Shown here one piece after another: positions 1-64,000 of a stretch of 64,000 nt of DNA. How positions within the stretch are numbered: the stretch's first letter is position 1; the number at the start of each line of letters is the position of its first letter. A program made the translations under genes and the position numbers. The DNA comes from Candidatus Poseidoniales archaeon (lineage in GTDB: Archaea > Thermoplasmatota > Poseidoniia > Poseidoniales > Poseidoniaceae). A model generated the notes under the pieces. That model had not been told where the DNA came from. It searched no databases and was given only the letters and a program-made list of their open reading frames with translations. The stretch spans positions 26,766-90,765 of the forward strand of contig JAYNUQ010000002.1 in assembly GCA_038116375.1 (NCBI GenBank), read 5' to 3'.

Positions 1-122
1 TTGAGTCGCTCTTCAGCACGGATGAGGCTCGCGGATGTTGATTGTTTGGCGATGAGCCACCCGAGGACACCACCAATTCCAAGTCCCGCCATGAGGAGTC
101 CGTATTCAACGAGGCCTGTCAT
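1..122 (-). CDS. N-terminal fragment of a membrane-anchored protein; the gene runs off the window start. The architecture could be RmuC-like.
   Basis: Reading leftwards from the ATG at 122 gives MTGLVEYGLLMAGLGIGGVLGWLIAKQSTSASLIRAEERL. This is one N-terminal TM helix followed by a charged helical start, and the frame stays open to position 1. The fragment is too short to appear in the ORF track. Confidence 0.3.
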   Translation of the reverse strand, partial: MTGLVEYGLLMAGLGIGGVLGWLIAKQSTSASLIRAEERL

Positions 123-200
123 GGTCGAACATCCCTGACGACAGTATATGATGACTGCCCATTGTGAACCTTCAAAGCAAAGCAGGAGGTGGGTTGTACC

Positions 201-911
201 ATGCGCTTTGAGCAACTGAACAAAGATGTATGGGCCATGACCTACCTCATCGTTGACGAAAAGACCCAAGAGGCCGCCCTTGTTGACCCCGTTTACGATT
301 TCCTTGACCAGTACACGTCGCTTCTTGAGGAACAGGGACTGAACCTCGTGTACGCCATAGCAACGCACACCCATGCAGACCACATCACGGCTTGCTTCAC
401 CTTGCGAGAACAACTCGGTTGCGAATACGTCATGTCAAACGAGACAGCAAGTCTCGGCGTATCCCGGTATGTCGAGGATGAGGAGAAGATCATGCTCGGT
501 TCCATTCCGATTCAGTTTCATGCATCGCCCGGTCATACCAATGACTCCATGATCGTGCATGTGCCTGGCTACATGATGACGGGAGATTTCTTGTTCAACG
601 GCGATGGTGGTGTCGGCCGAGACGATCTTCCAAGTGGTCGCCTCAAGGTTCACTGGGACGCCCTTTCTGTGCTCGATCGGTTTGAGGGCCATACCGTTGT
701 CTGCTCGGGACACGACCCACCCGGGACGACCATGATGTCGCTTGCGTGGAACAGAGAAAACAATCCGATTCTTTCCATGCCAGACTTTGAGACCTTTCGG
801 GCATGGCAGGAAGCGACTGCTGCAAAGCTCGGTGGTGTTTCAAAAATCAAGACGGCCATTCCAGCCAATCTCTTCGGAGAATTGCCGGAAAGCATTCCAT
901 GGTTGGATTGA
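201..911 (+). CDS. MBL-fold metallo-hydrolase (glyoxalase II / ETHE1-like)
   Basis: The protein has the metallo-beta-lactamase motifs THTHADH, PGHTNDS and GDFLFNGDGGVGRDD. The ATG at 201 lies 10 nt after a GGAGGT Shine-Dalgarno-like site. The ORF track begins at an upstream GTG (189). Confidence 0.8.
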   Translation: MRFEQLNKDVWAMTYLIVDEKTQEAALVDPVYDFLDQYTSLLEEQGLNLVYAIATHTHADHITACFTLREQLGCEYVMSNETASLGVSRYVEDEEKIMLGSIPIQFHASPGHTNDSMIVHVPGYMMTGDFLFNGDGGVGRDDLPSGRLKVHWDALSVLDRFEGHTVVCSGHDPPGTTMMSLAWNRENNPILSMPDFETFRAWQEATAAKLGGVSKIKTAIPANLFGELPESIPWLD

Positions 912-914
912 CCC

Positions 915-2069
915 CTACTTCTTGAGCGGGTTCTTCGGCGCCTTGGTATCTTTCGGTATCGTGGGAAGGTTCTGAAGTTCCTCAAACGACAATTGCTGCA
1001 GACTGGCAGAATCGAACACAGAGAGCCGTTCTTCCATGGCCATTCGTACGTTGAAATCAATACGGCCTTTGGAACGTGTGAGGTCGTAGGAGAGCGGTTG
1101 GAGCCGGTCGATGACCTGTTCCTCAAAGTCGTGTCGTACGCCCTCACCTCGCCATGACGAATAGCCCCAGCGGTATGAAATTCCAACCATGGCTGCGCCG
1201 TAGAGCAGCGTCAGTACCACCGTGGCGAAGAGGATGGGATTGCCGTCAACATCTCGCGATTCTTCGAGAAGGTTTCGCCCAAGCAAAAAGAGGAGACCGA
1301 TGCCCACGACGGGATTGAGGACGCCTTCTAACCACTGGTTCACGGGAACGAGGCGTCCCTTGGCTGGGTCGACAAACACCAGGTCAGCCTCAAACGCCGT
1401 GTTCAACACCGACAAGACGGAAAGCAGAACCATGTAGAGGAAAGAGGAAACAATCAGTTCCACGGTCCACGAATCGAGATCGAGAATCCAATGCACGATG
1501 AGCCATGCAAACAATCCCAAAAACGCCGCCTGGGGTACATAATTGAAGTGTTCAATGTGTTGAGAAAATTCGGTCAACGACTTCCGCTGCTCTCGGGTTC
1601 CGCGGTGCGGTTTCGGGATGTGTATCACCTGCCAGTGCATCAACCGCTCAATCGTTTTGAGTGTCCAGATGAGCAGCCTTTGTCGAATCAATACGTACTC
1701 CATGAGGAGCATGAACGGGAACCCGATGAGGACCAAAGGCAGGGCCATGATGGCGGAGAGAGGGAGAATCAGAAGAGCAGGTAAGAGCAAGAAGTGAGAA
1801 AGGGTCAGCGGATGAAGCATTTCAGCCTCGATCAAACGCTGCTTTGCGGGAGGGATTCGAAGGTTGCGAGCGATGTCATCCAAGGTTTGGGAAAAGGAGG
1901 ACACTTGATGCCCAGAATCAAGAATTTGTCGAACCACCGTGCGGTACTCCGAGACTTCGTGACCGACACCCACCCAAAACTGCCAGGCAAGCCTCATCGG
2001 TAGGGCCAAGATAAGCGGTAATGCCAAAATCCCAGCACCCCATAGGAGCTCTTGCATCTCAGTCTCCAC
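915..2069 (-). CDS. hypothetical polytopic membrane protein
   Basis: This is a 384-aa ORF with several long hydrophobic segments (LLLPALLILPLSAIMALPLVLIGFPFMLL, FLGLFAWLIVHWIL, and others). I recognise no family motif. Confidence 0.6.
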   Translation of the reverse strand: METEMQELLWGAGILALPLILALPMRLAWQFWVGVGHEVSEYRTVVRQILDSGHQVSSFSQTLDDIARNLRIPPAKQRLIEAEMLHPLTLSHFLLLPALLILPLSAIMALPLVLIGFPFMLLMEYVLIRQRLLIWTLKTIERLMHWQVIHIPKPHRGTREQRKSLTEFSQHIEHFNYVPQAAFLGLFAWLIVHWILDLDSWTVELIVSSFLYMVLLSVLSVLNTAFEADLVFVDPAKGRLVPVNQWLEGVLNPVVGIGLLFLLGRNLLEESRDVDGNPILFATVVLTLLYGAAMVGISYRWGYSSWRGEGVRHDFEEQVIDRLQPLSYDLTRSKGRIDFNVRMAMEERLSVFDSASLQQLSFEELQNLPTIPKDTKAPKNPLKK

Positions 2070-2169
2070 CGTTCTTCCTCATGCAGGCCACTCGCTTGGG
2101 GTTGTTGAAAACAACGGTTGTCCGTGGATAAATCCCAATGTTCTAACGCCTTCGTGTGGCCCTCACACC

Positions 2170-3153
2170 ATGGCAAAGGTTGCCGTCACCGACGGAATGG
2201 ACAAAAAAGCGGTTGCTCGCTTGAAAAAAGCGGGCCACGAGGTGGTCCTTGAGCACATCAGCGAAGACGCCTTGCTCGCTGGTGCTTTGGAATCTTTTGA
2301 TGCCATCATCGTTCGCAGTGCCACCAAGCTGACGGAAAAGGTCCTGAAGGCTTCCGGTGATCGCCTCAAAGTCATCGGTCGTGCGGGTGTGGGCGTTGAC
2401 AACATCGATTTGGAAACCGCTGGAAAGCGAGGCATCAAGGTCGTCAATGCGCCTCGAGCCAGCACGCAATCCGTGGTTGAGTTGACCCTCGGCCATCTCC
2501 TCGCCTCCATACGACATTTGCCAAGGGCTGACCGTTCTCTGCGGGACGGGAAGTGGGAAAAAAAAGCGATGAAGGGTTCTGAACTCTCTGGAAAAGCACT
2601 CGGTCTCATTGGATTTGGGCGAATTGCGCAATCCGTCGGGCGCATCGCTCAAGCGATTGGTATGGAACTTCACGCCTATGACCCCTACCTCCCTCCCAAG
2701 GTTGCGAAATCTCAGGGGACGCGCCTCCACAAATCGTTGGAATCTTTGTTCTCGAATTGCACCCATATTTCCATTCACTGCAATTTGACCGATGAAACCC
2801 ACCACCTCGTCAATGCTGAACGTCTTGCTGCCATGCCCCACATCGGAAAAGACGGTGCCCGGTGTGGGAGCCACATCATCAACTGCGCTCGCGGAGGTAT
2901 CGTAGACGAAGATGCGGTCGTTCAGGCGCTTGAATCCGGCGTGCTCACCTCCGCTGCTCTTGATGTCTTTGAAGTTGAACCGGTTGACCCTTCCCATCCG
3001 CTTCTCCAAATGGAGCATTTTCACGGAACACCGCACATCGGAGCCTCCACCGTTGAGGCGCAAGGCCGAGTCGGCATGGACATCGTCACCAACGTGATGG
3101 ACGCACTTCAGAACCGACCGTGTGATTTTATCGTCAACGGCTCATACTTGTAA
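2170..3153 (+). CDS. serA: D-3-phosphoglycerate dehydrogenase / D-isomer-specific 2-hydroxyacid dehydrogenase
   Basis: GRAGVGVDNIDLETAGKRGIKVVNAP and the Rossmann motif GLIGFGRIAQSVG are present, together with the catalytic-region pattern INCARGGIVDE...HIGAST. The 306-aa antisense ORF (2143..3063) is treated as a shadow ORF. Confidence 0.85.
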   Translation: MAKVAVTDGMDKKAVARLKKAGHEVVLEHISEDALLAGALESFDAIIVRSATKLTEKVLKASGDRLKVIGRAGVGVDNIDLETAGKRGIKVVNAPRASTQSVVELTLGHLLASIRHLPRADRSLRDGKWEKKAMKGSELSGKALGLIGFGRIAQSVGRIAQAIGMELHAYDPYLPPKVAKSQGTRLHKSLESLFSNCTHISIHCNLTDETHHLVNAERLAAMPHIGKDGARCGSHIINCARGGIVDEDAVVQALESGVLTSAALDVFEVEPVDPSHPLLQMEHFHGTPHIGASTVEAQGRVGMDIVTNVMDALQNRPCDFIVNGSYL

Positions 3154-3178
3154 CACTTTCACTTTCATCGACTGGGTG

Positions 3179-3487
3179 ATGAATAAGCATCCCTTCCTTC
3201 TCGGGTTTCAATGCGTTATGGGTCGAAGTGTACCGCCATGGCGAACGCGAGTAGAACACGAATTGGAACACCTCATGCCGTATCGTCGGGCGTTGTCTTC
3301 TGCCGATCAAGCGGCGTTTGATGCACTGCTCAATGAAGTGCGACAGCGTCGTTCGGCAGGAGGTTTGCTGCCCGCATTGAACACATGGCAACCCATGGTG
3401 CTCAACATGTTGGTCGGATTGATGGCGCAGGTTTCACGGCTCACGGCACAAATAGAAGCACTCGAGGAACGGCGTCGTGATGATTGA
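3179..3487 (+). CDS. hypothetical small protein, translationally coupled to the family-B polymerase
   Basis: The ORF is about 100 aa (MNKHPF... or MGRSVPPW... from 3218) and ends in a helical C-terminus. Its stop (3485-3487) overlaps the polymerase start (GTG 3477 / ATG 3480). I recognise no family. Confidence 0.5.
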   Translation: MNKHPFLLGFQCVMGRSVPPWRTRVEHELEHLMPYRRALSSADQAAFDALLNEVRQRRSAGGLLPALNTWQPMVLNMLVGLMAQVSRLTAQIEALEERRRDD

Positions 3488-5969
3488 GGGGTGGCTGCTT
3501 GATGTTCATGAAAACGAGGCCAACACCGGCATGGTGGCCTGGGTGGTCGACCGCCACGGTGTTGCGCATCGGTGTGACGTTCCTTGGCAACCCACCCTTC
3601 ACGTCCACGCAACCCATGAGCAACTGGACCGTTTGGAACACTGGTTGATGCAACCAGAAATCCAACTGCGCTTCGGTATCGGCGATGTCCGAATGACACG
3701 TGCCCGCTTGGACTTGGAGGCGACGGGCCACGTTGACGTGCTGGAACTTGGGCTACATACGTATCAACACCTTCGAGGATTGGCTGAACACGTTGAAGCC
3801 AGAGGAGACTTTCATCGGTTCAAACTCTATTCGGTCGATGCGCACCTTGCTCAGCGTTTTTTGAACGAGAACAACTGCATTCCGTTCCAACGGGTTCGAT
3901 GGTCCAGTTCATCGCCACAAAGCATCGAGCCCTTGGAGGACGGCACCATGGATTCAGGCGTCTATCCACCGTTCCACGTTGTGCGCATGCGTTTCGAACA
4001 GGGGGTCGACTCGGCGCTTCCCTCGCTTGACGGCACCGTCGAGAGCATTCATTTGGACAGCGTTAACGAGCCGGGATTGGCACCGTTTTCAGCCCCGTTC
4101 TCGGTTACGCTCAAGCGTCAAGATTTTGCGTCCATGTCGGCCATGCTCATGGCACTTCAAGACGCTCTTGCATCCATGGACCCTGACATCCTGATGTCCG
4201 CAGGTGGCGATCAGCGTTGGTTTCCGTGGCTGGTTGAGCAGGCCACACTGCACGATGTTCCTCTTCAAATCGGACGTACATCGGACGTGCTCGCTCAGAC
4301 GACGCATCAGCGAACGATTCGTTCCTACGGCCAAACTCGCCATCGTCACGGTTCGTTCTTCCTCAAAGGGCGTCTTCACCTTGACATCAAGAACAGTTTC
4401 ATCGTCAACGAAGGCGGTCTTGCCGGTTTGTTTGAACTGGCCCAACACTCGCGACAATCGGCACAAATCATCTCGCGACTTTCGCCAGGTTCGGTCATCA
4501 GCGCCATACAAATGCGGGTGGCCATGGACGACGGCGTGCTCGTGCCGTGGAAAAAAAATCGGCCCGAAGACACGAAATCTGCTCTTGATTTGCTTCATGC
4601 CGACCGAGGGGGCCTCTACCTTGATAGCCGACCTGGCGTCCATGCCTCGGTGATTGAACTCGATTTTGCAAGTCTTTTCCCGAGCATCATCGCCACCCGC
4701 AACATCTCTCCAGAGACCCTGAATTGCCCGTGTTGTCAACCCGTAGCAAAAGGGGATTTACGAGGTGTGGTCCCGTTGCATCCTGACGAAGCTGCTCAAG
4801 AATTTCGAGAACGTGCGGTGCTGTCGACCTTCGGTCACGGGTTGTTCCCCCTTTCACATGAAAAGGCGCTTTCTGTTCCAGGCCTCAACATGCACACCTG
4901 TGGGCGAACGCACGGATTTCTCGGTCGCGTGGTGGCCCCCATCATCGAACGGCGACGTGAACTGAAGCATCAACGTCAGCACAAAGGCGACGCCTTTGAC
5001 CTGCGACAGAATGCACTCAAATGGCTTCTCGTGACGTGTTTTGGATACACGGGCTACCGCAATGCTCGTTTTGGACGTATCGAGGCTCACGAAGCGATTT
5101 GTGCGTGGTCTCGAGACCTCTTGTTGACCACCATTGAAGAAGCCCAAAAAGACGGATGGAACGTTCTCCACGCCATCGTTGACTGCGTTTGGCTCTCTGA
5201 CACAGAAGGGCGTTCAAGAGACCAACAGCGCAGCGATGCTGAGGCGTTTGCCAAACGCGTAACGAAGCAGGTTGGTATACCTCTTGAATTCGAGGCGCAC
5301 TACGATTTCATCGCCTTTTTGCCGAGCCGAATGCACGGTTCAGGTTCGCTCACAAAATACTGGGCCTACGCCGAAGGCGAATTCAAAGTTCGAGGCATCG
5401 AGTTGCGCCAGCATTCCACGCCCCGATGGGTACGTGAACTTCAGCAAAGGGGATTGGAACTGTTGGCCGAAGGTGAGCGCATCGACGGACGTCCTTCCCT
5501 TCGGGCACAGCGCTCGGTCTTGGCCCATTACCGAGGCGAACTTCAGCGCTTGAACAGGAACGAAGTTCCGTTGTCAGACCTCGTCACGACACGACGAACG
5601 ACCCGGTCCATTGAGGACTATCGAGTTCGGAATTTGACCTACGGGGCTTTGATGCGCGCACACGGTCTCGGCTATGAGGTCCCTCCAGGTGGAAAGGTCC
5701 GCTATGCGGTCGTGAACCGCTCAGCTACCGATCCGATGGAACGTGTTTTGCTGGCCGAGGAAATTGAGACCTTGGGTCATCAGCACGCTGGTTGTCCTTT
5801 GCATAATGGAGAACTTGCTGAGCGAGCCATTTGGGCGCTGCTCGCTCCGTTCGGGTGGACTTCAGAACGCCTTCGCCTTGACGGCCGACAACCGAGTCTT
5901 CTGGAGTTCATTCATCCCGGTGGCGCAGAACAAGAGCCCCAACGTTTGGAGGAATCGCTTCACGATTGA
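3477..5969 (+). CDS. family-B DNA polymerase with degenerate exonuclease motifs (PolB2-like)
   Basis: Motif A is DFASLFPSIIATRNISPETL. Motif B is LKWLLVTCFGYTGYRNARFG. The KxY region is LTKYWAY..VRGIELRQH. The N-terminus (LLDV...) is typical of archaeal PolB. The positions equivalent to ExoI, ExoII and ExoIII read FSVTL, GGDQRWFPWL and HSRQS. Motif C reads HAIVDC rather than YxDTD. Confidence 0.85.
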   Translation: MMIEGWLLDVHENEANTGMVAWVVDRHGVAHRCDVPWQPTLHVHATHEQLDRLEHWLMQPEIQLRFGIGDVRMTRARLDLEATGHVDVLELGLHTYQHLRGLAEHVEARGDFHRFKLYSVDAHLAQRFLNENNCIPFQRVRWSSSSPQSIEPLEDGTMDSGVYPPFHVVRMRFEQGVDSALPSLDGTVESIHLDSVNEPGLAPFSAPFSVTLKRQDFASMSAMLMALQDALASMDPDILMSAGGDQRWFPWLVEQATLHDVPLQIGRTSDVLAQTTHQRTIRSYGQTRHRHGSFFLKGRLHLDIKNSFIVNEGGLAGLFELAQHSRQSAQIISRLSPGSVISAIQMRVAMDDGVLVPWKKNRPEDTKSALDLLHADRGGLYLDSRPGVHASVIELDFASLFPSIIATRNISPETLNCPCCQPVAKGDLRGVVPLHPDEAAQEFRERAVLSTFGHGLFPLSHEKALSVPGLNMHTCGRTHGFLGRVVAPIIERRRELKHQRQHKGDAFDLRQNALKWLLVTCFGYTGYRNARFGRIEAHEAICAWSRDLLLTTIEEAQKDGWNVLHAIVDCVWLSDTEGRSRDQQRSDAEAFAKRVTKQVGIPLEFEAHYDFIAFLPSRMHGSGSLTKYWAYAEGEFKVRGIELRQHSTPRWVRELQQRGLELLAEGERIDGRPSLRAQRSVLAHYRGELQRLNRNEVPLSDLVTTRRTTRSIEDYRVRNLTYGALMRAHGLGYEVPPGGKVRYAVVNRSATDPMERVLLAEEIETLGHQHAGCPLHNGELAERAIWALLAPFGWTSERLRLDGRQPSLLEFIHPGGAEQEPQRLEESLHD

Positions 5970-6693
5970 GGCGCCTTCTGGTGAGATGAAAACGCATTTG
6001 CGGGTCGATTTGGAGCGGCATCCATGGGCCTCTCGCACCGGATTTACGATGCTTGAGATGCAAAGTTCTCTGGCGTCGTCTTCCGCGCCATGCTCCTTCA
6101 AGGTGATTCTGTGCGTGCCGGTGAAGGTGGTGCAGCAGTCGTGAATCGGTGTGCGGTGAATGCTCCGTTCCCGTGATGGCAATGACGGCTGCATGGTGCT
6201 GTTCTGCAAGTTGGCGTAAAATGTGCACGTGTCGCTTCAGAAGCGTTCTGGATTCCAGGCGTGAAACGGCATCATCACCGTGCATGGCCATCAGGCCGTC
6301 GAGCACCACCATCGGTGAACGGGTGATGGCGAGTTCATGCGGCAGTCGCTCAATTTGGCGGTCGAGTTGGTGCAACGTGAATCCCCGACTCAGGTACAAG
6401 CGACCAAGGCAGGCTTCCACATCACCTCCCAGCGCCTCCAGAAGGGGAATGAATCGCGAGGGGTCAATTCGACAGGCACCGTCCACCCAGTGAACAACTT
6501 CACCCTGAACCAGTGCATGGGCGACCCAATGCTCGGCCACGCATCGCATGCTCTTTCCCGCCCGTCCAGGCCCGCTCAGTTGGTAGAGTTGGCCACGAGC
6601 GGGCTGAATATGCAGCGGGTCAATCCCTTGGCGCCGACGAATCAATCCTCGGGTGATGGTGCTGGCCGCCTTGATTGGTCTCATGTGAATCAT
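5908..6693 (-). CDS. RecA-fold P-loop ATPase (RadB / KaiC / ImuA-like)
   Basis: Walker A is LSGPGRAGKS and the Walker B-like segment is SPMVVLDGL, in a RecA/RadB-like arrangement (G..Y.LSGP..GKS...VHWVDGA....R). I chose the start MIHMRP at 6693. The longer ORF-track start at 6939 would run across the dinB start. Confidence 0.65.
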   Translation of the reverse strand: MIHMRPIKAASTITRGLIRRRQGIDPLHIQPARGQLYQLSGPGRAGKSMRCVAEHWVAHALVQGEVVHWVDGACRIDPSRFIPLLEALGGDVEACLGRLYLSRGFTLHQLDRQIERLPHELAITRSPMVVLDGLMAMHGDDAVSRLESRTLLKRHVHILRQLAEQHHAAVIAITGTEHSPHTDSRLLHHLHRHAQNHLEGAWRGRRRQRTLHLKHRKSGARGPWMPLQIDPQMRFHLTRRRLNREAIPPNVGALVLRHRDE

Positions 6694-6810
6694 TGAACGA
6701 GGATGTAGGTGGTCATCGTATCTTGCGAAGACCCCTCTGTTTAACTGAAGAGACACATCAACTTCAAACACCGCTGGCGCCGATGCGTGGGCGTGGTAGG
6801 CGAGCAAAAG

Positions 6811-7923
6811 ATGGCCGAACCGCTCGGGCCGAGAATTTTGATTCACTGTGATTTGGATGCCTTTTTTGCTGCGGTTGAAACCATCCACCACGGATTTGAT
6901 GAAACCGTGCCGTTGATCATTGGTTCGGACCCCAAACAAGGCCGCGGACGTGGAATTGTATCAACGTGCAATTATGCAGCCCGGGCCTATGGGATTCGCT
7001 CTGCCATGCCCGTATCTGAAGCCTGGCGTCGTTGCCCAGCAGCTCCGTTTGGACCCGCCATCTACATCCGAGGAACGCGAGGGCTGTACAGCAGAGCAAG
7101 TCGAAAAGTAATGGCGTGCTTGCAGAATTCTGCGAACCTGTTTGAAAAAGCAAGCATCGACGAAGCGTATCTTGATGTGACCGAGAATGTCGGTGGGGAT
7201 TGGGATGCCGCTCTCGCTCTTGCGAAGCACTTGCAGCAACAAATCGTTGAGGAGGTCAACCTCACCGCTTCCTTTGGTATTGGACCCACCCGCTTGGTGG
7301 CGAAAATGGCCAGCGAGGTGAACAAGCCCAACGGCATTTTCAGGGTGATGCCCGATGAGGTGAATGCGTTCTTTGAGGGTCGCTCGCTGCGTGCCATACC
7401 GGGCATCGGGCCCAAACGAGCGACTCAACTCGCTGAATGGGGCTACACCACTGCAGACGACCTCTATGCCTTGGGAGAACTTTCGTTGGCGAGCCTTGCT
7501 GGTGAACGATTCGCGGCGTGGTTCATGCGGGTCGTTGACGGTGAGAGCAGCAGCGTCGTTAGTCCACTTCGCAGCAGAAAATCCATTGGAAAAGAGCACA
7601 CCTTTGAGCGAGATGTAGCGAATCATGAAGTGGTCCTTGAACGTCTTGAACAACTGGTTGCTCTTGTCATGGAACGGGCGACGAACCTGGGGGTTTCCGG
7701 TCGATTGGCTGAAGTCAAAATTCGGTACACAGGATTTGAAACACACACTGCAGGCAGAAGCATTCCCGTCGCAATGGACGATGATGGGGTGTTCAAGCGT
7801 TTGGCCAACGGACTGTTTGCAACAAATATTCGCCCCGACAATCGGGTTCGCCTGATCGGGTTCCGACTTGGCCAACTGGAGGTGCCTCCTTCCCGACAAT
7901 CGACGCTGTTTGAGGAAGAATAG
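6811..7923 (+). CDS. dinB: Y-family DNA polymerase IV (DinB/Dpo4-like)
   Basis: ILIHCDLDAFFAAVE and the catalytic SIDEAYLDV motif are present, along with the FGIGPTRLVAKMAS and IPGIGPKRA helix-hairpin-helix regions. I prefer the ATG at 6811 (MAEPLGPRIL) over the upstream GTG at 6787. Confidence 0.9.
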   Translation: MAEPLGPRILIHCDLDAFFAAVETIHHGFDETVPLIIGSDPKQGRGRGIVSTCNYAARAYGIRSAMPVSEAWRRCPAAPFGPAIYIRGTRGLYSRASRKVMACLQNSANLFEKASIDEAYLDVTENVGGDWDAALALAKHLQQQIVEEVNLTASFGIGPTRLVAKMASEVNKPNGIFRVMPDEVNAFFEGRSLRAIPGIGPKRATQLAEWGYTTADDLYALGELSLASLAGERFAAWFMRVVDGESSSVVSPLRSRKSIGKEHTFERDVANHEVVLERLEQLVALVMERATNLGVSGRLAEVKIRYTGFETHTAGRSIPVAMDDDGVFKRLANGLFATNIRPDNRVRLIGFRLGQLEVPPSRQSTLFEEE

Positions 7924-7924
7924 C

Positions 7925-10426
7925 TCACTCGAGTTGGTGCATTCGGGTCAATGTTTCCTTGAATTCGAGGAGGCTATCGGGAACGGCAATGCCCGCAATT
8001 GGCTGGTTCAGTGAGACGCCCGCATCTTTCTTGGCCGCCCATGTTTTTCCATTGAATTCTTGCAGATCGTGTGAGAGCGAACACAGGCGTGTTCCTTCAT
8101 CCGTCCCGTGCGCCAACTCAGGAACCGGGGCGGACGGGAAGGCATCAACATCGACCGAGGATGAGCCGTATACGGTGCTTGAAATGTGGTGAGTAAAGAA
8201 CGGGCAAACGGGACTGAACGCCGCCATGAAATCCCTCACCATCCGGTGCAGTGTCCATGCCGCAGCCTCGTCTCCGTCGTACAATCTGGATTTGACCATC
8301 TCAAGGTAGTGGCTGGGAAGAAGACCCGTGCCGAAGGTTTTGAGGGCCTGCGTTGCCGTGTAGATGTCCAAATTGACCCACGCATGGTTGACGGTGTGCA
8401 TGGTGCCTTGGAATTCTGCTAAGACCCACTTGTCTTCTGGAGCAAGCGTTTCTGGGCAACGGTCCAAATCGTCTGGGACATCAAACTGCGACGCAAACCG
8501 AGCAACGTTGAAGAGTTTGGTCAGCACACCAAAGTACTTTTTCTCGATTTCTTCAGGATTGATGTGGAAATCGTCCCCAACTTGGGCATCGCATGCCTTC
8601 CACAGGCGAAAACACTCGCTGCCAATTTTATTGGCTCGAAGTTTGACTGAACCGTCTGGACCTTTCACTTGCCAGGAACCGGTTCGCCCACCTGCCCCGC
8701 ACTCCAAGACGGAGTCGGCGTCAATACCGTTGCCGAGTGACTTGCTCATTTTACGGCCCCACGGGTCCATGCCCAAACCGTCAATCCACACGTGCTGGAA
8801 TCCCGGTTGGTCCAGCACCAAAGTGGACTTCAAGAGCGTGTAATAGAGCCATGTTCGAACGATTTCCTTTCCTTGCGGGCGCAGTGCGGTCGGGAAGGCC
8901 TTTTCGAACACATCGGGGTGGTTGAGGTAACCGCTCACAAAGAGGTTGGAGTTTGAAGAATCCATCCACGTGTCAAACACTTTTTCCTCACCTTTCAACG
9001 ACCCAAGTTGCTCTGACAGTGCAGCAAAATCTCCAACGTCTTCCCGCGTTTCTCTGTTCAGCACGCGACTTCCTGCAGGGGGGGTATCTTTCCAGGGTTG
9101 GACGTAGGTTCCAGCGGGAGGGACAACAACCAACCGTTCGTCTTCGCTGTACCAGATTGGAATTTCTGTGTGGTACCATCGTCGGCGACTGATGGGCCAA
9201 TCGATGCTGATGTTGTCCATCCAGTCAAGCAGGAATTGTCGGTTCCGTACGGGGTGGAACGTGATGGATTCGATGTGCTCACGCATGCGGTCTTGGATGT
9301 GCGTTTGTCGGACATACCATTCTTTGAGAAGAATGATTTCCACTGGGTTCTTGCCACGCTCTGAAACGGGAATCTCTTGGTCGCGTTCAACGGCTTGGAT
9401 CAATCGACCCTGTTCCTCGAGAAGTTCGATGGCTTTTGCTCGTGCATCAACTACAGAGAGTCCGTGAAGCGGCCCAGCAATTTGCGTCATGTTGCCGTCA
9501 AGTCCGATGGCTTGGAAGGGTGCGAGGCCCAGTTCCCGGAACACGGCCACGTCGTTTTGGTCACCAAATGAACAGACCATCAGGACGCCGGTACCAAAAT
9601 CGGATTTGACGGAGGGGTGTTTCTGAACGGTGACGGTTTGAGACCGACCGTTGGTCGGCAGAGGCAGAGCGATTTCTTGGCCGACCAGATGTTTGTATCG
9701 CTCGTCGTCTGGATGGACCACCACGACTCCACAAGCACAGATGAGTTCCGGGCGTGTCGTGGAAATCACAAGATCGGTTCCGTCTTCACAGGTCCACCGG
9801 ACGTCAACGAGTTTTGTCTTTCGCGGCAACCGTTCAACTTCGGCATCGGCGATGGTTGTACCTTCAACAGGGTCGTAGATGTTGGGTCGGAGGTCTTCGA
9901 CGATGTCGCCTTTCTTGAACAGTTCAACGAAGATGGATTGCGTAACGCTTCTGTAATCTGGGGCATCGGTTAGGTACTCTCGTGAAAAATCGCACGAGAG
10001 TCCAACGCGCTTTGCGGTGTTTCGCATGGCTTGGGTAAAGGATTCAATGGTTGTTTCACAGAGTTTGAGAAACTCCTCTCGGTCGTAGGTTTTCATCTTC
10101 CTTTTTGTGTTCTTTTCAACGGTAAATTCGATGTTTATACCGTTCCTGTCCACGCCCCAAGGGAAGTACACTTCTTTGCCCAGTAAGCGCTGACTTCGGG
10201 CCAGAACATCGATCATCGAGTATTGAGCGACAGCACCAATGTGCCACGTTCCGGAGGGATAGGGCGGAGGCGTATCGATGACAAAGAATTCCTTCCCGCT
10301 CTCAGGATTGAAGCCGTAGCGGCCGCTGTAGGCTTGCTCGTCAGCGTAATGCGCTTCTTGGATGGTCTTTTCTAGGTCAATTGACCATCGTTTCTCGGGA
10401 AGTTTTGGGGCTGGCATGTGCCTCAC
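7925..10426 (-). CDS. valS: valine--tRNA ligase (class I aaRS)
   Basis: IDTPPPYPSGTWHIG lies at the HIGH position. The editing-domain pattern is STTRPELICACGVVVVHPDDERY. WPISRRRWYHTEIPIWY and KMSKSLGN are also present. The length of 833 aa fits archaeal ValRS. Confidence 0.75.
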   Translation of the reverse strand: MRHMPAPKLPEKRWSIDLEKTIQEAHYADEQAYSGRYGFNPESGKEFFVIDTPPPYPSGTWHIGAVAQYSMIDVLARSQRLLGKEVYFPWGVDRNGINIEFTVEKNTKRKMKTYDREEFLKLCETTIESFTQAMRNTAKRVGLSCDFSREYLTDAPDYRSVTQSIFVELFKKGDIVEDLRPNIYDPVEGTTIADAEVERLPRKTKLVDVRWTCEDGTDLVISTTRPELICACGVVVVHPDDERYKHLVGQEIALPLPTNGRSQTVTVQKHPSVKSDFGTGVLMVCSFGDQNDVAVFRELGLAPFQAIGLDGNMTQIAGPLHGLSVVDARAKAIELLEEQGRLIQAVERDQEIPVSERGKNPVEIILLKEWYVRQTHIQDRMREHIESITFHPVRNRQFLLDWMDNISIDWPISRRRWYHTEIPIWYSEDERLVVVPPAGTYVQPWKDTPPAGSRVLNRETREDVGDFAALSEQLGSLKGEEKVFDTWMDSSNSNLFVSGYLNHPDVFEKAFPTALRPQGKEIVRTWLYYTLLKSTLVLDQPGFQHVWIDGLGMDPWGRKMSKSLGNGIDADSVLECGAGGRTGSWQVKGPDGSVKLRANKIGSECFRLWKACDAQVGDDFHINPEEIEKKYFGVLTKLFNVARFASQFDVPDDLDRCPETLAPEDKWVLAEFQGTMHTVNHAWVNLDIYTATQALKTFGTGLLPSHYLEMVKSRLYDGDEAAAWTLHRMVRDFMAAFSPVCPFFTHHISSTVYGSSSVDVDAFPSAPVPELAHGTDEGTRLCSLSHDLQEFNGKTWAAKKDAGVSLNQPIAGIAVPDSLLEFKETLTRMHQLE

Positions 10427-10580
10427 CTGGCCCCGCCTCGGTTACTGAGGTGGGTCCAATCCTGCGGATGCTGGCCATCATTTCAACCCGTCGGCTCGTC
10501 TTTCAAACCTCGTGGCTTACCACTCACAACGAAGGTAAGCCTTTGAAGGTCCATGCGCTCGCAAACAACAGGGTGGTGAG

Positions 10581-13500
10581 TTGACGTCAAACGAGGATGC
10601 TTCAAATTCACCTCCATCGGGTGAAACTGGAACCGAATCCTTCGGCAACGAGCGCATTGCAGCCATTGCTGGAAAAAGTCGTCAAGTCCGAAATCAACTG
10701 GTTGACCAAATGAAAACCATGGACTCAAAACGGGCTCTGGACGCCGTCCTTGATGCACCAAAACGATTCAAGCGTGAGTGGCAAAAAACCGGAGCAACAG
10801 GGGCCATCACAAAATTCCCCATACCGACCATTCTGGTTTTCATGCTGCTCACGGTCTACTTCGTCACGCAATCGGGGTTCCTTGACGGCACGCAATTTGA
10901 TGACGACCCAGATAACCCTGCGTTGAACGTGAACGGAGACTTGGAAGTGTACCTGCCCGATGGCAGTCGTGTTGCCGAACTGATCGGTAAAGTGGAAGAA
11001 GACTGGTCAACGAACGTGATGGTGGTCTACATCGAGTCCTCAAAAAACAACATCACCGACCAACGGATTTTGCAAGAGATCAGTTATGTTGAAAACATTC
11101 TCAACCCCTATCTCTCAGACCCCTCTGACGACGTCATCTACATTCTCTCCCTGTCCACGGTGTTGAAAGAGGTCAATTCAAGCGCACCGAGAATTCGAGA
11201 AGCAGTCATCACCGAGGTGGGTGAGTTGGGTTGCTCAAACAATCCTGAGGATGACTGTCCATCCCGTGAGTTGGCAACCGAAATGAACGATGCATTTGCT
11301 CTGACCGACGAACAACTCGGGGGTTCGTACGAAATTCCCAGCCAAACCACCATCGACCTCGTCATTGGTGAAATGTACACCGACGAGGGTGAACCCTCTG
11401 CGGGCATGAACAAGCTCGCACGTGATATCGAGGGCGGAGAAGACGGTGGACCCGACGGTTTGCTTGACCGAGCGATCATGGCCATTGCCGTCACAGAAGA
11501 CCGCCCTGCAAAAGACATCATTGCAGATACGCAAGAGGTCCTTGATACCATTTCTTCAATGGAGCGAGCCTGCCTGTACGACGCAAACGGTGAACCTGTT
11601 GAATCCGAAGGTCTGTGCAATTGGGAAGACTTGGGACTTTCCATGGTGTTGACGGGTCCTGTTCCAATCACCAACGCCGTCACCGAATTTTCCTTCAAGT
11701 TGTTTTGGGATATTTTCCCGAAAGCCGTTGTCTTGGTGGCCATCGGGCTGTTTGTGTTCCACTCTGACCTTCTGCAGGCTGGACTAACCGGCATACGTCC
11801 CCTTCAAGGTTTCAAAGTGATTGTCATTGCTGGACTCCCTACGCTGTGTGCCGTGTTTTGGACGCTGGGCCTCATCGGCGCGACAAATTACGAAGTCACC
11901 ATGACCGTCATCATCGTTGGCCCCATCTTACTTGCGTTGGGTGTATCTTACGGGTTACACATCACCAATCGATACGCTGAAGAAGAGGGAAGCAAGGACG
12001 AAAAAATGCGTGCATCGTTGAGCTCAACGGGCCGTGCCGTCTTCCTCTCTGCCGTTACAACGGTCATTGGTTTCATTTCCCTTGTTTTCACGCCGATGGC
12101 CCCCATTCAAACGGTCGGAATCGCGCTTTCAGGCGGCATTGTCATCGTCTATTTGCTCACGATGTTTATGGTACCCAACCTCACCCTCATCTTGGATTTG
12201 AAGAAACCGAAACACGCACCGTTGAAGGCCTTTGATGTCCTCGTAGATGTCCCAGTCAAACGCAACAAGGGCGTTATTGGTGTGTTTATCTTGATGATTA
12301 TGCTCTCAGCCACGATCGGTCAAGCCAACGTCGAGGAAAACATCGATTTGCTCGGAATGGCCCCCGAAGGTGAATCCCCTGTTGTCAAGATGAAGCAGTA
12401 CAGTTCGGAGTTTGAGGCCGGTCAAGTGGGTATGATTCTGGTCAACGCCAACGTCAGCGGTGATTTCAACGACGAGGACCTTTCAAACGACGATCCCGTA
12501 GAAATTTTGCAGAAAATTGACAACCTCGAGGCCTCATTGAACACGGTGGAGAACACCACGGCCGTTTCCGTTGTGTTCTTGATGAAATCCTCAGGTATCC
12601 AGGTCACCGTTTCAGGCGAACAAGCCAACGAGTTGTTTCAGTTGATTCCGTGTGCAGGGAACGAACAATGCGAGGACGTGAAGGCTACCGCCAGCATCCT
12701 GTTGAATCAGAGCCAGTCCCTCGACGCATCGTTTTGGGACTTGCTCAACGACCCCGATGCCTTCGGTCTTCCTGGTTCGCAACAGAGCCAAATCTTCCTT
12801 CTCGATGTGTTCTATGCCTCTTTGACCAAAGAGACCCGAGAAATTTTCGTAAGCGAGGATTTCAGTCGCTCCCTCATCTACGTTGACATGCCGTTCATCC
12901 CTGTCGCAGATACCGCAAAAAGCGTAGATTCCGTCAATGAGAAAGCGGCAACGTTCCAAGGAAGGTACGGAGAAAGTGCCGAGGAATTGACGGGTGTGGC
13001 TGCTACGGCGATTGAAGTCAACGAACTCATCGTTGGTTCACAATGGACGTCGCTTGGGTTTGCTATCATCCTCACCCTCATCACCCTCGCCATCGTGTTC
13101 AGGGACATCAGATACTCCATTTGGACCACCTCCCCGGTCATCGCTACGGTGGCATTGCAGTGGCTTGTCATGTGGCGAATGGATGTTCCCCTCTCGCTTG
13201 TCACGGTCATGATCGGTTCTATTCTGGTTGGCGTGGGCGTTGACTTCTCAATTCACATCGCCAATCGAATTCGGGAACTTGGAGGGGGCATCCAGGCCAT
13301 TCGGAGTGCTGCCGTGGGTACGGGCATGTCGTTGTTTGAAGCGGCCGTCGTAACTTCCCTCGGTATGTTCACGGCCTACGACATTCCCATCCCGGAAATC
13401 ACCCCGTTTATCACCGTGATTCTCATTCTTTTGTGGGTGGCAGCGGCGAGCGCACTCATCCTCTTGCCTGCCATCTTTGTGACCCTCGAAAAAATGGGCA

Positions 13501-13619
13501 TAGGAGCGGTAAGTGGAGGCAATAACATGGCGAAGAAACTCGGATTGATTCGAACAAACGCGACCTCTGATGATGTCATGGAAGCCGCACTGATGGATGA
13601 TGTCGTCGATGCCTGGTGA
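10581..13619 (+). CDS. RND-superfamily (MMPL/SSD-type) membrane exporter
   Basis: The 1012-aa protein has two blocks of about 6 TM helices, each preceded by a large extracytoplasmic loop. The typical segments LGVSYGLHITNRY and GVGVDFSIHIANRI are present. The start codon is TTG. Confidence 0.75.
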   Translation: MTSNEDASNSPPSGETGTESFGNERIAAIAGKSRQVRNQLVDQMKTMDSKRALDAVLDAPKRFKREWQKTGATGAITKFPIPTILVFMLLTVYFVTQSGFLDGTQFDDDPDNPALNVNGDLEVYLPDGSRVAELIGKVEEDWSTNVMVVYIESSKNNITDQRILQEISYVENILNPYLSDPSDDVIYILSLSTVLKEVNSSAPRIREAVITEVGELGCSNNPEDDCPSRELATEMNDAFALTDEQLGGSYEIPSQTTIDLVIGEMYTDEGEPSAGMNKLARDIEGGEDGGPDGLLDRAIMAIAVTEDRPAKDIIADTQEVLDTISSMERACLYDANGEPVESEGLCNWEDLGLSMVLTGPVPITNAVTEFSFKLFWDIFPKAVVLVAIGLFVFHSDLLQAGLTGIRPLQGFKVIVIAGLPTLCAVFWTLGLIGATNYEVTMTVIIVGPILLALGVSYGLHITNRYAEEEGSKDEKMRASLSSTGRAVFLSAVTTVIGFISLVFTPMAPIQTVGIALSGGIVIVYLLTMFMVPNLTLILDLKKPKHAPLKAFDVLVDVPVKRNKGVIGVFILMIMLSATIGQANVEENIDLLGMAPEGESPVVKMKQYSSEFEAGQVGMILVNANVSGDFNDEDLSNDDPVEILQKIDNLEASLNTVENTTAVSVVFLMKSSGIQVTVSGEQANELFQLIPCAGNEQCEDVKATASILLNQSQSLDASFWDLLNDPDAFGLPGSQQSQIFLLDVFYASLTKETREIFVSEDFSRSLIYVDMPFIPVADTAKSVDSVNEKAATFQGRYGESAEELTGVAATAIEVNELIVGSQWTSLGFAIILTLITLAIVFRDIRYSIWTTSPVIATVALQWLVMWRMDVPLSLVTVMIGSILVGVGVDFSIHIANRIRELGGGIQAIRSAAVGTGMSLFEAAVVTSLGMFTAYDIPIPEITPFITVILILLWVAAASALILLPAIFVTLEKMGIGAVSGGNNMAKKLGLIRTNATSDDVMEAALMDDVVDAW

Positions 13620-13657
13620 GCGTGGGGTCCATAGACCCCTTTGACCTCCCCGTCATC

Positions 13658-14128
13658 ATGAACCACTGGTTGATGAAGTCCGAACTGGATGTTTATCCCT
13701 ACAGTCAACTCGTTTCCGACGGGTGGACGCATTGGGACGGTGTTCGCAATTACCAAGCAAGAAACATGATGAGGGACGCCATGAAGGAGGGAGATTTGGT
13801 CCTCTTCTACCATTCAAACACCAAGCCCCCCCATGTGGCTGGTGTGGCCCGTGTCATCAAGGAAGGCTACGGTGATTTCACGTCCTGGGATGCCTCAAGT
13901 AACTACTTTGACGAGAAATCAACGGCTGAAAATCCTCGATGGTTTATGGTCGACATCGAACCCGTGGTTGAGCTGAACATGGTCCCGCTTCAAGACATGA
14001 AAGACAATCCAAACCTCGAAGGTATGCCGTTGCTTCAACGGGGGCAGCGTCTTTCGGTTCAGCCGGTGACCAAAGAACAGTTCGATGAAGTTCTTCGCAT
14101 GGCAGGAACCGATGCTTCGACAATCTAA
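13658..14128 (+). CDS. EVE (PUA-like, THYN1-type) domain protein
   Basis: MNHWLMKSELDVYPYSQL...WDGVRNYQARNMMRDAMKEGDLVLFYHSNTKPPHVAGVARV is the canonical EVE-domain N-terminal pattern. The ORF-track start (GTG at 13616) overlaps the RND gene stop. Confidence 0.8.
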   Translation: MNHWLMKSELDVYPYSQLVSDGWTHWDGVRNYQARNMMRDAMKEGDLVLFYHSNTKPPHVAGVARVIKEGYGDFTSWDASSNYFDEKSTAENPRWFMVDIEPVVELNMVPLQDMKDNPNLEGMPLLQRGQRLSVQPVTKEQFDEVLRMAGTDASTI

Positions 14129-14140
14129 GCGAGGGATAGC

Positions 14141-15352
14141 ATGACACAACCCGTTCCAGTATCGGCCCGTGCTGCCAACATTGAGTATGCCATTCGCGAC
14201 GTTGTCGTTCCTGCAACAGAACTGGAAGCAGCGGGTCATAAAATCATCAAATTGAACATCGGAGACCCCATTGCCTACCCCGGTCTGCCCACACCTCCGC
14301 ACATGGTCGACGCCTATGCTGATGCCTTGCGGACTGGAAAAAACGGATACTCTCCATCATACGGTCTTCCTGATTTACGCACGGCCATCGCTCGAGACGA
14401 ACAGCGAAAAGGTTGGAACGCCACGCCCGATGACATCTATGTTTGTCATGGGGTTACCGAAGCGCTCCAACTGATTTTTGCCGCCGTTTTGGAGGACGGT
14501 TCCAAGGTGCTCGCACCCGGGCCCCACTACCCGCCCTACATGGCCTATCCACAGATGTACGGTGCCACGACCGTTGAATATCAACTCCACCAAAACGACG
14601 GTTGGAAACCGGACTTTGATGACATTGCCTCGAAGATGGACGATGATGTGCGCTTGCTGGTCCTCATCAATCCCAACAACCCATGCGGGTCGGTTTGTGG
14701 GGCAGACGATGTCGATGCTCTGCTCCACATCGCACGAGCCTATCCAAATTGTATCGTCGTTGCTGATGAAATCTACGACGGTCTTGACTTTACAGGTCGT
14801 CACGTCTCTGTCGCCAGCCGCAGTACCGATGTGCCGGTCATTGCGCTTAACGGAGTCTCCAAGGTCTACTATGCTCCTGGCTGGCGTATTGGCTACATGG
14901 CTCTGCACGACCCCACAGGACGACTTGGTTTGGTTCGCGACGGCCTGGAACGCCTCCTACGCTCTCGACTTTGTGCGTCAACTCCCGCCCAGATGGGATA
15001 CTTGGCAGGATTGACCGGTGATCGAGGGTGGATGGACGGCTACGCTCGACGCGTGATGGAACAGCGGGACCATTGCCTCAAGCGGATCAACGAAATCGAG
15101 GGGCTGGAAGTTGAGCAACCAGGAGGAGCGTTTTACATGTTCATTCGTCTTACTGACGAGCAATGGGCGAACGATGACAAAGCCTTCGTCCTTCAATTGC
15201 TTCATGAAGAGCACGTGCTTTTGGTCCACGGTAGCGGTTTTTCTCCAGAACTCGGTAAAGGACATGTCCGTTTGGTCTACCTGGCAGATGTGTCTGTCCT
15301 CGATGATGTCTTTGACCGCATCGACCGATTCTTGACGAAGCATCGTTCCTGA
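14141..15352 (+). CDS. class I/II PLP-dependent aminotransferase (alanine/aspartate aminotransferase-like)
   Basis: NPNNPCG and the PLP-lysine region NGVSKVYYAPGWRIGY are present, and the length is about 400 aa. Confidence 0.8.
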   Translation: MTQPVPVSARAANIEYAIRDVVVPATELEAAGHKIIKLNIGDPIAYPGLPTPPHMVDAYADALRTGKNGYSPSYGLPDLRTAIARDEQRKGWNATPDDIYVCHGVTEALQLIFAAVLEDGSKVLAPGPHYPPYMAYPQMYGATTVEYQLHQNDGWKPDFDDIASKMDDDVRLLVLINPNNPCGSVCGADDVDALLHIARAYPNCIVVADEIYDGLDFTGRHVSVASRSTDVPVIALNGVSKVYYAPGWRIGYMALHDPTGRLGLVRDGLERLLRSRLCASTPAQMGYLAGLTGDRGWMDGYARRVMEQRDHCLKRINEIEGLEVEQPGGAFYMFIRLTDEQWANDDKAFVLQLLHEEHVLLVHGSGFSPELGKGHVRLVYLADVSVLDDVFDRIDRFLTKHRS

Positions 15353-15375
15353 GCATCCATGTCGTCGGAGAATTC

Positions 15376-18300
15376 ATGAATCAAAACCGAGGCGTTGGTC
15401 TCATGAGCCGTGCGGTCGGTGTTGGAGTTCTTGCGGCCCTGGCTGTGGTCGTCATGCCCACCGTTTCAGCTGCAGACGTCTCAACAGCATCGGGCGTCTC
15501 GGTCGCATCGTTAACTCCGCTATTTCTCGCACTGGCCATCGCTTTTTTCGTCAGGAGGTGGTTCATTCCCCAGCAACTGAAAAATCTCCAAGTGGCCTTT
15601 GAGATTGACGACGATCTCTACGAGGTCCACAGAATCACTCGAACGCTGAGGGATTCACGTCGTTTGCTTGCAGCGGGCCGTGTTGGCTACGGTGTTTTGT
15701 TGTACATGATGGGTCTCACAGGGGTTCTCATCCTGATTGCTGAATTGTTGTTTGATGCCGATGTCTTCGCGCAGTTCAACCTTTACATCATTGCGACGCT
15801 GATTCTCATTCCTGTTTTCATGTCGCCTTGGGAAACACTCAACAGCCAACTTGCTGGACGGCAACGCGAGGTTCGTAGTTCACTGGGAACCGATCTGATT
15901 CGTCGCATCTTTACGCTGGCGTTGTTGGTCATCATCACCCTGTTGGTCATCGCTTACGGTGTTCAACTTGAAGGAACACTCACACCAACATGGCTCGCAT
16001 TTGCGATGTTGACGTTCATGGCCCCAACCATCTTCGCTTACGGAAGAATCATGGGAGCTTCCTGGAACATGCTTCTCATCAACAAGTGGCGAACAACTCG
16101 AGGCCGTAAGAACCCCATCGACCCGGATAAAAACGGATTCATTGGCCGTTTGTTTTCCTTCCTTCTCGTGCTGTTTCTTCTCACCATGCCCATAACGGCG
16201 TTGAACGGTATTTTGACCGTTCTCTACGTGATGCTCAATTCGCCCGCCAACTATGCAGACGTGTTGAATTATGGGGGCATCATTGGATATTCCATCTTCG
16301 TTCGAATTGACCTGATTTCCGAAATCTTGTTCCATTGGGAATTCATCAAAGCCCTTCCGCAATTCCTGTCTCTTTATCTGACCCTCAACATTGCCATTGT
16401 TGGTCTGGCGTTTATTTTCGAACTGACGAGAAACTTGATTCTGGGAGGACAGTCTTTCGGAGGGATGTTTGGTGTTATTCTGGATACGCCTCGTGAAATA
16501 CGAGCCGAAAAGGCGGCTCAGGCACGACAACTGACCTTTGCATTTGCTGGTTTTTCTGGCTACACCGTCCTGTTGCTTATACTGGTATGTTACAAGGAAT
16601 TTGGTGGCCTGATGCCATTTACTACAACGCTTGAAGCCAACGGTTTCGACGAGGGCATGCGCCTGCTTACCGTCTGGATGTTTATTGCTGTTGGTCAACT
16701 CGTCTTCCTCCTCACATGGCTCTTGTCCATCAGTCGATTTGGCCATCTTCGTAAGTTGAGGTTTGACCTGAACCCCGACGAGCGACGTGAAGGCGCCGTG
16801 CGACTTGAGGGTGGAGATAAACTCCAGAACTTGGTTGAAAATGCCGCCTACAACGAAGATTTGGACATGCTTATTCGCATTCAGACACATGATTTCCCGG
16901 GCGATCAAGCCTTGATTCGACAGGAGCAAACCCGTGCGGCCATGTGGGAAAAGGCGCTTCGTGGTCTCTGGCCAGAGGCCATCGAAGCAAGTCGAAAACT
17001 CCTCGCGCAAACGGGTGGCGACAACGACGAAGCAAGGATGATCATCGCTACAGGATACATGGCCCTTCGTCGCCTTGATGCTGCCCGAGAAGCACTCCAT
17101 GGACTCCAACAGCCAGAGGGATACGATGAACCCGAAATTCTCTCATTCGTCTGTGAATGGTTGGACCCGTGGAGAGGGTCGGTCACCGAAGACGATTTGT
17201 GGGATTGGGAGAACAACTCCGCTGTTGATTACCTTCAACTTCTTCAATCCATGCTGAAAACTTGGCAACCCCAGCCAAAGGAGATGATGGTGCACAACGA
17301 CAAACTCTCGCTCACGGGTCAGTTGACCATGGTTTCGCTGCTTCGTGCCCAACGCCGCTACGATGAGGCTTTGGATTTGGCACTCTCTCTCGTTCGAGCC
17401 GACCCAGTGGGTGTACGTCCTCGCATCGCTGTCGCTCTCTCGTTGCTCGATACGGGTCAGTGGCATGATGCGAAATCCGTGCTTGATGAACTCATCAAGA
17501 GCGACAGCAAAGACCCGCGTGTGTTGGCGCTTGCCGTTATCTTTGGATACGGTACCAAAGGCAGAGAACACATGGAAGTGTCCCTGGTCATCGACGAACA
17601 AAAAGATACCAAAAAATGGATGGATGCTGCTCCCGTAAATGCCTTCGCTGCTCTTCAGCAGAAGGGCGGATTGGACGAAGCGCTCAACGCCAACGTCATG
17701 ATCGCGGCACACGAGGCCACCCGTCGAGCCATGCCTCCACGGTTTTCTCCGGGAATCCTATCAAGCATCTTCCAATACCTCGTCCTTCTTCCAATGTGGT
17801 TTGTTCTCGGCATTCTCACCTACCAGGAAATCGGAGAAACGGAAGGCTTGTCCCTTCTGGGAGGCTTGTTGTTCATGCATTATTCCTATCGCCGTTTCAT
17901 GCGGCAGCAAGAGCACCAAATACGCCATCGTGACCAACGTGGCATGATCAAGTACGCTCGCCGCATGAAGCGATACAAAGCCATGCCAACAGCGGCAAAC
18001 ATACCGATTGGCAACCACCTTTTGTTGAGTGGAATTCTTGTCACGGTTAACGGCGTCGTCCTCGATATTGGCTATCCTGCATGGTTGTTTGAGCGTCTTC
18101 AAAAAGAGCCGGATAAGAAGGTCCGTCAGCGGATGCGACGTCGTGCAGTCGCTGTGGAAAAGGGTCGAACGCCCAGGGTCTCGCCACTTGGTAAGGCTTG
18201 GTGGTTAAAACGTCCAAAGGAACACACTGAAAGCGGTCCTGTTCTGGAACGAACCATAGGACCGATTGCTTATCGAGGACGCACCAATTACGCTCGAAAG

Positions 18301-18399
18301 AAAGAGGCTCAATCGTTGAACGACGCAGCGCAAGGAAAAGATACTCCCCTGCAAAAACGCTTCATTCCTCGCAACACCATCCGTAGCGAACGCTCTTGA
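15376..18399 (+). CDS. hypothetical large polytopic membrane protein with a central soluble TPR-like region
   Basis: The 1007-aa protein has an N-terminal signal/TM segment and about 10 further TM segments. A helical-repeat stretch of about 300 aa follows (ALRGLWPEAIEASRKLL..., RRYDEALDLALSLVRADP...), then 2-3 more TM segments and a basic tail. I recognise no family. Confidence 0.6.
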   Translation: MNQNRGVGLMSRAVGVGVLAALAVVVMPTVSAADVSTASGVSVASLTPLFLALAIAFFVRRWFIPQQLKNLQVAFEIDDDLYEVHRITRTLRDSRRLLAAGRVGYGVLLYMMGLTGVLILIAELLFDADVFAQFNLYIIATLILIPVFMSPWETLNSQLAGRQREVRSSLGTDLIRRIFTLALLVIITLLVIAYGVQLEGTLTPTWLAFAMLTFMAPTIFAYGRIMGASWNMLLINKWRTTRGRKNPIDPDKNGFIGRLFSFLLVLFLLTMPITALNGILTVLYVMLNSPANYADVLNYGGIIGYSIFVRIDLISEILFHWEFIKALPQFLSLYLTLNIAIVGLAFIFELTRNLILGGQSFGGMFGVILDTPREIRAEKAAQARQLTFAFAGFSGYTVLLLILVCYKEFGGLMPFTTTLEANGFDEGMRLLTVWMFIAVGQLVFLLTWLLSISRFGHLRKLRFDLNPDERREGAVRLEGGDKLQNLVENAAYNEDLDMLIRIQTHDFPGDQALIRQEQTRAAMWEKALRGLWPEAIEASRKLLAQTGGDNDEARMIIATGYMALRRLDAAREALHGLQQPEGYDEPEILSFVCEWLDPWRGSVTEDDLWDWENNSAVDYLQLLQSMLKTWQPQPKEMMVHNDKLSLTGQLTMVSLLRAQRRYDEALDLALSLVRADPVGVRPRIAVALSLLDTGQWHDAKSVLDELIKSDSKDPRVLALAVIFGYGTKGREHMEVSLVIDEQKDTKKWMDAAPVNAFAALQQKGGLDEALNANVMIAAHEATRRAMPPRFSPGILSSIFQYLVLLPMWFVLGILTYQEIGETEGLSLLGGLLFMHYSYRRFMRQQEHQIRHRDQRGMIKYARRMKRYKAMPTAANIPIGNHLLLSGILVTVNGVVLDIGYPAWLFERLQKEPDKKVRQRMRRRAVAVEKGRTPRVSPLGKAWWLKRPKEHTESGPVLERTIGPIAYRGRTNYARKKEAQSLNDAAQGKDTPLQKRFIPRNTIRSERS

Positions 18400-18458
18400 A
18401 CCCGCACCTCAGCTTCAACTGAACGAGGGTTCAAAGACTGTCCAAACAAGCCCTCCCT

Positions 18459-19772
18459 ATGGCTCAGGTTCCTGGAGGTTGGAAGGCGTCGAACGAGAAT
18501 CAATCGCTCGCTAAGAGCATTGTCGCCGCTGTTGAAGCAAGCGGCCGGTTGTACCGAAACGGTTTGGGGATGATCGCTTCCGAAAACATCGTTTCTCCAG
18601 CAGTGAGGGACATCGTTGGAAGTGACCTTCACGGACGTTATGCAGAAGGCCTTCCGGGAAAGCGGTATTATCAGGGGTGCGACGACTTTGACACCGTTGA
18701 AGCTCTTGGAATTGAACTCGCACAGGAGGTGTTCAATGCGCCGTTCGCCAACATCCAGTCGGTTTCCGGCACGGTCTCAAACATTGGGGCACTCAAAGCA
18801 CTTGCGAAACCTGGCGATGACATCACGGCGGTATCGACCGCTGATGGTGGACACATCTCGCATGCACGAATGGGTGCCGTCGGATTGCGAGACCTGAACC
18901 TGACCACCTATCCATGGAACGAAGAACGTATGGAACCCGATATTGATGCGGCCTGCAAAACCATTCGTAGCGTGGAACCAAAGGTCGCTCTTTTTGGACA
19001 GAGTGTGTTTTTGTTTCCAACTCCGCTGAAGGAAATGGCGGACGCCGCCAAGGAAGTGGGTGCCTCCGTGATGTACGATGGAGCACACGTTCTCGGTCTT
19101 ATCGCAGGGGGCCAATTCCAAGACCCATTGCGGGAGGGTGCCGACCTCATGACGGGCTCAAGTCACAAAACCTTCCCTGGCCCGCAAGGAGGTTTTCTCC
19201 TCTCATCCTCTGAAGACGCGTCCTTTCATCGCCGTTTGAACACCGCCATGTTCCCTGGAGTGTGTTCGTCCTACCATCTTCACCATGTCGCTGGAAAGGT
19301 CATGGCCCTCGCCGAATTCAAGGAGTACGGGGCGGCCTATGCGCGGGATACGGTGGCCAATGCGAAAGCCTTCGCTGCGGCTCTGGCCAGCGAAGGCTTT
19401 GATGTGCTGGCTGAAAGTCGAGGCTACACGGCATCGCATCAAGTCTTGACTCGACACGGTGATCTTGACTCGGGAGCTGGCGCAAAGGCAGCAAAACAAC
19501 TGGAAGAGGCCGGCATCATCACCAACATGAACATGTTACCCGGCGATACCAAAGCCCTCTCACCATCCGGGTTGCGATTGGGCGTGCAGGAACTCACGCG
19601 GGTTGGATTTTCTGAAGATGAAATGTCCGACGTTGCCAAACTTTACGCAAGGGTGTTGCTCAAGGGAGAAGACCCTGTGTCGGTACGTCACGACGTCCAA
19701 GCCCTCAAATCAGAGCACCACATCATCCGCTATTGCTTCAACGAAGATGGGCGTTCTGGTTATCCCGAATAG
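18459..19772 (+). CDS. glyA: serine hydroxymethyltransferase
   Basis: The GLPGKRYYQGC motif and the PLP-lysine signature GSSHKTFPGPQGG are present, and the protein is 437 aa. Confidence 0.9.
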   Translation: MAQVPGGWKASNENQSLAKSIVAAVEASGRLYRNGLGMIASENIVSPAVRDIVGSDLHGRYAEGLPGKRYYQGCDDFDTVEALGIELAQEVFNAPFANIQSVSGTVSNIGALKALAKPGDDITAVSTADGGHISHARMGAVGLRDLNLTTYPWNEERMEPDIDAACKTIRSVEPKVALFGQSVFLFPTPLKEMADAAKEVGASVMYDGAHVLGLIAGGQFQDPLREGADLMTGSSHKTFPGPQGGFLLSSSEDASFHRRLNTAMFPGVCSSYHLHHVAGKVMALAEFKEYGAAYARDTVANAKAFAAALASEGFDVLAESRGYTASHQVLTRHGDLDSGAGAKAAKQLEEAGIITNMNMLPGDTKALSPSGLRLGVQELTRVGFSEDEMSDVAKLYARVLLKGEDPVSVRHDVQALKSEHHIIRYCFNEDGRSGYPE

Positions 19773-19783
19773 GTGGGCCACCG

Positions 19784-20815
19784 ATGGCAGAGACTCCTTC
19801 AGCCATCCATGCGGATTTCACCTTCGGTACCAACGGATATTTTTTCGATGATCTTGGCCACCCCTGCGTTCTCCTGGGAGTCGTTGAATTTGCGGAGTTT
19901 TGCCACCAACTGGATGCAAAGTTCGTCTCGCCTCTTGGTCGCAAATTGATTTACGCCGCCACGGATGCAGAGGAGCGTATTCTTCAACAATCGAATCTGC
20001 AGGCTGGACGATGGTTTGGTAAGCGGAAGGTGATGAAAAAACTTCAACAAAGGGCGGCTTCGATGGGCTGGGGTGTTTTTCACGACCGTATCATCACCAA
20101 TCCTGCACACGATGGTCTGACCGTCGGATTTTCACTTGCCCACCACGAACATGTTTCGAAACGACGTGCTCATGTCGATTGGGAACAAATCAGTCCCGAT
20201 ATGATTCGCTTGGCGTTCGCGCCAAAAGACGACGTCATGGCGGCACCTCCCGAACCCACAGACGTGAATTGGTTTGGGTCCGGTCCAAACACGGCCGTTG
20301 TAGAACGGTTGGATTTGGAACTGGACATTCGCCATTCCATGTTTTTCAATGCAGAAGAACGTTCAGTCTTCATTCCTGTTCATGTGTTCCATCACCTTTT
20401 CAGCAACCTGCTGGGCAGGCCCCTCTCCGATGAGCAAACGAGTACCCTTGCCATCAACCATCATGCAGAAACGGAACACAAACAAGCACTGGGCTGTATC
20501 ATCAAATCTGCCCACGCCGCATTTGCAACCAGCGAACGGGCGGTCTACCTTCAGTCCTCAGGTGACTGGGAAGGCCACCTGCAAGCTCGGTTTGTTGAAC
20601 GCGGGCTCGGTAAAATCACCGTTGAACAGAGCATCCTCGATAACCAATCTGCTTCCGTATTCAAAGTCCATTCCCCCATCGCACCCTACGCCTGTGGTCT
20701 CTTGGTCGGCATGTGGGAACGGGCGCACGGTCAACGGGCAGTCGTGGACGTTGAAGAGGAGCGAGAATCGTTGCGAATTCGAATGGCTCCCCCTCAGGTT
20801 AACTATACCGACTAA
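19784..20815 (+). CDS. hypothetical protein, possibly with tandem V4R-like domains
   Basis: The ORF is 344 aa from MAETPS. The two halves end in similar patterns (..MGWGVFHDRIITNPAHDGLTVGF.. and ..GLGKITVEQ..SVFKVHSPIAPYACGLLVGMWERAHG) that resemble 4-vinyl-reductase-type domains. The assignment is weak. Confidence 0.55.
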   Translation: MAETPSAIHADFTFGTNGYFFDDLGHPCVLLGVVEFAEFCHQLDAKFVSPLGRKLIYAATDAEERILQQSNLQAGRWFGKRKVMKKLQQRAASMGWGVFHDRIITNPAHDGLTVGFSLAHHEHVSKRRAHVDWEQISPDMIRLAFAPKDDVMAAPPEPTDVNWFGSGPNTAVVERLDLELDIRHSMFFNAEERSVFIPVHVFHHLFSNLLGRPLSDEQTSTLAINHHAETEHKQALGCIIKSAHAAFATSERAVYLQSSGDWEGHLQARFVERGLGKITVEQSILDNQSASVFKVHSPIAPYACGLLVGMWERAHGQRAVVDVEEERESLRIRMAPPQVNYTD

Positions 20816-20916
20816 TCGCACGAAGGAACGGCTTTTTGCAGCCGAGAATAACGCTCATTTGTGGTCAAGGTTCATAACCGAATCAACGCCTCGGTCACCT
20901 TGCACAGAAGTGCCGG

Positions 20917-23900
20917 GTGTTACCAATGAGTCTCAACCACAACCAAATGGCGTATGTAGCAATCGTTTCCACCCTGATTTTTGGGTCGCTTTTCGTAGGT
21001 GTTTCTGGATTCTTCCAAACCAGTGAGGACATTGGTGGGTTTGACAGCGCCGTAGAGGAAGACATCCGTGGTGAATCCGAGCTGATGTCTGAAGCGCTTG
21101 ATACCGACGGCGATGGTCTTTCAGACAAATTGGAAGAGACCCAATACGGTACGGATGTCAACGATCCCGACACAGATAACGACGGGATGAGTGATGGTTG
21201 GGAAGTTCAACACGGACTCAATCCACTCGACAACGGAGAATCCGAAGATATCGAAATAGATCCTACTCAAAACGACGACCAAAGCGATGCACAGGTTGAG
21301 AACGAAACCGAATCATGGCCCGACCCCAGCCAGGGGCCGACGGGTGATCCCGACAGGGACGGCCTCACCAACCAGGCGGAGCAGGAACTGGGAACCGACC
21401 CCCAGCGAGCAGACACCGACAACGATGGCCTCAACGACCGCTGGGAATCCCTCTACACCACCAGCGTGCAAACCCCCGGTGGTGAAGTGATCTTGTTCAA
21501 TCCTCTCGACGGGAACTGGGATTGTTTGCTCCTCGACCAAGCCATGGTCGATGCGCTCGAAACCCGATTTAACGGGGAAAACGGAATGGCAGAGTGGGAC
21601 GACCTTGCCTCTAACGGTCGCCACTCCTGCGATATGGTGTTGGACACTGACGACGACGGTCTCGCCAACTTTGAGGAAGAGGCCTTTGGAACCAACCCCA
21701 CCGCTCGAGATTCTGACATGGACTTGATCGACGATATTGTTGAAGTTGCCAATGAAACCATTGCGCTTTACACTGGACTCGGTGAAAACTGCAACGAGCC
21801 CTTGCTCGACCCGATTCCCCACATCGGACCTTTCTTCGGTGTTGAGCGAAATTGGTTCTTGATGGACATGGACGGTGATGGTCTTCTCAACGGTCCATCG
21901 GACTGGGATACTGACGGTGATGGCATGCCCGATGGTTTTGAGTTCTGTTATTCCGATGCATCAATGGCCCCGAATGCTGGATATGTTCTCAACCCCGCCA
22001 ACGCCTCCGACGGCTACGGTGATTGGGACGAAGACGGCATGAACAACGTAGAAGAATACCAAGTGGCTCAAATTTTTGGTGAGGGCAACTTCACCTCTCC
22101 GTGGCTCCAAGATACGGACCAGGACGAGATGCCCGACCAGTGGGAGGCATCCAACGGCCTCCATCCACGCTCGGCCCTCAACCGTGATCAAGACCCTGAC
22201 ATGGACGGCTACGACCTCGATGCTGACGGCGATGTCATGTATGCCGAACTTGAAAACACAGCGATTGTCCACACCGTGGATGTTTCCCTTGGCGAACAGG
22301 TCTCGGCCAACCAGCAAGTTGCATCTGCCCGTATCATTCTCGCTGGCGGTAATCAGCAAATTGTTCCAATGCGCGCACCTGTTGACGGGTACGTGTACGA
22401 ACTGAACGTGGTTCTTGGCCAGAGTGTTGAATCCCGTTTGTTCTCCTGGATGAACATCGTTGAGGAAGAAGAGCGGTTCACGAACGTCATGGAGTACAAA
22501 GCCAACGACCGCGACCAAGACGGTATTCTTGACGGACGCAGCACCAATCCACTCAATGCAGATACCGACTCGGACGGATTAATCGACGGAATTGAAGTCA
22601 TGGGATGGGAAATTCTGGTCGTTAACCGTGGTGTTCAACCAACCTGGGTCACTTCCGACCCTGGCCTCTATGATACCGATGCTGACGGTCTTTCAGACTA
22701 TGACGAATTCTCATCAACCTGCAACCTCGGTGGTTCAAATGCCTCGAATCCGGACACGGATTCCGACGGTCTGACCGACCTTGAGGAAGCAGGTGATAAT
22801 TTCATGTGGGAAGGCGAGACCTACTCGACCAGTCCGTGCATGTTTGATACCGACAACGATGGCCTTGAAGACGGAGAAGAAGTCATTGCAGGCGCTGACA
22901 ATTTCCTCACGCACGCCAACAAATCCGATACCGACGATGACGGTCTCGTTGACGGCCAAGAAGTTCTGTTCGTCCCCCGTCCGTTCCAAAACCCGACCAA
23001 TCCGTTGCTCAACGATACGGACGCTGATGGGATGTTGGACGGCTGGGAAATGCAGGTGAAATCTGCAGAAGACAACACCAACTCGCACAGTCTGTGGGTG
23101 GTGACCTCAACCTGGGAACGCCCGGGTTGTGAAGCAACGCAAACCAGTTCTTGCACCATGCAACCCGGCGGATATGTTTGGCAGAATTGGCTGGGTGGAT
23201 TTGCCCTTGAACCGAAATTCCAAGTCAGCGAGATGAACCTCACCGGTTTCCAAATGCCGACCAATTCCCTGTGCGACGGCTGTAACGGTCGATGGGCTTT
23301 GGACCCATCACTCAGTTCGCTCAAGGACGACACCTTTGACATTGACAACGACACGCTGGCCAACGGTATGGAAGCCCCAGACCGCTGGGATACCAATCCC
23401 GTGGATGACGACACCGACGGCGATCAACTCCCAGATGGATGGGAAGTGTACTACTCTCAACTGGCCTTTGAAAACGGCCTTGCTGATAACGAAACCGTAG
23501 GTGTTTACGGCGCACGCGGTGTCATGGACCCTTCTATGCCCGACAGCGATTTGGACGGTATTGATGACGGGTTTGAGGACCCAGATAACGACGGACTCAA
23601 TCGAAGTGGACTCATCAAGCGTTATTGTCCTGGCTACAACGACACCACGAACTCAGAATGCAATATTGATCCAGATACACCCGATGGTCAACGGTTCTAT
23701 GATAACCTCGAGAACTATACGAACTTCGAAGAGATGCAAAACGGCACCAACCCAATCACCAACGATACCGATGGTGATGACTGGAACGATGGGCCAGAAG
23801 TGTATTACCAAGATCACGACGATGACGGAATGGCAACCGGATGGGAATATCACTTCCAGTTTGATCCCTTCGACGGTGCAGACCGCATGGTTGACACGGA

Positions 23901-24006
23901 CGGCGACGGACACGTGAACTTCTGCGAGTACAAGTGGGACACAAACCCAAGAAATCCTGTTTCGTATCCTGGTCAAGGTGAATTGTGCGACCCCTTCAGC
24001 GATTGA
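20917..24006 (+). CDS. giant secreted acidic protein with thrombospondin type-3-like Ca-binding repeats
   Basis: An N-terminal TM/signal segment (AYVAIVSTLIFGSLFVGVSGFF) is followed by more than 20 copies of D-x-D-x-D-G-x-x-D-x-x-E, for example DTDGDGLSDKLEE, DTDNDGMSDGWE, DTDSDGLIDGIE and DTDGDGHVNFCE. Confidence 0.8.
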   Translation: MLPMSLNHNQMAYVAIVSTLIFGSLFVGVSGFFQTSEDIGGFDSAVEEDIRGESELMSEALDTDGDGLSDKLEETQYGTDVNDPDTDNDGMSDGWEVQHGLNPLDNGESEDIEIDPTQNDDQSDAQVENETESWPDPSQGPTGDPDRDGLTNQAEQELGTDPQRADTDNDGLNDRWESLYTTSVQTPGGEVILFNPLDGNWDCLLLDQAMVDALETRFNGENGMAEWDDLASNGRHSCDMVLDTDDDGLANFEEEAFGTNPTARDSDMDLIDDIVEVANETIALYTGLGENCNEPLLDPIPHIGPFFGVERNWFLMDMDGDGLLNGPSDWDTDGDGMPDGFEFCYSDASMAPNAGYVLNPANASDGYGDWDEDGMNNVEEYQVAQIFGEGNFTSPWLQDTDQDEMPDQWEASNGLHPRSALNRDQDPDMDGYDLDADGDVMYAELENTAIVHTVDVSLGEQVSANQQVASARIILAGGNQQIVPMRAPVDGYVYELNVVLGQSVESRLFSWMNIVEEEERFTNVMEYKANDRDQDGILDGRSTNPLNADTDSDGLIDGIEVMGWEILVVNRGVQPTWVTSDPGLYDTDADGLSDYDEFSSTCNLGGSNASNPDTDSDGLTDLEEAGDNFMWEGETYSTSPCMFDTDNDGLEDGEEVIAGADNFLTHANKSDTDDDGLVDGQEVLFVPRPFQNPTNPLLNDTDADGMLDGWEMQVKSAEDNTNSHSLWVVTSTWERPGCEATQTSSCTMQPGGYVWQNWLGGFALEPKFQVSEMNLTGFQMPTNSLCDGCNGRWALDPSLSSLKDDTFDIDNDTLANGMEAPDRWDTNPVDDDTDGDQLPDGWEVYYSQLAFENGLADNETVGVYGARGVMDPSMPDSDLDGIDDGFEDPDNDGLNRSGLIKRYCPGYNDTTNSECNIDPDTPDGQRFYDNLENYTNFEEMQNGTNPITNDTDGDDWNDGPEVYYQDHDDDGMATGWEYHFQFDPFDGADRMVDTDGDGHVNFCEYKWDTNPRNPVSYPGQGELCDPFSD
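21100..23940 (+). repeat. array of protein-level TSP3-like repeats (DxDxDGxxDxxE) inside the 20917..24006 CDS
   Basis: Recurrent gacaccgac/gataccgac...gacgg(c/t) codon blocks are visible throughout. These are coding repeats, not a CRISPR or satellite array. Confidence 0.7.
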
Positions 24007-24028
24007 TGAGACCAGGTGATGGGGACTG

Positions 24029-25597
24029 TTGACCAGCGTACTGACACGACCACTGGCGCTGTCTGTTGTTGGTTTGCTTTTCCTGACCATGGCGTTCCCG
24101 CTGGCACAAGCCGACCATACGGATGAGGACACAGACGAAGTCGTTTTTGAGTTCAGTTCAGAGCATGGGCTCCAATTCACGGATGAATTGAATCTAACGG
24201 GCACCTCAACCGTGCCCCTGAGAAATACGAGTTGGTCGATTGTCAACATCTCTGGACCTACGCCGACAACGCTGCTAAGTGGTCCGTATCTCACCTCTGT
24301 ACAACCTGTGGATGACGAGCAGTTTGCTTGGCAGTTACTCGTGGACGTGACCGGATATGATTGCACGTGCTATGTCCACATCGACATTGAGGATGAACAT
24401 CTACCCTACGCATCAACCCTCCTCGTTTATCTTGGGGACGCTCTTCATCGTCCTGCCTTTATTGAAGAAGTGAGCATGGGCTTGAGTCCGGGTGCACCGT
24501 CGGATTCTGAACGAATCGAGGGTGGAGATGTTGTGTATACCTCTGGCACCGCAGCGTTACGTTTCGGCTATGTCCTTCCTCCAACAGGGACGACCATTGT
24601 TAGTGTACAAGCCGATATTTGCGAAGCACCGTTTGGGGTTTGCACCAACACATCAACTCAGTTTGATGTTCCGTTTGTTGTTTTTGAAAACGAAGTGGTC
24701 GTGTCCTTTGATCCAGCTGAACTTGGTCTTGGAGAGGGAGTATGGCATCTTGACGTGACCGCCAAAGATGACCTCCTGCGTACCACAGGGGAGTCTTGGG
24801 CCGTTGTGCTTTATGACACTCAACCTCCGTCGGTCTCAATGGCGTTGCCTCCATCGGTGAATGAATCCGAACCTCTGCACGTTTATGCCTCGGTTTCTGA
24901 CGGCTACACGGGCTCATCGTTTACCTACACATGGGCGCTGGTCCTCGATACAGGTGAACGAAGAGCACCGCTCGAGAGCGAAGTGGTGAGCGATGAACAC
25001 CTGATCTTCAACCTCTCCAACAAAGGCATCTACACCGTAGAACTCTCGGTTAGGGACCGTGCAGGTTATGTTTCGCAAGCATCGGATACATTCACGGTGT
25101 TGAACATCCGTCCAACCGCTCACATCAGCATTGATGGCTTGGTGGTGGAAGACAACGGTCGTTTATCCATGCAGATGGACGGCGATTGGGAGCTAAATGC
25201 AAGTCAAAGTTTTGACAACGAAGGGGTGGATTTTCTGTGGGTGATCAACGACGACCGTTCGGTCAGGGGCTCACCTACCTTGCCCTCTTCGGAGTTTTCA
25301 CAGGACGGCCAATACCGTGTTGAGTTGATCGTATTCGATGACGATGGGGAAACACACTCAACGGTTATCGAGATTGATGTTCTTGGTGTTGAATCCGAGG
25401 AACCTTCCTCCATATCTTTTGCCTTCGCCCTGTTTTTCCTCTTCCTCACGGTGTCTTATGTTGCTTATCGTTCCCGTTCAGCTCCAACTGCTGAACTTCC
25501 GAAATGGACTGCCTCAGCAAAAGAAGACCCCCTTCAATCCCATCACCGAACGGAGGGTTTTGATGCAACGATTGAAGAAGACCAAGCGCGAGGATGA
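24029..25597 (+). CDS. secreted, C-terminally anchored protein with PKD-like domains
   Basis: The start codon is TTG and a signal peptide is present (LALSVVGLLFLTMAFPLAQA). There are two PKD-like segments (YTWALVLDTGE...GIYTVELSVRDRAGY and FLWVINDD...GQYRVELIVFDDDGE). A C-terminal TM segment (ISFAFALFFLFLTVSYVAY) is followed by a charged tail. Confidence 0.7.
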   Translation: MTSVLTRPLALSVVGLLFLTMAFPLAQADHTDEDTDEVVFEFSSEHGLQFTDELNLTGTSTVPLRNTSWSIVNISGPTPTTLLSGPYLTSVQPVDDEQFAWQLLVDVTGYDCTCYVHIDIEDEHLPYASTLLVYLGDALHRPAFIEEVSMGLSPGAPSDSERIEGGDVVYTSGTAALRFGYVLPPTGTTIVSVQADICEAPFGVCTNTSTQFDVPFVVFENEVVVSFDPAELGLGEGVWHLDVTAKDDLLRTTGESWAVVLYDTQPPSVSMALPPSVNESEPLHVYASVSDGYTGSSFTYTWALVLDTGERRAPLESEVVSDEHLIFNLSNKGIYTVELSVRDRAGYVSQASDTFTVLNIRPTAHISIDGLVVEDNGRLSMQMDGDWELNASQSFDNEGVDFLWVINDDRSVRGSPTLPSSEFSQDGQYRVELIVFDDDGETHSTVIEIDVLGVESEEPSSISFAFALFFLFLTVSYVAYRSRSAPTAELPKWTASAKEDPLQSHHRTEGFDATIEEDQARG

Positions 25598-25600
25598 ATC

Positions 25601-26974
25601 ATGTTCGCAGAAGCCATCACAAGGCTCCCTCAGCGGCCACCCGAAACCACCGTGGAAGAATTTGCGCAACGTCAGGCTCGCCTTACCTCACAATTTCGCC
25701 AAGATGATGTTTTGATTTTAGCGTCGCCTTCCTTTGCCGTCCACTCGAACGACGTTGAATATCGATACCGTACTTCAAGCGATTTACTCTACCTCACTGG
25801 ATGGAGTGAGCCCGAATCCGTATTCGTTCTCCGCCACGACGGTAGCGATTGGCAATCGTGTCTGTTCGTTCAACCCAAGGACACCTTGAAGGAAATTTGG
25901 GAAGGTCGTCGCCCCGGAGTTGAAGGAGCCGTCGCATCCTTTGCTGTCGATGTTGCCTACAACAACGGAGACTTGGAGGATCACTTGCACGGATGGCTGA
26001 GCGACGCCCGCCGCGTCTTTCACCGGGGTGGCGTTAACTCGAAGATTGATGCCATGGTCGACCTTGCTGTTCGACGGCGAGATCGAGCCCGCCAGCACTT
26101 TGGAACGGGCCCAGTCGCAGTTGAGGACCCCTCAGCTTTGCTCGCAGAACTCCGCCTTCGAAAATCCTCATCGGAGATTGACCAAATGGTCTATGCGAGT
26201 AAAGTCGCTGCAATCGCTCATGAATTGGCCATGCGCCACAGTCGTGAGGGGGTAACAGAATACCAACTCCAATCCATCATTGAAGGCTTTTTTTCCTATG
26301 CTGGGGCCTCAGGTTGGTCGTATCCGTCCATCGTGGGCTGTGGTGAAAACGCAACCATCCTTCATTACACTACGAACCAGGACGAATGCGGCATTGACGA
26401 AGTGATTCTCATCGATGCAGGTGCGGAATTCCGGGGTTACGCAAGCGACATTACCCGTTCGTGGCCGATTTCTGGGGCATTTAGCGATGCCCAGCGCGAA
26501 ATTTACGAGATTGTACTGGATGCACAACTCGCAGCCATTGATGCATGTAAAGTGGGTATGCCCTACACGGCACCGCACGACGCCGCTCGAAGGGTGCTCG
26601 CTGAAGGATTGATTCGCCTCGGAGTCATCTCCCAAAGTATCGAAGAAGCCCTGGACATGGATTCGGGAGAACTCAAGAACTGGTACATGCACAACACCAG
26701 TCACTGGATTGGCCTTGATGTTCACGATGCTGGCGTTTACAAGCCCGGAGGGGAACCTCGCCTTTTGGAACCGGGTATGTGCCTCACCGTTGAACCTGGA
26801 CTCTATTTTGGTGCATGGCGCCCGGATGTTGACTGTCCAGAACGTTATGCAAACATTGGGATTCGGATTGAAGATGATGTCCTCATCACGGCCGATGGTC
26901 CTGTTGTCCTGACCGAAGACTGCCCAAAAACGGTCGAAGACATTGAACGCATCGTCGGTCAAGTCCTCAACTGA
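25601..26974 (+). CDS. pepP: Xaa-Pro aminopeptidase (M24B family)
   Basis: The metal-ligand pattern is IDAGAEFRGYASDITR, HWIGLDVHD, VEPGLY and GIRIEDDVLIT. An aminopeptidase-P-type N-terminal domain is also present. Confidence 0.85.
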   Translation: MFAEAITRLPQRPPETTVEEFAQRQARLTSQFRQDDVLILASPSFAVHSNDVEYRYRTSSDLLYLTGWSEPESVFVLRHDGSDWQSCLFVQPKDTLKEIWEGRRPGVEGAVASFAVDVAYNNGDLEDHLHGWLSDARRVFHRGGVNSKIDAMVDLAVRRRDRARQHFGTGPVAVEDPSALLAELRLRKSSSEIDQMVYASKVAAIAHELAMRHSREGVTEYQLQSIIEGFFSYAGASGWSYPSIVGCGENATILHYTTNQDECGIDEVILIDAGAEFRGYASDITRSWPISGAFSDAQREIYEIVLDAQLAAIDACKVGMPYTAPHDAARRVLAEGLIRLGVISQSIEEALDMDSGELKNWYMHNTSHWIGLDVHDAGVYKPGGEPRLLEPGMCLTVEPGLYFGAWRPDVDCPERYANIGIRIEDDVLITADGPVVLTEDCPKTVEDIERIVGQVLN

Positions 26975-26983
26975 GGTGAGCAC

Positions 26984-28171
26984 TTGAGGTGGAAACAGAT
27001 TTTGCAGCGTCAGTCAGGTTGGACAAGGGAGAAGGCGTCTTCCCTTCGTCTTTCAAACGAGGAGGCCGTTCTCCTGTATGATGAGGCACCACTCCACGAA
27101 CTGATGCAAGCCGCACATCAGCGACGCCTGGCCATGCACCCCAACGGAAAGGTGACGTACCTCGTTGACCGAAACATCAACTACACCAACGTCTGCACGA
27201 TCAATTGCCAATTTTGTTCCTTCTATCGCCCACCCGGACATGATGAGACCTACACCCAAACCTACCAGGAGATATCACAACGGGTTCGAGAACTGGAGGC
27301 GATTGGGGGGTCAAGAATTCTCATGCAAGGAGGCGTGAACCCAGAACTTCCCTTTTCATGGTACACGGATTTACTCGAACACCTCCGTACGAACCACCCC
27401 AGTATCGATTTGGATTGCTTTAGTCCCATTGAGATTGAAGGACTCGCTGAAGTATGTGAGATGACCACACTCGAGGTCCTTCAACATCTGAAAGAAGCCG
27501 GCATGCACGGTCTTCCTGGCGGCGGCGCAGAGATGTTGGTTGAAGAAGTCAGAAAGGACGTATCTCCCAAAAAAGGGGCCCCAGCCAACTGGTTGCGAGT
27601 CATGTCGGAAGCTCAATCTCTGGGCTTGACCACCAGCGCTACAAACGTCATCGGTTTTGGTGAGGGCTCAACCGAACGGGTGGAGCACATGCATCGCATA
27701 CGCGACCTGCAAGCATCCTCTATGGCTGCCTACGGATTCGGTTTCACTTCCTTCATAGCGTGGCCAGTTCAACTTGAGGTCAATTCATTTGGTCGCAGAA
27801 ACCGTGGACAAAACAAGCACGTTTTGGGTGCAGGCTCCTCAGAGTATCTACGCCATGTTGCTGTCTCGAGACTGTTTCTCGATAACGTCGAGCACATACA
27901 AGCCTCCTGGCCTACTATGGGACTTCACATCGCCCAAATGGCTTTGCTTGGAGGGGCTGATGACGCAGGTTCTACCATGATGGAAGAAAACGTGGTTTCG
28001 GCTTCGGGAACCAGCAAGTTGGACGCCTCTGAACTTGAGTTGCAATCCGCCATCCTTCGTGCAGGATTCTCCCCACAACGTAGAGACAGCGACTACATCC
28101 ACTTGAAAACCGACGTGGTTGCACCACCGAGTTCTGAACTCGCAGCCCCACCTCCAACCATCACGTTGTAG
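26984..28171 (+). CDS. radical SAM enzyme of the MqnC/MqnE/CofH family
   Basis: NINYTNVCTINCQFCSFYR contains the CxxxCxxC cluster site. The family-typical segments LPGGGAEMLVEEVRKDVSPKK and GFTSFIAWP are present. The start codon is TTG. I cannot discriminate the subfamily (futalosine pathway versus FO synthase) by eye. Confidence 0.7.
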   Translation: MRWKQILQRQSGWTREKASSLRLSNEEAVLLYDEAPLHELMQAAHQRRLAMHPNGKVTYLVDRNINYTNVCTINCQFCSFYRPPGHDETYTQTYQEISQRVRELEAIGGSRILMQGGVNPELPFSWYTDLLEHLRTNHPSIDLDCFSPIEIEGLAEVCEMTTLEVLQHLKEAGMHGLPGGGAEMLVEEVRKDVSPKKGAPANWLRVMSEAQSLGLTTSATNVIGFGEGSTERVEHMHRIRDLQASSMAAYGFGFTSFIAWPVQLEVNSFGRRNRGQNKHVLGAGSSEYLRHVAVSRLFLDNVEHIQASWPTMGLHIAQMALLGGADDAGSTMMEENVVSASGTSKLDASELELQSAILRAGFSPQRRDSDYIHLKTDVVAPPSSELAAPPPTITL

Positions 28172-31100
28172 GGCCGTAGAATACAATCCAAACCACGGCG
28201 CGAATGTTCCGTCCCCCGTTTCCAATGCCGTCGGAGGGGACATATTCTCCACCGTTGTAATAGCCTCGATAGGTGATGTGGTTCGAGTTATTTGTTCCGT
28301 TGTCAACCCAACTCGTTATGTCGTACGTCCACTGTTTGACGTCCTGGCCTGCGCACCAACCTGCACGACCAAACGGCCACGAACCGAATTGATTGGCTAC
28401 TACACCATTACCCACTTCGTTTTCGCATCCCTCGTTGCTGTAAACGATGGGGTGCCACTCGTATGTTTGGTGTTCACCCATCGTGTAGTGGTGCTGGTGA
28501 TCGCAGAATTCTGCACAATTGGCGGTGTCTTTGTTGAAGCCATGACCCGTGATGGTCGCGACAATTTCAACGCTGGTCGCTTCCTGTGGCACGGTGAAGT
28601 TCATTTGTCGGAGGTAGCGAGATTCGTTGTTGTATGTACCATCAAATTGGCCACCGCTAAAGGCATAGGTGCCGTTGATGGAACGAGTACCGCTGCCCCA
28701 GTTGCTAAACAGGAAGGTGACGGTCAAATCGCCTTTGTTGGCTCCAGCATACTTGAAACGACGCTCTTCACCGTCGTCAAGCATGAACAGATAGGGGGAG
28801 ATATCGGTCAACCACATACCCTCACGCCCGTAGGTGGTGATCCATCGAACCGACTCGGTCGAACATACGGAATTGTTGTCTCGGTCACAAATGAAGAGAT
28901 AAGCGAGGTAATCCCACTCGTGGCATCCTCCATACGTGCCATCGGATTTTTGGTACCTGTTGGTGCGCTCGAAGCAAGCGTGTTCGTGGTAGACCTCAAG
29001 CGTGTCATAACTCGAGAGGTCGTTTGGTAGGTCGAATGTTGCGTTTGAAAACGAGGAGTAGCCCGAACCCCAACCGCCAGCATGGCGTTGGAAATCCATG
29101 ACCGAAACGGCGTGTACGGCAGGGTCTTGTTCTCTGATTTTCGTCGGGAATTCTGCAACCCACTGATTGGGTTCGTAGGAGAGGTGGTACGGGTCGTTGG
29201 ATTGGCTTGTCCATGCATAGAGTGAACCCGTTTCTCGAGATAGTTGGAAGCGGTCTATGCCCATGAAGAACGGATTGTTGAATGAACCGATCATGTTTCC
29301 AAGCCCTCCTCCAAGGTTGCTTGCGTCGACATCGATGTAGTGGATTCTGTCGTCCCAATACGCTTCCTCGCTTGCGGTAAGACCTGCAAGAACGGCGTTT
29401 TGTTGTTGTATCACATCGTTGTGGTAGGTGTTGTCAAATGAGCCGTAGAAGAGGTGGGTGTTCTCGGGAAGATTCCTGATAAATCGCCCAGGATTTTGTC
29501 CCCATGTTGCACCGTTGTTATTACCGCTCGAATCGGTGTACTTGAACATGAAGAAATAGACGTCATCCCCGGTCCAACGGTCCTTGAAATTGAAACTGCC
29601 GTTCAGGGTGGGGAAGGAAAATTGGGGAACGGTCTGCATCGGTCCATTGAGGCTGCTTGCGTCCGTCCAAGCCACTGGCAATTGAATGACTGCGCATCCG
29701 TTTTCGTCCACGCTCCACCGGTCAGGAGAATTCGAACAGTCGTCTGCATTTGCGAAGACGCCATCACCGTCGATGTCCGCACATCCCACAGTGTTGACGG
29801 TGAGGCCGCTGGGTGTGCCTTCGCATTCGTCGAGCAGGTCGTTGACCCCATCGGCATCGGTGTCTCGTTCTACCGCTGCGCATCCGTTTTCGTCAACATC
29901 CGTGGCGTTGAGTGGCGTTTGTGGACAGCGGTCGAGCATATCCCCCGTAGCGTTGACGTCGTTCACACCGTCGTTGTCGTCGTCATCGTCCTCTGTGGCA
30001 TCCTGACATCCATCGTTATCCCAGTCATTACTTGCATCGGATTCCCAGTTGGCTACGCCCTTTTGACAGGCATCGTTGACATCAAGATGCCCGTCATTGT
30101 CATCGTTGTCATCTTCATCAAGGTCAGAACAACCGTCGTTGTCCCAATCGCTGTACCGATTCGAATACCAACCCTTGCGCCCGACAGGGCAGAGGTCATC
30201 AACATCATCAACCCCATCGTTGTCATCGTCCAAATCTTCGTCGGCATCATGGCAGCCGTCGTAATCGTAATCGGCAGGGGGTGTGCTCACCCATCCGTAC
30301 GATGTTGGGCACAGGTCATAGGTGTCGACAATACCGTCGTTGTCATCATCATCGTCCTCATCGTTGTCCCTGCAACCGTCTTGGTCTCCGTCCGTGGCTT
30401 GGGTTGATTGCCAACCTTCGTTCGCGCCGATTCCAGACGGACATCGGTCCTCCACATCCTGCACGCCATCGCCGTCTTCATCATCACCAGCACCCTCGAT
30501 GACGACCTGGGTCGTCGTCGTGTCGCTTGAGGCGGAAAAGCGACCGCAGTCTGCCGTGGTGGTGATCGTGTGTGAACTGGTCGCCTCCGTGAAGTCAATG
30601 AGGACCTTCCAAGCACCGGTGCTGTCAAGTGAAAAGCTGCCTTCTGTTCCATCGGTAATGGTGTACGAGACGGCACATGAATCGATGTAAAGGTGGTCGA
30701 CCGCACCCTCAAACCAAACGACGTCGGGCTGCTCTAGCACCAATCTGTTGGGTGCGGTGATGATCGGAGCAGGCTCATTTGGAGCGCTGACCATCAATAC
30801 CCTGACTTGAGGCTCAAGGGGTGGGGAGAGTTCCGTCACTCCCGTATTTCGAACGGTCACGGACACGATGTGTTCTCCGGTGGTTTCTGGCGTGAATGTC
30901 AGTTGGTATCCCTGGTTTTGTTCCTTCCAGTCAAGGGATGAAAGTGGGCTGAAATTGGGTTGGAGTACGGAAACTTCAACCTCCCATTCGCCTTCACCCT
31001 CTTGCTCCATTCCGAGAAGATAGGACACCTCTTCACCGAGTTGAACCTCTGCTGGCGAGAGAATCCACGTTGGTTGGAGTGTGTATGTGGACGCCGTTGG

Positions 31101-31196
31101 TTCTTCGAAATCCGGAACGGATTCGGTTCCTCCGAGACACCCCGCCAAGGCCATGAGGCCAACCAAGAAGAGAGCAGAGTATTTGCGCAGGTCCAT
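28161..31196 (-). CDS. surface lipoprotein with TSP3 repeats and a C-terminal PNGase F-like (N-glycanase) domain
   Basis: The lipobox signal is MDLRKYSALFLVGLMALAGC. The central region is Asp-rich with DxDxDG repeats and paired Cys. The C-terminus matches hallmark PNGase F segments: CHEWDYLAYLFIC (PNGase F: CDEWDRYANVYV), ITGHGFNKDTANCAEFC (ISGWGHA...GCAEWC) and FGRAGWCAGQDV (DRAGWCPGMAV). Confidence 0.75.
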   Translation of the reverse strand: MDLRKYSALFLVGLMALAGCLGGTESVPDFEEPTASTYTLQPTWILSPAEVQLGEEVSYLLGMEQEGEGEWEVEVSVLQPNFSPLSSLDWKEQNQGYQLTFTPETTGEHIVSVTVRNTGVTELSPPLEPQVRVLMVSAPNEPAPIITAPNRLVLEQPDVVWFEGAVDHLYIDSCAVSYTITDGTEGSFSLDSTGAWKVLIDFTEATSSHTITTTADCGRFSASSDTTTTQVVIEGAGDDEDGDGVQDVEDRCPSGIGANEGWQSTQATDGDQDGCRDNDEDDDDDNDGIVDTYDLCPTSYGWVSTPPADYDYDGCHDADEDLDDDNDGVDDVDDLCPVGRKGWYSNRYSDWDNDGCSDLDEDDNDDNDGHLDVNDACQKGVANWESDASNDWDNDGCQDATEDDDDDNDGVNDVNATGDMLDRCPQTPLNATDVDENGCAAVERDTDADGVNDLLDECEGTPSGLTVNTVGCADIDGDGVFANADDCSNSPDRWSVDENGCAVIQLPVAWTDASSLNGPMQTVPQFSFPTLNGSFNFKDRWTGDDVYFFMFKYTDSSGNNNGATWGQNPGRFIRNLPENTHLFYGSFDNTYHNDVIQQQNAVLAGLTASEEAYWDDRIHYIDVDASNLGGGLGNMIGSFNNPFFMGIDRFQLSRETGSLYAWTSQSNDPYHLSYEPNQWVAEFPTKIREQDPAVHAVSVMDFQRHAGGWGSGYSSFSNATFDLPNDLSSYDTLEVYHEHACFERTNRYQKSDGTYGGCHEWDYLAYLFICDRDNNSVCSTESVRWITTYGREGMWLTDISPYLFMLDDGEERRFKYAGANKGDLTVTFLFSNWGSGTRSINGTYAFSGGQFDGTYNNESRYLRQMNFTVPQEATSVEIVATITGHGFNKDTANCAEFCDHQHHYTMGEHQTYEWHPIVYSNEGCENEVGNGVVANQFGSWPFGRAGWCAGQDVKQWTYDITSWVDNGTNNSNHITYRGYYNGGEYVPSDGIGNGGRNIRAVVWIVFYGPTT
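29687..30488 (-). repeat. TSP3-like Asp/Cys-rich repeat region within the 28161..31196 CDS
   Basis: There are about 9 repeats of the form D-x-D-x-D-G-(x)n-D-x-C-P, for example DEDGDGVQDVEDRCP, DDDNDGIVDTYDLCP, DDDNDGVDDVDDLCP and DTDADGVNDLLDEC. Confidence 0.7.
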
Positions 31197-31233
31197 GCTT
31201 TGTGGTCATCATGGCTGTCCTTGAATGTGTTGT

Positions 31234-32370
31234 CTACGTCATATCAAGTTCAGAGCGACCGTCGTGGAGCGGGGGCGATGCGAGGTTTACGGTTTGCGGA
31301 GAATGGGCCACCTTGAGCGGTTGAACCCAAAGCAATGCTCCACCTCGTTTTCGGTCAATTCTGAGAATGCATTCCCAATGGATTCGAAGGAGGTCTGAGT
31401 TCACTGAGCCGGGCCACGTGGGTTGCGGAGGTTCGAGCCGTACCGGTTCATCTTTATTCCACCGTTGTGGCTTCCCTTGAACCATGATGCGCATGGGCCT
31501 CAGGTACAGACCTCCCTTGACTTCCTTCAGTTCCATGGGAGCATCTTCCCCTCCCGCAGTCCCATCGTCGAGACCCACTTCCCAGTGGTGCGGTAATTCT
31601 GTTGAGAGACCGGGTGGCGGTTGACGATTCGGCACCCTTTCAAGCGTTTCAAACAAAACCTCCCTCGAGGGTGGCAATACACCAACCCGGAGGATGGCAT
31701 CAACATGGTTCCATTCTTCGTCCCATTCGGGGAAGGTTACGACGAATTCCAGCGCTTCATCGGCGCGACTGTCGTTTGAAAATTCGATAACTGGAGGGCT
31801 GAGATTCCGTTTAAGAAATTGATTTTGTCGTCGCAATTCTCCCAGGTTTGCACCAACTCGAATGAGCAGCGGCGCAAAGATGAGAGGAACCACCACAACT
31901 GCGAGGGCTGGATAATCCAGTAAACCCCACCGAACCGTTTCCAACCCGTAAACGGGGAGTTTGAAGAACAACAAAACAGGTGAGATAAAGAGATAGAAGA
32001 GACATACCAAAAGGACGACGACAACGCCGTTGATGAATTGACGCAGGATGTTGTGAATGGGGTTGGGAATCAAGTACCAACCTCGCCGTTGTCGGTTTAC
32101 AAGTCGAACAAACCCTTCTTCCTCAAGGACGGCGTCATCAATTGGCGTGGTTAGTTCCTGTTCATCAAAAATAAACGACCGTTCAATCAACCATCCATCG
32201 CTGGAGCCAAGACGAAACACAGGTTTGCTGAGGGTACTGCTCGCCTCTTCTTTTGTTGCGAATTGCCCAAGTTCGTATCGATGCGTGGCAACAGGAAGTG
32301 CACTTGATTCCCATCTTGCGGCTTCAAACGGAGGGTAGCGAACTCGGTGTTGTTCATACAGTGGCTTCAC
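31234..32370 (-). CDS. hypothetical membrane protein
   Basis: The 378-aa protein has a soluble N-terminal domain, two central TM helices (VVVLLVCLFYLFISPVLLFF and ALAVVVVPLIFAPLLI) and a soluble C-terminal domain. I recognise no family. Confidence 0.6.
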   Translation of the reverse strand: MKPLYEQHRVRYPPFEAARWESSALPVATHRYELGQFATKEEASSTLSKPVFRLGSSDGWLIERSFIFDEQELTTPIDDAVLEEEGFVRLVNRQRRGWYLIPNPIHNILRQFINGVVVVLLVCLFYLFISPVLLFFKLPVYGLETVRWGLLDYPALAVVVVPLIFAPLLIRVGANLGELRRQNQFLKRNLSPPVIEFSNDSRADEALEFVVTFPEWDEEWNHVDAILRVGVLPPSREVLFETLERVPNRQPPPGLSTELPHHWEVGLDDGTAGGEDAPMELKEVKGGLYLRPMRIMVQGKPQRWNKDEPVRLEPPQPTWPGSVNSDLLRIHWECILRIDRKRGGALLWVQPLKVAHSPQTVNLASPPLHDGRSELDMT

Positions 32371-32379
32371 GAGACCACC

Positions 32380-33594
32380 TCATGACAACAGCAGTCGCAC
32401 GCCCGCTTTGAGCGCAAGCGGCCGGAACGCAGGAACCTGGCGAAGGAGGGCCATGCCCAATGGAACGGGCTTCTCAATATCTCCAATTGCGTTGATCAGG
32501 CTAAGCGTATCTGGATGAGCGAAGTTGATGAAGTGCTTGTCGAGCACTTCGTCAGTGCAGTCACTGACAAGCAAATTTCGGAGCGCACGAGCCCTGTCCT
32601 GTTCTTTTTTCATGGCGTTCCATGGTTGCTTGGTAATGGCTTTGAGATTGGACTCGCTCAACGTGTTCTTTTCGATGGCCTCAACGAGCGGTTTGAGGAT
32701 GCACTGAATTTGATGGAATCCAGGGCCAAGGCCACCACCTGTTGTGGGTTTGGCCATGCCCGCAGCATCACCGAGGAGCATCACTCTGTTTTTCACCGGG
32801 TGTTTGACCATACCCGATGGGACAGGACCGCAGAATCGTGCAATTTCGGAGGTGTTGGCAAACCGCTCTTTCCACAGCGGATGGTCCATTAAATCTTGAT
32901 AACAGGATTCAATGCTTCTCCCGTTGAGTCGGTCAGCCGTGGACCAAAGGCCAATTCGGTGGGTGCCAAATCCCGATGGTATCACCCAGGCAAAAAATCC
33001 CGGTGCGATGGCACTGCCGCTGTACATCTCAAGCCAACGATCTCGACCTTCATACCCAACCACTTCGGTTTGAAAACCAATCATCAATTCCTTCATTCGC
33101 CCCATCTTGAACGTACGTCGTGTCCAACTGTGGGCGCCATCTGCACCGATGAAAAGTTTGCACGAAATCGTGTGTTCAATGCCTTCTTTGCGAACCACTA
33201 CCTCAACACCCGAGTCAGAGGGTTGAGCAGCGAGGGGCACACTGTCCAACCACAAGGTAGCGCCGGCTTCCATTCCTTGTTGGACGACATACTGATCGAA
33301 GCGTTTCCTGCAGACCACATACGTTCTCAACGTACCTTCAGTGCCCACGGGTACCAACGTCCCGCTGGGTCCGTGTATGAGGGCACCGTCAACCTCCTGA
33401 AGCACGGTTTCGTAGGCCTCAACGGCGTCCATGGCCGACGGCGTCACCAAACCAGCGCACTGGAACGGGCGCCCGATTTCTTTGTGCTCCTCAAGCATGA
33501 GGACGTTCAACCCTTCTTGGCTGAGGAGTGTGGCTGCCCGCCCACCCACTGGACCTGCGCCGACGATGATGACGTCGTAATCGTGGTGGTCCAT
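32380..33594 (-). CDS. geranylgeranyl reductase family flavoprotein (archaeal lipid saturase type)
   Basis: YDVIIVGAGPVGGRAA is the FAD dinucleotide fold. LLGDAAGMAKPTTGGGL is also present, and the protein is about 400 aa. Confidence 0.85.
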   Translation of the reverse strand: MDHHDYDVIIVGAGPVGGRAATLLSQEGLNVLMLEEHKEIGRPFQCAGLVTPSAMDAVEAYETVLQEVDGALIHGPSGTLVPVGTEGTLRTYVVCRKRFDQYVVQQGMEAGATLWLDSVPLAAQPSDSGVEVVVRKEGIEHTISCKLFIGADGAHSWTRRTFKMGRMKELMIGFQTEVVGYEGRDRWLEMYSGSAIAPGFFAWVIPSGFGTHRIGLWSTADRLNGRSIESCYQDLMDHPLWKERFANTSEIARFCGPVPSGMVKHPVKNRVMLLGDAAGMAKPTTGGGLGPGFHQIQCILKPLVEAIEKNTLSESNLKAITKQPWNAMKKEQDRARALRNLLVSDCTDEVLDKHFINFAHPDTLSLINAIGDIEKPVPLGMALLRQVPAFRPLALKAGVRLLLS

Positions 33595-33649
33595 GAGATT
33601 CCCTGCAGAAGGTATTGTTTCAACCTTCCTTCATCAACGGCCTCGCTGC

Positions 33650-36391
33650 TCACCTTTTGGCGAATTTATAGCCAATTGATTGGTTCTTTTTCAAGTAAAG
33701 TGTGGCTGAAAACGGGTTGTTGGTTTTCTTTGACACAAAGTCATCGAACGGTCCAAGTGAACCCGTTTCAACCAGGGTTTTTGCCTCGTCTCGACTGATG
33801 TCGCGTTTGGAAATGCACCGCTCAATGTGAATTTTACAATTTGCAGAGGAATCTTCTGCGGTGTAGTGTGTTTCTGTTTCGATGATGTTGGTTTTGGTTT
33901 TTGGACAAACCGCAACGACACCCGGAACCACAGGGAACCGTTTGGCGTCTGCCGCAGCGGCCCGAGGTGGGAAATCAAAGGATACTCTGTTTTTATCCAA
34001 CATCAAAAAGGCGCTAAACGGGCGGTTTTTTCTGGAGGTGAAGTCTTCCAAAAGCTTGGATTTTCCATCCACAAAGATGTCTTTTGCCTCTTCGGGTGTG
34101 ATGGCTCGCTTGCACATGACGTTTTGCATGCCTCTGAATTTACAGTCTGGATTGTCGCAATTGTAGGCAGATGGTGTGATTCGAATGGAGCCGTGGTCAC
34201 ATACAGGACACGGACACAGGACCTCATCATCTTCACTGGCACCCCCACCGGCTGCGCCTTTTCCAGCAACCTTTCCGTCCTTGGCGAGTACGACCGATGT
34301 ATCGTAGCCTTCACCTGCCTGCGAGAAGAATCCGTGAAGGTCCTCCAACGAACCGTTTTCAATCAATCGTGCGGCGGTTGTCCGGTCAAACCAGCGTCCA
34401 GATGTGTCCTTCCAAAACACGAACGAGCAGCCTTTGTTTTTTCCTTCGTTATGCTCGCACTGATAGGCAAGCGTGTTTTCGAGAATGTCTCCTTGACACG
34501 ATGGACAGGAACCCAGGCTTGATTCGTTCAAGTACAAGGTGCTACGGTCATGGTCGCGAATTCGCTCGACCATGGTCTGAGTTTGTTGAATGATTTTGTC
34601 CATGTAGGCGTTCATGGGTTCTTCCCCGCGTTGAACGGCGAGGAGCGATGCTTCCATGTCGCCCGTAAGTTCGGGCGAGGTGATCCATTCGACGGGTATC
34701 CTACGAAGAACATCGATCATGCGAATGCCGTGGGGGGCAGCGCTGATGGTTCCGTTTCGAGAGCGTCGGATGTAGTTTCGAGCCAGCAATTTTTCGATGG
34801 TATCTGCACGGGTTGCCGGCGTACCCAAGCCCTTCTCCTTCATGGCCTCGGCGAGTTCGTCGTCCTCGATGTGCTTCCCAGCGTGTTCCATGAGTTGCAG
34901 GAGGCTGGCTTCCTTGAGCCTGTTTTTGGGCTTACTTTTTTCCTCTGAAAATTCATGCTCTTCGAGCGTAGAAGCACAGGGATTTTCAGGTAACTTCCCC
35001 CATCCTTCAGGCACCTTGTCCTTCTTGTGGATGACGGCTCTCCATCCGGGCGTTGTCAATTGCTCCACCTCTTTGATGAAACGATGGCCTGATTTGGACG
35101 TGGTACGCTTGTTCACCGTCCATTCTGCAACTGGGTGCCACGAAGCAAGGAAGTTTCGCACGATCATATCGTAGAGTTTGGCATGGTCTCCACCGAAATT
35201 TGATGGCGGCGTTTGACCTGTGGGAACGATGGCATAGTGGTCAGAAACCTTAGAGTTGTTAAAATTCCGTTTGGCGTTCGAAAGGCCATCAGATTGTAAA
35301 CGACGAACATGTTCTGTATAGTCGGATTGACCCGATAGTTGGTCGAGCGTTTTGGCCACAATCTCGTGCATATCCTCCGGAAGATGCTTTGAATCTGTTC
35401 GAGGATAGGTGGTGAGTTTGAATTTATCATACAGGTCTTGCGCCACGCCCAACGTACGCTTCGCTGACCACGACCAGAGGCTGTTCGCTCTTTTTTGGAG
35501 CGTCGTCAAATCAAAGTTAAGCGGTGGTTGTTCCTTCTTGATGCGGCTTGTTTCTTCTGTTGAATACCCACCGCTGTCTTTCAAGAGTGTTTCAATCGCT
35601 TCTTTTTCTGCGACGTCCATGATTCGGTGGGCTTTGTATTCTGGTCGGTCAACATCGTCTTTGTGCCCCACACGTTCCCACCGAGCCGTCCAACGAGCAT
35701 CCCCTGCGGTAAACGTGGCGTTGAGTTGCCAGTAGGGAACGGGTATGTGAGCAAGAACCTCAAGTTCGTGGTCGACAACGAGCGCCAACGTGGCTGTTTG
35801 AACACGGCCGAGTGAATTGGCAGAACGGTCTCGGCTTTGTGGCAATCGTGTAGCGACACGAGAGCCGTTCATTCCGATGATCCAGTCCGCCCGTGACCGA
35901 GAGTAAGCTGCGTCACTCAAGGCTTGATATTCCTCACCCGATTGGCGTGTTTCAAAGGCTTTTAACATCGCATCAAACGTCATTGACTGCATCCACATGC
36001 GCGAAGTTGGTGTCTTGACTTTGGCGTGCTCCACAATGGTTCGGAAGATGAGTTCACCTTCTCTGGCAGCGTCACAAGCGTTGACAATTTCCGTTGTTGA
36101 TTTGTCCTTTACGAGTTTCATGATGGCAGACAGTTGCTTTTTTGCGCGTCCACCTTTGGGTTTGTATTGAAACGATTCGGGGATGTAGGGCAGCCGTTCA
36201 ATGGTGTTTCTCCAATTTTTGAAGGCCTCATCATAATCATCCATGTACTTGAGCTCGAGTAAATGACCGATGGCCCACGTGATGATGATGTCCTCGCTGT
36301 GCCAGTGTGTATCGGTTTTTTTACCAACGCCGAGTACGTTGGCAAGGTCCTCGGCAACACTGGGTTTCTCAGCAATGATGACGATGGACAT
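33650..36391 (-). CDS. type IA DNA topoisomerase (topoisomerase III-like) with C-terminal zinc ribbons and Toprim C-terminal repeats
   Basis: The Toprim start is MSIVIIAEKPSVA. WAIGHLLEL and the active-site region LTTYPRTDSKHLP are present. There are several CxxC...CxxC ribbons and two F(T/V)S(R/K)K..PFSA.L.L repeats. An upstream ATG at 36478 overlaps the preceding ORF's stop as ATGA and is an alternative start. Confidence 0.85.
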   Translation of the reverse strand: MSIVIIAEKPSVAEDLANVLGVGKKTDTHWHSEDIIITWAIGHLLELKYMDDYDEAFKNWRNTIERLPYIPESFQYKPKGGRAKKQLSAIMKLVKDKSTTEIVNACDAAREGELIFRTIVEHAKVKTPTSRMWMQSMTFDAMLKAFETRQSGEEYQALSDAAYSRSRADWIIGMNGSRVATRLPQSRDRSANSLGRVQTATLALVVDHELEVLAHIPVPYWQLNATFTAGDARWTARWERVGHKDDVDRPEYKAHRIMDVAEKEAIETLLKDSGGYSTEETSRIKKEQPPLNFDLTTLQKRANSLWSWSAKRTLGVAQDLYDKFKLTTYPRTDSKHLPEDMHEIVAKTLDQLSGQSDYTEHVRRLQSDGLSNAKRNFNNSKVSDHYAIVPTGQTPPSNFGGDHAKLYDMIVRNFLASWHPVAEWTVNKRTTSKSGHRFIKEVEQLTTPGWRAVIHKKDKVPEGWGKLPENPCASTLEEHEFSEEKSKPKNRLKEASLLQLMEHAGKHIEDDELAEAMKEKGLGTPATRADTIEKLLARNYIRRSRNGTISAAPHGIRMIDVLRRIPVEWITSPELTGDMEASLLAVQRGEEPMNAYMDKIIQQTQTMVERIRDHDRSTLYLNESSLGSCPSCQGDILENTLAYQCEHNEGKNKGCSFVFWKDTSGRWFDRTTAARLIENGSLEDLHGFFSQAGEGYDTSVVLAKDGKVAGKGAAGGGASEDDEVLCPCPVCDHGSIRITPSAYNCDNPDCKFRGMQNVMCKRAITPEEAKDIFVDGKSKLLEDFTSRKNRPFSAFLMLDKNRVSFDFPPRAAAADAKRFPVVPGVVAVCPKTKTNIIETETHYTAEDSSANCKIHIERCISKRDISRDEAKTLVETGSLGPFDDFVSKKTNNPFSATLYLKKNQSIGYKFAKR

Positions 36392-36474
36392 GTGTTGAAT
36401 GCGCACCGACGACCATACTTGAACCCTCCTTTGGTCCCCCGATGCTGTCCCCCGTACGCATGAAATGTGCCATT

Positions 36475-36969
36475 TCATGGAAGATATTCTGGCGATTTTC
36501 GCAGGACTTCTCGGCTGGCTTCTTCATCCCAAGGTTGCTCAGCATTCGGCCCACCGCACCCCAAGCATCCGGGATAACCAGCTTGTAACAAGTCTTCTGC
36601 GACAGCGACGATTGTTCCCCACGCCTCGGTTGCATCCATGGGCAGCCAAATTGTGGGGAGGTCGGGTTCTTCCGCACCACATGCAACCAGTGGGTGCTCC
36701 TGTTGCTGGCTTGTCATCAGGAGCGTGGGCTCATCTGAAGCGCTGAACGCGGGAAAACGAGAGCGTGAGGGGATGGCATCTCCAATTTTGGTGCCGAGTT
36801 CATGGACTTTGGACGAAAGCCACTCTGGGCCGACAACGACCACATCGGTGGAGCGGAGGAGTGTTCGCGCAATTTCACGCACGACGGGCCAGCGCGGGTC
36901 GGTGATTCGCACGGTTTTATCCAATCGTAGGCAAGTCTTGAAGGATGGCGTGCGGAACACACCAACCAT
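36475..36969 (-). CDS. hypothetical protein (uncertain gene)
   Basis: This 164-aa ORF lies on the same strand as, and directly upstream of, the topoisomerase. Its composition is more protein-like than the opposite-strand extension of the pyrD ORF, which is S/T/R-rich. Its ATG would abut the pyrD ATG head-to-head, leaving no promoter space, so the start or the gene's existence is doubtful. Confidence 0.35.
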   Translation of the reverse strand: MVGVFRTPSFKTCLRLDKTVRITDPRWPVVREIARTLLRSTDVVVVGPEWLSSKVHELGTKIGDAIPSRSRFPAFSASDEPTLLMTSQQQEHPLVACGAEEPDLPTIWLPMDATEAWGTIVAVAEDLLQAGYPGCLGCGGPNAEQPWDEEASREVLRKSPEYLP

Positions 36970-38089
36970 GGGCGTGATTTACCGTTGGTTCCTGCGTCCT
37001 TTTCTTCGATTTCAAGATTCGGAAAAGGCTCACGGGCGCTCGCTGAACATGTTGCGGGTCATGGGTTCAAATCCCGTGAGTCGGCGAATGATTCGGTTGC
37101 TCTACAATCCGCGTAAATCCCTACCCGTTGAGTTGTTTGGGCATCATTACAAACACCCGTTTGGTCTTGCGGCGGGGATGGATAAAAATGCCAAAGCACT
37201 CAGAGGATGGGAATCAGCAGGCTTGTCGTTTGTTGAGATAGGTGGCGTCACCATGCTTGAGCAATCTGGCAATCCAAAACCGAGAATGTTCCGTGCAGCA
37301 CCGTCTCAAGCCCTTGTCAATCGTATGGGCTTCAACAATCACGGAAGCGAACGGATCCAAGCCTCGCTTCACGAACACTTCGCAAGGCACGGACGGCCAA
37401 GCATTCCGCTTTGGGTCAATCTTGGGAAATCAAAAGTGACGCCTCTTAACGAAGCTCACGTGGATTACGGGACCACTCTCAAGCGTTTGTGGTTGTACGG
37501 CGATGTCTTCGTTGTCAACGTTTCTTCACCGAATACCCCCAATCTCAGAGATCTGCAAAACGATGACGGTCTCAAACGCATTCTTCATCACTGCATGGCC
37601 ATCAACCAAGAGATGGCTGAGGCAAACAACGCCAATGCCAAACCCCTTCTCGTTAAGTTGGCACCCGACATGACCTCCGAACAATTGGTCCATCTTGCAA
37701 AAACGGCCAGGGACATCGGCGCCGATGGCATCGTTGTCTCCAACACGACGATTGAGCGGCCTGATTCATCAAACACATCCGAACAACGGGTGTTTTCCGA
37801 ACAGGGCGGGCTGAGCGGACAGCCGCTTAAGGCCAGATCGACCGAGATGATCAGAACCGTTCGTGCGGCGGTTGGAACCGAATGGCCGATCATCGGCGTG
37901 GGTGGAATAGGCTCGGCTGCTGATGCGTGGGAAAAAATCGAGGCGGGCGCAACCCTCCTCCAGGCTTACAGCGCATTTGTCTTTGAAGGTCCTGCGCTCA
38001 CCAAACAGGTCGTTCACGGTCTGCATCAACGTCTTTCGGTTTCCCCTCATTCAACCATCACCGAGGCGGTTGGTTGTTGGCACGATTGA
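36968..38089 (+). CDS. pyrD: dihydroorotate dehydrogenase (quinone-type, class 2)
   Basis: MGFNNHG, VNLGKSK, VVNVSSPNTPNLRDLQ, VSNTT, GGLSGQPL and GVGGI are present. I chose the start MGVIYRWFLRP at 36968. The ORF-track start at 36638 is an open upstream extension. Confidence 0.85.
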   Translation: MGVIYRWFLRPFLRFQDSEKAHGRSLNMLRVMGSNPVSRRMIRLLYNPRKSLPVELFGHHYKHPFGLAAGMDKNAKALRGWESAGLSFVEIGGVTMLEQSGNPKPRMFRAAPSQALVNRMGFNNHGSERIQASLHEHFARHGRPSIPLWVNLGKSKVTPLNEAHVDYGTTLKRLWLYGDVFVVNVSSPNTPNLRDLQNDDGLKRILHHCMAINQEMAEANNANAKPLLVKLAPDMTSEQLVHLAKTARDIGADGIVVSNTTIERPDSSNTSEQRVFSEQGGLSGQPLKARSTEMIRTVRAAVGTEWPIIGVGGIGSAADAWEKIEAGATLLQAYSAFVFEGPALTKQVVHGLHQRLSVSPHSTITEAVGCWHD

Positions 38090-38126
38090 AAAGAGGATTG
38101 TTAAGGGTCAGCGAGGTGGGAAAATC

Positions 38127-38513
38127 ATGTGGGCGAGAAGAACACGTGTCCTCGTTTTGGGCGCCGTGTTGACGTTAGGTCTTCTCGCTACGGTCCTCCT
38201 CCAATCACCCGTCCCGACGCAGACGGTTGACGAATTGATGTCCTCTCCTTCATCACATCTCGATGAGGAAGTCGCTGTTCGGGGAGAGGTTCAAGACGGA
38301 ACCATCGATAACGGGACGAAAACCTTCGTCCTTGAGGGGCTCACCTCAACACTTTCGATACGATTTACCGATGCCATGGTCTCCAACGGCCTGGATGATA
38401 ATCGAACGGTCTATGCTGAGGGCACCCTGTTTATGGAAAACGGCGTGTATTACCTCGAGGCGCATACCATCAAAACTTCGTGTCCCTCAAAATATGAAGA
38501 GGCCGAGGCTTAG
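38127..38513 (+). CDS. ccmE: cytochrome c maturation heme chaperone CcmE, CXXXY variant
   Basis: The N-terminal anchor is MWARRTRVLVLGAVLTLGLLATVLL. An OB-fold pattern follows (EEVAVRGEVQDGTID...TFVLEG...LSIRF...RTVYAEGTL...YYLEAHTIKT). It is collinear with E. coli CcmE and ends in SCPSKYEE where bacteria have KHDENY (His to Cys). A GAGGTG SD-like site lies 9 nt upstream. Confidence 0.7.
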   Translation: MWARRTRVLVLGAVLTLGLLATVLLQSPVPTQTVDELMSSPSSHLDEEVAVRGEVQDGTIDNGTKTFVLEGLTSTLSIRFTDAMVSNGLDDNRTVYAEGTLFMENGVYYLEAHTIKTSCPSKYEEAEA

Positions 38514-38536
38514 TCGGTTTTCTTCCTGCGTTGGCT

Positions 38537-38546
38537 TCATATAGGC
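38537..38546 (+). promoter_or_regulatory. putative archaeal TATA box for the SRP RNA gene
   Basis: TTCATATAGG is centred about 30 nt upstream of the predicted 5' end of the SRP RNA. The identical 10-mer occurs upstream of rps19e (61088..61097). Confidence 0.45.
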
Positions 38547-38572
38547 TAGGCGACGGCCATCTTATGGGATAG

Positions 38573-38867
38573 GTGGGGAGCTCGGCGTACCCTGAATCAC
38601 AAATCGTCGTTATGGTGGACCGAACGCCTTGGGGCGGCGGAAGCGGCCGTGGGGTTCCCGTAGGCGGACGTTGATGTCTCGCCCCCACATGACTCGGGTG
38701 TCATGAACCGTCTCCGGAAGGAAACGGGGAGTGAATAACCGGGGGACTAGGTCAGGCCGGGAACGGAGCAGCCCTACCTGGGGCCATGGGTGCTGTGGGG
38801 ATCCGGGATGGAGGAAGCTTGCGGATTTGGCCTTGCGAAGCGCACGTCCACCCTTGGCTCTCCCACC
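38573..38867 (+). ncRNA. signal recognition particle RNA (archaeal 7S type, about 295 nt)
   Basis: The helix-8 core GGUCAGGCCGGGAACGGAGCAGCC (about 38749-38772) matches the universally conserved SRP RNA motif (E. coli 4.5S: GGUCAGGUCCGGAAGGAAGCAGCC) and has a GNRA loop. An upstream helix-6-like hairpin has a GGAA loop (CCGUCUCCGGAAGGAAACGG). The 5' GGUGGGGAGC pairs with the 3' GCUCUCCCACC to close the molecule. The region has no credible protein ORF. Confidence 0.85.
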
Positions 38868-39362
38868 TCAAATGTCAAAGACGACGTCAGCGTACCATCC
38901 GGGTCCATCGAACTCAGGAACATCGTCCCACTCACTTCTGATGGTTGTGCCAGTGAGGACTTCGCTGACCACGAAATTGTGCGTGGTAACCGCCTTGATC
39001 TCAACCTCACGCTCAATCTCGCTTGCGTCAACCCACGATACTTGTGCTACGATAGAGAGTGCCTCTTCGGTTCTCTCAATTTTTACCATACCGTCCATAA
39101 ACCATTGATTCTTGACTTCCGAACGATAGAGGACTTCGTCAAGCCACGCCATGTAGAGGAATTCGTAGTCAAACGGACTGTGTTCCGACTGAACCCGCCA
39201 CTCCCCCGTGTGGCGGACGTGGGAATTGATGGTCCTGGCACTGTTTTCGCTCAACAAATAGGTTTGGATGCCGTGAGCCGCCTCGATGAGTAAACGTGAG
39301 TAGGAATTCGCGAAGACTCGCATGCCAATGTCAGCGGTCGTCGGCCAAAACCACGCACTCAT
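38868..39362 (-). CDS. hypothetical protein
   Basis: This 164-aa ORF starts 9 nt downstream of the sugar-kinase gene on the same strand and is probably co-transcribed with it. I recognise no motif. Confidence 0.55.
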   Translation of the reverse strand: MSAWFWPTTADIGMRVFANSYSRLLIEAAHGIQTYLLSENSARTINSHVRHTGEWRVQSEHSPFDYEFLYMAWLDEVLYRSEVKNQWFMDGMVKIERTEEALSIVAQVSWVDASEIEREVEIKAVTTHNFVVSEVLTGTTIRSEWDDVPEFDGPGWYADVVFDI

Positions 39363-39371
39363 GGCTTCACC

Positions 39372-40433
39372 CTAACGCTTGGAGACCTGCAAATTCCATA
39401 CGTGTTCACCCACGCGATGAATCAAATCGTCTCGACTCAAAACAAAGGAATCCGTTCGTTCGGCCCCAAGAATGCACTCGCATGCTGCGTTGGCCAACAG
39501 CGCCGTCGAGTGAACATCCAAGTTTCGGGAAAGTGAAAACGCAATGGCAACGGCTGCAGCGTCGATAAGGCCAATCATCTGGCGCAAGTCCACAAGACCG
39601 CACGGGGCATGAACCGTCTCTTCTTCTGCAGAGTAGATGGTAACTCCAGCTTCGCCTGAGAGCACAACAAGATGATTCCAGTTGTACTGTGCCAGCAATT
39701 TGCTTGCTGCCTCGGCCCCTGTGGTCGCTCCGAGTCGTCGTCGCATCAATTCCAACCCTTGGGACTGGAAAAGGATCCAATCAACGCCCTCTGTGCGGTG
39801 AAGGCCAGTGAGTTTGGGGTCGGCGATAACGGGGATTCCTCCTTTTCTGGCAGCGGCGAACAACCGTTCGGAACCCGTATCGGTAATCACTCCCTGCCCG
39901 TAATCCGAGGCAATGAGGGCTGCAGCACCCTTGAGGTCTTCAATCGCCTGAACGTAGAGGGCCTCAGACGCTTCTTGAGGCACGGGTGCATCTTCCTCAA
40001 TGTCCCAACGGAGCAGCAATTGCTCTTCCCGAATCAGACTCTCTCGTGAGGCTAACATGCGTGTTTTCACCGTGGTCGTACGGTCTTCAACGATGGCGAT
40101 ACCGTGGGTGGTGACACCCTCGGATTCGAGGGATTCAATGATGCTTAATCCAGCAGCATCGTCGCCCACAACACCAAACAGGTGGCTGTCAAGACCCATG
40201 GAACGGAGCCCTCGGGCGACGTGAGCAGCTGCACCCACATCCTCTTCGCGAGACGTCTCTCGGAGCACGGGAACGGGGGCTCGAGAATTGAGATTGTTTG
40301 CATATCCGTGAATGTAGCAATCCATCATGACGTCGCCAATCAATACAATTTTGCTGGATTCTTCAGACCGCAGGTGCCTCTTCAACTCAGAGAGGGTATC
40401 GTGCAACATTGCTTCTTCGTCGGTCATTCCCAT
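39372..40433 (-). CDS. PfkB-family carbohydrate kinase (RfaE/HldE domain I-like)
   Basis: KIVLIGDVMMDCYIHGYANNLNSRAPVPVL...GAAAHVARGLRSMGL..FGVVGDDAAG parallels the heptose-7-phosphate kinase N-terminus. The C-terminal segment GLIDAAAVAIAF...ANAACECILG is the PfkB anion-hole region. Confidence 0.75.
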   Translation of the reverse strand: MGMTDEEAMLHDTLSELKRHLRSEESSKIVLIGDVMMDCYIHGYANNLNSRAPVPVLRETSREEDVGAAAHVARGLRSMGLDSHLFGVVGDDAAGLSIIESLESEGVTTHGIAIVEDRTTTVKTRMLASRESLIREEQLLLRWDIEEDAPVPQEASEALYVQAIEDLKGAAALIASDYGQGVITDTGSERLFAAARKGGIPVIADPKLTGLHRTEGVDWILFQSQGLELMRRRLGATTGAEAASKLLAQYNWNHLVVLSGEAGVTIYSAEEETVHAPCGLVDLRQMIGLIDAAAVAIAFSLSRNLDVHSTALLANAACECILGAERTDSFVLSRDDLIHRVGEHVWNLQVSKR

Positions 40434-40442
40434 GGTTTCACC

Positions 40443-41426
40443 TCATTTTCCACCTGTCAACTCACTCATGACGCGTTCATGCTCGGATTCTGAAATGCCC
40501 AACGTTCCGCGCAACGTCCTCAAAATCGCATGTTCATCGGCGGTGATCACGTTGTCTTGCATGGCTGTTCGAACGGCTGCAGCGTAGGTGTGATACTGCT
40601 CAGAAAGCAGCGGTGCATTTCGCGCCTTCTCAAGAAGCGTGTTGTGGGTTACTTGGTCAATACCGAAATGAACTCGGAACGTATCCAGCAGGTCAATTTC
40701 ATCTTGAATGATTTCCCCGTCTTCAAGTGCTTGCAAAATCATGTCGAAATAAACCTCTTCAGGCGGTGGGATTTTGAGTGCTTTTCTCGCCTCGTTTGAC
40801 AGTCTGCGAACACGCTCGGGGTGCATTCCCAGAAATTCTACCACTTCGTTGAGCAAAGACTGTTCGTCCTTGGTGATTTTACCATCTTCCCAGGCACGTG
40901 CAAACATTCGTCGTACGAGTTGCTCGCCGTATTGTGCATCAATGGACGCCATTCCTTCAGGATTGGAAACCGGTGATACCAGCGCTGCGTCGTGATACAC
41001 CATGGCATCGTCAACGTGAGAGAGCAACTCAAGAAGTGGTTTCGGCGAAACCCAGAGGCTTCCAAGCAAAACAAGTTCTCCATTACAGCTCACCTGTTTT
41101 GCAAAGATTCCATCACGCAATTCTTCCGCACGCTGACGCCCTGTTTCGGTAAGGGTGTAGACGCGTTTGCGTTGCTTGCCACCGGGTATGTGGCGCTGTG
41201 CAACATCAATCAGGTCGTTGCTCTCCATGCGCTTGAGCGTTCGTGGAATGTGTTTTCGCTGAATGTGAACGGCTGCCGAGATGCCTGCTTGTGTCAATGA
41301 GGCGGGTGCCTCCCAGCCACCGCTCGGAAGTTGTTGGTTGATGAGGTGCAACAGTGTACGCTCTTCGGTGGTGAGCGTGCCCAAGTAGCCGTCCACCATG
41401 TTGCTCCGCTTGGGGAGGTAGCACAT
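40443..41426 (-). CDS. winged-helix DNA-binding protein with three TerB/DjlA-like repeats
   Basis: The wHTH segment is LTQAGISAAVHIQRKHIPRTLKRMESNDLIDV...KRVYTLTETGRQRAEEL. It is followed by three repeats: DGKITKDEQSLLNEVVEFLGMHPERV, DGEIIQDEIDLLDTFRVHFGIDQVT and DNVITADEHAILRTLRGTLGISESEH. I chose the start MCYLPKRS at 41426. The ORF-track start at 41849 would overlap endA. Confidence 0.6.
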   Translation of the reverse strand: MCYLPKRSNMVDGYLGTLTTEERTLLHLINQQLPSGGWEAPASLTQAGISAAVHIQRKHIPRTLKRMESNDLIDVAQRHIPGGKQRKRVYTLTETGRQRAEELRDGIFAKQVSCNGELVLLGSLWVSPKPLLELLSHVDDAMVYHDAALVSPVSNPEGMASIDAQYGEQLVRRMFARAWEDGKITKDEQSLLNEVVEFLGMHPERVRRLSNEARKALKIPPPEEVYFDMILQALEDGEIIQDEIDLLDTFRVHFGIDQVTHNTLLEKARNAPLLSEQYHTYAAAVRTAMQDNVITADEHAILRTLRGTLGISESEHERVMSELTGGK

Positions 41427-41573
41427 AGGACAATCGGTTTCAAGCGACGGAATCAAAAACGGATGGACAATGGATGGAGCATGGGAGGTCGTGAACGAAA
41501 ATACACGCCTCGCGTTCGGAGCACACGGCCCATAGGAGAACCTCGTACGGCCAATGCCCCTCCGGGTCAAGCC

Positions 41574-42563
41574 TTGGAAGCACCCGTTCACCGAGCAGGT
41601 TTCTGGTTTGTCTCTGAGCCCCTTTCCCAACGACTTCATCAAAAAAGCGCTCTGGGCCAGCCAACCGAAGGAGGGATTCTGCTCACTCCAGAGGAGGTCA
41701 TGTTTTGCCATTGGTATCGCCACGTACCTCTTCCCGATGGTCCCGATTGGTTTGAAGATCAATTGGTAGCTGACGACGAAGTCGCAAAGCGTACCATCGC
41801 CCTCGACGTCTTGAGGAACGGTGGAGAGCGAGTTGTTCCTGCTGCTCATCTGACAGAGCGGTTTCCTTCACTTCCAGAAAAGACGTGGGCGGTTCGCTGG
41901 GAGCGCCATGAAGCCTGGTCATCCCATCATGGATTCAGTCAAATTCGACTGCAACGGACAAACGATACGCTCGATTGGAAGGAACTCAGTGAATGGGTGC
42001 GTTCCGTGCTCGCCATGGAGCATGTCGCTGAGTTGTGTGTTATTGACGAAGAATTTGACACCACGGTGTATCACCTATCGATGGCGAACCCGAACGGAAA
42101 TCAACTTCTCTTTTCTCAGTTAACCTCAGACAAGCAAAATGATTTGGTTGAAGCGTGCATGAATGCCGTCCACGTTGAGGGAGGCTATTTTGTTAATCAT
42201 CCCGGAGAATGGCCCTTGCCTTCCGTAGGGCTCCAACACTTCTCAGGACGCTACCTTCGTGGAGAGGAGTATCGGCAATTCGTGGGTACATCTCAACCGG
42301 AGGACGATCTCTACGCTGCATTGGTCAACGCAGGGCTGCTCTTACGCCCTGGCTTCAAGTACGGGTGTCGCTGGAGGGCGTATGAAGAAGGCATCGAGGT
42401 TGCTCACGCACCCTGGCTGGTTCAACCGGAGAGCGAAGCCCCTCAAACTTGGGAGGAAGTTTGCCTGGCCGTTCGTCTTGCTGAGGGGGTCAACAAACGC
42501 TGGATATGCGCCCAAAGGTCCACGAACGGATATTCATTTCTCAACATCAAACGAATCGGTTGA
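41574..42563 (+). CDS. endA: tRNA-splicing endonuclease, two-repeat (alpha-prime-2) type
   Basis: The C-terminal repeat carries the catalytic Y/H/K pattern (GFKYGCRWRAYEEGIEVAHAPWLV ... RLAEGVNKRW). The N-terminal repeat is degenerate. The start is uncertain: a TTG at 41574 gives LEAPVHRAGFWFV, and in-frame ATGs lie at 41463, 41481 and 41700. Confidence 0.75.
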   Translation: MEAPVHRAGFWFVSEPLSQRLHQKSALGQPTEGGILLTPEEVMFCHWYRHVPLPDGPDWFEDQLVADDEVAKRTIALDVLRNGGERVVPAAHLTERFPSLPEKTWAVRWERHEAWSSHHGFSQIRLQRTNDTLDWKELSEWVRSVLAMEHVAELCVIDEEFDTTVYHLSMANPNGNQLLFSQLTSDKQNDLVEACMNAVHVEGGYFVNHPGEWPLPSVGLQHFSGRYLRGEEYRQFVGTSQPEDDLYAALVNAGLLLRPGFKYGCRWRAYEEGIEVAHAPWLVQPESEAPQTWEEVCLAVRLAEGVNKRWICAQRSTNGYSFLNIKRIG

Positions 42564-44630
42564 ACCCAATCCGTCGACGGGCCGCCCCCATGCATCCATT
42601 TCCATCACAGGAGGTTCAGATTCACCGTCGGTTTCTGAGGATGATTGAGGTGCTCTTTTCGGGAGCGTTGCAGACAGGGCAGTCAAGCCAAGAATCAACA
42701 GCATAGCAGCGATGACACGACCGGGTGTCGTCCATGTCGCTACCAAATCCTCCTTCTCAGTGCTCGCTTCCAACTCGAGTTCAACCGACCATGAAAGGCC
42801 CTCATCGTTCATCAAAACGACGGACCCGTAGACCAGCATGTTGTTGGTAAGGAGTCCATTTGGTTCAATACGCAACGTGTAGGATCCGTCCTCTCTGAGG
42901 ACCACATCCTCTGAACCCGAGGCGACACGACTTACTGGACCGTCCAAGGACACTGAAAGGCGTTGTTCACCCGAACCTGTCGATTCTAATGGAATACTGA
43001 GGAGTGTTGTATCCGTGGGATGAACGGTTGCCGTGAACGTGGATTCTATCGGAATTCGGTTCATCACATGGACGGGATATTCAAGATCGATGGTGCTCGT
43101 ACCGCATGAAACGGTTCCGCTGAGGGTCATCGCTGAACCAGGTACTCCTGCTCGGCTGAACTGGAAAGAATGCTGTTGATTTTCACTGACCAATGCAACG
43201 CCTCGACCATCGGAGGACGTGAGATCGCTTGAACACGATTCGTCGGTTCCGCCGATGTGTACGGGGATGACATCGTCTGACAAAATCGTGGCACCATGAT
43301 CCATGATGTCCAAGGTAAATTCAGGGTTACAGTAGGCTGCATTGAAGGATACAGAGATGTTTTCTTCGCCTGTAATCGTGGCGGTCCAAGGAACCAAGAT
43401 GCCATCATGGGATCGGATTTGAACGCCGCTTGCACCGAACGACATGTTGTGCGTAAACACATCACTGGCTTCGCCTTGGTTCGAGCCGCGAACCAAATCA
43501 TCACCTTCATCGGCTTCAATCACTTTTAACCAAGGTAGGTTCGGGTTGGTGTTGACTTCGTTTCGCTCAAAATCACCAACCGTGAGGTCCTGCTGGCTCA
43601 CAAGAACACCGTGGCCGGGCAGCCGACTGTCATACCCTGAATCGGAACGGTGTTCTATGAAAATGGATTCCATTTCGTTGATGGGAACCTTCAGCACCAC
43701 ACCGCCTTCGGTGATACCATCGAGAAGAACGGTTGGACCGATGCAGGGTTGGGCCGCATTGCTGGGCCAGGAGAGTTCGAGGGTTTCCACGCGCTCCGGT
43801 CGGACCAGTTCCATGTTGGCCCCAGTTGGCATGGCGGGCCATCGGCCCCCTCCGTTCCAGTTTCCGCTGGCCATGATGTCCCAATCTCCTGGACCTTTCC
43901 AAGATTGAATGCCAACCTCATCATGCACGGGGTAAAGATCGATGGCACCCATTTGGTGAAGCATTTCGTGAATCATGGTTCCGACCCCACTTGAACCGGT
44001 TTGCAAACTGGCCATGGTGTAATGTTCAATCACCATGTCCTCTGGCAACGTTATCGGCGATTCAAATTGCGTGTAATGTGACCAGATTCGCTGCGTGATT
44101 CCAGGATTTTCTTCTTGTCCTTTGGTCGTGTGGAGCACCAACAATCGGTCCACTTTTCCGTCATCGTCGAGGTCAAAGGTGGACCAGTTTACTTCATCTC
44201 GAACGGCGGTCACGGCTTCTTCCGCCAAGGTTGCGGGGAGAAAAGAACCGTCCGCATCCGTGTCCTTCCCCGAACCGTCCTTGCCGTAGACATCGTAGGT
44301 GCTTTGCGCCCGTACGACATTAGGGTATACCGTGATGGATAGGGTTGAGGAATTTCCAGACACCTGTTCGATGTAAGGAACGACCGCCTGTTCCAGTAAG
44401 TTCTCTGCTTCTGATGGTCCCCAAGCATTCCCTGCTTCATGGCCTTCAAAATCGACGATAACGACCATCCAATGTTCATCATTTTGGAGGGGGACCTGAA
44501 CAGACTGCTCGGTACTGTCAACGATCAACTGCTCAACCAACCATTCTTCGATGGTCGATTCGTTGGCAAAGGACCATGCTGCGGATGCGAACATCACCAG
44601 GGCAACAAGTCCGGCCGCGAGCCGCTTCAT
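42534..44630 (-). CDS. secreted, C-terminally anchored zinc metalloprotease (M6 / immune-inhibitor-A-like domain)
   Basis: The signal peptide is MKRLAAGLVALVMFASAAWS. The HExxH region GVGTMIHEMLHQMGAIDLY fits the M6-domain pattern HExxHxxGxxDxY. A C-terminal TM segment is present (VIAAMLLILGLTALSA). Confidence 0.65.
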   Translation of the reverse strand: MKRLAAGLVALVMFASAAWSFANESTIEEWLVEQLIVDSTEQSVQVPLQNDEHWMVVIVDFEGHEAGNAWGPSEAENLLEQAVVPYIEQVSGNSSTLSITVYPNVVRAQSTYDVYGKDGSGKDTDADGSFLPATLAEEAVTAVRDEVNWSTFDLDDDGKVDRLLVLHTTKGQEENPGITQRIWSHYTQFESPITLPEDMVIEHYTMASLQTGSSGVGTMIHEMLHQMGAIDLYPVHDEVGIQSWKGPGDWDIMASGNWNGGGRWPAMPTGANMELVRPERVETLELSWPSNAAQPCIGPTVLLDGITEGGVVLKVPINEMESIFIEHRSDSGYDSRLPGHGVLVSQQDLTVGDFERNEVNTNPNLPWLKVIEADEGDDLVRGSNQGEASDVFTHNMSFGASGVQIRSHDGILVPWTATITGEENISVSFNAAYCNPEFTLDIMDHGATILSDDVIPVHIGGTDESCSSDLTSSDGRGVALVSENQQHSFQFSRAGVPGSAMTLSGTVSCGTSTIDLEYPVHVMNRIPIESTFTATVHPTDTTLLSIPLESTGSGEQRLSVSLDGPVSRVASGSEDVVLREDGSYTLRIEPNGLLTNNMLVYGSVVLMNDEGLSWSVELELEASTEKEDLVATWTTPGRVIAAMLLILGLTALSATLPKRAPQSSSETDGESEPPVMEMDAWGRPVDGLGSTDSFDVEK

Positions 44631-44694
44631 GTCGATGTCTGGGTGTTTTTGTGTTTGAACCTTGGGAGTTCCTGCAACCGAGAACAGGATTCAG

Positions 44695-45969
44695 TCATGG
44701 AGCGTAGGTGCTGCATTGTGAAATCAGGACGACGTCGTCCTGCTCGTACCGCTTCCAAGGCAAGCCACCCTCCAACGCCTGATGATTTCCACCTCGCTTG
44801 ATCAGGGTTTTCGTGTCAACCATCTCAAGGAGCCTTTGGTCCTGAACTTGCGGTGAAAAAAGAGCAGGTATGGAATGAAACGAATAGAGGACATCAAGGC
44901 TCGGATTCGGTGTTGTGACCCTGTGATTTTGGAGGTTCATCATGTTCAACCCGTGGACAGCAACTTGGAGATGGTGCATGTTGTTGATCATGGTGGGCGG
45001 ACATGCTTTGGCATCGCACCCTGTGATCACCACATCCGTGACCCGAGTCTGAATCACATGTTCCAACAACATGGTCCTGCTTGCCTCCTGCGTGCAGAGC
45101 GCTTCGACACTGACGTTGTAACACCCAGGGATATTTGCATGACCGTGGTGAATGTTTCCTCCCTCGCATGAACAATCAACAACCGAGATTCGACGTCGAC
45201 GACCTTCAGCATCCAAACGCACTTTGGCCGTCCCGTTCACATGCAAGGTTGCGTTGAACCATCTTTGACCCAGCAATTCTGTGGACGTCCAATAGGTGGC
45301 AAGGAGCGGGAGAAGCATCGATGATGCGTGCTCGGGGAGGGACAAGATGAGCAGCAAACTGCCGATACCGTACACGCGTAAACGCCAGTAATTCGCCGTT
45401 TCTTTGTGAATGACGGCCATGGTGCCCAGCACGAGAATACATGTCCATGTGGCTGCAACCACCATGAACGCCCATATGCAAAACGCCGCTACCAGCAGCA
45501 TGTCGATGGCACTGTACTGGGCGGCCAGACCAGCCTCTTGATGTTGCTCAAATCCAAAGGCGTACAACGTTGGCAAGCCCTTGGTGAGAAACAGCATCGT
45601 GGACGCAATGAGAAGTAGGGATGTAGCAGCAAGCCAGCGCCTAAGGGCCTGATGTTCTGATGGCAGTAGGCCAGGTTTGGTAAACCGGTCAAGGTGAAAG
45701 AGCAGCAGCGGCAGGGCCGAAAAGATACCCAGCAACAGGGCGGTCAGCCATCGAACGGCACTCCACTGGGCTGGGTCATACACGTTGAGGCAATCTCCTG
45801 CGCACGGTTTCAACATCGTGAGCAGTCCATCAAGAACATCATCAACAAAATACGACCAAGCAAGGGTTAGAATCACGACGGCCGAGAACAGCAGAGTTGT
45901 TCGCCACGTGAGTTCGTCAAGGTGAGATTGAAGAGCACGATTCTTGTCCTGTTCCAACAGAACCGACAT
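44695..45969 (-). CDS. tatC: TatC (twin-arginine translocase subunit) fused to a C-terminal Cys-rich MvhD/FlpD-like domain
   Basis: The TatC hallmarks are HLDELTWRTTLLFSAVV (HLxELRxR), ...FSALPLLLFHLDRFTKPGLLPSEHQAL (FxxPGLyxxE) and six TM segments. Residues about 255-424 read ISVVDCSCEGG...CYNVSVEALCTQEASRTMLLEHVIQTRVTDVVITGCDAKAC. This follows the FlpD/MvhD pattern (..F.C.W....vr.i.v.C.g.v....il.A...GaDGV.v.GC....C). Confidence 0.7.
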   Translation of the reverse strand: MSVLLEQDKNRALQSHLDELTWRTTLLFSAVVILTLAWSYFVDDVLDGLLTMLKPCAGDCLNVYDPAQWSAVRWLTALLLGIFSALPLLLFHLDRFTKPGLLPSEHQALRRWLAATSLLLIASTMLFLTKGLPTLYAFGFEQHQEAGLAAQYSAIDMLLVAAFCIWAFMVVAATWTCILVLGTMAVIHKETANYWRLRVYGIGSLLLILSLPEHASSMLLPLLATYWTSTELLGQRWFNATLHVNGTAKVRLDAEGRRRRISVVDCSCEGGNIHHGHANIPGCYNVSVEALCTQEASRTMLLEHVIQTRVTDVVITGCDAKACPPTMINNMHHLQVAVHGLNMMNLQNHRVTTPNPSLDVLYSFHSIPALFSPQVQDQRLLEMVDTKTLIKRGGNHQALEGGLPWKRYEQDDVVLISQCSTYAP

Positions 45970-45979
45970 GGGCCTTCAC

Positions 45980-46936
45980 TCAAACCAGGTCGGTGTATTC
46001 TTTCGGTGCTCGTGCTTGTACGACGGTCCTGTAAACACCATAGATTGCCCACAGAGTGAGCATACCTGCGACCAAAGCGTAACCCCACGGTTCGTTGTTG
46101 TCAACCAGATACGCAAAGAGAACGGCTAATCCCGCAGCCACGGTCCCACGACGGAGTCCCTGTGGGACGGCGATGCTCCTGTCAAGGTGGGTTGGTCCAC
46201 CTCCGAATCGTCGCTCGTAGAACTCGCCTTGAATCACGGCGGCAACGATGATGAGTGAGAGCGTTGTCCAGTAATACAGATTTCCATTTGTGAAGAACTC
46301 GTGTGCGATGCCCTCTTGGCGTTCTGCTTCAACCGCTTCGGGGTCTTCTTCTGCGACGAAGAGGGAATCGTAATCACCCACGCTGATGGTTCGCAGTGAT
46401 ACATCTTCATCGGTTGCAATTTCGGTTGCGCCGGGTGCGCTGACGGTGAAGGTGAGAATGTTCCACTTATCGCCCTCATCGAAGTTGCCATTACCGTTCA
46501 CAGCGTTTCCAACAAGTTGGAAATTCGCTGGACCTGCATCTTCTGCGGGGGCCGTCCATTGAACGGTCCAGTCGTTGCCGGGTTCGGACTGTGAGAGTGC
46601 GCCTGGTTTGTCAGCAACGGTTTGGCTGCCTTCGCCAGGAGTGAGGGTACCGATGTCTCCGTCCCAGAACAGGAAGCCTCCCCCATCGTTGGAGGCGTGC
46701 TGCAAGCTGATCACGAATTCGTAGGTTTCGCTGAGATTGTAAGCTCGGGGCACGCCGGATACGGATACGACAACCTCAGTGGACGGAGCACCGCCTCCGT
46801 GGCAGGTGCATCCTTGCTCGATAACCAAGTTTCCACCGTTGTCCCAAGGTGGGCCGTTCGGGTTTCCAAGGACGGGTGCGACGAGCATGAGGGTGAGAAT
46901 ACTCATGAGGGTGATGTTTCGGATGTTGCGTCGCAT
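45980..46936 (-). CDS. RR-signal secreted beta-rich domain protein with a C-terminal membrane anchor (Reeler/DOMON-like pattern; function unknown)
   Basis: The ATG at 46936 lies 4-5 nt after AGGTGA and gives MRRNIRNITLMSILTLMLVAPVLG, which is a twin-Arg n-region followed by an h-region. The mature domain has GCTCHGGG and a G/N-rich beta pattern (GNAVNGNGNFDEGDKW). There are three C-terminal TM helices. The longer ORF-track start (47011) overlaps the pntB stop as ATGA. Confidence 0.6.
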   Translation of the reverse strand: MRRNIRNITLMSILTLMLVAPVLGNPNGPPWDNGGNLVIEQGCTCHGGGAPSTEVVVSVSGVPRAYNLSETYEFVISLQHASNDGGGFLFWDGDIGTLTPGEGSQTVADKPGALSQSEPGNDWTVQWTAPAEDAGPANFQLVGNAVNGNGNFDEGDKWNILTFTVSAPGATEIATDEDVSLRTISVGDYDSLFVAEEDPEAVEAERQEGIAHEFFTNGNLYYWTTLSLIIVAAVIQGEFYERRFGGGPTHLDRSIAVPQGLRRGTVAAGLAVLFAYLVDNNEPWGYALVAGMLTLWAIYGVYRTVVQARAPKEYTDLV

Positions 46937-47007
46937 GAACTCACCTAATTTTTCCACTCGGCCCCGCTCTTTGAATGTTGCTTCATCACCAAGGTGAATT
47001 CTTTGAA

Positions 47008-48429
47008 TCAAATTTCCTTGATGGCGTTGTTTAATCCCGTCATCATGGCTTTTCCGTCGCCAAAGAGCATCATGGTTTTGTCCATGTAAAACAGGTCGTT
47101 GTCAACGCCAGCATAACCAACCGACAGCGAACGCTTGATGATGACCACGGTTCGGGCTTGGTCGGCATCGATGATGGGCATACCGGCAAGGGGGCCTTCC
47201 CCTGTGCGTGCGGCTGGGTTGCAGGTGTCGTTTGCACCGATGATAACGGCAACGTCGCACTCAGGGAACTCAGGATTGATTTCGTCCATTTCAATGAGTT
47301 GTTCGTAAGGAACGTTTGCCTCGGCAAGCAGGACGTTCATGTGGCCTGGCATGCGTCCAGCGACGGGATGGATGGCGTACTTGACCTCGGTGTCGAACTT
47401 TTCCTCAAGGAGGTCACCGAACTCTTTCACTTGATGCTGGCATTGTGAGACAGCCATACCGTAGCCTGGTACGATGATAACTTTCTGAGCACCGTCCACC
47501 ATCATGGCGACCTCGTCGGGGTCGGATCCGACCTTGGTTCGTGTCACGGTTTCTTTGGTGCTTCCACCAAACGACTTGAACAAGACGTCCGGCAGGGTTC
47601 TGTTCATGGCTTTGCACATGATGAAGGTCAAAATCAAACCAGAGGCACCCACGAGGGAACCTGCAACGATCAGTACCGGGTTGCTGATGATGAAGCCCGT
47701 AAACGCTGCCGCAATGCCGGAAAGCGAGTTGAGCAGGGACACCACGACGGGCATGTCTGCGCCACCAATTGGAAGCACCAGGACGATGCCGAGAAGGCAA
47801 GAAATGCCGATGATGGCCCAGAGGTAGTCGGTGTTGGTGGGTTCGTTGATGGAGAGAACGATGAGGGCCAGGACACTGAGGCTGAGCAGGACCTTTACCG
47901 GGTTGAGCCACGTTGGACCCCATGTGGGTGTGCTGAACCACTTTCCGAAGATCTCTACGCCGCCCTTCAGTTTGAACATCGCCAAGAGCGAACCGGTCAG
48001 CGTCATCCACCCAACGAGAGCAGACAAACCAGCAGCAACGACGATCACCTGCAAGGCAATGCCCGTTGGCAATGTGAGTGTTGGATCCTCAATGTACTTC
48101 CATGTTTCAGAGAGCGCCACAAGAGCCGATGCCGCACCGCCAAATCCGTTGAACAAGGCGACAAGTTCAGGCATGCCCGTCATCTCTACCTTGATGGCCA
48201 TGATGGCACCGATGATGGAACCGACGAGAAGTCCAGCGATGATGAGTTCCCAGTTCAATCCGCCGGCCGAGAGTTGCATGTCGATAACGGTCGTTATGAC
48301 AGCAACGAGCATACCCATGGCCCCGTATTGGTTGCCAAGAGGGGCGGTTCGTGGGTGGCCCAGTTTCTTCAAACCGAAAATGAACAAGGCCGCAGAAAGC
48401 AGGTAGCCGAGAGGAATCCAAGCTTCCAT
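47008..48429 (-). CDS. pntB: NAD(P) transhydrogenase subunit beta
   Basis: The protein is polytopic at the N-terminus. The dIII domain carries VIIVPGYGMAVSQCQH, HPVAGRMPGHMNVLLAEA and IGANDTCNPAA. I chose the start MEAWIPLGY, which lies 8 nt after AGGAGGG. Confidence 0.9.
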   Translation of the reverse strand: MEAWIPLGYLLSAALFIFGLKKLGHPRTAPLGNQYGAMGMLVAVITTVIDMQLSAGGLNWELIIAGLLVGSIIGAIMAIKVEMTGMPELVALFNGFGGAASALVALSETWKYIEDPTLTLPTGIALQVIVVAAGLSALVGWMTLTGSLLAMFKLKGGVEIFGKWFSTPTWGPTWLNPVKVLLSLSVLALIVLSINEPTNTDYLWAIIGISCLLGIVLVLPIGGADMPVVVSLLNSLSGIAAAFTGFIISNPVLIVAGSLVGASGLILTFIMCKAMNRTLPDVLFKSFGGSTKETVTRTKVGSDPDEVAMMVDGAQKVIIVPGYGMAVSQCQHQVKEFGDLLEEKFDTEVKYAIHPVAGRMPGHMNVLLAEANVPYEQLIEMDEINPEFPECDVAVIIGANDTCNPAARTGEGPLAGMPIIDADQARTVVIIKRSLSVGYAGVDNDLFYMDKTMMLFGDGKAMMTGLNNAIKEI

Positions 48430-48430
48430 C

Positions 48431-48742
48431 TCAAGCCCTCCTGTTCTTGCCTGCAATCATGTTGAGCATTCTGTTGGTGACGGCAAATCCACCGACGACG
48501 TTGATCATGGCCAAGACCAGTGCAACAAAGGCCAACAGTCCTGAGACGAGCGTATCTCCGCCTTGGTAGGCAACGTTCGCACCCAGGAGGGCTCCAACAA
48601 CGCTGATTCCTGAAATCGCATTGGCACCGCTCATGAGCGGCGTGTGGAGGGTCGCAGGCACTTTTGTAATGAGCTCGAAACCGAGGAAAATGGCGAGCAT
48701 GAACAAGGTCAAATTTGCAATTAACGAAGCTTCTGTAATCAT
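48431..48742 (-). CDS. pntA: NAD(P) transhydrogenase subunit alpha part 2 (membrane)
   Basis: This 103-aa three-TM protein lies between pntAA and pntB. The segments TPLMSGANAISGI and GGFAVTNRML are typical of the family. Its start overlaps the pntAA stop by 4 nt. Confidence 0.85.
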   Translation of the reverse strand: MITEASLIANLTLFMLAIFLGFELITKVPATLHTPLMSGANAISGISVVGALLGANVAYQGGDTLVSGLLAFVALVLAMINVVGGFAVTNRMLNMIAGKNRRA

Positions 48743-49908
48743 TCAATCACCCCAGCGAGGCGGGTCTGCTTTGGATGGATGGCTCCGTCTTTACAGATGA
48801 GGACGCCTCCCATGCCGTTCACGTAGAAATCCGAGCCTTCGGGCGCACCAACGAGGATGTCGTCTTCGTCTGAAATCACCACCGTCCCGGATTCTTTGTC
48901 CACCAATGAGGTGAAGAAGGTCGTCAGGTTGTTCGAGTAGAGCATGGATGCTGTGTTGGCGAGCGTTCCCGGAAGGTTTGAGGTTCCCACGATGATGACG
49001 CCGTTGTCCGTCGTTATGACTTCCCCCTGGACGGTGTTCTCGCAATTTCCACCAACATCTGCATTCATATCAACCACAACCGCTCCCGATTTGAAGGCAG
49101 AGACGGCGCTTGACGGTACCGTTATGGGTGCAGGTCGCCCGAAGATGCGTGCGGTCGTGACGATGATATCGGCATCGGCTGCCACGCCACAGACCGTATC
49201 GTTCACCTTCTGAATGAATTCAGGCGTGAGCGGCTTGGCATAGCCAGATTCGTCCTCGAAGTCGTCCATGCCGTCAACTTCGATGAAACGTCCACCAACG
49301 GATTCAATTTGTTCGGCAGCGGATTTTCGAACATCGGATGCGTAAACAACAGCGCCCAGACGCTTGGCGGTGGCGATGGCTTGCAAGCCGGCCACCCCGC
49401 TGCCCATGATGACGACTTTTGCAGGTCGTATGGTGCCAGCAGAGGTGGTCATCATTGGAATCCCCTTGGGCACATGTGCTGCACCCAACAACACCGCTTT
49501 GTAGCCAGCGAGGTTGTCTTGGCTGGAGTTCACGTCCATGGATTGAGCCCTCGACAGACGCCGTGGAATCATGTCCATCGACAGAAGCGTGATGTTTGCG
49601 TCCATGCATGCTTTCACGTCTTCGGGATGACGGAAGGGGTCGGAGACGCATGCAAGGTTGGTTCCTGCTGCAATACCTTCAACGCCTGGAAAACGAATGC
49701 ATACGATGTTGCCGCAAGCCAAGGCTTCGGAACGGTCAACGATGTGGGCACCTGCGTCGGTGTAGTCTTGATCGTGGTAGTTGGCTGCAAGGCCTGCACC
49801 GGATTCTATGAAGACCTCAAATCCAGCCCGTGTGAGTTTCTTCATGCTTGAGGGCACGATGCCTACACGCGTTTCACCTTCGGGCTCTTTTGGGACACCA
49901 AGTTTCAT
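48739..49908 (-). CDS. pntA: NAD(P) transhydrogenase subunit alpha part 1 (dI)
   Basis: The N-terminus is MKLGVPKEPEGETRVGIVP and the Rossmann segment is VVIMGSGVAGLQAIATAKRLGA, in an alanine dehydrogenase/PNT fold. Confidence 0.9.
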   Translation of the reverse strand: MKLGVPKEPEGETRVGIVPSSMKKLTRAGFEVFIESGAGLAANYHDQDYTDAGAHIVDRSEALACGNIVCIRFPGVEGIAAGTNLACVSDPFRHPEDVKACMDANITLLSMDMIPRRLSRAQSMDVNSSQDNLAGYKAVLLGAAHVPKGIPMMTTSAGTIRPAKVVIMGSGVAGLQAIATAKRLGAVVYASDVRKSAAEQIESVGGRFIEVDGMDDFEDESGYAKPLTPEFIQKVNDTVCGVAADADIIVTTARIFGRPAPITVPSSAVSAFKSGAVVVDMNADVGGNCENTVQGEVITTDNGVIIVGTSNLPGTLANTASMLYSNNLTTFFTSLVDKESGTVVISDEDDILVGAPEGSDFYVNGMGGVLICKDGAIHPKQTRLAGVIE

Positions 49909-50093
49909 CCGTTCACCTGCCGACAGCACCACCGAAAGGGTAGGTGCAAATCGTCCACATGAAGGAGGTTTTTAGATGCCACGCCTTGAATCGCTGCGGT
50001 CGCCTTTTCAGGAACCGAAAGAACGCCTCCAAACGGACTCACCATTTGACTTATGGACTGGGCACAACAGGTCAGAGCAAGAAGGTGAGAATC

Positions 50094-51032
50094 ATGGCGA
50101 GCGGACGACGAAAAATTGCGGTTATTGGGGCAGGAAATGTTGGAGCCACGTGCGCATTTGTTCTCGCACAGATGAAAATTGCCGACATCGTGTTGCTCGA
50201 TATTTACGAAGGGTTTGCGAAAGGCAAGGCACTGGACATGTCCCAAAATGCAAACGTCCTCAACTACAACGGCACCATCACCGGGACATCCGATTACAAC
50301 GACATCGCAGGTGCAGAGGTGGTGGTTGTCACCTCTGGTTTTCCGAGGCAACCCGGCATGACTCGGGAAGACTTGATCGGTAAAAATGCCGATATTGTTT
50401 CCCAAGTTGGTGCAGGCATCAAAGAACACGCACCGTCTTCTGTCGTGATTGTGGTGACCAATCCTCTTGACCTCATGACCTATCACATGCAGAAAGTCAC
50501 AGGCTTCCCTGCTGAACGGGTCATTGGCCAAGCAGGTGTACTTGACAGCGCCCGCATGGCACACTTTATCGCTCTGGAGTTGAACTGTGCCGAAGAAGAT
50601 GTTTCGCCAATGGTGCTTGGTGGCCACGGTGATACGATGGTTCCGTTGCCGCGCTACACCACGGTTGGTGGAATTCCCATAACGCAACTCATGTCCCAGG
50701 ACCGAATTGACGCCATCAGCGCCAGGACCGCGGGTGGCGGCGGTGAAATCGTCAAACTTCTCGAACGAGGTTCAGCTTTCTATGCGCCAGGATCTGCTGC
50801 TGCCGTGATGGCAGAATCCGTCCTCAACGATCGTCGCAGACTCATTCCAGCATCGTGCTTGTTGACAGGTCAGTACGGTCTTTCCGATGTCTACATTGGT
50901 GTTCCGTGCATCATTGGCTCAAGCGGAGTTGAGCAGATTTTTGAACTCGATTTGAGCGAGGAAGAATTGGGTTCCCTCCAAGGCTCAGGAGAATTCTACA
51001 AGGGCCAGTTGAAAGATGTTCTCGGCTACTGA
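50094..51032 (+). CDS. mdh: malate dehydrogenase (LDH-like family)
   Basis: KIAVIGAGNVGATCAF, PRQPGMTREDL and LGGHGDTMVPL are present. I chose the start MASGRRK at 50094, preceded by AGGTGA. The ORF-track start at 49944 is an open extension. Confidence 0.9.
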   Translation: MASGRRKIAVIGAGNVGATCAFVLAQMKIADIVLLDIYEGFAKGKALDMSQNANVLNYNGTITGTSDYNDIAGAEVVVVTSGFPRQPGMTREDLIGKNADIVSQVGAGIKEHAPSSVVIVVTNPLDLMTYHMQKVTGFPAERVIGQAGVLDSARMAHFIALELNCAEEDVSPMVLGGHGDTMVPLPRYTTVGGIPITQLMSQDRIDAISARTAGGGGEIVKLLERGSAFYAPGSAAAVMAESVLNDRRRLIPASCLLTGQYGLSDVYIGVPCIIGSSGVEQIFELDLSEEELGSLQGSGEFYKGQLKDVLGY

Positions 51033-51679
51033 ATTCGTTCAATGCAAAGGCTCTGTTCTCGACCTGCGGTCGTTGCTCCGTTGACTGGATTGTCCCGGAC
51101 AACCAGGCGATGCCCTTGTTTTCCTCGACTTCGCATTCGGGTTAAGACTTCTTGACCAACATAACATCCTTTCTGGGGATGAACGATGTCATCGAGGCCG
51201 CACGCAAGGGGATGCACGCTGCTCGTGATTTCGTATCCGTGGTACGGCAGACGATGTTTAATCCGATATTCGTTCCATTCATCTGCCGTCCATGACGCTT
51301 TCCAATGATGCCGTATGGGCACGATGTACACCGTTCCAAAATAGGAGGTGTGGACCGTGACATCGGGTGGTAAGTCATCCTCGCCATTCCCGATGAAGAC
51401 ATCGTTGAGTGCACTGATGTCGCTCATGGTAATCGGCCGCCCCAATATGCGTTGGGAAAGATGTTCCACAAGCGATTCCTTGTGGTCGTGGAACCCGACG
51501 AGGGCCACGTTTTCTCCCACTGGAATAACCTCGCAAACATCGATGATTTTTGCCGCCCTGTTGGTGAAGGCCGTCGTGCAGGGGCCATCGACAAGGTTGG
51601 TCGATAATCCGTCCAAAAAAGGAAGAAGTTCTGGCCCTTGGAGGAGGAGGATGGAGGCCCTGTGGCGTGCCATACCCAT
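51026..51679 (-). CDS. YgfZ/GcvT-like folate-binding protein
   Basis: The signature KGCYVGQEVLTRMRSRGK (KGCYxGQE) is present and the protein is 217 aa. The gene lies next to an IscA-type gene. Confidence 0.7.
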   Translation of the reverse strand: MGMARHRASILLLQGPELLPFLDGLSTNLVDGPCTTAFTNRAAKIIDVCEVIPVGENVALVGFHDHKESLVEHLSQRILGRPITMSDISALNDVFIGNGEDDLPPDVTVHTSYFGTVYIVPIRHHWKASWTADEWNEYRIKHRLPYHGYEITSSVHPLACGLDDIVHPQKGCYVGQEVLTRMRSRGKQGHRLVVRDNPVNGATTAGREQSLCIERIQ

Positions 51680-51688
51680 GGAGGGGCC

Positions 51689-52069
51689 TCAAGCGAACGA
51701 TTCGCCACATCCACACGAGGAACTGGCATTGGGGTTGTTGATTTTGAAGCCACCTCCCATGAGGCGGTCGACATAATCAATTTCGATGCCGTTCAGCAGG
51801 TGGCTGGATGCTGATGGGACAAGGACTCTGAACCCATTGATGGTCAACTCTTGGCATGGCGTTTCCGTAGATTCAACGATTTGGAGGTCGTACATGTAGC
51901 CCGAGCATCCGCCGCTGAGCACGCCAACCAAAAGCGCATGACTTCGGTCGTCTCCGAAGGCATCTTCAAGCATTGATGTGGCCTTATCGGTCAGGGTGAG
52001 GTTCACGTCAACCTCCTCGGGGACGTGAACTTGGAGTGGTGTTGCCGATTCGCATGTGCCGCAGTCCAT
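51689..52069 (-). CDS. iron-sulfur cluster insertion/assembly protein (IscA/ErpA/HesB family)
   Basis: SGGCSGYMYDL and the C-terminal CGCGESF are present. Confidence 0.85.
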   Translation of the reverse strand: MDCGTCESATPLQVHVPEEVDVNLTLTDKATSMLEDAFGDDRSHALLVGVLSGGCSGYMYDLQIVESTETPCQELTINGFRVLVPSASSHLLNGIEIDYVDRLMGGGFKINNPNASSSCGCGESFA

Positions 52070-52120
52070 GATATCTCCACTTCCCCACCGTTTTTGAAGT
52101 TGACCACGAATCCTGAGTTA

Positions 52121-54439
52121 TCAGCGTTTTTTCCGCTTCTTATCCATGGCTTTCTGAAGGATATTGCACCGACGTATCTGGTCCTTTGCCCTCCGCTTTG
52201 CCTCTTCGCTCAGTCCGCGTGGAATGGATTGCTCAAAGCACTTAATGGCGTCCTTGTATCGTTCCATTTCTGCATATGCAGTTCCCATGTTGTAGAGCGT
52301 TTCACCACGCACCTCTGTTGGACGAATCAGCATGGCCTGATGATAGGACTCGACACACTTGGGGTATTCTTCAAGGAAATAGTAAGCGTTGCCACGATTG
52401 TTCAGGATACGAATAATCATTGCATCATCTCCTGCAAACGCTGGTAAAGCACGATCAAAACATGAAAGGGCCTCTCGATATTTCTTGTCTTCAATGAGTT
52501 GAACACCTTGGTTGAACCACGCCACATCTTGGTTTGCGATGGCGCGTGAGGTGGTTGACTGCGGTGTATTCACGGCAACGGTTTGAGCTGCGTCCAGCGC
52601 GGCCTTTGCCAAATCCACCTCTGGATGTTCAGCAGGAGATTCAGCGACGGGGGTGGTCTCCAGTGGGGTGAGGAGAACGTTCGGATCAACCGTGGGGGTG
52701 AACCCTATGTCTACAGAGGCAGGTTCGGGCTCAACGGGCACAGGTTCGGGAGCAGATACTGCAGCAGGTTCCGTTTCCATGACTGGTTGGAGGAGGTCGA
52801 CTTGGGCCGCTGTGGGTGGGGTGCCGCCCATGCTCGTGGCTTTTGCATGGCATTTTTCAGCCGTCTCGTAATCCCCCGCCTGCTCGAGCGAGCGGGCAAG
52901 ACCCGTCCAGTGAGAGGCCATATTCGGCTCTTGTTGAATCATGGCTTTCCACATCAGAACGGCATCGCTGTGTTGTTGACTCAATGAGAGGGCTGTAGCC
53001 CGTTGTGCTGACGCCTCGTCGCCCATGAGGCCGAGCGCTTCTTTGGCCATTTCTGGACCGGCAGGGAGCGTTGGTGGTAAGCCAGAAACGTGGTCCATGA
53101 CGTTGCTTTCACCTTGGGCAAGTTGGAGGAGCATCTGGATGAATTCATGCTTGATATCGTGGCCTTCATTCATCCGTAGCAAGACTCGAGCGGCGTCCAT
53201 GAAGGCTTCCAGAAGCCCTTCATCCCTTGCGAGTGATGCCCACTTTTCTCCTGCTTTGACGTAGGATTCATCCGCTTCGATGGAACGCTTGTAACTGCTG
53301 ATGGCCTCCTGGTGCATTCCTGTTCGTTGTTGCACAGAGCCCAAATTGAACCAACCAGGAGCGTGACTCGGCTCAAGATTTTGAGCGTGTGTCATGGCGG
53401 CAATGGCGTGGTTGTCAAGCTCAAGACGAGCCATGGCGCCGCCAGCGATTCTCCACGCGCCAGCGTGTTGTGCACCGATGGTTTTGAGATGCGGCTTGAG
53501 CAAGGCCAACGCTTCTTTTGCATTTCCATCCTTGATGAAGGCAGTCGCTTGTTCAACCAGTGCCTCGATATCAACGTCTGGTTCTTTTTCGATTTCTGGC
53601 TCCGGAGCCGGTTCAGGTTCAGGTTCCGTTATTCGAATGATTTCTTGTTGGGCAACAACAACTTCTGCCGCACTTTGGAGTTCCTCAACCGTCAACGTAG
53701 CATCTTCGTCATGGTCGTGGTAAACGGCTTCTTGGAGCAAGTCCTCAGGGTTCTCAATCCCTGCTTCTTCAGCAACTTCCTCCACGATTTTCATGTCAAC
53801 GTCCTGCGTTACCTCAACAGTGGGTTGCATTGCTTCCATTGAGACAGAAATCCCACTGTTCTTACATCGCTCCTTCAACTGCACGAGGGCGGGGTGACCC
53901 GGAAAGAATCCGAGCGCTTTTTCTGCCGTAGCGTATGCGCCTTCAAGGTCGCCAATTCGTTCCAAAAGAATGGCCAGATTCGCCGTTGCTGGGGCATGTT
54001 GATCGTTAAGATCGAGACAGATTTGGAACGATTGTCGCGCCCCCCTCGCATCTTGTTGGGCTTCGAGCAGAACGCCTCGATTAAACCAGGCCATGTCGCA
54101 CGACGGGTCAAGCGCAATCGCTTTGTTGAAAGCCGCCAAAGCCCCTTTGACATCGTTTCGACGGCTTCGTTCTTCTCCGACCGTGAGCAAGACGCCAACC
54201 ATTTCTTCAGGATTTTCAACATCATCGAGTTCGGGCACCTGGTCATGTGGTTGTGCGAGAGGGGATTCATTCTCCTCAGATTTGACGGGTTCATCCACGT
54301 TTTCGACAGCCTCAATGGCGTCACTGACCGATGCCAAAGCGACATCCTCAATGGCGGCGTCCCCGCCGTCTTCTGGGCTGATGACGTGGTCGTCTTCATC
54401 CGTCACGCTATCACCGATTTGCAACCAATGCTGAGACAA
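52121..54439 (-). CDS. TPR-repeat protein with an acidic N-terminus
   Basis: The 772-aa protein has many 34-residue TPR-like units (..ALAAFNKAIALDPSCDMAWFNRGVLLE.., ..EAISSYKRSIEADESYVKA.., ..DAIKCFEQSI..). Confidence 0.75.
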   Translation of the reverse strand: MSQHWLQIGDSVTDEDDHVISPEDGGDAAIEDVALASVSDAIEAVENVDEPVKSEENESPLAQPHDQVPELDDVENPEEMVGVLLTVGEERSRRNDVKGALAAFNKAIALDPSCDMAWFNRGVLLEAQQDARGARQSFQICLDLNDQHAPATANLAILLERIGDLEGAYATAEKALGFFPGHPALVQLKERCKNSGISVSMEAMQPTVEVTQDVDMKIVEEVAEEAGIENPEDLLQEAVYHDHDEDATLTVEELQSAAEVVVAQQEIIRITEPEPEPAPEPEIEKEPDVDIEALVEQATAFIKDGNAKEALALLKPHLKTIGAQHAGAWRIAGGAMARLELDNHAIAAMTHAQNLEPSHAPGWFNLGSVQQRTGMHQEAISSYKRSIEADESYVKAGEKWASLARDEGLLEAFMDAARVLLRMNEGHDIKHEFIQMLLQLAQGESNVMDHVSGLPPTLPAGPEMAKEALGLMGDEASAQRATALSLSQQHSDAVLMWKAMIQQEPNMASHWTGLARSLEQAGDYETAEKCHAKATSMGGTPPTAAQVDLLQPVMETEPAAVSAPEPVPVEPEPASVDIGFTPTVDPNVLLTPLETTPVAESPAEHPEVDLAKAALDAAQTVAVNTPQSTTSRAIANQDVAWFNQGVQLIEDKKYREALSCFDRALPAFAGDDAMIIRILNNRGNAYYFLEEYPKCVESYHQAMLIRPTEVRGETLYNMGTAYAEMERYKDAIKCFEQSIPRGLSEEAKRRAKDQIRRCNILQKAMDKKRKKR

Positions 54440-54512
54440 TCATAAGCGTTGCTTCTTGTTGGACATGAGTTCAAACCCTACATTCAAGGGCCGCTGCAGG
54501 TTGGAAAGGACC

Positions 54513-55061
54513 ATGGGAACCCCTCCTCTCAAAATCCTGGGTCTTGCTGGCGAATACAGATCGACATCCAAATCCGGTATGCTGGTCAACGCAGCGCTCA
54601 AACACGCTGAGGCTCGAGGGGCTGAAGTGGTTTTTTGGGACCTTGCAGAGAAACCGCTTCCTCTCGTGGGTGAAGAGGGTTGCTGGTCGCACCCAAACGT
54701 AAAGGAATTTCAGGCCCTCCTCGAGCAATGCGATGCTTTTTTCCTCTCATCTCCTGAATACCACGGCACGATGTCGGGTGTGATGAAGAACACGATGGAT
54801 TGGATGTATGACAAACACGTAGGAGGCAAAGTGTTTGGCCTCATGTCAACGCTTGGAGGCGTCACCAACGCCAACACGCTCAACCACATGAGAATCGCTT
54901 TGAGATGGCTGCATGGTTGGCCCGTGCCCGAGCAAATGGCCGTGGGTCACGTCAAAGAGGCGTTTGATGAAAAGGGTGAGTTGGTGGATGAAAACTTGAC
55001 ACAGCGCCTTGAATCCCTGGTAGAATCGGTGTTGGCGGCAGCGGAAAAATTGAGTGCATAA
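54513..55061 (+). CDS. NAD(P)H-dependent FMN reductase family protein
   Basis: KILGLAGEYRSTSKSG and SSPEYHGTMSGVMKNTMDW are present. I chose the start MGTPPLK at 54513. Confidence 0.75.
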   Translation: MGTPPLKILGLAGEYRSTSKSGMLVNAALKHAEARGAEVVFWDLAEKPLPLVGEEGCWSHPNVKEFQALLEQCDAFFLSSPEYHGTMSGVMKNTMDWMYDKHVGGKVFGLMSTLGGVTNANTLNHMRIALRWLHGWPVPEQMAVGHVKEAFDEKGELVDENLTQRLESLVESVLAAAEKLSA

Positions 55062-55063
55062 CC

Positions 55064-55825
55064 ATGGAATCGCCGCCCTCTGCACCGTTTTTCACCGACG
55101 AGTACGGTTCGAGTTACCGATTGGTTGAGCCAGGAACATTTTTGCTCGGCGATGAGGGAGGTGCGGGTAATCCCAGCGAACGTCCAGCACACGTTGTTGA
55201 GATTACACAACCGTTCTTCCTGGCTGAGCGGCCGGTCACCCAAGCATGCTGGCTCGATGTTATGGGGGAGAATCCATCCAAATTTCAGGACGGATGGAGT
55301 GCAGGTCTGCGTCCAGTTGAACAGATCAACATGGACGATATCGACCAATTCCTTGCCCGATTGAACGCACGGGATACTGATGTCATCTACCTTGGATTGA
55401 GAGGCCGGTGGCGTCTTCCGTCTGAATCGGAGTGGGAATATGCATCGCGAGCCGGAACACGAACACGATGGTGGTTTGGCGACAAGGACATTGAACTCGA
55501 TGAACACGGATGGCATGCGGGAAATTCGGGAGGTTCGACACGAGAAGTTGGTCTGAAAAAAGCAAATCCTTGGGGCTTTTTTGACCTGAACGGCCTGGTG
55601 CAAGAATGGTGTGCGGACCATTGGATGAAGCACTTCGAAATCGCGAGAACACAATCGCCTTTCATCCTCGAAGGAAGCGACCGTCATGTCGTACGAGGCG
55701 GTTCATGGTTTACAGAGAGTGATTCAACCCGAAGCGGTTCTCGTTCGTTTGCGAATCGTAGGAAACGAAGCGATGGGCTTGGCCTACGATTGGTGTGGGA
55801 GCCGCTTGATGAGCAAATCACCTGA
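55064..55825 (+). CDS. formylglycine-generating enzyme (SUMF1/FGE) family domain protein
   Basis: FFLAERPVTQACW, RLPSESEWEYASRAG, NPWGFFDLNGLVQEWCAD and VVRGGSWF are present. Confidence 0.8.
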   Translation: MESPPSAPFFTDEYGSSYRLVEPGTFLLGDEGGAGNPSERPAHVVEITQPFFLAERPVTQACWLDVMGENPSKFQDGWSAGLRPVEQINMDDIDQFLARLNARDTDVIYLGLRGRWRLPSESEWEYASRAGTRTRWWFGDKDIELDEHGWHAGNSGGSTREVGLKKANPWGFFDLNGLVQEWCADHWMKHFEIARTQSPFILEGSDRHVVRGGSWFTESDSTRSGSRSFANRRKRSDGLGLRLVWEPLDEQIT

Positions 55826-55829
55826 TTGC

Positions 55830-56339
55830 TCAAACGGCTTCGTCAGGCAGTGGATGAACATCAAACAAATGGTCCTCGGGTAGGTCTGAAAGCGTTTGAT
55901 GTTCTGGAGTTCTTCCCGGACCAATGAACCAACGTTGATTCAACGGTTCATCGAGCATCAGCATGAGGTTGTTGCGTTGAAAAAGGCTCACGGCAGCAGC
56001 GGTTCGCTGCATAACAGGTGCGATGTCTTCGTGAAAGACATCGTTCATGGCAGCACAAACTTCACCAAACGTACGGCTGCCGTCGCAGAGTTCCCAAAGA
56101 AGACTGTTCATCATGTCGAGTGGACGGCGAAGTTCCTTGGGGGCTCGAAGAAAACCAGCGATGGCCCCTTCAATTCGGCCGAATTGTTTTGGTATCCTCA
56201 AAACGATACTTCGGCCAGTGACGCCACGAAGATTGGGGTCCCTGTGAACGTCCCCTGTGCGAGCCCACCAAACTGGGGTGCGACAAGGAAACTGTTGAGA
56301 GAGAGGATGGTGCTCCAGACCTGCCAACTCCTCCATCAC
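55830..56339 (-). CDS. PqqD-like (RiPP recognition element-type) domain protein
   Basis: RPLDMMNSLLWELCDGSRTFGEVCAAMNDVFHEDIAPVMQRTAAAVSLFQRNNLMLML follows the PqqD pattern (L.lN..a..iWelcDG.rt..ei...l...y......v..dv..fl..L...gl). A GGAGGTGG SD-like site lies just upstream. Confidence 0.6.
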   Translation of the reverse strand: MMEELAGLEHHPLSQQFPCRTPVWWARTGDVHRDPNLRGVTGRSIVLRIPKQFGRIEGAIAGFLRAPKELRRPLDMMNSLLWELCDGSRTFGEVCAAMNDVFHEDIAPVMQRTAAAVSLFQRNNLMLMLDEPLNQRWFIGPGRTPEHQTLSDLPEDHLFDVHPLPDEAV

Positions 56340-56347
56340 TCCACCTC

Positions 56348-56521
56348 CTAAAACTCAAGCCATGTCCATGATACCAGCGTCAGCATCGACGCCACTCCAA
56401 GCAATGCCATGGTGCGTGTGAGCTGAACTCGCTGTGTGAAATGGCGCAGGTACCAGGTGGCCACGCCGCATACGGCCACGATGAACCAAAGCGCATACCA
56501 GGCAGGTGGATAGGTCTCCAC
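56348..56521 (-). CDS. hidden small two-TM membrane protein (57 aa, GTG start)
   Basis: Manual translation of the gap between the 1187-aa gene and the PqqD-like gene gives (V/M)ETYPPAWYALWFIVAVCGVATWYLRHFTQRVQLTRTMALLGVASMLTLVSWTWLEF. This is two clean hydrophobic helices, and the stop lies 8 nt before the PqqD-like start. The ORF is below the 60-aa cut-off of the ORF track. Two other frames here are also open, with non-membrane-like products. Confidence 0.4.
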   Translation of the reverse strand: METYPPAWYALWFIVAVCGVATWYLRHFTQRVQLTRTMALLGVASMLTLVSWTWLEF

Positions 56522-56533
56522 GTTGGAGCGTCA

Positions 56534-59500
56534 TCAAAGCGTTCCATCAAGGTATTGTTGGCCGTAGTATTCCCATTGTTCCTGTGTCCAACCCGCTGGG
56601 AGGCCCGCTTCGGGAAGTGGAGGCCCTCGTAGTCCACCTTCCTGGTTTGATACCGGCGGCCCTGAAACAACGGATGCTTCGCTTTGGTTCTGAGCGGCGG
56701 ACATGTTCTCTGCTTGTTGGATGGATGTGGGCGGCCCTGATTGCTGGTGCACAAGCGTTTCAAATTCATCCTCGCCCCTTGCTCTTCCTCGCATGAAGAA
56801 CACAAGCGCAGCGATAAAGGCCAAACCGCCTAACCCACCTGCGGCAACGACGGCTGACGAGAGGGTTTCTTCAGCGACCGGCGCATCAAACTTCAATTCA
56901 ATGCTGGATTCGGATTTGATGTATCCATCGGTGGTTTGTGTGGTGATCAGCACCGTACCCTCAAGCGGACCGCTCAACCTCAAGACCTCACAGCGGAGTT
57001 GATTTGTCTGAGGCGTCACGTGGCCCGGCGTGAAACTGAGGACGATGCCAGATTCGTTGACCAGTCGTTTATCACACGTGATTTGCCATCCTTCACGCTG
57101 AGAAAAGGTGACCAGAACATCCTCGTTGATGCTGGAGGTTGAAGACTGATTCAGCAGGAGGAGTGCAGTCGTTCCAGACGGGACCGGGTTGTCCTGTCCT
57201 TGGCCGACTTCCGTGGTCAGTTGGCGTTGTTGGTTGAGCATGACCAAAGCTTGGACGCTCATCGGCATCGGAAGCCCTGTTTCATCCACGGCGCCTTTCA
57301 CCTCAAATTGAACAACGAATCGGGTGTTCAGCGGAGCATCGTCTGGAATCAACACGTCCATTCGCAATCGAAGTTCTCCACCTGCAGGTACGAGGACAGG
57401 AACATCCTGTGCAAGAGCACGATCACCACCCTCAACCGTGAAGAACGCGATTAAGCCTGCAACCGGGGGGGAGGATGATACTGATGCGTGAACGGACAGT
57501 CGGTTCTCAACGGCATTGCCTGTGTTCATCAGGAGTGCCTCAGCAAAGGCTGTACCCCCCGCCATGGTGCCGGTCGATTGGTTGGCGAGCACGATGGTTG
57601 GGATGCGAATAGAGGCGGTGGTCATGATCACTTCCAGTTCGTTATCTTCTGCGTTTTGATCTGCGCCCTCTCCAACGTGTTGGGCGACGATTCGAACCGT
57701 GTGCAACTCGCCAGCCGACTCTGTCATGGGCAGAAGAATCCACAAACTGATGTCCTTTTCATGTTGCAGATCGTACGACACGCTCAGCGAGATTGGTTGG
57801 GTTATGTTTTCTCCATCGGATGTCAACCACCAGGTCCAGGTGACCGGTATGTCTTCAACACTCAACATCGCATCGGCGGCGCCGTTTCCGTTGTTCACGA
57901 GTTGGAGAACGAGTTCGTTTGCCACTCCAGGCGTCAACTTCGTCGGCGTCGAGAGCGCTTCAACCGCAACATCATGCGTTGTTGTGACTCTGAGTCCATC
58001 GTAACCAACTCCCTGAATTTCCATCAAACTTCGCTTCGATTGCAGTACGGGTGTGATGGTTGGCCCTCTGTCATCGGCCTGAGCGTTTTCAGGCACATCA
58101 ACAACCACCTCAAAGGTGGTGGTGGTTCCTGAATTGAGGACCGCATCAGGTCGTGTGGGCTGGTGCACGGTCCATGCGCCACTGTTTTCTACATCAACGC
58201 GCATTCCAAAGATATCTTGCCGGGATGCGTTGTTCCAAATGGTGTATTTCAGAACAACTTGACTGCCCGCCTCGACGTAGTGCTTGTCTTCACCATCGAG
58301 ACTTGTTAAGGAAACATCCGCTATGCTGATCATCGATGCCGAAACGGCGATGGGTTTGATGTCAATCCGCGAGGTGTCATTTTGTGATTGAAGCGACAGG
58401 TCAAATTCGACGACAGAATCGGGTGCTTCGTCAGCCGGTACGGTCATTGTAAACAATGCCTGGAGGGTTTCATTTGGTCGAATCAACACCGATGTAGATT
58501 GGGTCCAAGCGAGACCTACGGTCCAATCGTTCGGGATGGTTGATGCGTCCATACTGATGTCAAACACGTCGGTGGCTCCGCCCTGATTGGTTAATCCCAC
58601 CTCAAAGGTGCACGTGTAGGACGGTGGGCAACTCGGACGTACGCTCGGAGGCAAAATAACAGGTACACGGTCGGCTTTGACGAGGAACTGAATCGGCAGA
58701 ACAGCATACACCTCTGGATATTGACTTGAAGAGATGTTGACACTCATTTGTTGGAACCCGATGCTTGCATTCTCATCGGGTTGTATTTGGATGCTGAAGG
58801 CGGCAGGGCTGCCAGGCAAGGCAATCAATCCACCAAGCGGGTCAAAACTTGTGCCTGAAGGTCGCGTAAAGTAAGCATCCCACGACGGTGGGAGCCCCTC
58901 GAGCGTTGGAATGAACGAATCCGAGATGTTTCCTGTGTTGATGATTTCCAATGTCACACCACCCCATTCACCGGGGGTAGCTCCGTTGGTCGAGATGCCT
59001 TGTGCTGAGACAGCGTATTCGTTTTGTCGAACTTTTTGGTCGTAGACCAGCACAATATCATCGATGTAGAATCCGATATCGGTCCCAGAAGCATCCGAGG
59101 TGAATTCAAATTTGAATTGAGAGTTGCTGTGAAACAAGTCATCAGCAACGGGTATCAGAGGCGAGGTGTGCCCTTTGTTGCTGACGCTGAACGTTTGCCA
59201 GTTTGCACCGTCGGTGAACACGTTATCAATGGTGCCCGTGATGGAACCGATTTCAGCCCATGCACCGAATCCATTCTTTCCGTAGATCGTGAGTTTATCG
59301 TTCACCGCCGTGGCCCCCGTGTAAAAGAAGGATAATCCGCTGGTTCGGCTCGGATTCTGAACGGCGTCTGAGAGGTCCATGACCGGTGATGTCAGAGAAG
59401 ACAATGCGTTGTTGTTGTAATTGGATGACTGTCCATTTCCAGCATGACAACTACGAGCTTGAGAAATTGAAGTGTCGGTGGAGATTTGCCAACCGCTTCC

Positions 59501-60097
59501 AAAGGTCCACGCAGTGGATGAATCACAGTTGAAGTAATCGTACCCCACGGTGAACGGTTGATTTCGTACGTCGTTCCCAGGTACATCGTCTGAAACCGAT
59601 GATGTTGCTCGGATTTGCAGGGTGTGGTTGCCTGCATATGAAGGACTTACGTCCACTTCCACCGTGTTGGTCGCGCCACCTGAAAGAGAAGCCATTTGGA
59701 CGGTAAGGTTGGTGAATTCGAAGTAAATGTACTCGTCGTGCAGCAAGAGCACATTGATGTCGATGATTCCCGAGGGGTTGGTTCCAAGGTTCTCAACGGA
59801 AATCGTCAACGTTGAGGTGATGTTCACCATCCCGTCAATGACGAAGAGTTCTGCGGGGCGATTGAATCCCAAAATGGGATGATTTGATGAGAACATCTTG
59901 TATTTTCCTTCATCTGCACTGTTTGCGTACCCTACACTGGCTTCGACAACGCGTACATCAACACCGGTTGGATTGGTGGGGCTCTGGGACGTTGACACCT
60001 CGTCAAGGACGGGCGATACAGCAGGTGCACTGCTGCTTAGAAGAAAAACCAGCGCCAAGACGACCGCTCTCGTCCTCATATCCCTCAGAACCAGCAA
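56534..60097 (-). CDS. giant surface protein with CARDB/NEW3-like beta-sandwich repeats and a C-terminal TM anchor
   Basis: The signal peptide is RTRAVVLALVFLLSSSAPAVSP. Repeated patterns of the form ..VTLEIINTGNISDSFIPTLEGLPPSWDAYF.., ..VGLTNQGGATDVFDISMDASTIPNDWTV.. and ..LVLQLVNNGNGAADAMLSVEDIPVTWTW.. are present. A TM segment (AVVAAGGLGGLAFIAALVFF) is followed by a cytoplasmic tail. Confidence 0.7.
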   Translation of the reverse strand: MLVLRDMRTRAVVLALVFLLSSSAPAVSPVLDEVSTSQSPTNPTGVDVRVVEASVGYANSADEGKYKMFSSNHPILGFNRPAELFVIDGMVNITSTLTISVENLGTNPSGIIDINVLLLHDEYIYFEFTNLTVQMASLSGGATNTVEVDVSPSYAGNHTLQIRATSSVSDDVPGNDVRNQPFTVGYDYFNCDSSTAWTFGSGWQISTDTSISQARSCHAGNGQSSNYNNNALSSLTSPVMDLSDAVQNPSRTSGLSFFYTGATAVNDKLTIYGKNGFGAWAEIGSITGTIDNVFTDGANWQTFSVSNKGHTSPLIPVADDLFHSNSQFKFEFTSDASGTDIGFYIDDIVLVYDQKVRQNEYAVSAQGISTNGATPGEWGGVTLEIINTGNISDSFIPTLEGLPPSWDAYFTRPSGTSFDPLGGLIALPGSPAAFSIQIQPDENASIGFQQMSVNISSSQYPEVYAVLPIQFLVKADRVPVILPPSVRPSCPPSYTCTFEVGLTNQGGATDVFDISMDASTIPNDWTVGLAWTQSTSVLIRPNETLQALFTMTVPADEAPDSVVEFDLSLQSQNDTSRIDIKPIAVSASMISIADVSLTSLDGEDKHYVEAGSQVVLKYTIWNNASRQDIFGMRVDVENSGAWTVHQPTRPDAVLNSGTTTTFEVVVDVPENAQADDRGPTITPVLQSKRSLMEIQGVGYDGLRVTTTHDVAVEALSTPTKLTPGVANELVLQLVNNGNGAADAMLSVEDIPVTWTWWLTSDGENITQPISLSVSYDLQHEKDISLWILLPMTESAGELHTVRIVAQHVGEGADQNAEDNELEVIMTTASIRIPTIVLANQSTGTMAGGTAFAEALLMNTGNAVENRLSVHASVSSSPPVAGLIAFFTVEGGDRALAQDVPVLVPAGGELRLRMDVLIPDDAPLNTRFVVQFEVKGAVDETGLPMPMSVQALVMLNQQRQLTTEVGQGQDNPVPSGTTALLLLNQSSTSSINEDVLVTFSQREGWQITCDKRLVNESGIVLSFTPGHVTPQTNQLRCEVLRLSGPLEGTVLITTQTTDGYIKSESSIELKFDAPVAEETLSSAVVAAGGLGGLAFIAALVFFMRGRARGEDEFETLVHQQSGPPTSIQQAENMSAAQNQSEASVVSGPPVSNQEGGLRGPPLPEAGLPAGWTQEQWEYYGQQYLDGTL

Positions 60098-60108
60098 AGT
60101 GGGTCTAT

Positions 60109-60990
60109 CTATTTAGTGCCGATGTCGTCGCTGCTTCCTCCTTCTTCATCAGAGAGGTAGGAATCAACTTCGTTTTTTGCGAGTTCCAATTTCGCTTCGT
60201 CCCTCTTTTCTTTGGCTCGTGCAGCAAAATAGACGGTGAACGAGGGAATGAGAACCATCGAAAAGCAGCCAACGACGGCTGCGAGGGCCCAAAGGAATTC
60301 AGTTGTGGCGTCAACAGAGAAAACAGCGATGCTGGAAAATTCCTCGTTGACGGTTTCCGCTGAAATGCTTGGTTCAGTTGTGCGGTTGCCTTGTTCGATG
60401 ATTTCGATGCGCAGAATCGAGGGTGTGTGGGTGTATTCGATGGCCGCCCTTGCTTTGGATTCTGCTTCGGCGATATCGCTTGCAAAGACAGAACCGTTGG
60501 AGCGCCGTGCAGGGTCAACCGAGGTCAGTGCGTGGAATTCCAAGGTGCCGCCTTCATCGCTCAGTCGTTCGTGTGTCGTTGCGTGTTCACACAAATCCGC
60601 ACATGAAAATTCTTCTTCGAGGGGGTTTTGGAGGCTGTAGGTGGTCCCGAGAAGTTCATGGCTGAAGAGTTTCGCTACGTTGGTGACCCTCAGCATGGAA
60701 CCGTCTGAGAGTTCCGTTGCCGTGATGTTCACCCATGTTAGGTTGGCATCGTTGGCAATGACCTGCCAAGCCCATGTTGTGGTGTTTTCGTCTTCATTGT
60801 AGGTGCGGACGACCTCCTCGTCTGCTTCAGATGCGTTGTATTCACTCACGGTTGGTTCGGTTTTGTAGATGTAGACCGAGGGAGAAACCGTGGCGCCATA
60901 GACGGCGTAAGAAAGCATGAAGATCAGCGTCAGGGACAACCCGATGAGGGTTCTCAAAAGGTTGGGATTTTGAGCCAACGCTTTCTTCAT
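60109..60990 (-). CDS. hypothetical bitopic membrane protein (N- and C-terminal TM, extracellular middle)
   Basis: The 293-aa protein has TM segments at LLRTLIGLSLTLIFMLSYAVY and LWALAAVVGCFSMVLIPSFTVYF and an acidic tail. Its stop lies 11 nt upstream of the 1187-aa gene's start on the same strand. Confidence 0.6.
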   Translation of the reverse strand: MKKALAQNPNLLRTLIGLSLTLIFMLSYAVYGATVSPSVYIYKTEPTVSEYNASEADEEVVRTYNEDENTTTWAWQVIANDANLTWVNITATELSDGSMLRVTNVAKLFSHELLGTTYSLQNPLEEEFSCADLCEHATTHERLSDEGGTLEFHALTSVDPARRSNGSVFASDIAEAESKARAAIEYTHTPSILRIEIIEQGNRTTEPSISAETVNEEFSSIAVFSVDATTEFLWALAAVVGCFSMVLIPSFTVYFAARAKEKRDEAKLELAKNEVDSYLSDEEGGSSDDIGTK

Positions 60991-61087
60991 CGTCCAAACC
61001 CACGGGAAGGCTGTTCAAGAAGGCTTGTATTGTGGGGGTTGTCGTGGGTCAGCGCAGGTGCCCTGAACGGAGGCTTGACCCGCTGTT

Positions 61088-61097
61088 TTCATATAGG
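61088..61097 (+). promoter_or_regulatory. putative archaeal TATA box for the rps19e ribosomal-protein cluster
   Basis: TTCATATAGG lies 35-44 nt upstream of the rps19e ATG. The identical 10-mer lies upstream of the SRP RNA. Confidence 0.4.
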
Positions 61098-61131
61098 GGC
61101 GGACGGTCGCCAAGTTGCTTGGTGCATCACG

Positions 61132-61623
61132 ATGACGACGGTCTATGACATCCCTGCTGACATTTTCAACCCTGCCCTTGCGGTAGCAATGGCTGACCAA
61201 GAGGCTGTTTCCATGCCAGATTGGGGCCAATACGTGAAGACGGCTGTGGACCGGGAGCGCCCACCTACTCAAGAAAACTGGTGGTACCTCCGGACGGCAG
61301 CTATCCTACGAAAGGTTGCTCGGAACGGTCCCGTGGGCGTCACGCACTTGGCGCAAGCCTTTGGCGGCAAGAAGGACAACGGGGCCATGCCCAACACACC
61401 GGGCGTCGCCTCACGACACATCATCCGAACCGCTCTTCAGCAACTTGAAGACGCTGGCCTCGTCGAGAAAGTCCCTACCAAAGAGGTCGATACTGAGGAC
61501 GGAAAAGTCCAACTTTACGCCGGTCGCCGGATCACGGCAGCCGGTCAAAAATTGGTTGATAACATCGCTCACTCGGTCCGTGAAGAGACCGAAGCCCAGT
61601 ACCCAGGTCTGGACAAGTATTGA
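61132..61623 (+). CDS. rps19e: 30S ribosomal protein S19e (eS19)
   Basis: MTTVYDIPADIF...WYLRTAAILRKVARNGPVGVTHLAQAFGGKK...RHIIRTALQQLEDAGLVEK is a typical eS19 pattern. Confidence 0.9.
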   Translation: MTTVYDIPADIFNPALAVAMADQEAVSMPDWGQYVKTAVDRERPPTQENWWYLRTAAILRKVARNGPVGVTHLAQAFGGKKDNGAMPNTPGVASRHIIRTALQQLEDAGLVEKVPTKEVDTEDGKVQLYAGRRITAAGQKLVDNIAHSVREETEAQYPGLDKY

Positions 61624-61649
61624 ACCCTGGAAGTGTGAGTGTGCCGACG

Positions 61650-62009
61650 ATGACCGCCAACCACGATGACGAGTTGGCTGCTCTCCGTGCTCAGCGCTTG
61701 AAGCAACTTCAGGACCAACTCCACCAACAAGCATCTCAGCAGTTGGAGGCCGAAGAGCATGCCCAACAACAAGCGGCTGAATCCGCAAACGTTGATGCAA
61801 TCCTGCGCCGACATCTGTCTTCTGACGCTCGTGCACGATTGACTCGCATCGGCTTGGTCGACCCCAAGCGTGCCAATTCCATCAAAGCCGACCTTGCCGC
61901 CATGTTTGAGCAAGGGTCCATCAACACCCCCATGAGTGATGCTGCTCTCAAGCAGGTCCTCGCCCAACTGTCCAAGAGCCGCAGCAATGCGTCCGTCAGG
62001 AGAATCTGA
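61650..62009 (+). CDS. PDCD5/TFAR19-family DNA-binding protein
   Basis: [54 protein letters not shown] is present. The position between rps19e and rpl39e is the conserved archaeal arrangement. Confidence 0.8.
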
Positions 62010-62022
62010 GAAGGTGCTCGAA

Positions 62023-62178
62023 ATGTCAAAAAATAAACCAGCAGCAAAGAAAATTCGCCTCTTGAAGGCAGGAAAGCAAAATCGGCGTGTCCCTGTTTGG
62101 GTCATGCTCAAGACCGACCGAAACACGGTGTCTCATCCGAAGCGACACCAATGGCGACGCAGTAAGTTGCAGCGCTGA
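62023..62178 (+). CDS. rpl39e: 50S ribosomal protein L39e (eL39)
   Basis: The sequence is [51 protein letters not shown] (51 aa). It is embedded in a longer ORF-track entry. Confidence 0.9.
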
Positions 62179-62188
62179 GGTGAGATGA

Positions 62189-62464
62189 ATGGCACGTCCC
62201 AATGAATCTGAACTCATCGTTCCCTTGCGAAACGCATGGAACATCACGCGCTACAAGCGCGCACCTCGAGCCATGCAAATCATTCGTGAACAAGTGATTC
62301 GCCATTTGAAGGTGAGAGAAGATGAAGAGCTTTACATCGATCCTGAAGTGAACGAACACATCTGGAAGCGGGGTATTGAGAATCCACCTCGAAAGGTTCG
62401 GCTTCTCGTTATTCGACACGATGAACCCGACTTCCCCGTTGAAGTCAAACTGGTGAAGGAGTGA
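62189..62464 (+). CDS. rpl31e: 50S ribosomal protein L31e (eL31)
   Basis: [42 protein letters not shown]...[15 protein letters not shown] is a typical eL31 pattern. Confidence 0.9.
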
Positions 62465-62469
62465 AATGC

Positions 62470-62661
62470 ATGGGAAATATTCGTCCAAGTTTTATCAAAA
62501 TTCGAGCCATCCGATTGTGTGAAGAACACGGTGAAAAGTTCACCAACGATTTCGACCACAACAAACTCATGGTTTCAGAATTGACCGATGTTGATTCAAA
62601 GAAACTCCGCAATTGGATTGCAGGATACATCACCCGATACCGCCAGCGCCGAACCGATTGA
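62470..62661 (+). CDS. rps17e: 30S ribosomal protein S17e (eS17)
   Basis: The pattern is [57 protein letters not shown]. Confidence 0.85.
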
Positions 62662-62671
62662 TGGTGTTCTC

Positions 62672-62890
62672 GTGACGGTTTGGGTCGATTGGGACCGTCA
62701 ACCGGTAAGCGTCCACGGCGATGTGCAGGAAGAGCTTGAGGCTCTTGTATTGCATCTCAAGCAACATCACAATCTCCGAAAGCGCTCGTTGGTCATGGAA
62801 GACAGGGAAAACGGCGGGTTCCTTTTCTTTCTCTATCAGTCGTGTGATCCACGGTGGATTGCATCCTATCTTCAAGACCGTGAGGGCTGA
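62672..62890 (+). CDS. hypothetical small protein (72 aa, GTG start)
   Basis: This ORF is in-frame within track ORF 62588..62890. It lies on the same strand as all its neighbours, and its stop overlaps the TrmJ-like ATG (TGATG). The antisense ORF 62630..62926 is the alternative reading. I recognise no family. Confidence 0.35.
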   Translation: MTVWVDWDRQPVSVHGDVQEELEALVLHLKQHHNLRKRSLVMEDRENGGFLFFLYQSCDPRWIASYLQDREG

Positions 62891-63720
62891 TGGAGATGGG
62901 TGAACGACAAGACATCCCGCTGCCAACCGGTCCGTTTTCGGTATCGGTTGTGCTGGTGGGCATCACCCACCCTGGTAATCTTGGTGCGATTTGTCGAACC
63001 ATGTTGAACTACGGGTTTGATGATTTGAGACTTGTTCATCCAAAATGCTCACCGAACGACGGGGAAACCCGAGCACGTGCAAAGCACGCATCGCGCCTAC
63101 TGGATGAACTCACGGTCCACGATGACATTGCATCGGCAACGCACGATTGCTCCACCATCATCGGCACGTCAGGGAAGCGTGAAACGGGCGACAAGACCCT
63201 TTTTCGACACTACGTCTACCCCTGGGATATGGTGGAACGCCTCAATCGCTCCGCTGGAAACATTGCGTTGGTCTTTGGTGAGGAAGGAAAAGGCCTCTCA
63301 ACTGAAGACTTGGCGGCATGCGATTACTTCGTCACCCTTCCCACGTGGGAAGGGTATCCGATTGCCAATCTGAGTCATGCTGTTAACGCATTGTTGTATG
63401 AAATCCAACGAGACCGCGTCCTCAGCCAACAGGGCCATGACCCAGGGCTGCCCGATATTGTTCCTCTCGCAGCGCAACTTGAACCCGATGTGCGTGACGC
63501 ATTGACCAAAGCCATTCATCAGTTTGCGATGGCAACGGGTTCAACGAAAGAACGCCAGCACTCCATCGAGATGACCCTCAAGCGAACCCTGCTCAAAGGT
63601 ACGCCCTCCACGGAAGAATCCACCCGAATGATCGGTGCGTTTGTTGAGGCCACCTCGGCCATGGAATTCGCCTCTGGAGACGCATCGTGGAAGAAGGAGC
63701 ACCGTCGAAAATTACGGTGA
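62890..63720 (+). CDS. SpoU/TrmJ-family RNA 2'-O-methyltransferase
   Basis: VVLVGITHPGNLGAICRTMLNYGFDDLRLV, ALVFGEEGKGLSTEDL and ANLSHAVNALLYEI are present. These are SPOUT motifs with a TrmJ-like C-terminal extension. Confidence 0.8.
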   Translation: MEMGERQDIPLPTGPFSVSVVLVGITHPGNLGAICRTMLNYGFDDLRLVHPKCSPNDGETRARAKHASRLLDELTVHDDIASATHDCSTIIGTSGKRETGDKTLFRHYVYPWDMVERLNRSAGNIALVFGEEGKGLSTEDLAACDYFVTLPTWEGYPIANLSHAVNALLYEIQRDRVLSQQGHDPGLPDIVPLAAQLEPDVRDALTKAIHQFAMATGSTKERQHSIEMTLKRTLLKGTPSTEESTRMIGAFVEATSAMEFASGDASWKKEHRRKLR

Positions 63721-64000
63721 TCAGGGGCGCCATGTCGCGATGGATTTCGGCGTCTCGCGGCAGTGCATCGCCACCAGTTGTAACCGATTACCGTAGGTGG
63801 AGCTGATGTGGGGTGCGACCGCATCAAACGCCCATTTGGCGAGGTTTTCCGCCGTCGGTATGAACGGAACGATGACCGTTCGATGCCCGTCCCCCATGAT
63901 TTCGCATGCCTTGCGTGCGTGCTCATCCCCTTCGTACAAGACGAAGGCATGGTCGATGACATCGTGAACGTGTTCCATCAAAATCTGACTGATGTCTGAG
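63721..64000 (-). CDS. queD: 6-carboxytetrahydropterin synthase / 6-pyruvoyl-tetrahydropterin synthase family (C-terminal part; the gene continues beyond the window end)
   Basis: DHAFVL...VPFIPTAENLAKWAFDAV...VAMHCRETPKSIATW matches the QueD/PTPS C-terminal pattern (DH..LN...PTaENla.w....v.v.Et....A.y). The frame remains open to position 64000. Confidence 0.65.
   Translation of the reverse strand, partial: SDISQILMEHVHDVIDHAFVLYEGDEHARKACEIMGDGHRTVIVPFIPTAENLAKWAFDAVAPHISSTYGNRLQLVAMHCRETPKSIATWRP

Follow-up and report, generated by a model that had tools for sequence, protein, structure and literature searches.

A Poseidoniales locus that very probably encodes a version of the archaeal PolB2 translesion-synthesis complex, with a conserved tandem element upstream of both PPB2 and iRadA

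An ORF check of the window (the whole 64 kb stretch of DNA analysed here) confirmed the four back-to-back genes that a sequence-only reading had described, together with their overlaps and their spacer: a small gene (open frame 3122/3179..3487, plus strand), a B-family DNA polymerase gene (3477..5969, plus strand), a gene for a RecA-fold protein (5908..6693, minus strand) and a dinB gene (6811..7923, plus strand). The TGA stop of the small ORF (3485-3487) overlaps the polymerase start by 11 or 8 nt, according to whether GTG 3477 or ATG 3480 is taken as that start. The RecA-fold gene converges on the polymerase gene with a 3' overlap of 62 nt, an arrangement frequent within the clade, and diverges from dinB across a spacer of exactly 117 nt (6694-6810). 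The close homologues all come from Poseidonia/Poseidoniales (Marine Group II), and an archaeal SRP RNA is also present in the window.

The small gene had been read as an ORF of about 100 aa starting at 3179, and while the gene and the overlap of its stop with the polymerase start hold, that start does not. The protein most likely begins at ATG 3218, opening MGRSVPPWR and running to 89 aa (3218..3487, plus strand), because an MGR[ST] N-terminus is found in 77/77 complete orthologous loci (with Arg3 and Arg9 invariant), while ATG 3179 lies inside a conserved promoter block and its codon is not conserved (it is TTG in locus L004 and L001 has nothing there). Orthology, motifs, a structure model and hhalign identify the product as PPB2 (‘Partner of PolB2’; arCOG07300/DUF8156). 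The published hallmarks of PPB2 are an ‘MGRT’ arm and Arg3/Arg9 (PMC11791011), and the same residues occur in the Poseidoniales protein, for which the predicted structure has an N-terminal arm followed by three helices (7-25, 28-43 and 50-88). Comparison with the PPB2 of S. islandicus by hhalign gave an E-value of 7e-5 over residues 1-47, and for the L204 orthologue a precomputed match to PF26485 (DUF8156) is on record.

The polymerase (830 aa, or 829 aa from ATG 3480) matches Pfam DNA_pol_B (E 3e-18) and its top NCBIfam match is NF004418, at 393 bits, which is under the cut-off of that family. Motif A (LDFASLFPS) is intact, motif B reads KWLLVTCFGYTGY and motif C VLHAIVDCVW, with I-V-D replacing D-x-D; the metal-binding Asp pair is retained (D396 in motif A and D569 in motif C), and there is a D376-R377 motif and a C-terminal PIP-like box, QPSLLEFI. 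Alignment to S. islandicus Dpo2 (29% identity) places DR opposite 253-DK-254 and IVD opposite 401-IID-403. No exonuclease domain was found in a Pfam search of the polymerase, Trp stands where KOD polymerase has its Exo II catalytic Asp, and no conserved acidic residues were found among the orthologues in the strand equivalent to Exo I. With motif conservation assessed over 80 loci, and clade membership judged from diagnostic motifs and from orthologues in the published PolB2 set, the protein is by sequence a PolB2 (Dpo2-type) polymerase that is predicted to be proofreading-dead, as had been suspected.

The minus-strand gene (5908..6693) encodes a protein of 261 aa which lacks an N-terminal HhH and which we identify as iRadA, an inactivated paralogue of the RadA/Rad51 core. 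Its AlphaFold model (pLDDT 81.6) has Rad51/Dmc1/RadA ATPase cores as top Foldseek matches (E ~1e-11, TM 0.6-0.7), and its profile finds RadA in the PDB at E 2.6e-10, aligning the IDTE of RadA with vDGa; the catalytic Glu is thus replaced by Ala, which is present in at least 90% of orthologues. Walker A is not conserved by the family (its Lys is retained in 52/79 orthologues), so that the earlier label of RecA-fold ATPase stands for the RecA/RadA fold, now as the dedicated partner of PolB2, but probably not for the ATPase. The iRadA of the window itself retains a canonical GPGRAGKS (GxxxxGKS) and the Walker-B Asp and may therefore still bind nucleotide. It is 66% identical to MBN29950, an iRadA of the published set (PMC11791011), while hhalign could not relate its profile to S. 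islandicus iRadA (E 0.25); the iRadA families are described as having diverged beyond recognition (PMC4104785).

It is highly improbable that these two proteins are an ordinary pair, a replicative PolB (B3) and a housekeeping RadB. Thermococcales PolB3 enzymes are indeed the best solved-structure matches of the polymerase, and RadB is the best NCBIfam match of the RecA-fold protein, but both matches are weak, the former at ~110 bits and limited to palm and thumb, the latter at 26.6 bits where the cut-off is 172.4. Such a pair is contradicted by the dead exonuclease site, the IVD motif C, the PolB2-specific DR, the PPB2 partner and the lost catalytic Glu, and also by the 73 homologues of the window's iRadA, every one of which is of this type, the family being restricted to this context. 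The polymerase does not group with replicative PolB and its partner is not an ordinary RadB, which leaves the core of the sequence-only reading intact.

The order PPB2, PolB2 and convergent iRadA recurs in 80/80 related genome loci, wherever the contig permits a view, and iRadA lies on the strand opposite to PolB2 in 79/80 (the exception, L065, ends ~100 nt beyond PolB2); this recurrence is far above chance. Conservation beyond this genome, on which the sequence-only reading had been made to depend, holds for the three-gene core but only in part for DinB, which is missing within 6 kb in ~30/80. Self-replicating elements often encode divergent B-family polymerases, and a casposon, pipolin or provirus bearing its own polymerase might be imagined here, but this is contradicted by the conserved synteny, the chromosomal context being stable over at least 50 genomes. 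Integrase, Cas1 and terminal-protein features were not found among the neighbours, GC content is flat through the region and the polymerase falls with PolB2, leaving a mobile origin with next to no likelihood.

The locus very probably encodes the form that the archaeal PolB2 translesion-synthesis complex takes in Poseidoniales, made up of PPB2, PolB2 and iRadA. Makarova et al. 2014 (PMC4104785) had already noted the three together, and Timinskas et al. 2025 modelled them as a heteropentameric ‘PolB2 mutasome’, with the Poseidoniales operons listed and modelled as group 3b (PMC11791011). Orthologues of the present locus are in that set (with polymerases 74% and 52% identical), where L056 is EHR76801 and L013 is MBN29951; the heteropentamer models of these two were ranked with scores of 0.866 and 0.807 (PMC11791011). 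The proposal of a damage-tolerance ‘mutasome’ with a small protein and a RecA-fold partner therefore matches a published module, and what had been put forward as a newly inferred archaeal system was already described in those two papers; the new part is the shared tandem promoter element considered below.

Sequence, fold and orthology make PPB2 (3218-3487) and PolB2 (3477-5969) a translationally coupled pair on one transcript, with iRadA (5908-6693) transcribed convergently from a promoter of its own. The assembly of the complex, its polymerase activity and its induction by damage are carried over to Poseidoniales from the Sulfolobus work and from in silico models. Going by homology with the published AlphaFold models and with what genetics and biochemistry have shown in Sulfolobus, the complex would be a heteropentamer with a single PolB2, a single iRadA and three PPB2 subunits, the conserved MGR(S/T) arm of one PPB2 being wedged between PolB2 and iRadA, beside the DNA. 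Here iRadA would be a structural subunit without ATPase activity, gripped by a PolB2 loop that resembles a Rad51 oligomerisation motif and lies just ahead of D376-R377. Without proofreading, PolB2 would extend mismatched or lesion-paired primer ends, and its C-terminal QxxLxxF box would be the tether to PCNA.

As iRadA is on the other strand, its co-expression with PPB2-PolB2 would come from a shared upstream element, and a candidate is the tandem hexamer ACTTTCACTTTCA (3155..3167, plus strand), ~63 nt before the PPB2 ATG and 2 nt past the stop codon of the gene upstream, which encodes a 2-hydroxyacid dehydrogenase. The tandem hexamer, as ACTTTCACTTTC, is found at about -63 of PPB2 and again, within the iRadA-DinB spacer, at about -60 of iRadA, which faces the other way. 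The 64 kb window has no second exact copy of the 12-mer, and a PWM scan of the window gave the 3155..3167 element as the sole strong match. Across related loci the element is conserved: with up to 2 mismatches it lies at -61 to -81 of PPB2 in 64/77 loci (compared to ~0.9% of random 110-nt windows) and upstream of iRadA in 29/74 (background 0.9%), and of 105 PWM matches over ~1 Mb of loci, 100 were oriented as expected and fell at one or other of the two predicted promoter positions. Divergent lineages have near-perfect copies upstream of iRadA (ACTTTCACTTTC and ATTTTCACTTTC, at -59 to -65), while the window's own iRadA-side copy is degenerate and under the PWM threshold.

Downstream of the hexamers lies a block, GGGTG-N5-ATAAGCATCC (3174..3192, plus strand), a putative BRE/TATA region of a near-leaderless PPB2-PolB2 transcript; divergent loci, with their upstream regions anchored on the right, conserve its position and sequence, with a family consensus of GGGTC-N4-6-AAAGAT or AAGCAT. 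The 117-nt spacer (6694..6810) has elements on both strands: on the minus strand, in iRadA orientation, GGGGTC (6730-6735), AAGAT and the degenerate tandem copy (6741-6754, read GTCTCTTCAGTTAA), and on the plus strand a DinB-proximal conserved block, CATCAACTTCAAACACC (6756-6772). The putative regulatory element shared by PPB2 and iRadA is a tandem repeat of ACTTTC with GGGTC-N5-AAGAT behind it, ~60 nt ahead of each gene; we found no literature description of a conserved repeated promoter motif linking these two genes. The Sulfolobus Orc1-2 damage-response element is 5'-ANTTTC-3' (PMC6061795), which the Poseidoniales hexamer fits, although five specified bases per hexamer could coincide by chance, and we put forward as a hypothesis that the tandem element is a damage-response element of this type. 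No orc1/cdc6 gene was found in the window, and the published survey records no such gene in the vicinity of group 3b operons (PMC11791011).

DinB (370 aa; 6811..7923, plus strand) has the Pfam domains IMS, IMS_C and HHH, scores 272 bits against NCBIfam Pol IV NF002677 (cut-off 256) and keeps its catalytic motifs (D14-L-D16-A-F-F and S-I-D117-E118), so it appears to be active, as first read; its conserved C-terminus, SRQSTLFEEE, resembles a clamp-binding motif. The same intact motifs, together with the patchy DinB adjacency, largely refute the four-gene cassette that had been proposed, in which the RecA-like protein would be ImuA, DinB would be ImuB and a B-family enzyme would replace DnaE2. 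The parts match superficially, a RecA-fold protein, a Y-family polymerase and an error-prone polymerase of a replicase family adjoining one another. ImuB serves as a Y-family scaffold with a dead catalytic site, unlike this DinB, which has the full catalytic set and clears the Pol IV equivalog cut-off; iRadA belongs to the RadA/Rad51 lineage, not that of RecA/ImuA, PPB2 has no Imu counterpart and the neighbourhood persists without DinB, making an Imu analogue very unlikely. The published structural analogy of the PolB2 mutasome is to Pol V (UmuD'2C-RecA), not Imu (PMC11791011).

DinB may instead be a functional fourth member, co-regulated with iRadA from the 117-nt spacer and inserting opposite lesions before extension by PolB2, the prokaryotic equivalent of a two-polymerase mechanism with a Y-family enzyme and Pol zeta; we consider this possible but rather doubtful. 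In one large Poseidoniaceae clade DinB stands head-to-head with iRadA, an arrangement seen in ~50/80 Poseidoniales loci with PolB2 identities from 100% down to 50%, and the pair is intact in L038 despite 2.25 kb inserted between PolB2 and iRadA. The tandem element is within the common spacer, ~50-75 nt from either start codon, DinB and PolB2 both have clamp-binding-like C-termini, and Dpo2 is an extender and poor inserter opposite lesions, for which its authors ask for a cooperating polymerase, so the insertion step may come from DinB. Against this, the tandem element is oriented to iRadA, away from DinB, which has a separate conserved upstream block of its own, and Sulfolobus dpo4 is neither damage-induced nor required for Dpo2-dependent mutagenesis. 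Loci with adjacent DinB always also carry genes for the 2-hydroxyacid dehydrogenase, a class I aminoacyl-tRNA synthetase and a metallo-beta-lactamase-fold protein, and since these unrelated genes always travel along, DinB adjacency is indistinguishable from inherited synteny. The PolB2 survey lists an IMS gene in 56/1823 neighbourhoods, 46 of them in group 3b (PMC11791011), leaving 10/~1730 elsewhere, which by a rough estimate is about chance level; within the 95 group 3b neighbourhoods, IMS (46), 2-Hacid_dh (45) and tRNA-synt_1 (42) are about equally frequent (Table S1 of PMC11791011). Overall DinB looks like an ordinary, active Pol IV that is a lineage-specific neighbour and at most a candidate member of the module.

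The sequence-only reading had grouped four ORFs as an archaeal counterpart of the ImuA/ImuB/DnaE2 damage-tolerance cassette, and all four were present where it had placed them and on the strands that it gave; its description of the group as mutasome-like was also borne out, as the first three are the published PPB2-PolB2-iRadA trio. Among the damage-induced mutagenic polymerase systems of archaea the PolB2 mutasome, long mis-annotated as 'inactivated', is the main one. Makarova et al. 2014 (PMC4104785) described a predicted operon of an 'inactivated' PolB2, an inactivated RadA paralogue and a helical protein of ~90 aa (arCOG07300). The partners owe the names PPB2 and iRadA to Timinskas, Timinskas & Venclovas 2025 (PMC11791011), who modelled a heteropentamer of PolB2, iRadA and three copies of PPB2 in 40 species, compared it with the Pol V mutasome and, in their supplement, listed the Poseidoniales operons as group '3b (PPB2-PolB2-iRadA)'. 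Those published operons are loci of the present comparison (the EHR76801 set is our locus L056, from CM001443.1, the original MG-II genome, and the MBN29951 set is our locus L013), and between group 3b and the window nothing essential differs, the same three genes being found in the same order and lineage. The three-gene core is already known, this lineage included; UV-exposed surface-ocean MGII archaea are confirmed to carry the full PolB2 complex, whose presence was already in the published dataset. The residual novelty lies in a promoter element, a constant convergent and overlapping layout, and a DinB pairing in one clade; the DinB neighbour, the opposite-strand overlapping iRadA and the promoter motif, all seen here, pass without comment in PMC11791011.

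The window is archaeal, because an archaeal SRP RNA gene (Rfam RF01857, 120.6 bits) is present at 38562-38868, and homologues were named Poseidonia or Poseidoniales (Marine Group II, Thermoplasmatota). GC content was flat across the region and the remaining content was ordinary chromosomal (aminoacyl-tRNA synthetase, SHMT, topoisomerase I, transhydrogenase, TatC and others), with no tRNA genes found in the 64 kb. An exact-sequence look-up of the window PolB (830- and 829-aa versions) in the contig index gave no match, and homology-based loci, designated here by L numbers, were used; a scan with one genome per species gave 186 relatives, of which the best 80 are all Poseidoniales MAGs. One contig, L024 (NZEQ01000045.1), is labelled 'Verrucomicrobiales bacterium' and is almost certainly a mis-binned archaeal contig, because it has a Poseidoniales PolB2/iRadA/DinB/aaRS block with 71-89% protein identity to the window.

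PolB2 (3477-5969, forward strand, 830 aa) gave Pfam DNA_pol_B as its sole domain match (E 3e-18), and the proposal that this B-family polymerase is exonuclease-dead held good: there was no match to the exonuclease domain PF03104, the Exo II Asp aligns to Trp, and no acidic residue is conserved in the Exo I strand, so that the 3'-5' exonuclease site is lost. Motif A reads LDFASLFPS (D396), motif B reads KWLLVTCFGYTGY and motif C reads VLHAIVDCVW, where another residue stands in for the first Asp of DxD and only the second (D569) is retained; D396 and D569 align to D404 and D542 of KOD and are each conserved in 75-80 of 81 sequences. I567-V568-D569 aligns to 401-IID-403 of S. islandicus, and haloarchaeal PolB2 members also have IVD in motif C (PMC11791011). 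The PolB2-specific D(K/R) motif before motif A is D376-R377, which is invariant in the alignment and aligns to S. islandicus 253-DK-254, and a C-terminal PIP-like Q-x-x-L-x-x-F box aligns to the KOD PCNA-binding tail. The best NCBIfam matches of the window polymerase (NF004418 and NF004416) were both under cut-off; its probable placement in the PolB2 clade, as opposed to PolB1 or PolB3, is supported indirectly, in that the syntenic orthologues of L056 (EHR76801, 52% identical to the window protein) and L013 (MBN29951, 74% identical) belong to the published PolB2 set. Readings of the polymerase as a replicative PolB, or of the locus as a mobile element, were dropped on context and motifs.

Relative to S. 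islandicus Dpo2, Poseidoniales PolB2 carries an insertion of ~43 aa after motif A (residues ~421-468, window 4737-4880). It is flanked by invariant C417, C419, C420 and H473, C475, with P433, L434, F457 and P458 conserved inside it, and may form a metal or disulfide cluster or serve as a loop that binds a partner.

PPB2 (arCOG07300 / Pfam DUF8156; 3218-3487, forward strand, 89 aa from a conserved ATG at 3218) lies directly upstream of PolB2, and its stop overlaps the PolB2 start. Its N-terminus in the window is MGRSVPPWR; the loci have either MGRS (41) or MGRT (36), with Arg3 and Arg9 in 77/77 complete orthologues, and Arg3 and Arg9 are the two DNA-facing arginines carried by the published PPB2 'MGRT' arm (PMC11791011). 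A single-sequence model (pLDDT 75, moderate confidence) placed helices at 7-25, 28-43 and 50-88 after a free arm, and the family profile aligned by hhalign with the S. islandicus PPB2 over 47 residues covering the arm and helix 1 (probability 63%, E 7e-5). The orthologue in a further locus, L204, has a precomputed PF26485 match.

The start of PPB2 is easy to annotate wrongly, and the error costs the protein its functionally critical N-terminal arm. The deposited L013 protein (MBN29952) begins at an internal Met (MRVEAELQ...) and is without the nine N-terminal residues, MGRSVPSWR, that make up the conserved arm, though these are encoded in the L013 DNA. The published complex model with this shortened protein (MBN29951/50/52) has a ranking score of 0.807, compared to 0.866 for the full-arm MG-II model (EHR76801/EHR76800/EHR76802; PMC11791011).

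The third gene, iRadA (5908-6693, reverse strand, 261 aa), encodes a RecA-fold protein, 66% identical to MBN29950, which gave a weak Rad51 domain match. Its model (pLDDT 81.6, residues 1-20 disordered) has the fold of a Rad51/RadA ATPase core and lacks the N-terminal HhH/oligomerisation domain; top Foldseek matches were Dmc1/Rad51/RadA cores, with a target-normalised TM of 0.70 against the isolated RadA ATPase domain 4a6x, and the profile search reached RadA at E 2.6e-10. The window protein reads GPGRAGKS at the P-loop and retains the conserved Walker-B Asp132, and its earlier labelling as an ATPase is not supported: the Glu of RadA IDTE aligns to Ala73 here, at least 90% conserved as DGA among orthologues, and of 79 sequences only 52 have K at the position of the Walker-A Lys (15 have R, 11 another residue and 1 a gap), with Ser/Thr in 59/79. 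An intact Walker A, which from the GPGRAGKS of the window would imply an active ATPase, in contrast to iRadA, was thus ruled out as a family feature, neither the Lys nor the Ser being conserved and the catalytic Glu being Ala. Because this Glu is Ala and the Walker-A Lys and Ser/Thr vary, iRadA is, on its residues, an inactivated RadA paralogue, as published. It is not RadB, as TIGR02237 scored 26.6 bits against a cut-off of 172.4. The iRadA profile showed no significant similarity to S. islandicus iRadA, which we attribute to extreme divergence, as documented for iRadA by Makarova et al. 2014 (PMC4104785), and not to non-homology.

The likeness to Sulfolobus/Saccharolobus Dpo2 (group 3a) thus extends to motif C (IID there, IVD here), the dead exonuclease and the DK/DR motif, and for the partners to the PPB2 MGRT/MGRS arm (SiRe_0614-type) and the inactive RadA-derived subunit. 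The MGII PolB2 is much larger, with an ORF of 830 aa in the window and published pentamers of 1331-1332 residues compared to 1010 for S. islandicus; unlike Dpo2 it has a fuller, though inactive, N-terminal/exonuclease region and the post-motif-A insertion, and keeps the C-terminal PIP-like box. MGII iRadA, with 261 aa and a recognisable P-loop, likewise differs from the strongly decayed 191-aa Sulfolobus protein, and is transcribed convergently, unlike that of Sulfolobus.

This convergent layout was constant: the order PPB2 and PolB2 on one strand, then iRadA on the other, was found in all of the best 80 of 186 relatives wherever contig extent lets it be seen. iRadA adjoins PolB2 in 79/80 of these loci, always on the opposite strand (the remaining locus, L065, ends too soon), and hence the genes of the three subunits do not form a simple PPB2-PolB2-iRadA operon. 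The two 3' ends overlap by 62 nt in the window (5908-5969) and overlap in most loci (by 62 nt in 20 and by 4-167 nt in others), with a few short gaps. Antisense or transcriptional-interference effects of this overlap are possible. The overlapping segments encode poorly conserved C-terminal tails of both proteins. In one locus, L038, ~2.25 kb is inserted between PolB2 (6001-8403) and iRadA (10700-11371), and the head-to-head pair of iRadA and DinB is intact.

The fourth gene, dinB (6811-7923, forward strand, 370 aa), is divergent from iRadA across 117 nt and encodes a Y-family polymerase with IMS (E 1e-38) and IMS_C (E 3e-19) domains, an NF002677 score of 272 bits against a cut-off of 256, and the catalytic DLDAFF and SIDEAY motifs, with D14, D16, D117 and E118 intact. 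Conservation of the whole neighbourhood had been proposed as a check on the cassette, and the three-gene core was found throughout, whereas DinB was head-to-head with iRadA in only ~50 of the best 80 relatives. In those ~50 loci a 2-hydroxyacid dehydrogenase, a 384-aa ORF, an MBL-fold protein and an aminoacyl-tRNA synthetase were also conserved, and in the ~30 others, whose PolB2 is 48-50% identical, DinB was absent together with all of these neighbours, unrelated genes taking their place. The flanking Pfams are the same as those of group 3b in Table S1 of PMC11791011, in which 95 operons have IMS 46, 2-Hacid_dh_C 45, tRNA-synt_1 42 and Lactamase_B 32, compared to only 10 IMS genes in the remaining ~1730 PolB2 operons; that paper passes over this co-occurrence without comment. 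Since DinB is present or absent jointly with unrelated neighbours, it is a lineage-level synteny neighbour; its inclusion in the module, as had been suggested, is not supported, and a functional coupling is possible.

The C-terminus of DinB (7894-7923), SRQ(S/T)TLF(E)EEE, is conserved in Poseidonia-group loci, with RQAKLLLEEE or RQE(T/R)L(L/V) elsewhere; by its residues this tail looks like a clamp-binding motif, nearer to the bacterial QLxLF type than to the canonical archaeal PIP box. Lineages of the type of L075 and L078 are without a DinB neighbour and show another DNA-repair association, an ORF of 603-656 aa (weak DNA-photolyase N-terminal match) directly upstream of PPB2 (L075:3852-5663, L078:3687-5657).

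As iRadA is not co-transcribable with PPB2-PolB2, the upstream regions were compared. A tandem hexamer, ACTTTCACTTTC(A), lies at 3155-3167, 63 nt before the PPB2 ATG, with GGGTC-N4-6-AAAGAT or AAGCAT after it; the 64 kb window holds a single exact copy of the 12-mer. In 64/77 loci the PPB2-side element was found at -61 to -81 with no more than 2 mismatches, which only ~0.9% of random 110-nt windows equal. Upstream of iRadA the same element, in the same gene-relative orientation, lies at 59-65 nt, is followed by the same GGGTC-N5-AAGAT block and occurs with at most 2 mismatches in 29/74 loci, being near-perfect in divergent lineages and degenerate (TTCAGTTCA-like) in the Poseidonia group, including the window (6741-6754). 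A PWM built from these sites gave 105 matches in ~1 Mb of loci, 100 of them at the two promoter positions, a result which is partly circular and shows specificity. The tandem element had no other copy in the window (2-mismatch matches numbered 6 against 5.6 expected, with one sub-threshold intragenic PWM match), and no regulon members beyond PPB2-PolB2 were visible in the 64 kb. Where DinB is present, the iRadA-side element falls within the shared iRadA-DinB spacer, and DinB has a separate conserved upstream block, CATCAACTT(C/G)AAACACC. Since iRadA is always convergent with, and usually overlaps, PolB2, its co-expression with PPB2-PolB2 probably depends on the shared upstream tandem hexamer.

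ACTTTC fits the hexamer ANTTTC, a short match at the level of sequence only. To our knowledge no archaeal damage-response element other than Orc1-2/ANTTTC has been characterised, and reports of this one have come from Sulfolobales alone. In Sulfolobus the element is bound by Orc1-2, through which genes of the Dpo2 system are damage-induced, and dpo2 is Orc1-2-dependent (PMC6061795). The Sulfolobales element (Sun et al. 2018, PMC6061795; Le et al. 2017) is upstream of the basal promoter of damage-induced genes, as the element here is of the basal promoter of PolB2 genes; it is a single hexamer at -23 to -55, whereas in the present, different phylum two hexamers (sometimes three) stand in direct tandem ~-52 to -70 from the ATG. 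There was no orc1/cdc6 gene in the window. We put forward the tandem element, as a lead, as a candidate Orc1-2-type damage-response element, the hexamer match hinting that regulation of this type may reach beyond Thermoproteota.

A metagenome scan for the promoter architecture gave mostly chance matches from unrelated GC backgrounds, the only meaningful ones being PPB2 promoters and one recurrent 165-aa gene. The promoter of this gene is TTCACTTTCACTTTCA-N6-GGGTC-N5-AAAGAA, with the ATG ~41 nt beyond, a layout identical to that of the PPB2 promoter. The ORF reads MRQLRTVIRSM...VGCEDGSVHMVG, with weak beta-propeller Pfam matches only, and was found at L135:8131-8694 and also in L103, L108, L114, L120, L123, L132, L136, L142 and L144, with further loci in L151, L174, L177, L194 and L201-L203. 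It adjoins a TFB (TFIIB) gene and adenylosuccinate synthetase on contigs of marine archaea with a GC of ~0.44. The 74 members of its family go under the name 'Euryarchaeota archaeon', a part of them lying on contigs 0.84-1.98 Mb long, and the window holds no homologue. The identical promoter layout suggests that the tandem element serves more than one transcription unit, with the 165-aa gene as a candidate further member of a PolB2-element regulon.

We regard it as possible, though doubtful, that tandem ACTTTC marks a small Poseidoniales damage regulon related to Orc1-2/ANTTTC and including the PolB2 mutasome, DinB and the 165-aa gene. Under such a damage-induced co-regulation the element would coordinate the mutasome genes despite the inversion of iRadA onto the other strand and, via the shared divergent spacer, DinB as inserter and the PolB2 complex as extender would form a co-regulated two-polymerase TLS pathway, in what are the most abundant surface-ocean archaea. 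On the published models, PolB2, iRadA and PPB2 would form a heteropentamer, the arm of PPB2 being wedged in between the other two subunits; from these models and the Sulfolobus work, iRadA would be held by a Rad51-oligomerisation-like loop of PolB2, and the complex, tethered to PCNA, would extend mismatched or lesion-paired termini without proofreading. Sulfolobus Dpo2 acts as a TLS extender, polymerase/extender activity and damage-induced expression being known for Sulfolobales enzymes only, and the question of an inserter for it was raised by Feng et al. 2022. DinB may be that inserter for PolB2, and its sharing of a regulatory spacer in a large clade is genomic-context support on the question of which polymerase inserts.

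Among systems outside the archaea, E. coli Pol V (UmuD'2C-RecA-ATP) has, by the analogy drawn in PMC11791011, the same combination of a TLS polymerase, a small oligomeric arm-inserting accessory protein and one RecA/Rad51-family subunit bound via an oligomerisation-like motif. It differs in that its polymerase is Y-family and not B-family, its accessory protein is unrelated to PPB2, and it uses the cell's recombinase, whereas the PolB2 complex has an inactive paralogue of its own as RecA-family subunit. The analogy to ImuA-ImuB-DnaE2 extends to a damage-tolerance cassette with a RecA-like protein and an error-prone replicase-family member, and goes no further: the polymerase here is B-family and not C-family DnaE2, ImuA is of RecA lineage, there is no PPB2 in that system, and in place of the catalytically dead Y-family ImuB there is an active DinB, above the Pol IV equivalog cut-off, which is not conserved in the neighbourhood. 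Eukaryotic Pol zeta, with accessory subunits unrelated to those here, is likewise a proofreading-less B-family extender, a published analogy for Dpo2, and the encoding of a Y-family inserter next door in this clade recalls, as far as the genes go, the two-polymerase TLS of Pol zeta with its Y-family partners.

Follow-up and report, generated by a model that had tools for sequence, protein, structure and literature searches.

The open reading frame at 3477–5969 of the window, as we call the 64,000-nucleotide stretch of DNA analysed here, encodes a full-length family-B DNA polymerase of a Poseidoniales (Marine Group II) archaeon. The gene very probably specifies the catalytic subunit of a PolB2 mutasome, that is, a damage-tolerance B-family polymerase and not a replicase. 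Its assignment to PolB2 is based on published signatures, on the operon partners and on a published listing of Poseidoniales operons. The signature of the group is present, with an H-x-I-x-D motif C, the invariant D-[K/R]-G-G, a decayed exonuclease domain and linkage to the genes for PPB2 and iRadA. PolB2 and its operon have been defined before (PMC2527604, PMC4104785). The family, which the sequence-only reading had not recognised, is thus a described one, and the locus is evidently a further example of the catalogued Poseidoniales operons. The features of the locus are collected in Table 1.

Table 1 Features of the PolB2 locus. Positions are nucleotides of the window; residues in brackets are those of PolB2.
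Feature	Positions	Strand	Evidence
PolB2 catalytic subunit	3477..5969	+	ORF, Pfam, alignments, AlphaFold model
PPB2 (arCOG07300-type small accessory protein), 89 aa	3218..3487	+	ORF read; jackhmmer homologues
ExoI-equivalent strand MRFEQ (171–175)	3987..4001	+	hhalign; modelled strand E168–175; column counts
ExoII-equivalent GGDQRWFPWL (243–252)	4203..4232	+	HMMER and hhalign alignments, column counts
ExoIII-equivalent FIVNE (308–312)	4398..4412	+	hhalign; column counts
PolB2-specific loop E364-D-T-K-S-A369 ... D376-R377-G-G	4566..4613	+	column counts
Motif A DFASLFPS (396–403)	4662..4685	+	alignments, column counts
Cysteine cluster C417-x-C419-C420 ... C475	4725..4901	+	column counts, occupancy profile
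Motif B KWLLVTCFGYTGY	5019..5057	+	alignments, column counts
Motif C HAIVDC (565–570)	5169..5186	+	HMMER alignments, column counts
PIP-box-like Q805-P-S-L-L-E-F811	5889..5909	+	motif read near C-terminus
RadA/Rad51-core paralogue (iRadA position), ~258–261 aa	5908..6693	-	Pfam Rad51, profile, model
Y-family DNA polymerase (DinB/Dpo4 type)	6811..7923	+	Pfam IMS, IMS_C, HhH

Family identity and the other polymerases of the genome

Translation of the open frame from the GTG at 3477 gives 830 aa, and the public gene models, which start at the ATG at 3480, give 829 aa; residue numbers are counted from the GTG throughout. The product matches Pfam DNA_pol_B (PF00136) with E = 3e-18, and the profile of its family matches P. 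abyssi PolB in HMMER with E = 2e-112. The AlphaFold model (pLDDT 92.2, pTM 0.91) is that of a full-length B-family enzyme with N-terminal, exonuclease-like, palm, fingers and thumb regions, and its best structural matches in Foldseek are the Thermococcales PolB enzymes 9N and KOD, with TM-scores of 0.69–0.76. The nearest NCBIfam models, NF004418 and NF004416, match strongly with scores under their curated cut-offs; therefore no equivalog name can be assigned from NCBIfam. Purifying selection on the gene is strong: against the closest relative, dN/dS is 0.08 for the whole gene, 0.17 for the exonuclease domain and 0.06 for the polymerase domain.

The same genome encodes a canonical PolB (P0122), with intact Exo I–III and YSDTDS, as well as PolD DP2, so PolB2 is not the replicase. 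PolB2 and this PolB3-type enzyme are clearly distinct, with 23% identity between their polymerase domains. The sequence-only reading had taken the protein for a specialised and not a replicative polymerase, and the genome agrees with it: PolB2 is not the sole PolB/PolD-type replicase encoded. With the present PolB2 as query, a match was found in 71 of 151 sampled Poseidoniales genomes, in 28 of the 58 high-quality ones and in all 20 genomes of the window's own genus.

One might still take PolB2 for the replicative polymerase of the organism, or for a second one that merely lacks proofreading, as its full-length B-family fold and possible PIP box would suit such a role. We give this next to no credence. 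Apart from the canonical PolB, with its intact exonuclease and DTD, and PolD, the genetic linkage is to PPB2, iRadA and DinB and not to replication genes. The gene is also missing from many Poseidoniales relatives, absence from an incomplete genome being no proof, and is thus unlikely to be essential.

Polymerase active site and exonuclease domain

Motif A is intact, as had been read by eye, and its metal ligand D396 occurs in 125 of 125 relatives. At the steric gate, position 401, the PolB2 studied here has Phe and 106 of the 125 have Tyr. Motif B had likewise been called intact, which holds for Lys515 (124/125 relatives) and not for the remainder of the motif. The canonical K-x3-N-S-x-Y-G reads K-W-L-L-V-T-C-F-G, with Val519 at the position of the Asn and Phe522 at that of the Tyr, a change common to the family. 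To place motif C, the protein was aligned in HMMER, both pairwise and by profile, with the PolB structures of KOD, 9N and P. abyssi. H-A-I-V-D-C aligns on Y-S/I-D-T-D-G, with His565 for the Tyr; therefore the first Asp is Ile567 and the second is kept as D569, just as the sequence-only reading had it. Among the relatives, His565 is found in 123 of 125 and D569 in all, while position 567 is Ile in 95, Leu in 20 and never Asp.

The exonuclease domain has no canonical triad, and the claim that all three of its motifs are substituted stands, though two of the three had been misplaced. FSVTL (208–212), formerly taken for ExoI, is the strand just before helix A (E209–213 in the AlphaFold model). In a profile–profile alignment (hhalign) with the family of the genome's canonical PolB, ExoI FDLET falls on M171-R172-F173-E174-Q175, which puts Arg172 at the position of the canonical Asp; Glu174 is present and unconserved in the family. 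The usual P-P-[LF] lead-in, here P-P-L-[KR], precedes these residues. HMMER against P. abyssi PolB set ExoI about 20 residues upstream, near residues 148–155, in a gappy alignment of low confidence. We preferred the placement at 171–175 because of the conserved P-P-L-[KR] lead-in and the modelled strand; neither placement yields a DxE.

GGDQRWFPWL does align with NGDNFDFxYL of ExoII, as proposed earlier, and only its coordinates had been one base out of frame (4203–4232, not 4202–4231). The position of the catalytic Asp is Trp248, where the family has Leu (56), Ile (24), Val (12) or Asp (8). HSRQS (324–328), the former ExoIII, aligns with KOD 333–351, past that motif. By hhalign, the ExoIII Tyr falls inside a 32-residue deletion, and Glu312 stands in place of the Asp, at a position with Glu in 87 and Asp in 13 members of the family.

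None of the 125 aligned relatives has the full exonuclease catalytic set, and PF03104 has no match in the PolB2 protein, while the canonical paralogue family has one. A check for canonical DTD or DxE motifs hidden elsewhere in the protein found DTD nowhere, and D-x-E solely at residues 79, 575 and 587, none of them at the ExoI, ExoII or ExoIII positions. The pattern of exonuclease and motif-C residues is not a product of chance, because it is conserved in the 125 aligned relatives. The exonuclease domain would be a structural scaffold without catalytic residues, so no proofreading is expected. This had been predicted before, and Arg172, Trp248, the deleted Tyr and Glu312 at the catalytic positions point the same way.

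Replacement of the first motif-C Asp, of the motif-C Tyr, of the motif-B Asn and Tyr and of all exonuclease catalytic residues could be the mark of a catalytically dead polymerase homologue that acts purely as a structural or regulatory subunit. This is the original "inactivated PolB" hypothesis and the interpretation given in PMC2527604 and PMC4104785. We consider it improbable for the window's PolB2. Across 125 diverse relatives the two metal-binding Asp and the motif-B Lys change never or hardly ever, which is unexpected for a purely structural protein, and by dN/dS constraint is strongest in the polymerase domain. Moreover, the IxD motif is shared with a Sulfolobus PolB2 that polymerises robustly (PMC8764526). 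The same residues, selection and analogy speak for the earlier suggestion that the enzyme may still be catalytically competent. In an active PolB2 of this kind, Asp396 and Asp569 together with Lys515 would form the active site. Ile in place of the first motif-C Asp would be the normal state of the family and would not abolish synthesis.

Three further features lie outside the catalytic motifs. In the loop ahead of motif A, E364-D-T-K-S-A369 matches the E-x-F-K-[TS]-A (FxxA-like) segment of the family. E364 is found in 124 of 125 relatives, and position 366 is Phe in 76, Pro in 15 and Thr in 9. The contact between PolB2 and iRadA has been placed in the region just ahead of the D(K/R) motif (PMC11791011, section 3.3.2), and this segment presumably corresponds to it. 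The conserved Phe of the family is Thr in the present lineage, so the presumed iRadA contact may differ. The D(K/R) motif itself, proposed in the same section to contact the PPB2 arm, has D376 in 125/125 relatives and Arg (76) or Lys (47) at position 377, followed by an invariant GG. An older hypothesis, in which the Asp of D(K/R) replaces the missing motif-C Asp, was withdrawn by its own authors after modelling (PMC11791011, section 3.3.2).

The cysteines of the cluster past motif A are conserved in 123 (C417), 120 (C419), 117 (C420) and 124 (C475) of the 125 relatives. They flank an insertion of ~40 aa (424–463) that is found in just ~10% of the family and has a lower pLDDT. Near the C-terminus, Q805–F811 is by its sequence a candidate PCNA-binding motif. 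It is kept as Q-x-S-L-L-x-F in close relatives, and a PIP-like pattern within the last 45 aa is found in just 8 of 125 family members.

Partner genes and neighbourhood

The product of the small gene upstream, read from an ATG at position 3218, starts with MGRSVPPWRTR, and the end of this gene shares 8 nt with the start of PolB2 (ATG/TGA, 3480–3487). A jackhmmer search found a homologous small ORF with the N-terminus MGR[ST]V immediately upstream of PolB2 in most related loci. An MGRT N-terminal arm is the published signature of PPB2 (PMC11791011), and the adjoining gene, at 89 aa, has both the size of PPB2 (~90 aa) and the MGR[ST] arm. PolB2 and PPB2 would be translated from one message because the two genes overlap.

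The iRadA gene lies in convergent orientation to PolB2 and shares 62 nt with the 3' end of the latter. Because it is on the opposite strand, co-expression of PPB2, PolB2 and iRadA is not guaranteed. The protein matches Pfam Rad51 at 22.9 bits, and the profile of its family matches P. furiosus RadA with E = 6e-16. Its model (pLDDT 84.6) has a Rad51-core fold without the N-terminal domain and matches Rad51, DMC1 and RadA in Foldseek. A genuine RadA is encoded elsewhere in the genome. Orthologues of iRadA adjoin PolB2 in 70 related loci, and a RadA-like gene is next to PolB2 in nearly all the related loci.

Loss of the ATPase active-site residues, a feature of the iRadA partner and not of the polymerase itself, is not seen in the window's iRadA, which has an intact Walker A, GPGRAGKS (6550–6573), and a Walker B-like MVVLDG (6295–6312). 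The Walker A Lys is replaced in the iRadA of other relatives (loci L013–L015 and L028, labelled Poseidonia, Poseidoniaceae or Methanobacteriota), and a second group of Poseidoniales loci, as well as other lineages, have lost the P-loop by deletion. On a speculative view that we find rather doubtful, the Poseidonia RadA-like partner has kept a working P-loop ATPase, in contrast to the inactivated iRadA reported elsewhere, and an ATP-regulated mutasome is coupled to the sole Y-family polymerase in an inserter/extender island. If this is true, ATP would regulate the PolB2 mutasome in the manner of RecA-ATP in Pol V.

That Y-family polymerase, DinB, is encoded divergently from iRadA and is the single IMS match in the genome. 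Its gene lies downstream of the PolB2 module in 16 related loci besides the window's. A scan of the neighbouring ORFs also found a 2-hydroxyacid dehydrogenase and ValRS.

Archaeal mobile elements commonly carry B-family polymerases, the distribution of PolB2 is patchy, and one transfer to bacteria has been reported (PMC11791011). A polymerase from a casposon, provirus or plasmid, in place of a chromosomal repair gene, would fit these facts. It is nonetheless extremely unlikely here, and we reject a mobile-element origin because the arrangement of the module is conserved in relatives and the neighbours are housekeeping genes. Loci labelled Poseidoniaceae and Thalassarchaeaceae have the same order of PPB2, PolB2 and convergent iRadA, and every sampled genome of the window's own genus gave a PolB2 match. 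The GC content is even across the window, and the neighbouring ORFs that were scanned showed no cas1, integrase or terminal-protein features.

Relation to known systems and proposed function

PolB2 was described in 2008, was shown to be an active translesion extender in 2020–2022, and in 2025 was modelled as part of a mutasome with PPB2 and iRadA. Timinskas et al. 2025 (PMC11791011, supplementary data file 2) list Poseidoniales operons, from Poseidonia sp. and uncultured Poseidoniales, as group 3b PPB2-PolB2-iRadA. In the entries of that file available to us, the three genes, their order and the genus label are all like those of the window, and the accessions of close relatives have no match. 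The IID of S. islandicus, the MGRT arm of PPB2, the D(K/R) motif and a heteropentamer model come from the same work (PMC11791011).

Like the PolB2 (Dpo2) of S. islandicus and Saccharolobus solfataricus, the window's enzyme has Ile for the first motif-C Asp (IVD, and IID in S. islandicus), a replaced motif-C Tyr, no exonuclease catalytic residues and the invariant D(K/R)GG. The PPB2-PolB2-iRadA order, the MGR[ST] arm and a RadA-like partner without its N-terminal domain are also in common with the Sulfolobus/Saccharolobus mutasome. In contrast to S. islandicus PolB2, whose exonuclease domain is described as strongly decayed, the protein is far longer (830 aa), and the domain is largely complete and well folded. 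It also differs from Sulfolobus PolB2 in the Thr for Phe in E-x-F-K-x-A and in the ~40-aa lineage-specific insertion past the CxCC cluster. Unlike its counterpart in the Sulfolobus mutasome, the window's iRadA comes from a gene that faces PolB2 from the opposite strand and overlaps it, and the protein retains the GxxxxGKS P-loop.

With canonical PolB (PolB3: KOD, 9N, Pfu, P. abyssi and P0122), the protein has in common the fold, motif A, the motif-B Lys, the second motif-C Asp, a [KR]-Y motif and the N-terminal domain. Canonical PolB has FDxET, NxDNFD, YxxxD, KxxxNSxYG and YxDTD, whereas PolB2 has none of these catalytic residues in its exonuclease domain, its motif B carries Val and Phe, and its motif C carries His and Ile. 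The replicative set of ExoI DxE, ExoII NxxxFD, ExoIII YxxxD and DTD is complete in P0122 and is not found in PolB2.

Sulfolobus PolB2 (Dpo2, motif C IID) polymerises robustly, has no 3'-5' exonuclease and extends mismatches and lesions (PMC8764526; PMC11791011). Polymerase activity without exonuclease, lesion extension and damage-inducibility are known only for the Sulfolobus enzymes (PMC8764526, PMC7390963). Any activity of the Poseidoniales PolB2 is an extrapolation from these, with only the family signature in common. By analogy with Dpo2, PolB2 would extend mismatched or lesion-paired primer ends after insertion by another polymerase, for which the adjoining DinB appears as a natural candidate, and it may be induced by damage as well. 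A PPB2 trimer and the convergently encoded RadA-like protein downstream would be the expected partners of the enzyme in a complex, and PCNA could recruit it via the C-terminal Q-x-x-L-x-x-F.

Two better known systems offer functional analogies. In the E. coli Pol V mutasome (UmuD'2C-RecA-ATP), a proofreading-free polymerase works with a RecA/Rad51-family protein; eukaryotic Pol zeta is a proofreading-free B-family extender that acts after a Y-family inserter. Pol V, unlike the window's PolB2, belongs to the Y family, and the accessory subunits of Pol zeta differ; homology of the accessory proteins is not implied.

The dead exonuclease and single motif-C Asp are a textbook PolB2 signature and carry little weight as a discovery. 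The value of the locus lies in part in annotation, as the public names "DNA polymerase domain-containing protein", "DNA polymerase I" and "hypothetical protein" could become PolB2 and the small ORF upstream of it could be labelled PPB2. For the organisms themselves, it means that a complete B-family and Y-family damage-tolerance locus is present in the Poseidonia genomes sampled, all of them from sunlit surface water.

Catalytic motifs of the PolB2 polymerase

The PolB2 ORF is open and encodes 830 aa when translated from GTG, whereas identical or near-identical proteins in public gene models have 829 aa, which corresponds to an ATG start at 3480. The protein matches Pfam DNA_pol_B (E = 3e-18), its polymerase half aligns with solved Thermococcales PolB structures, and its structure was predicted with a pLDDT of 92.2 and a pTM of 0.91. 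An exhaustive HMMER search returned a family of 547 clusters (50% identity) at E of 1e-30 or better, and close homologues carry Poseidonia or Poseidoniales labels, that is, they belong to the Marine Group II archaea. The public homologue records are titled "DNA polymerase domain-containing protein", "DNA polymerase I", "DNA polymerase elongation subunit (family B)" or "hypothetical protein", and the name PolB2 is absent from all of them. One such record is assigned to Woesearchaeota.

Positions of the genes and sites discussed (window coordinates)
Feature	Position	Strand	Remark
D-2-hydroxyacid (phosphoglycerate-type) dehydrogenase	2170-3153	+	flanking housekeeping gene
PPB2	3218-3487	+	89 aa, begins MGRSVPPWRTR; immediately upstream of PolB2
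PolB2	3477-5969	+	
FxxA-like segment, E364-A369	4566-4583	+	E-D-T-K-S-A
Motif-A steric-gate position, F401	4677-4679	+	DFASLFPS
C417, C419, C420	4725-4736	+	C-x-C-C
Insertion, residues 424-463	4746-4865	+	about 40 residues
C475	4899-4901	+	fourth Cys
RadA-like gene (iRadA position)	5908-6693	-	about 260 aa, Rad51-core fold; downstream of PolB2
Walker B-like VVLDG	6295-6312	-	in the RadA-like protein
Walker A GPGRAGKS	6550-6573	-	in the RadA-like protein
DinB, Y-family polymerase	6811-7923	+	adjoins the PolB2 module, divergent from iRadA
Class-I aminoacyl-tRNA synthetase	7925-10426	-	flanking housekeeping gene

Pairwise HMMER and a profile of 125 family members agree in aligning H-A-I-V-D-C with the canonical motif C, Y-S/I-D-T-D-G. 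The Tyr is thus replaced by His565 and the first Asp by Ile567, while the second Asp is retained as D569. Across the 125 aligned members the motif reads [VIL][VIL]-H-[GA]-[IL]-[VT]-D-[SC]; the His occurs in 123, an Asp at position 567 in none and D569 in all. D396 and a D376-[R/K]-G-G motif are likewise invariant, and K515 is found in 124. A sequence scan of the whole protein detected no DTD. At the steric gate of motif A this lineage has Phe, where 106 of the 125 relatives have Tyr.

Motif B had been called intact in the sequence-only reading, which holds for Lys515 but not for the canonical Asn and Tyr, replaced family-wide by Val519 and Phe522. In RB69 the residue equivalent to the lost Tyr is Tyr567, which senses the minor groove. 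This family-wide loss fits a relaxed checking of the primer terminus.

The exonuclease-like domain and further features of PolB2

The alignment of the 125 family members was compared, profile to profile, with that of the canonical PolB family of the same genome. FDLET of the canonical enzyme aligns with M171-R-F-E-Q175, which falls in the modelled strand E168-175 and has the usual lead-in, P-P-[LF], before it (PPLK or PPLR in other family members). FSVTL (208-212), previously proposed as ExoI, is instead a short strand directly before helix A in the predicted model. The catalytic Asp position of ExoII is occupied by Trp248. A deletion of 32 residues covers the place of the ExoIII Tyr, and Glu312 stands at the Asp position; HSRQS (324-328), previously taken for ExoIII, aligns with the segment beyond that motif (KOD 333-351). 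A HMMER alignment, with many gaps in this region, shifted ExoI upstream by about 20 residues; this alternative was judged less likely and likewise gives no DxE. No D-x-E was detected by sequence scan at any exonuclease-motif position. The earlier claim of a missing exonuclease catalytic set and a single motif-C Asp stands despite the misplacement of two of the three exonuclease motifs. Its coordinates were exact for FSVTL, motif A and motif C, and off by one base for ExoII, which lies at 4203-4232.

A C-x-C-C ... C cluster is kept in 94-99% of the 125 relatives. These cysteines of PolB2 could bind zinc or form disulfides; Thermococcales PolB has a disulfide at the corresponding place. No mention of the cluster was found in PMC11791011, the sole paper searched for it. 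Only about 10% of the family carries the insertion between CxCC and the fourth Cys, which is a helix of lower confidence in the predicted model; the close Poseidoniales relatives whose sequences were inspected are among the carriers. The FxxA-like segment has the family form E-x-F-K-[TS]-A, and is taken to be the region before the D(K/R) motif that was proposed to bind iRadA in the style of Rad51 subunits. Thr replaces its Phe in nine of the 125 sequences, again including close Poseidoniales relatives read directly. The string Q-P-S-L-L-E-F at residues 805-811 may be a PIP box; of the 125 family members, only eight have a PIP-like pattern within their last 45 aa.

The PPB2-PolB2-iRadA module

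PolB2 was defined as an "inactivated" PolB family (Rogozin 2008, PMC2527604; Makarova 2014, PMC4104785) with two linked partners: arCOG07300, a small protein about 90 aa long, and an inactivated RadA. Timinskas 2025 (PMC11791011) described the motif IID in S. islandicus PolB2, the D(K/R) motif and an N-terminal MGRT arm of PPB2, and proposed a PolB2-(PPB2)3-iRadA model. Entries in the supplement of that paper place "uncultured Candidatus Poseidoniales archaeon" and "Poseidonia sp." operons in group "3b (PPB2-PolB2-iRadA)" and the Sulfolobus operon in group 3a. The family signature seen here is the one published for the PolB2 group.

In the window, the TGA of PPB2 overlaps the PolB2 ATG by 8 nt, and the last 62 nt of PolB2 (5908-5969) are shared with the 3' end of the convergent RadA-like gene. 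We surveyed 80 related loci by ORF extraction and jackhmmer. PPB2 followed by PolB2, with iRadA convergent to both, is the order in every one of the 34 complete loci from L009 to L045, plus L049, nearly all labelled Poseidoniales or MGII. According to the ORF coordinates, a convergent overlap of about 20-180 nt is found in most related Poseidoniales-type loci. L046-L048 and L050 onward come mostly from other Thermoplasmatota and, in a few cases, from other archaea or from bacteria; there iRadA, where found, lies upstream of PolB2 on the same strand, usually as iRadA, PPB2, PolB2. The conserved arrangement of the module, together with housekeeping genes on either side and a GC content that is uniform, makes an origin of PolB2 from a mobile element very unlikely.

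The RadA-like ORF matches Pfam at threshold, its family profile matches P. furiosus RadA (E = 6e-16), and its predicted model (pLDDT 84.6) matches Rad51, DMC1 and RadA. The genuine RadA is encoded on a different contig. While iRadA is ATPase-dead in the published description, Walker A is intact and a Walker B-like VVLDG is present both in the window and in some of the loci labelled Poseidoniaceae. The Walker A Lys is replaced by Ala, Ser, Gln or Arg in L013-L015 and L028. A second Poseidoniales group (L029-L036, L040, L044 and L049, one labelled Thalassarchaeaceae) shows a 4-residue loop deletion and Ser for the Walker B Asp, as do other Thermoplasmatota and bacteria. The protein of this lineage may be at an earlier point in its decay, or may still be an active ATPase.

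Predicted activity and proposed role

Compared with the closest relative (dS 0.69), dN/dS is 0.08 for the whole gene and 0.06 for the polymerase domain. The value of 0.17 in the exonuclease-like domain indicates a region more relaxed, yet constrained as a scaffold. The metal ligands and the Lys of motif B vary hardly or not at all across the family, and dN/dS is low; this conservation argues for an active polymerase. That PolB2 is a dead, purely structural protein is unlikely in view of the invariant catalytic residues and of the biochemistry of Dpo2, the Sulfolobus PolB2. With the same IxD motif, Dpo2 is a robust polymerase with no detectable exonuclease activity; it inserts poorly opposite lesions but is efficient in extending termini that are mismatched or paired with a lesion (PMC8764526). 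Dpo2 is also the polymerase on which damage-induced mutagenesis depends (PMC7390963, as cited in PMC11791011). By analogy, the PolB2 described here would be an extender without proofreading, in the same role as Dpo2, and would assemble with PPB2 and the RadA-like protein. DinB is the only Y-family gene found in the genome and adjoins the module in 16 related loci as well (L009-L017, L025-L028, L037, L041 and L042), which suggests an inserter/extender pair with DinB as a plausible inserter.

PolB2 is not the replicase of its genome (1.9 Mb, 92 contigs). A second, canonical PolB (P0122) carries FSFDLET, YNIDNFDLPRL, YCIRDAELP, DFKSMYPS, KILMNSFYG and YSDTDS, and PolD DP2 is also encoded. With P0001 as the query, 71 of the 151 genomes sampled from the order gave a PolB2 match (28 of 58 high-quality ones), as did all 20 genomes of the window's own genus and 52 of 74 and 18 of 74 genomes of the two main families, the patchy pattern already reported for the group. 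A few matches in other Poseidoniales genomes (G046, G150, G118 and G009) contain one or two in-frame stops (TGA or TAG) and may be pseudogenes or assembly errors. These paralogues and this distribution exclude a replicase function. The sequence-only reading of a specialised polymerase without proofreading was correct.

A dead exonuclease and a single motif-C Asp are the already-known defining signature of PolB2, published in 2008, followed by biochemistry in 2020-2022 and by the 2025 model, which included Poseidoniales operons. What remains are minor curiosities: the P-loop that is intact in the RadA-like protein of this lineage, the four-Cys cluster (CxCC...C), an insertion specific to the lineage, Thr in the FxxA-like segment and the linkage to DinB.
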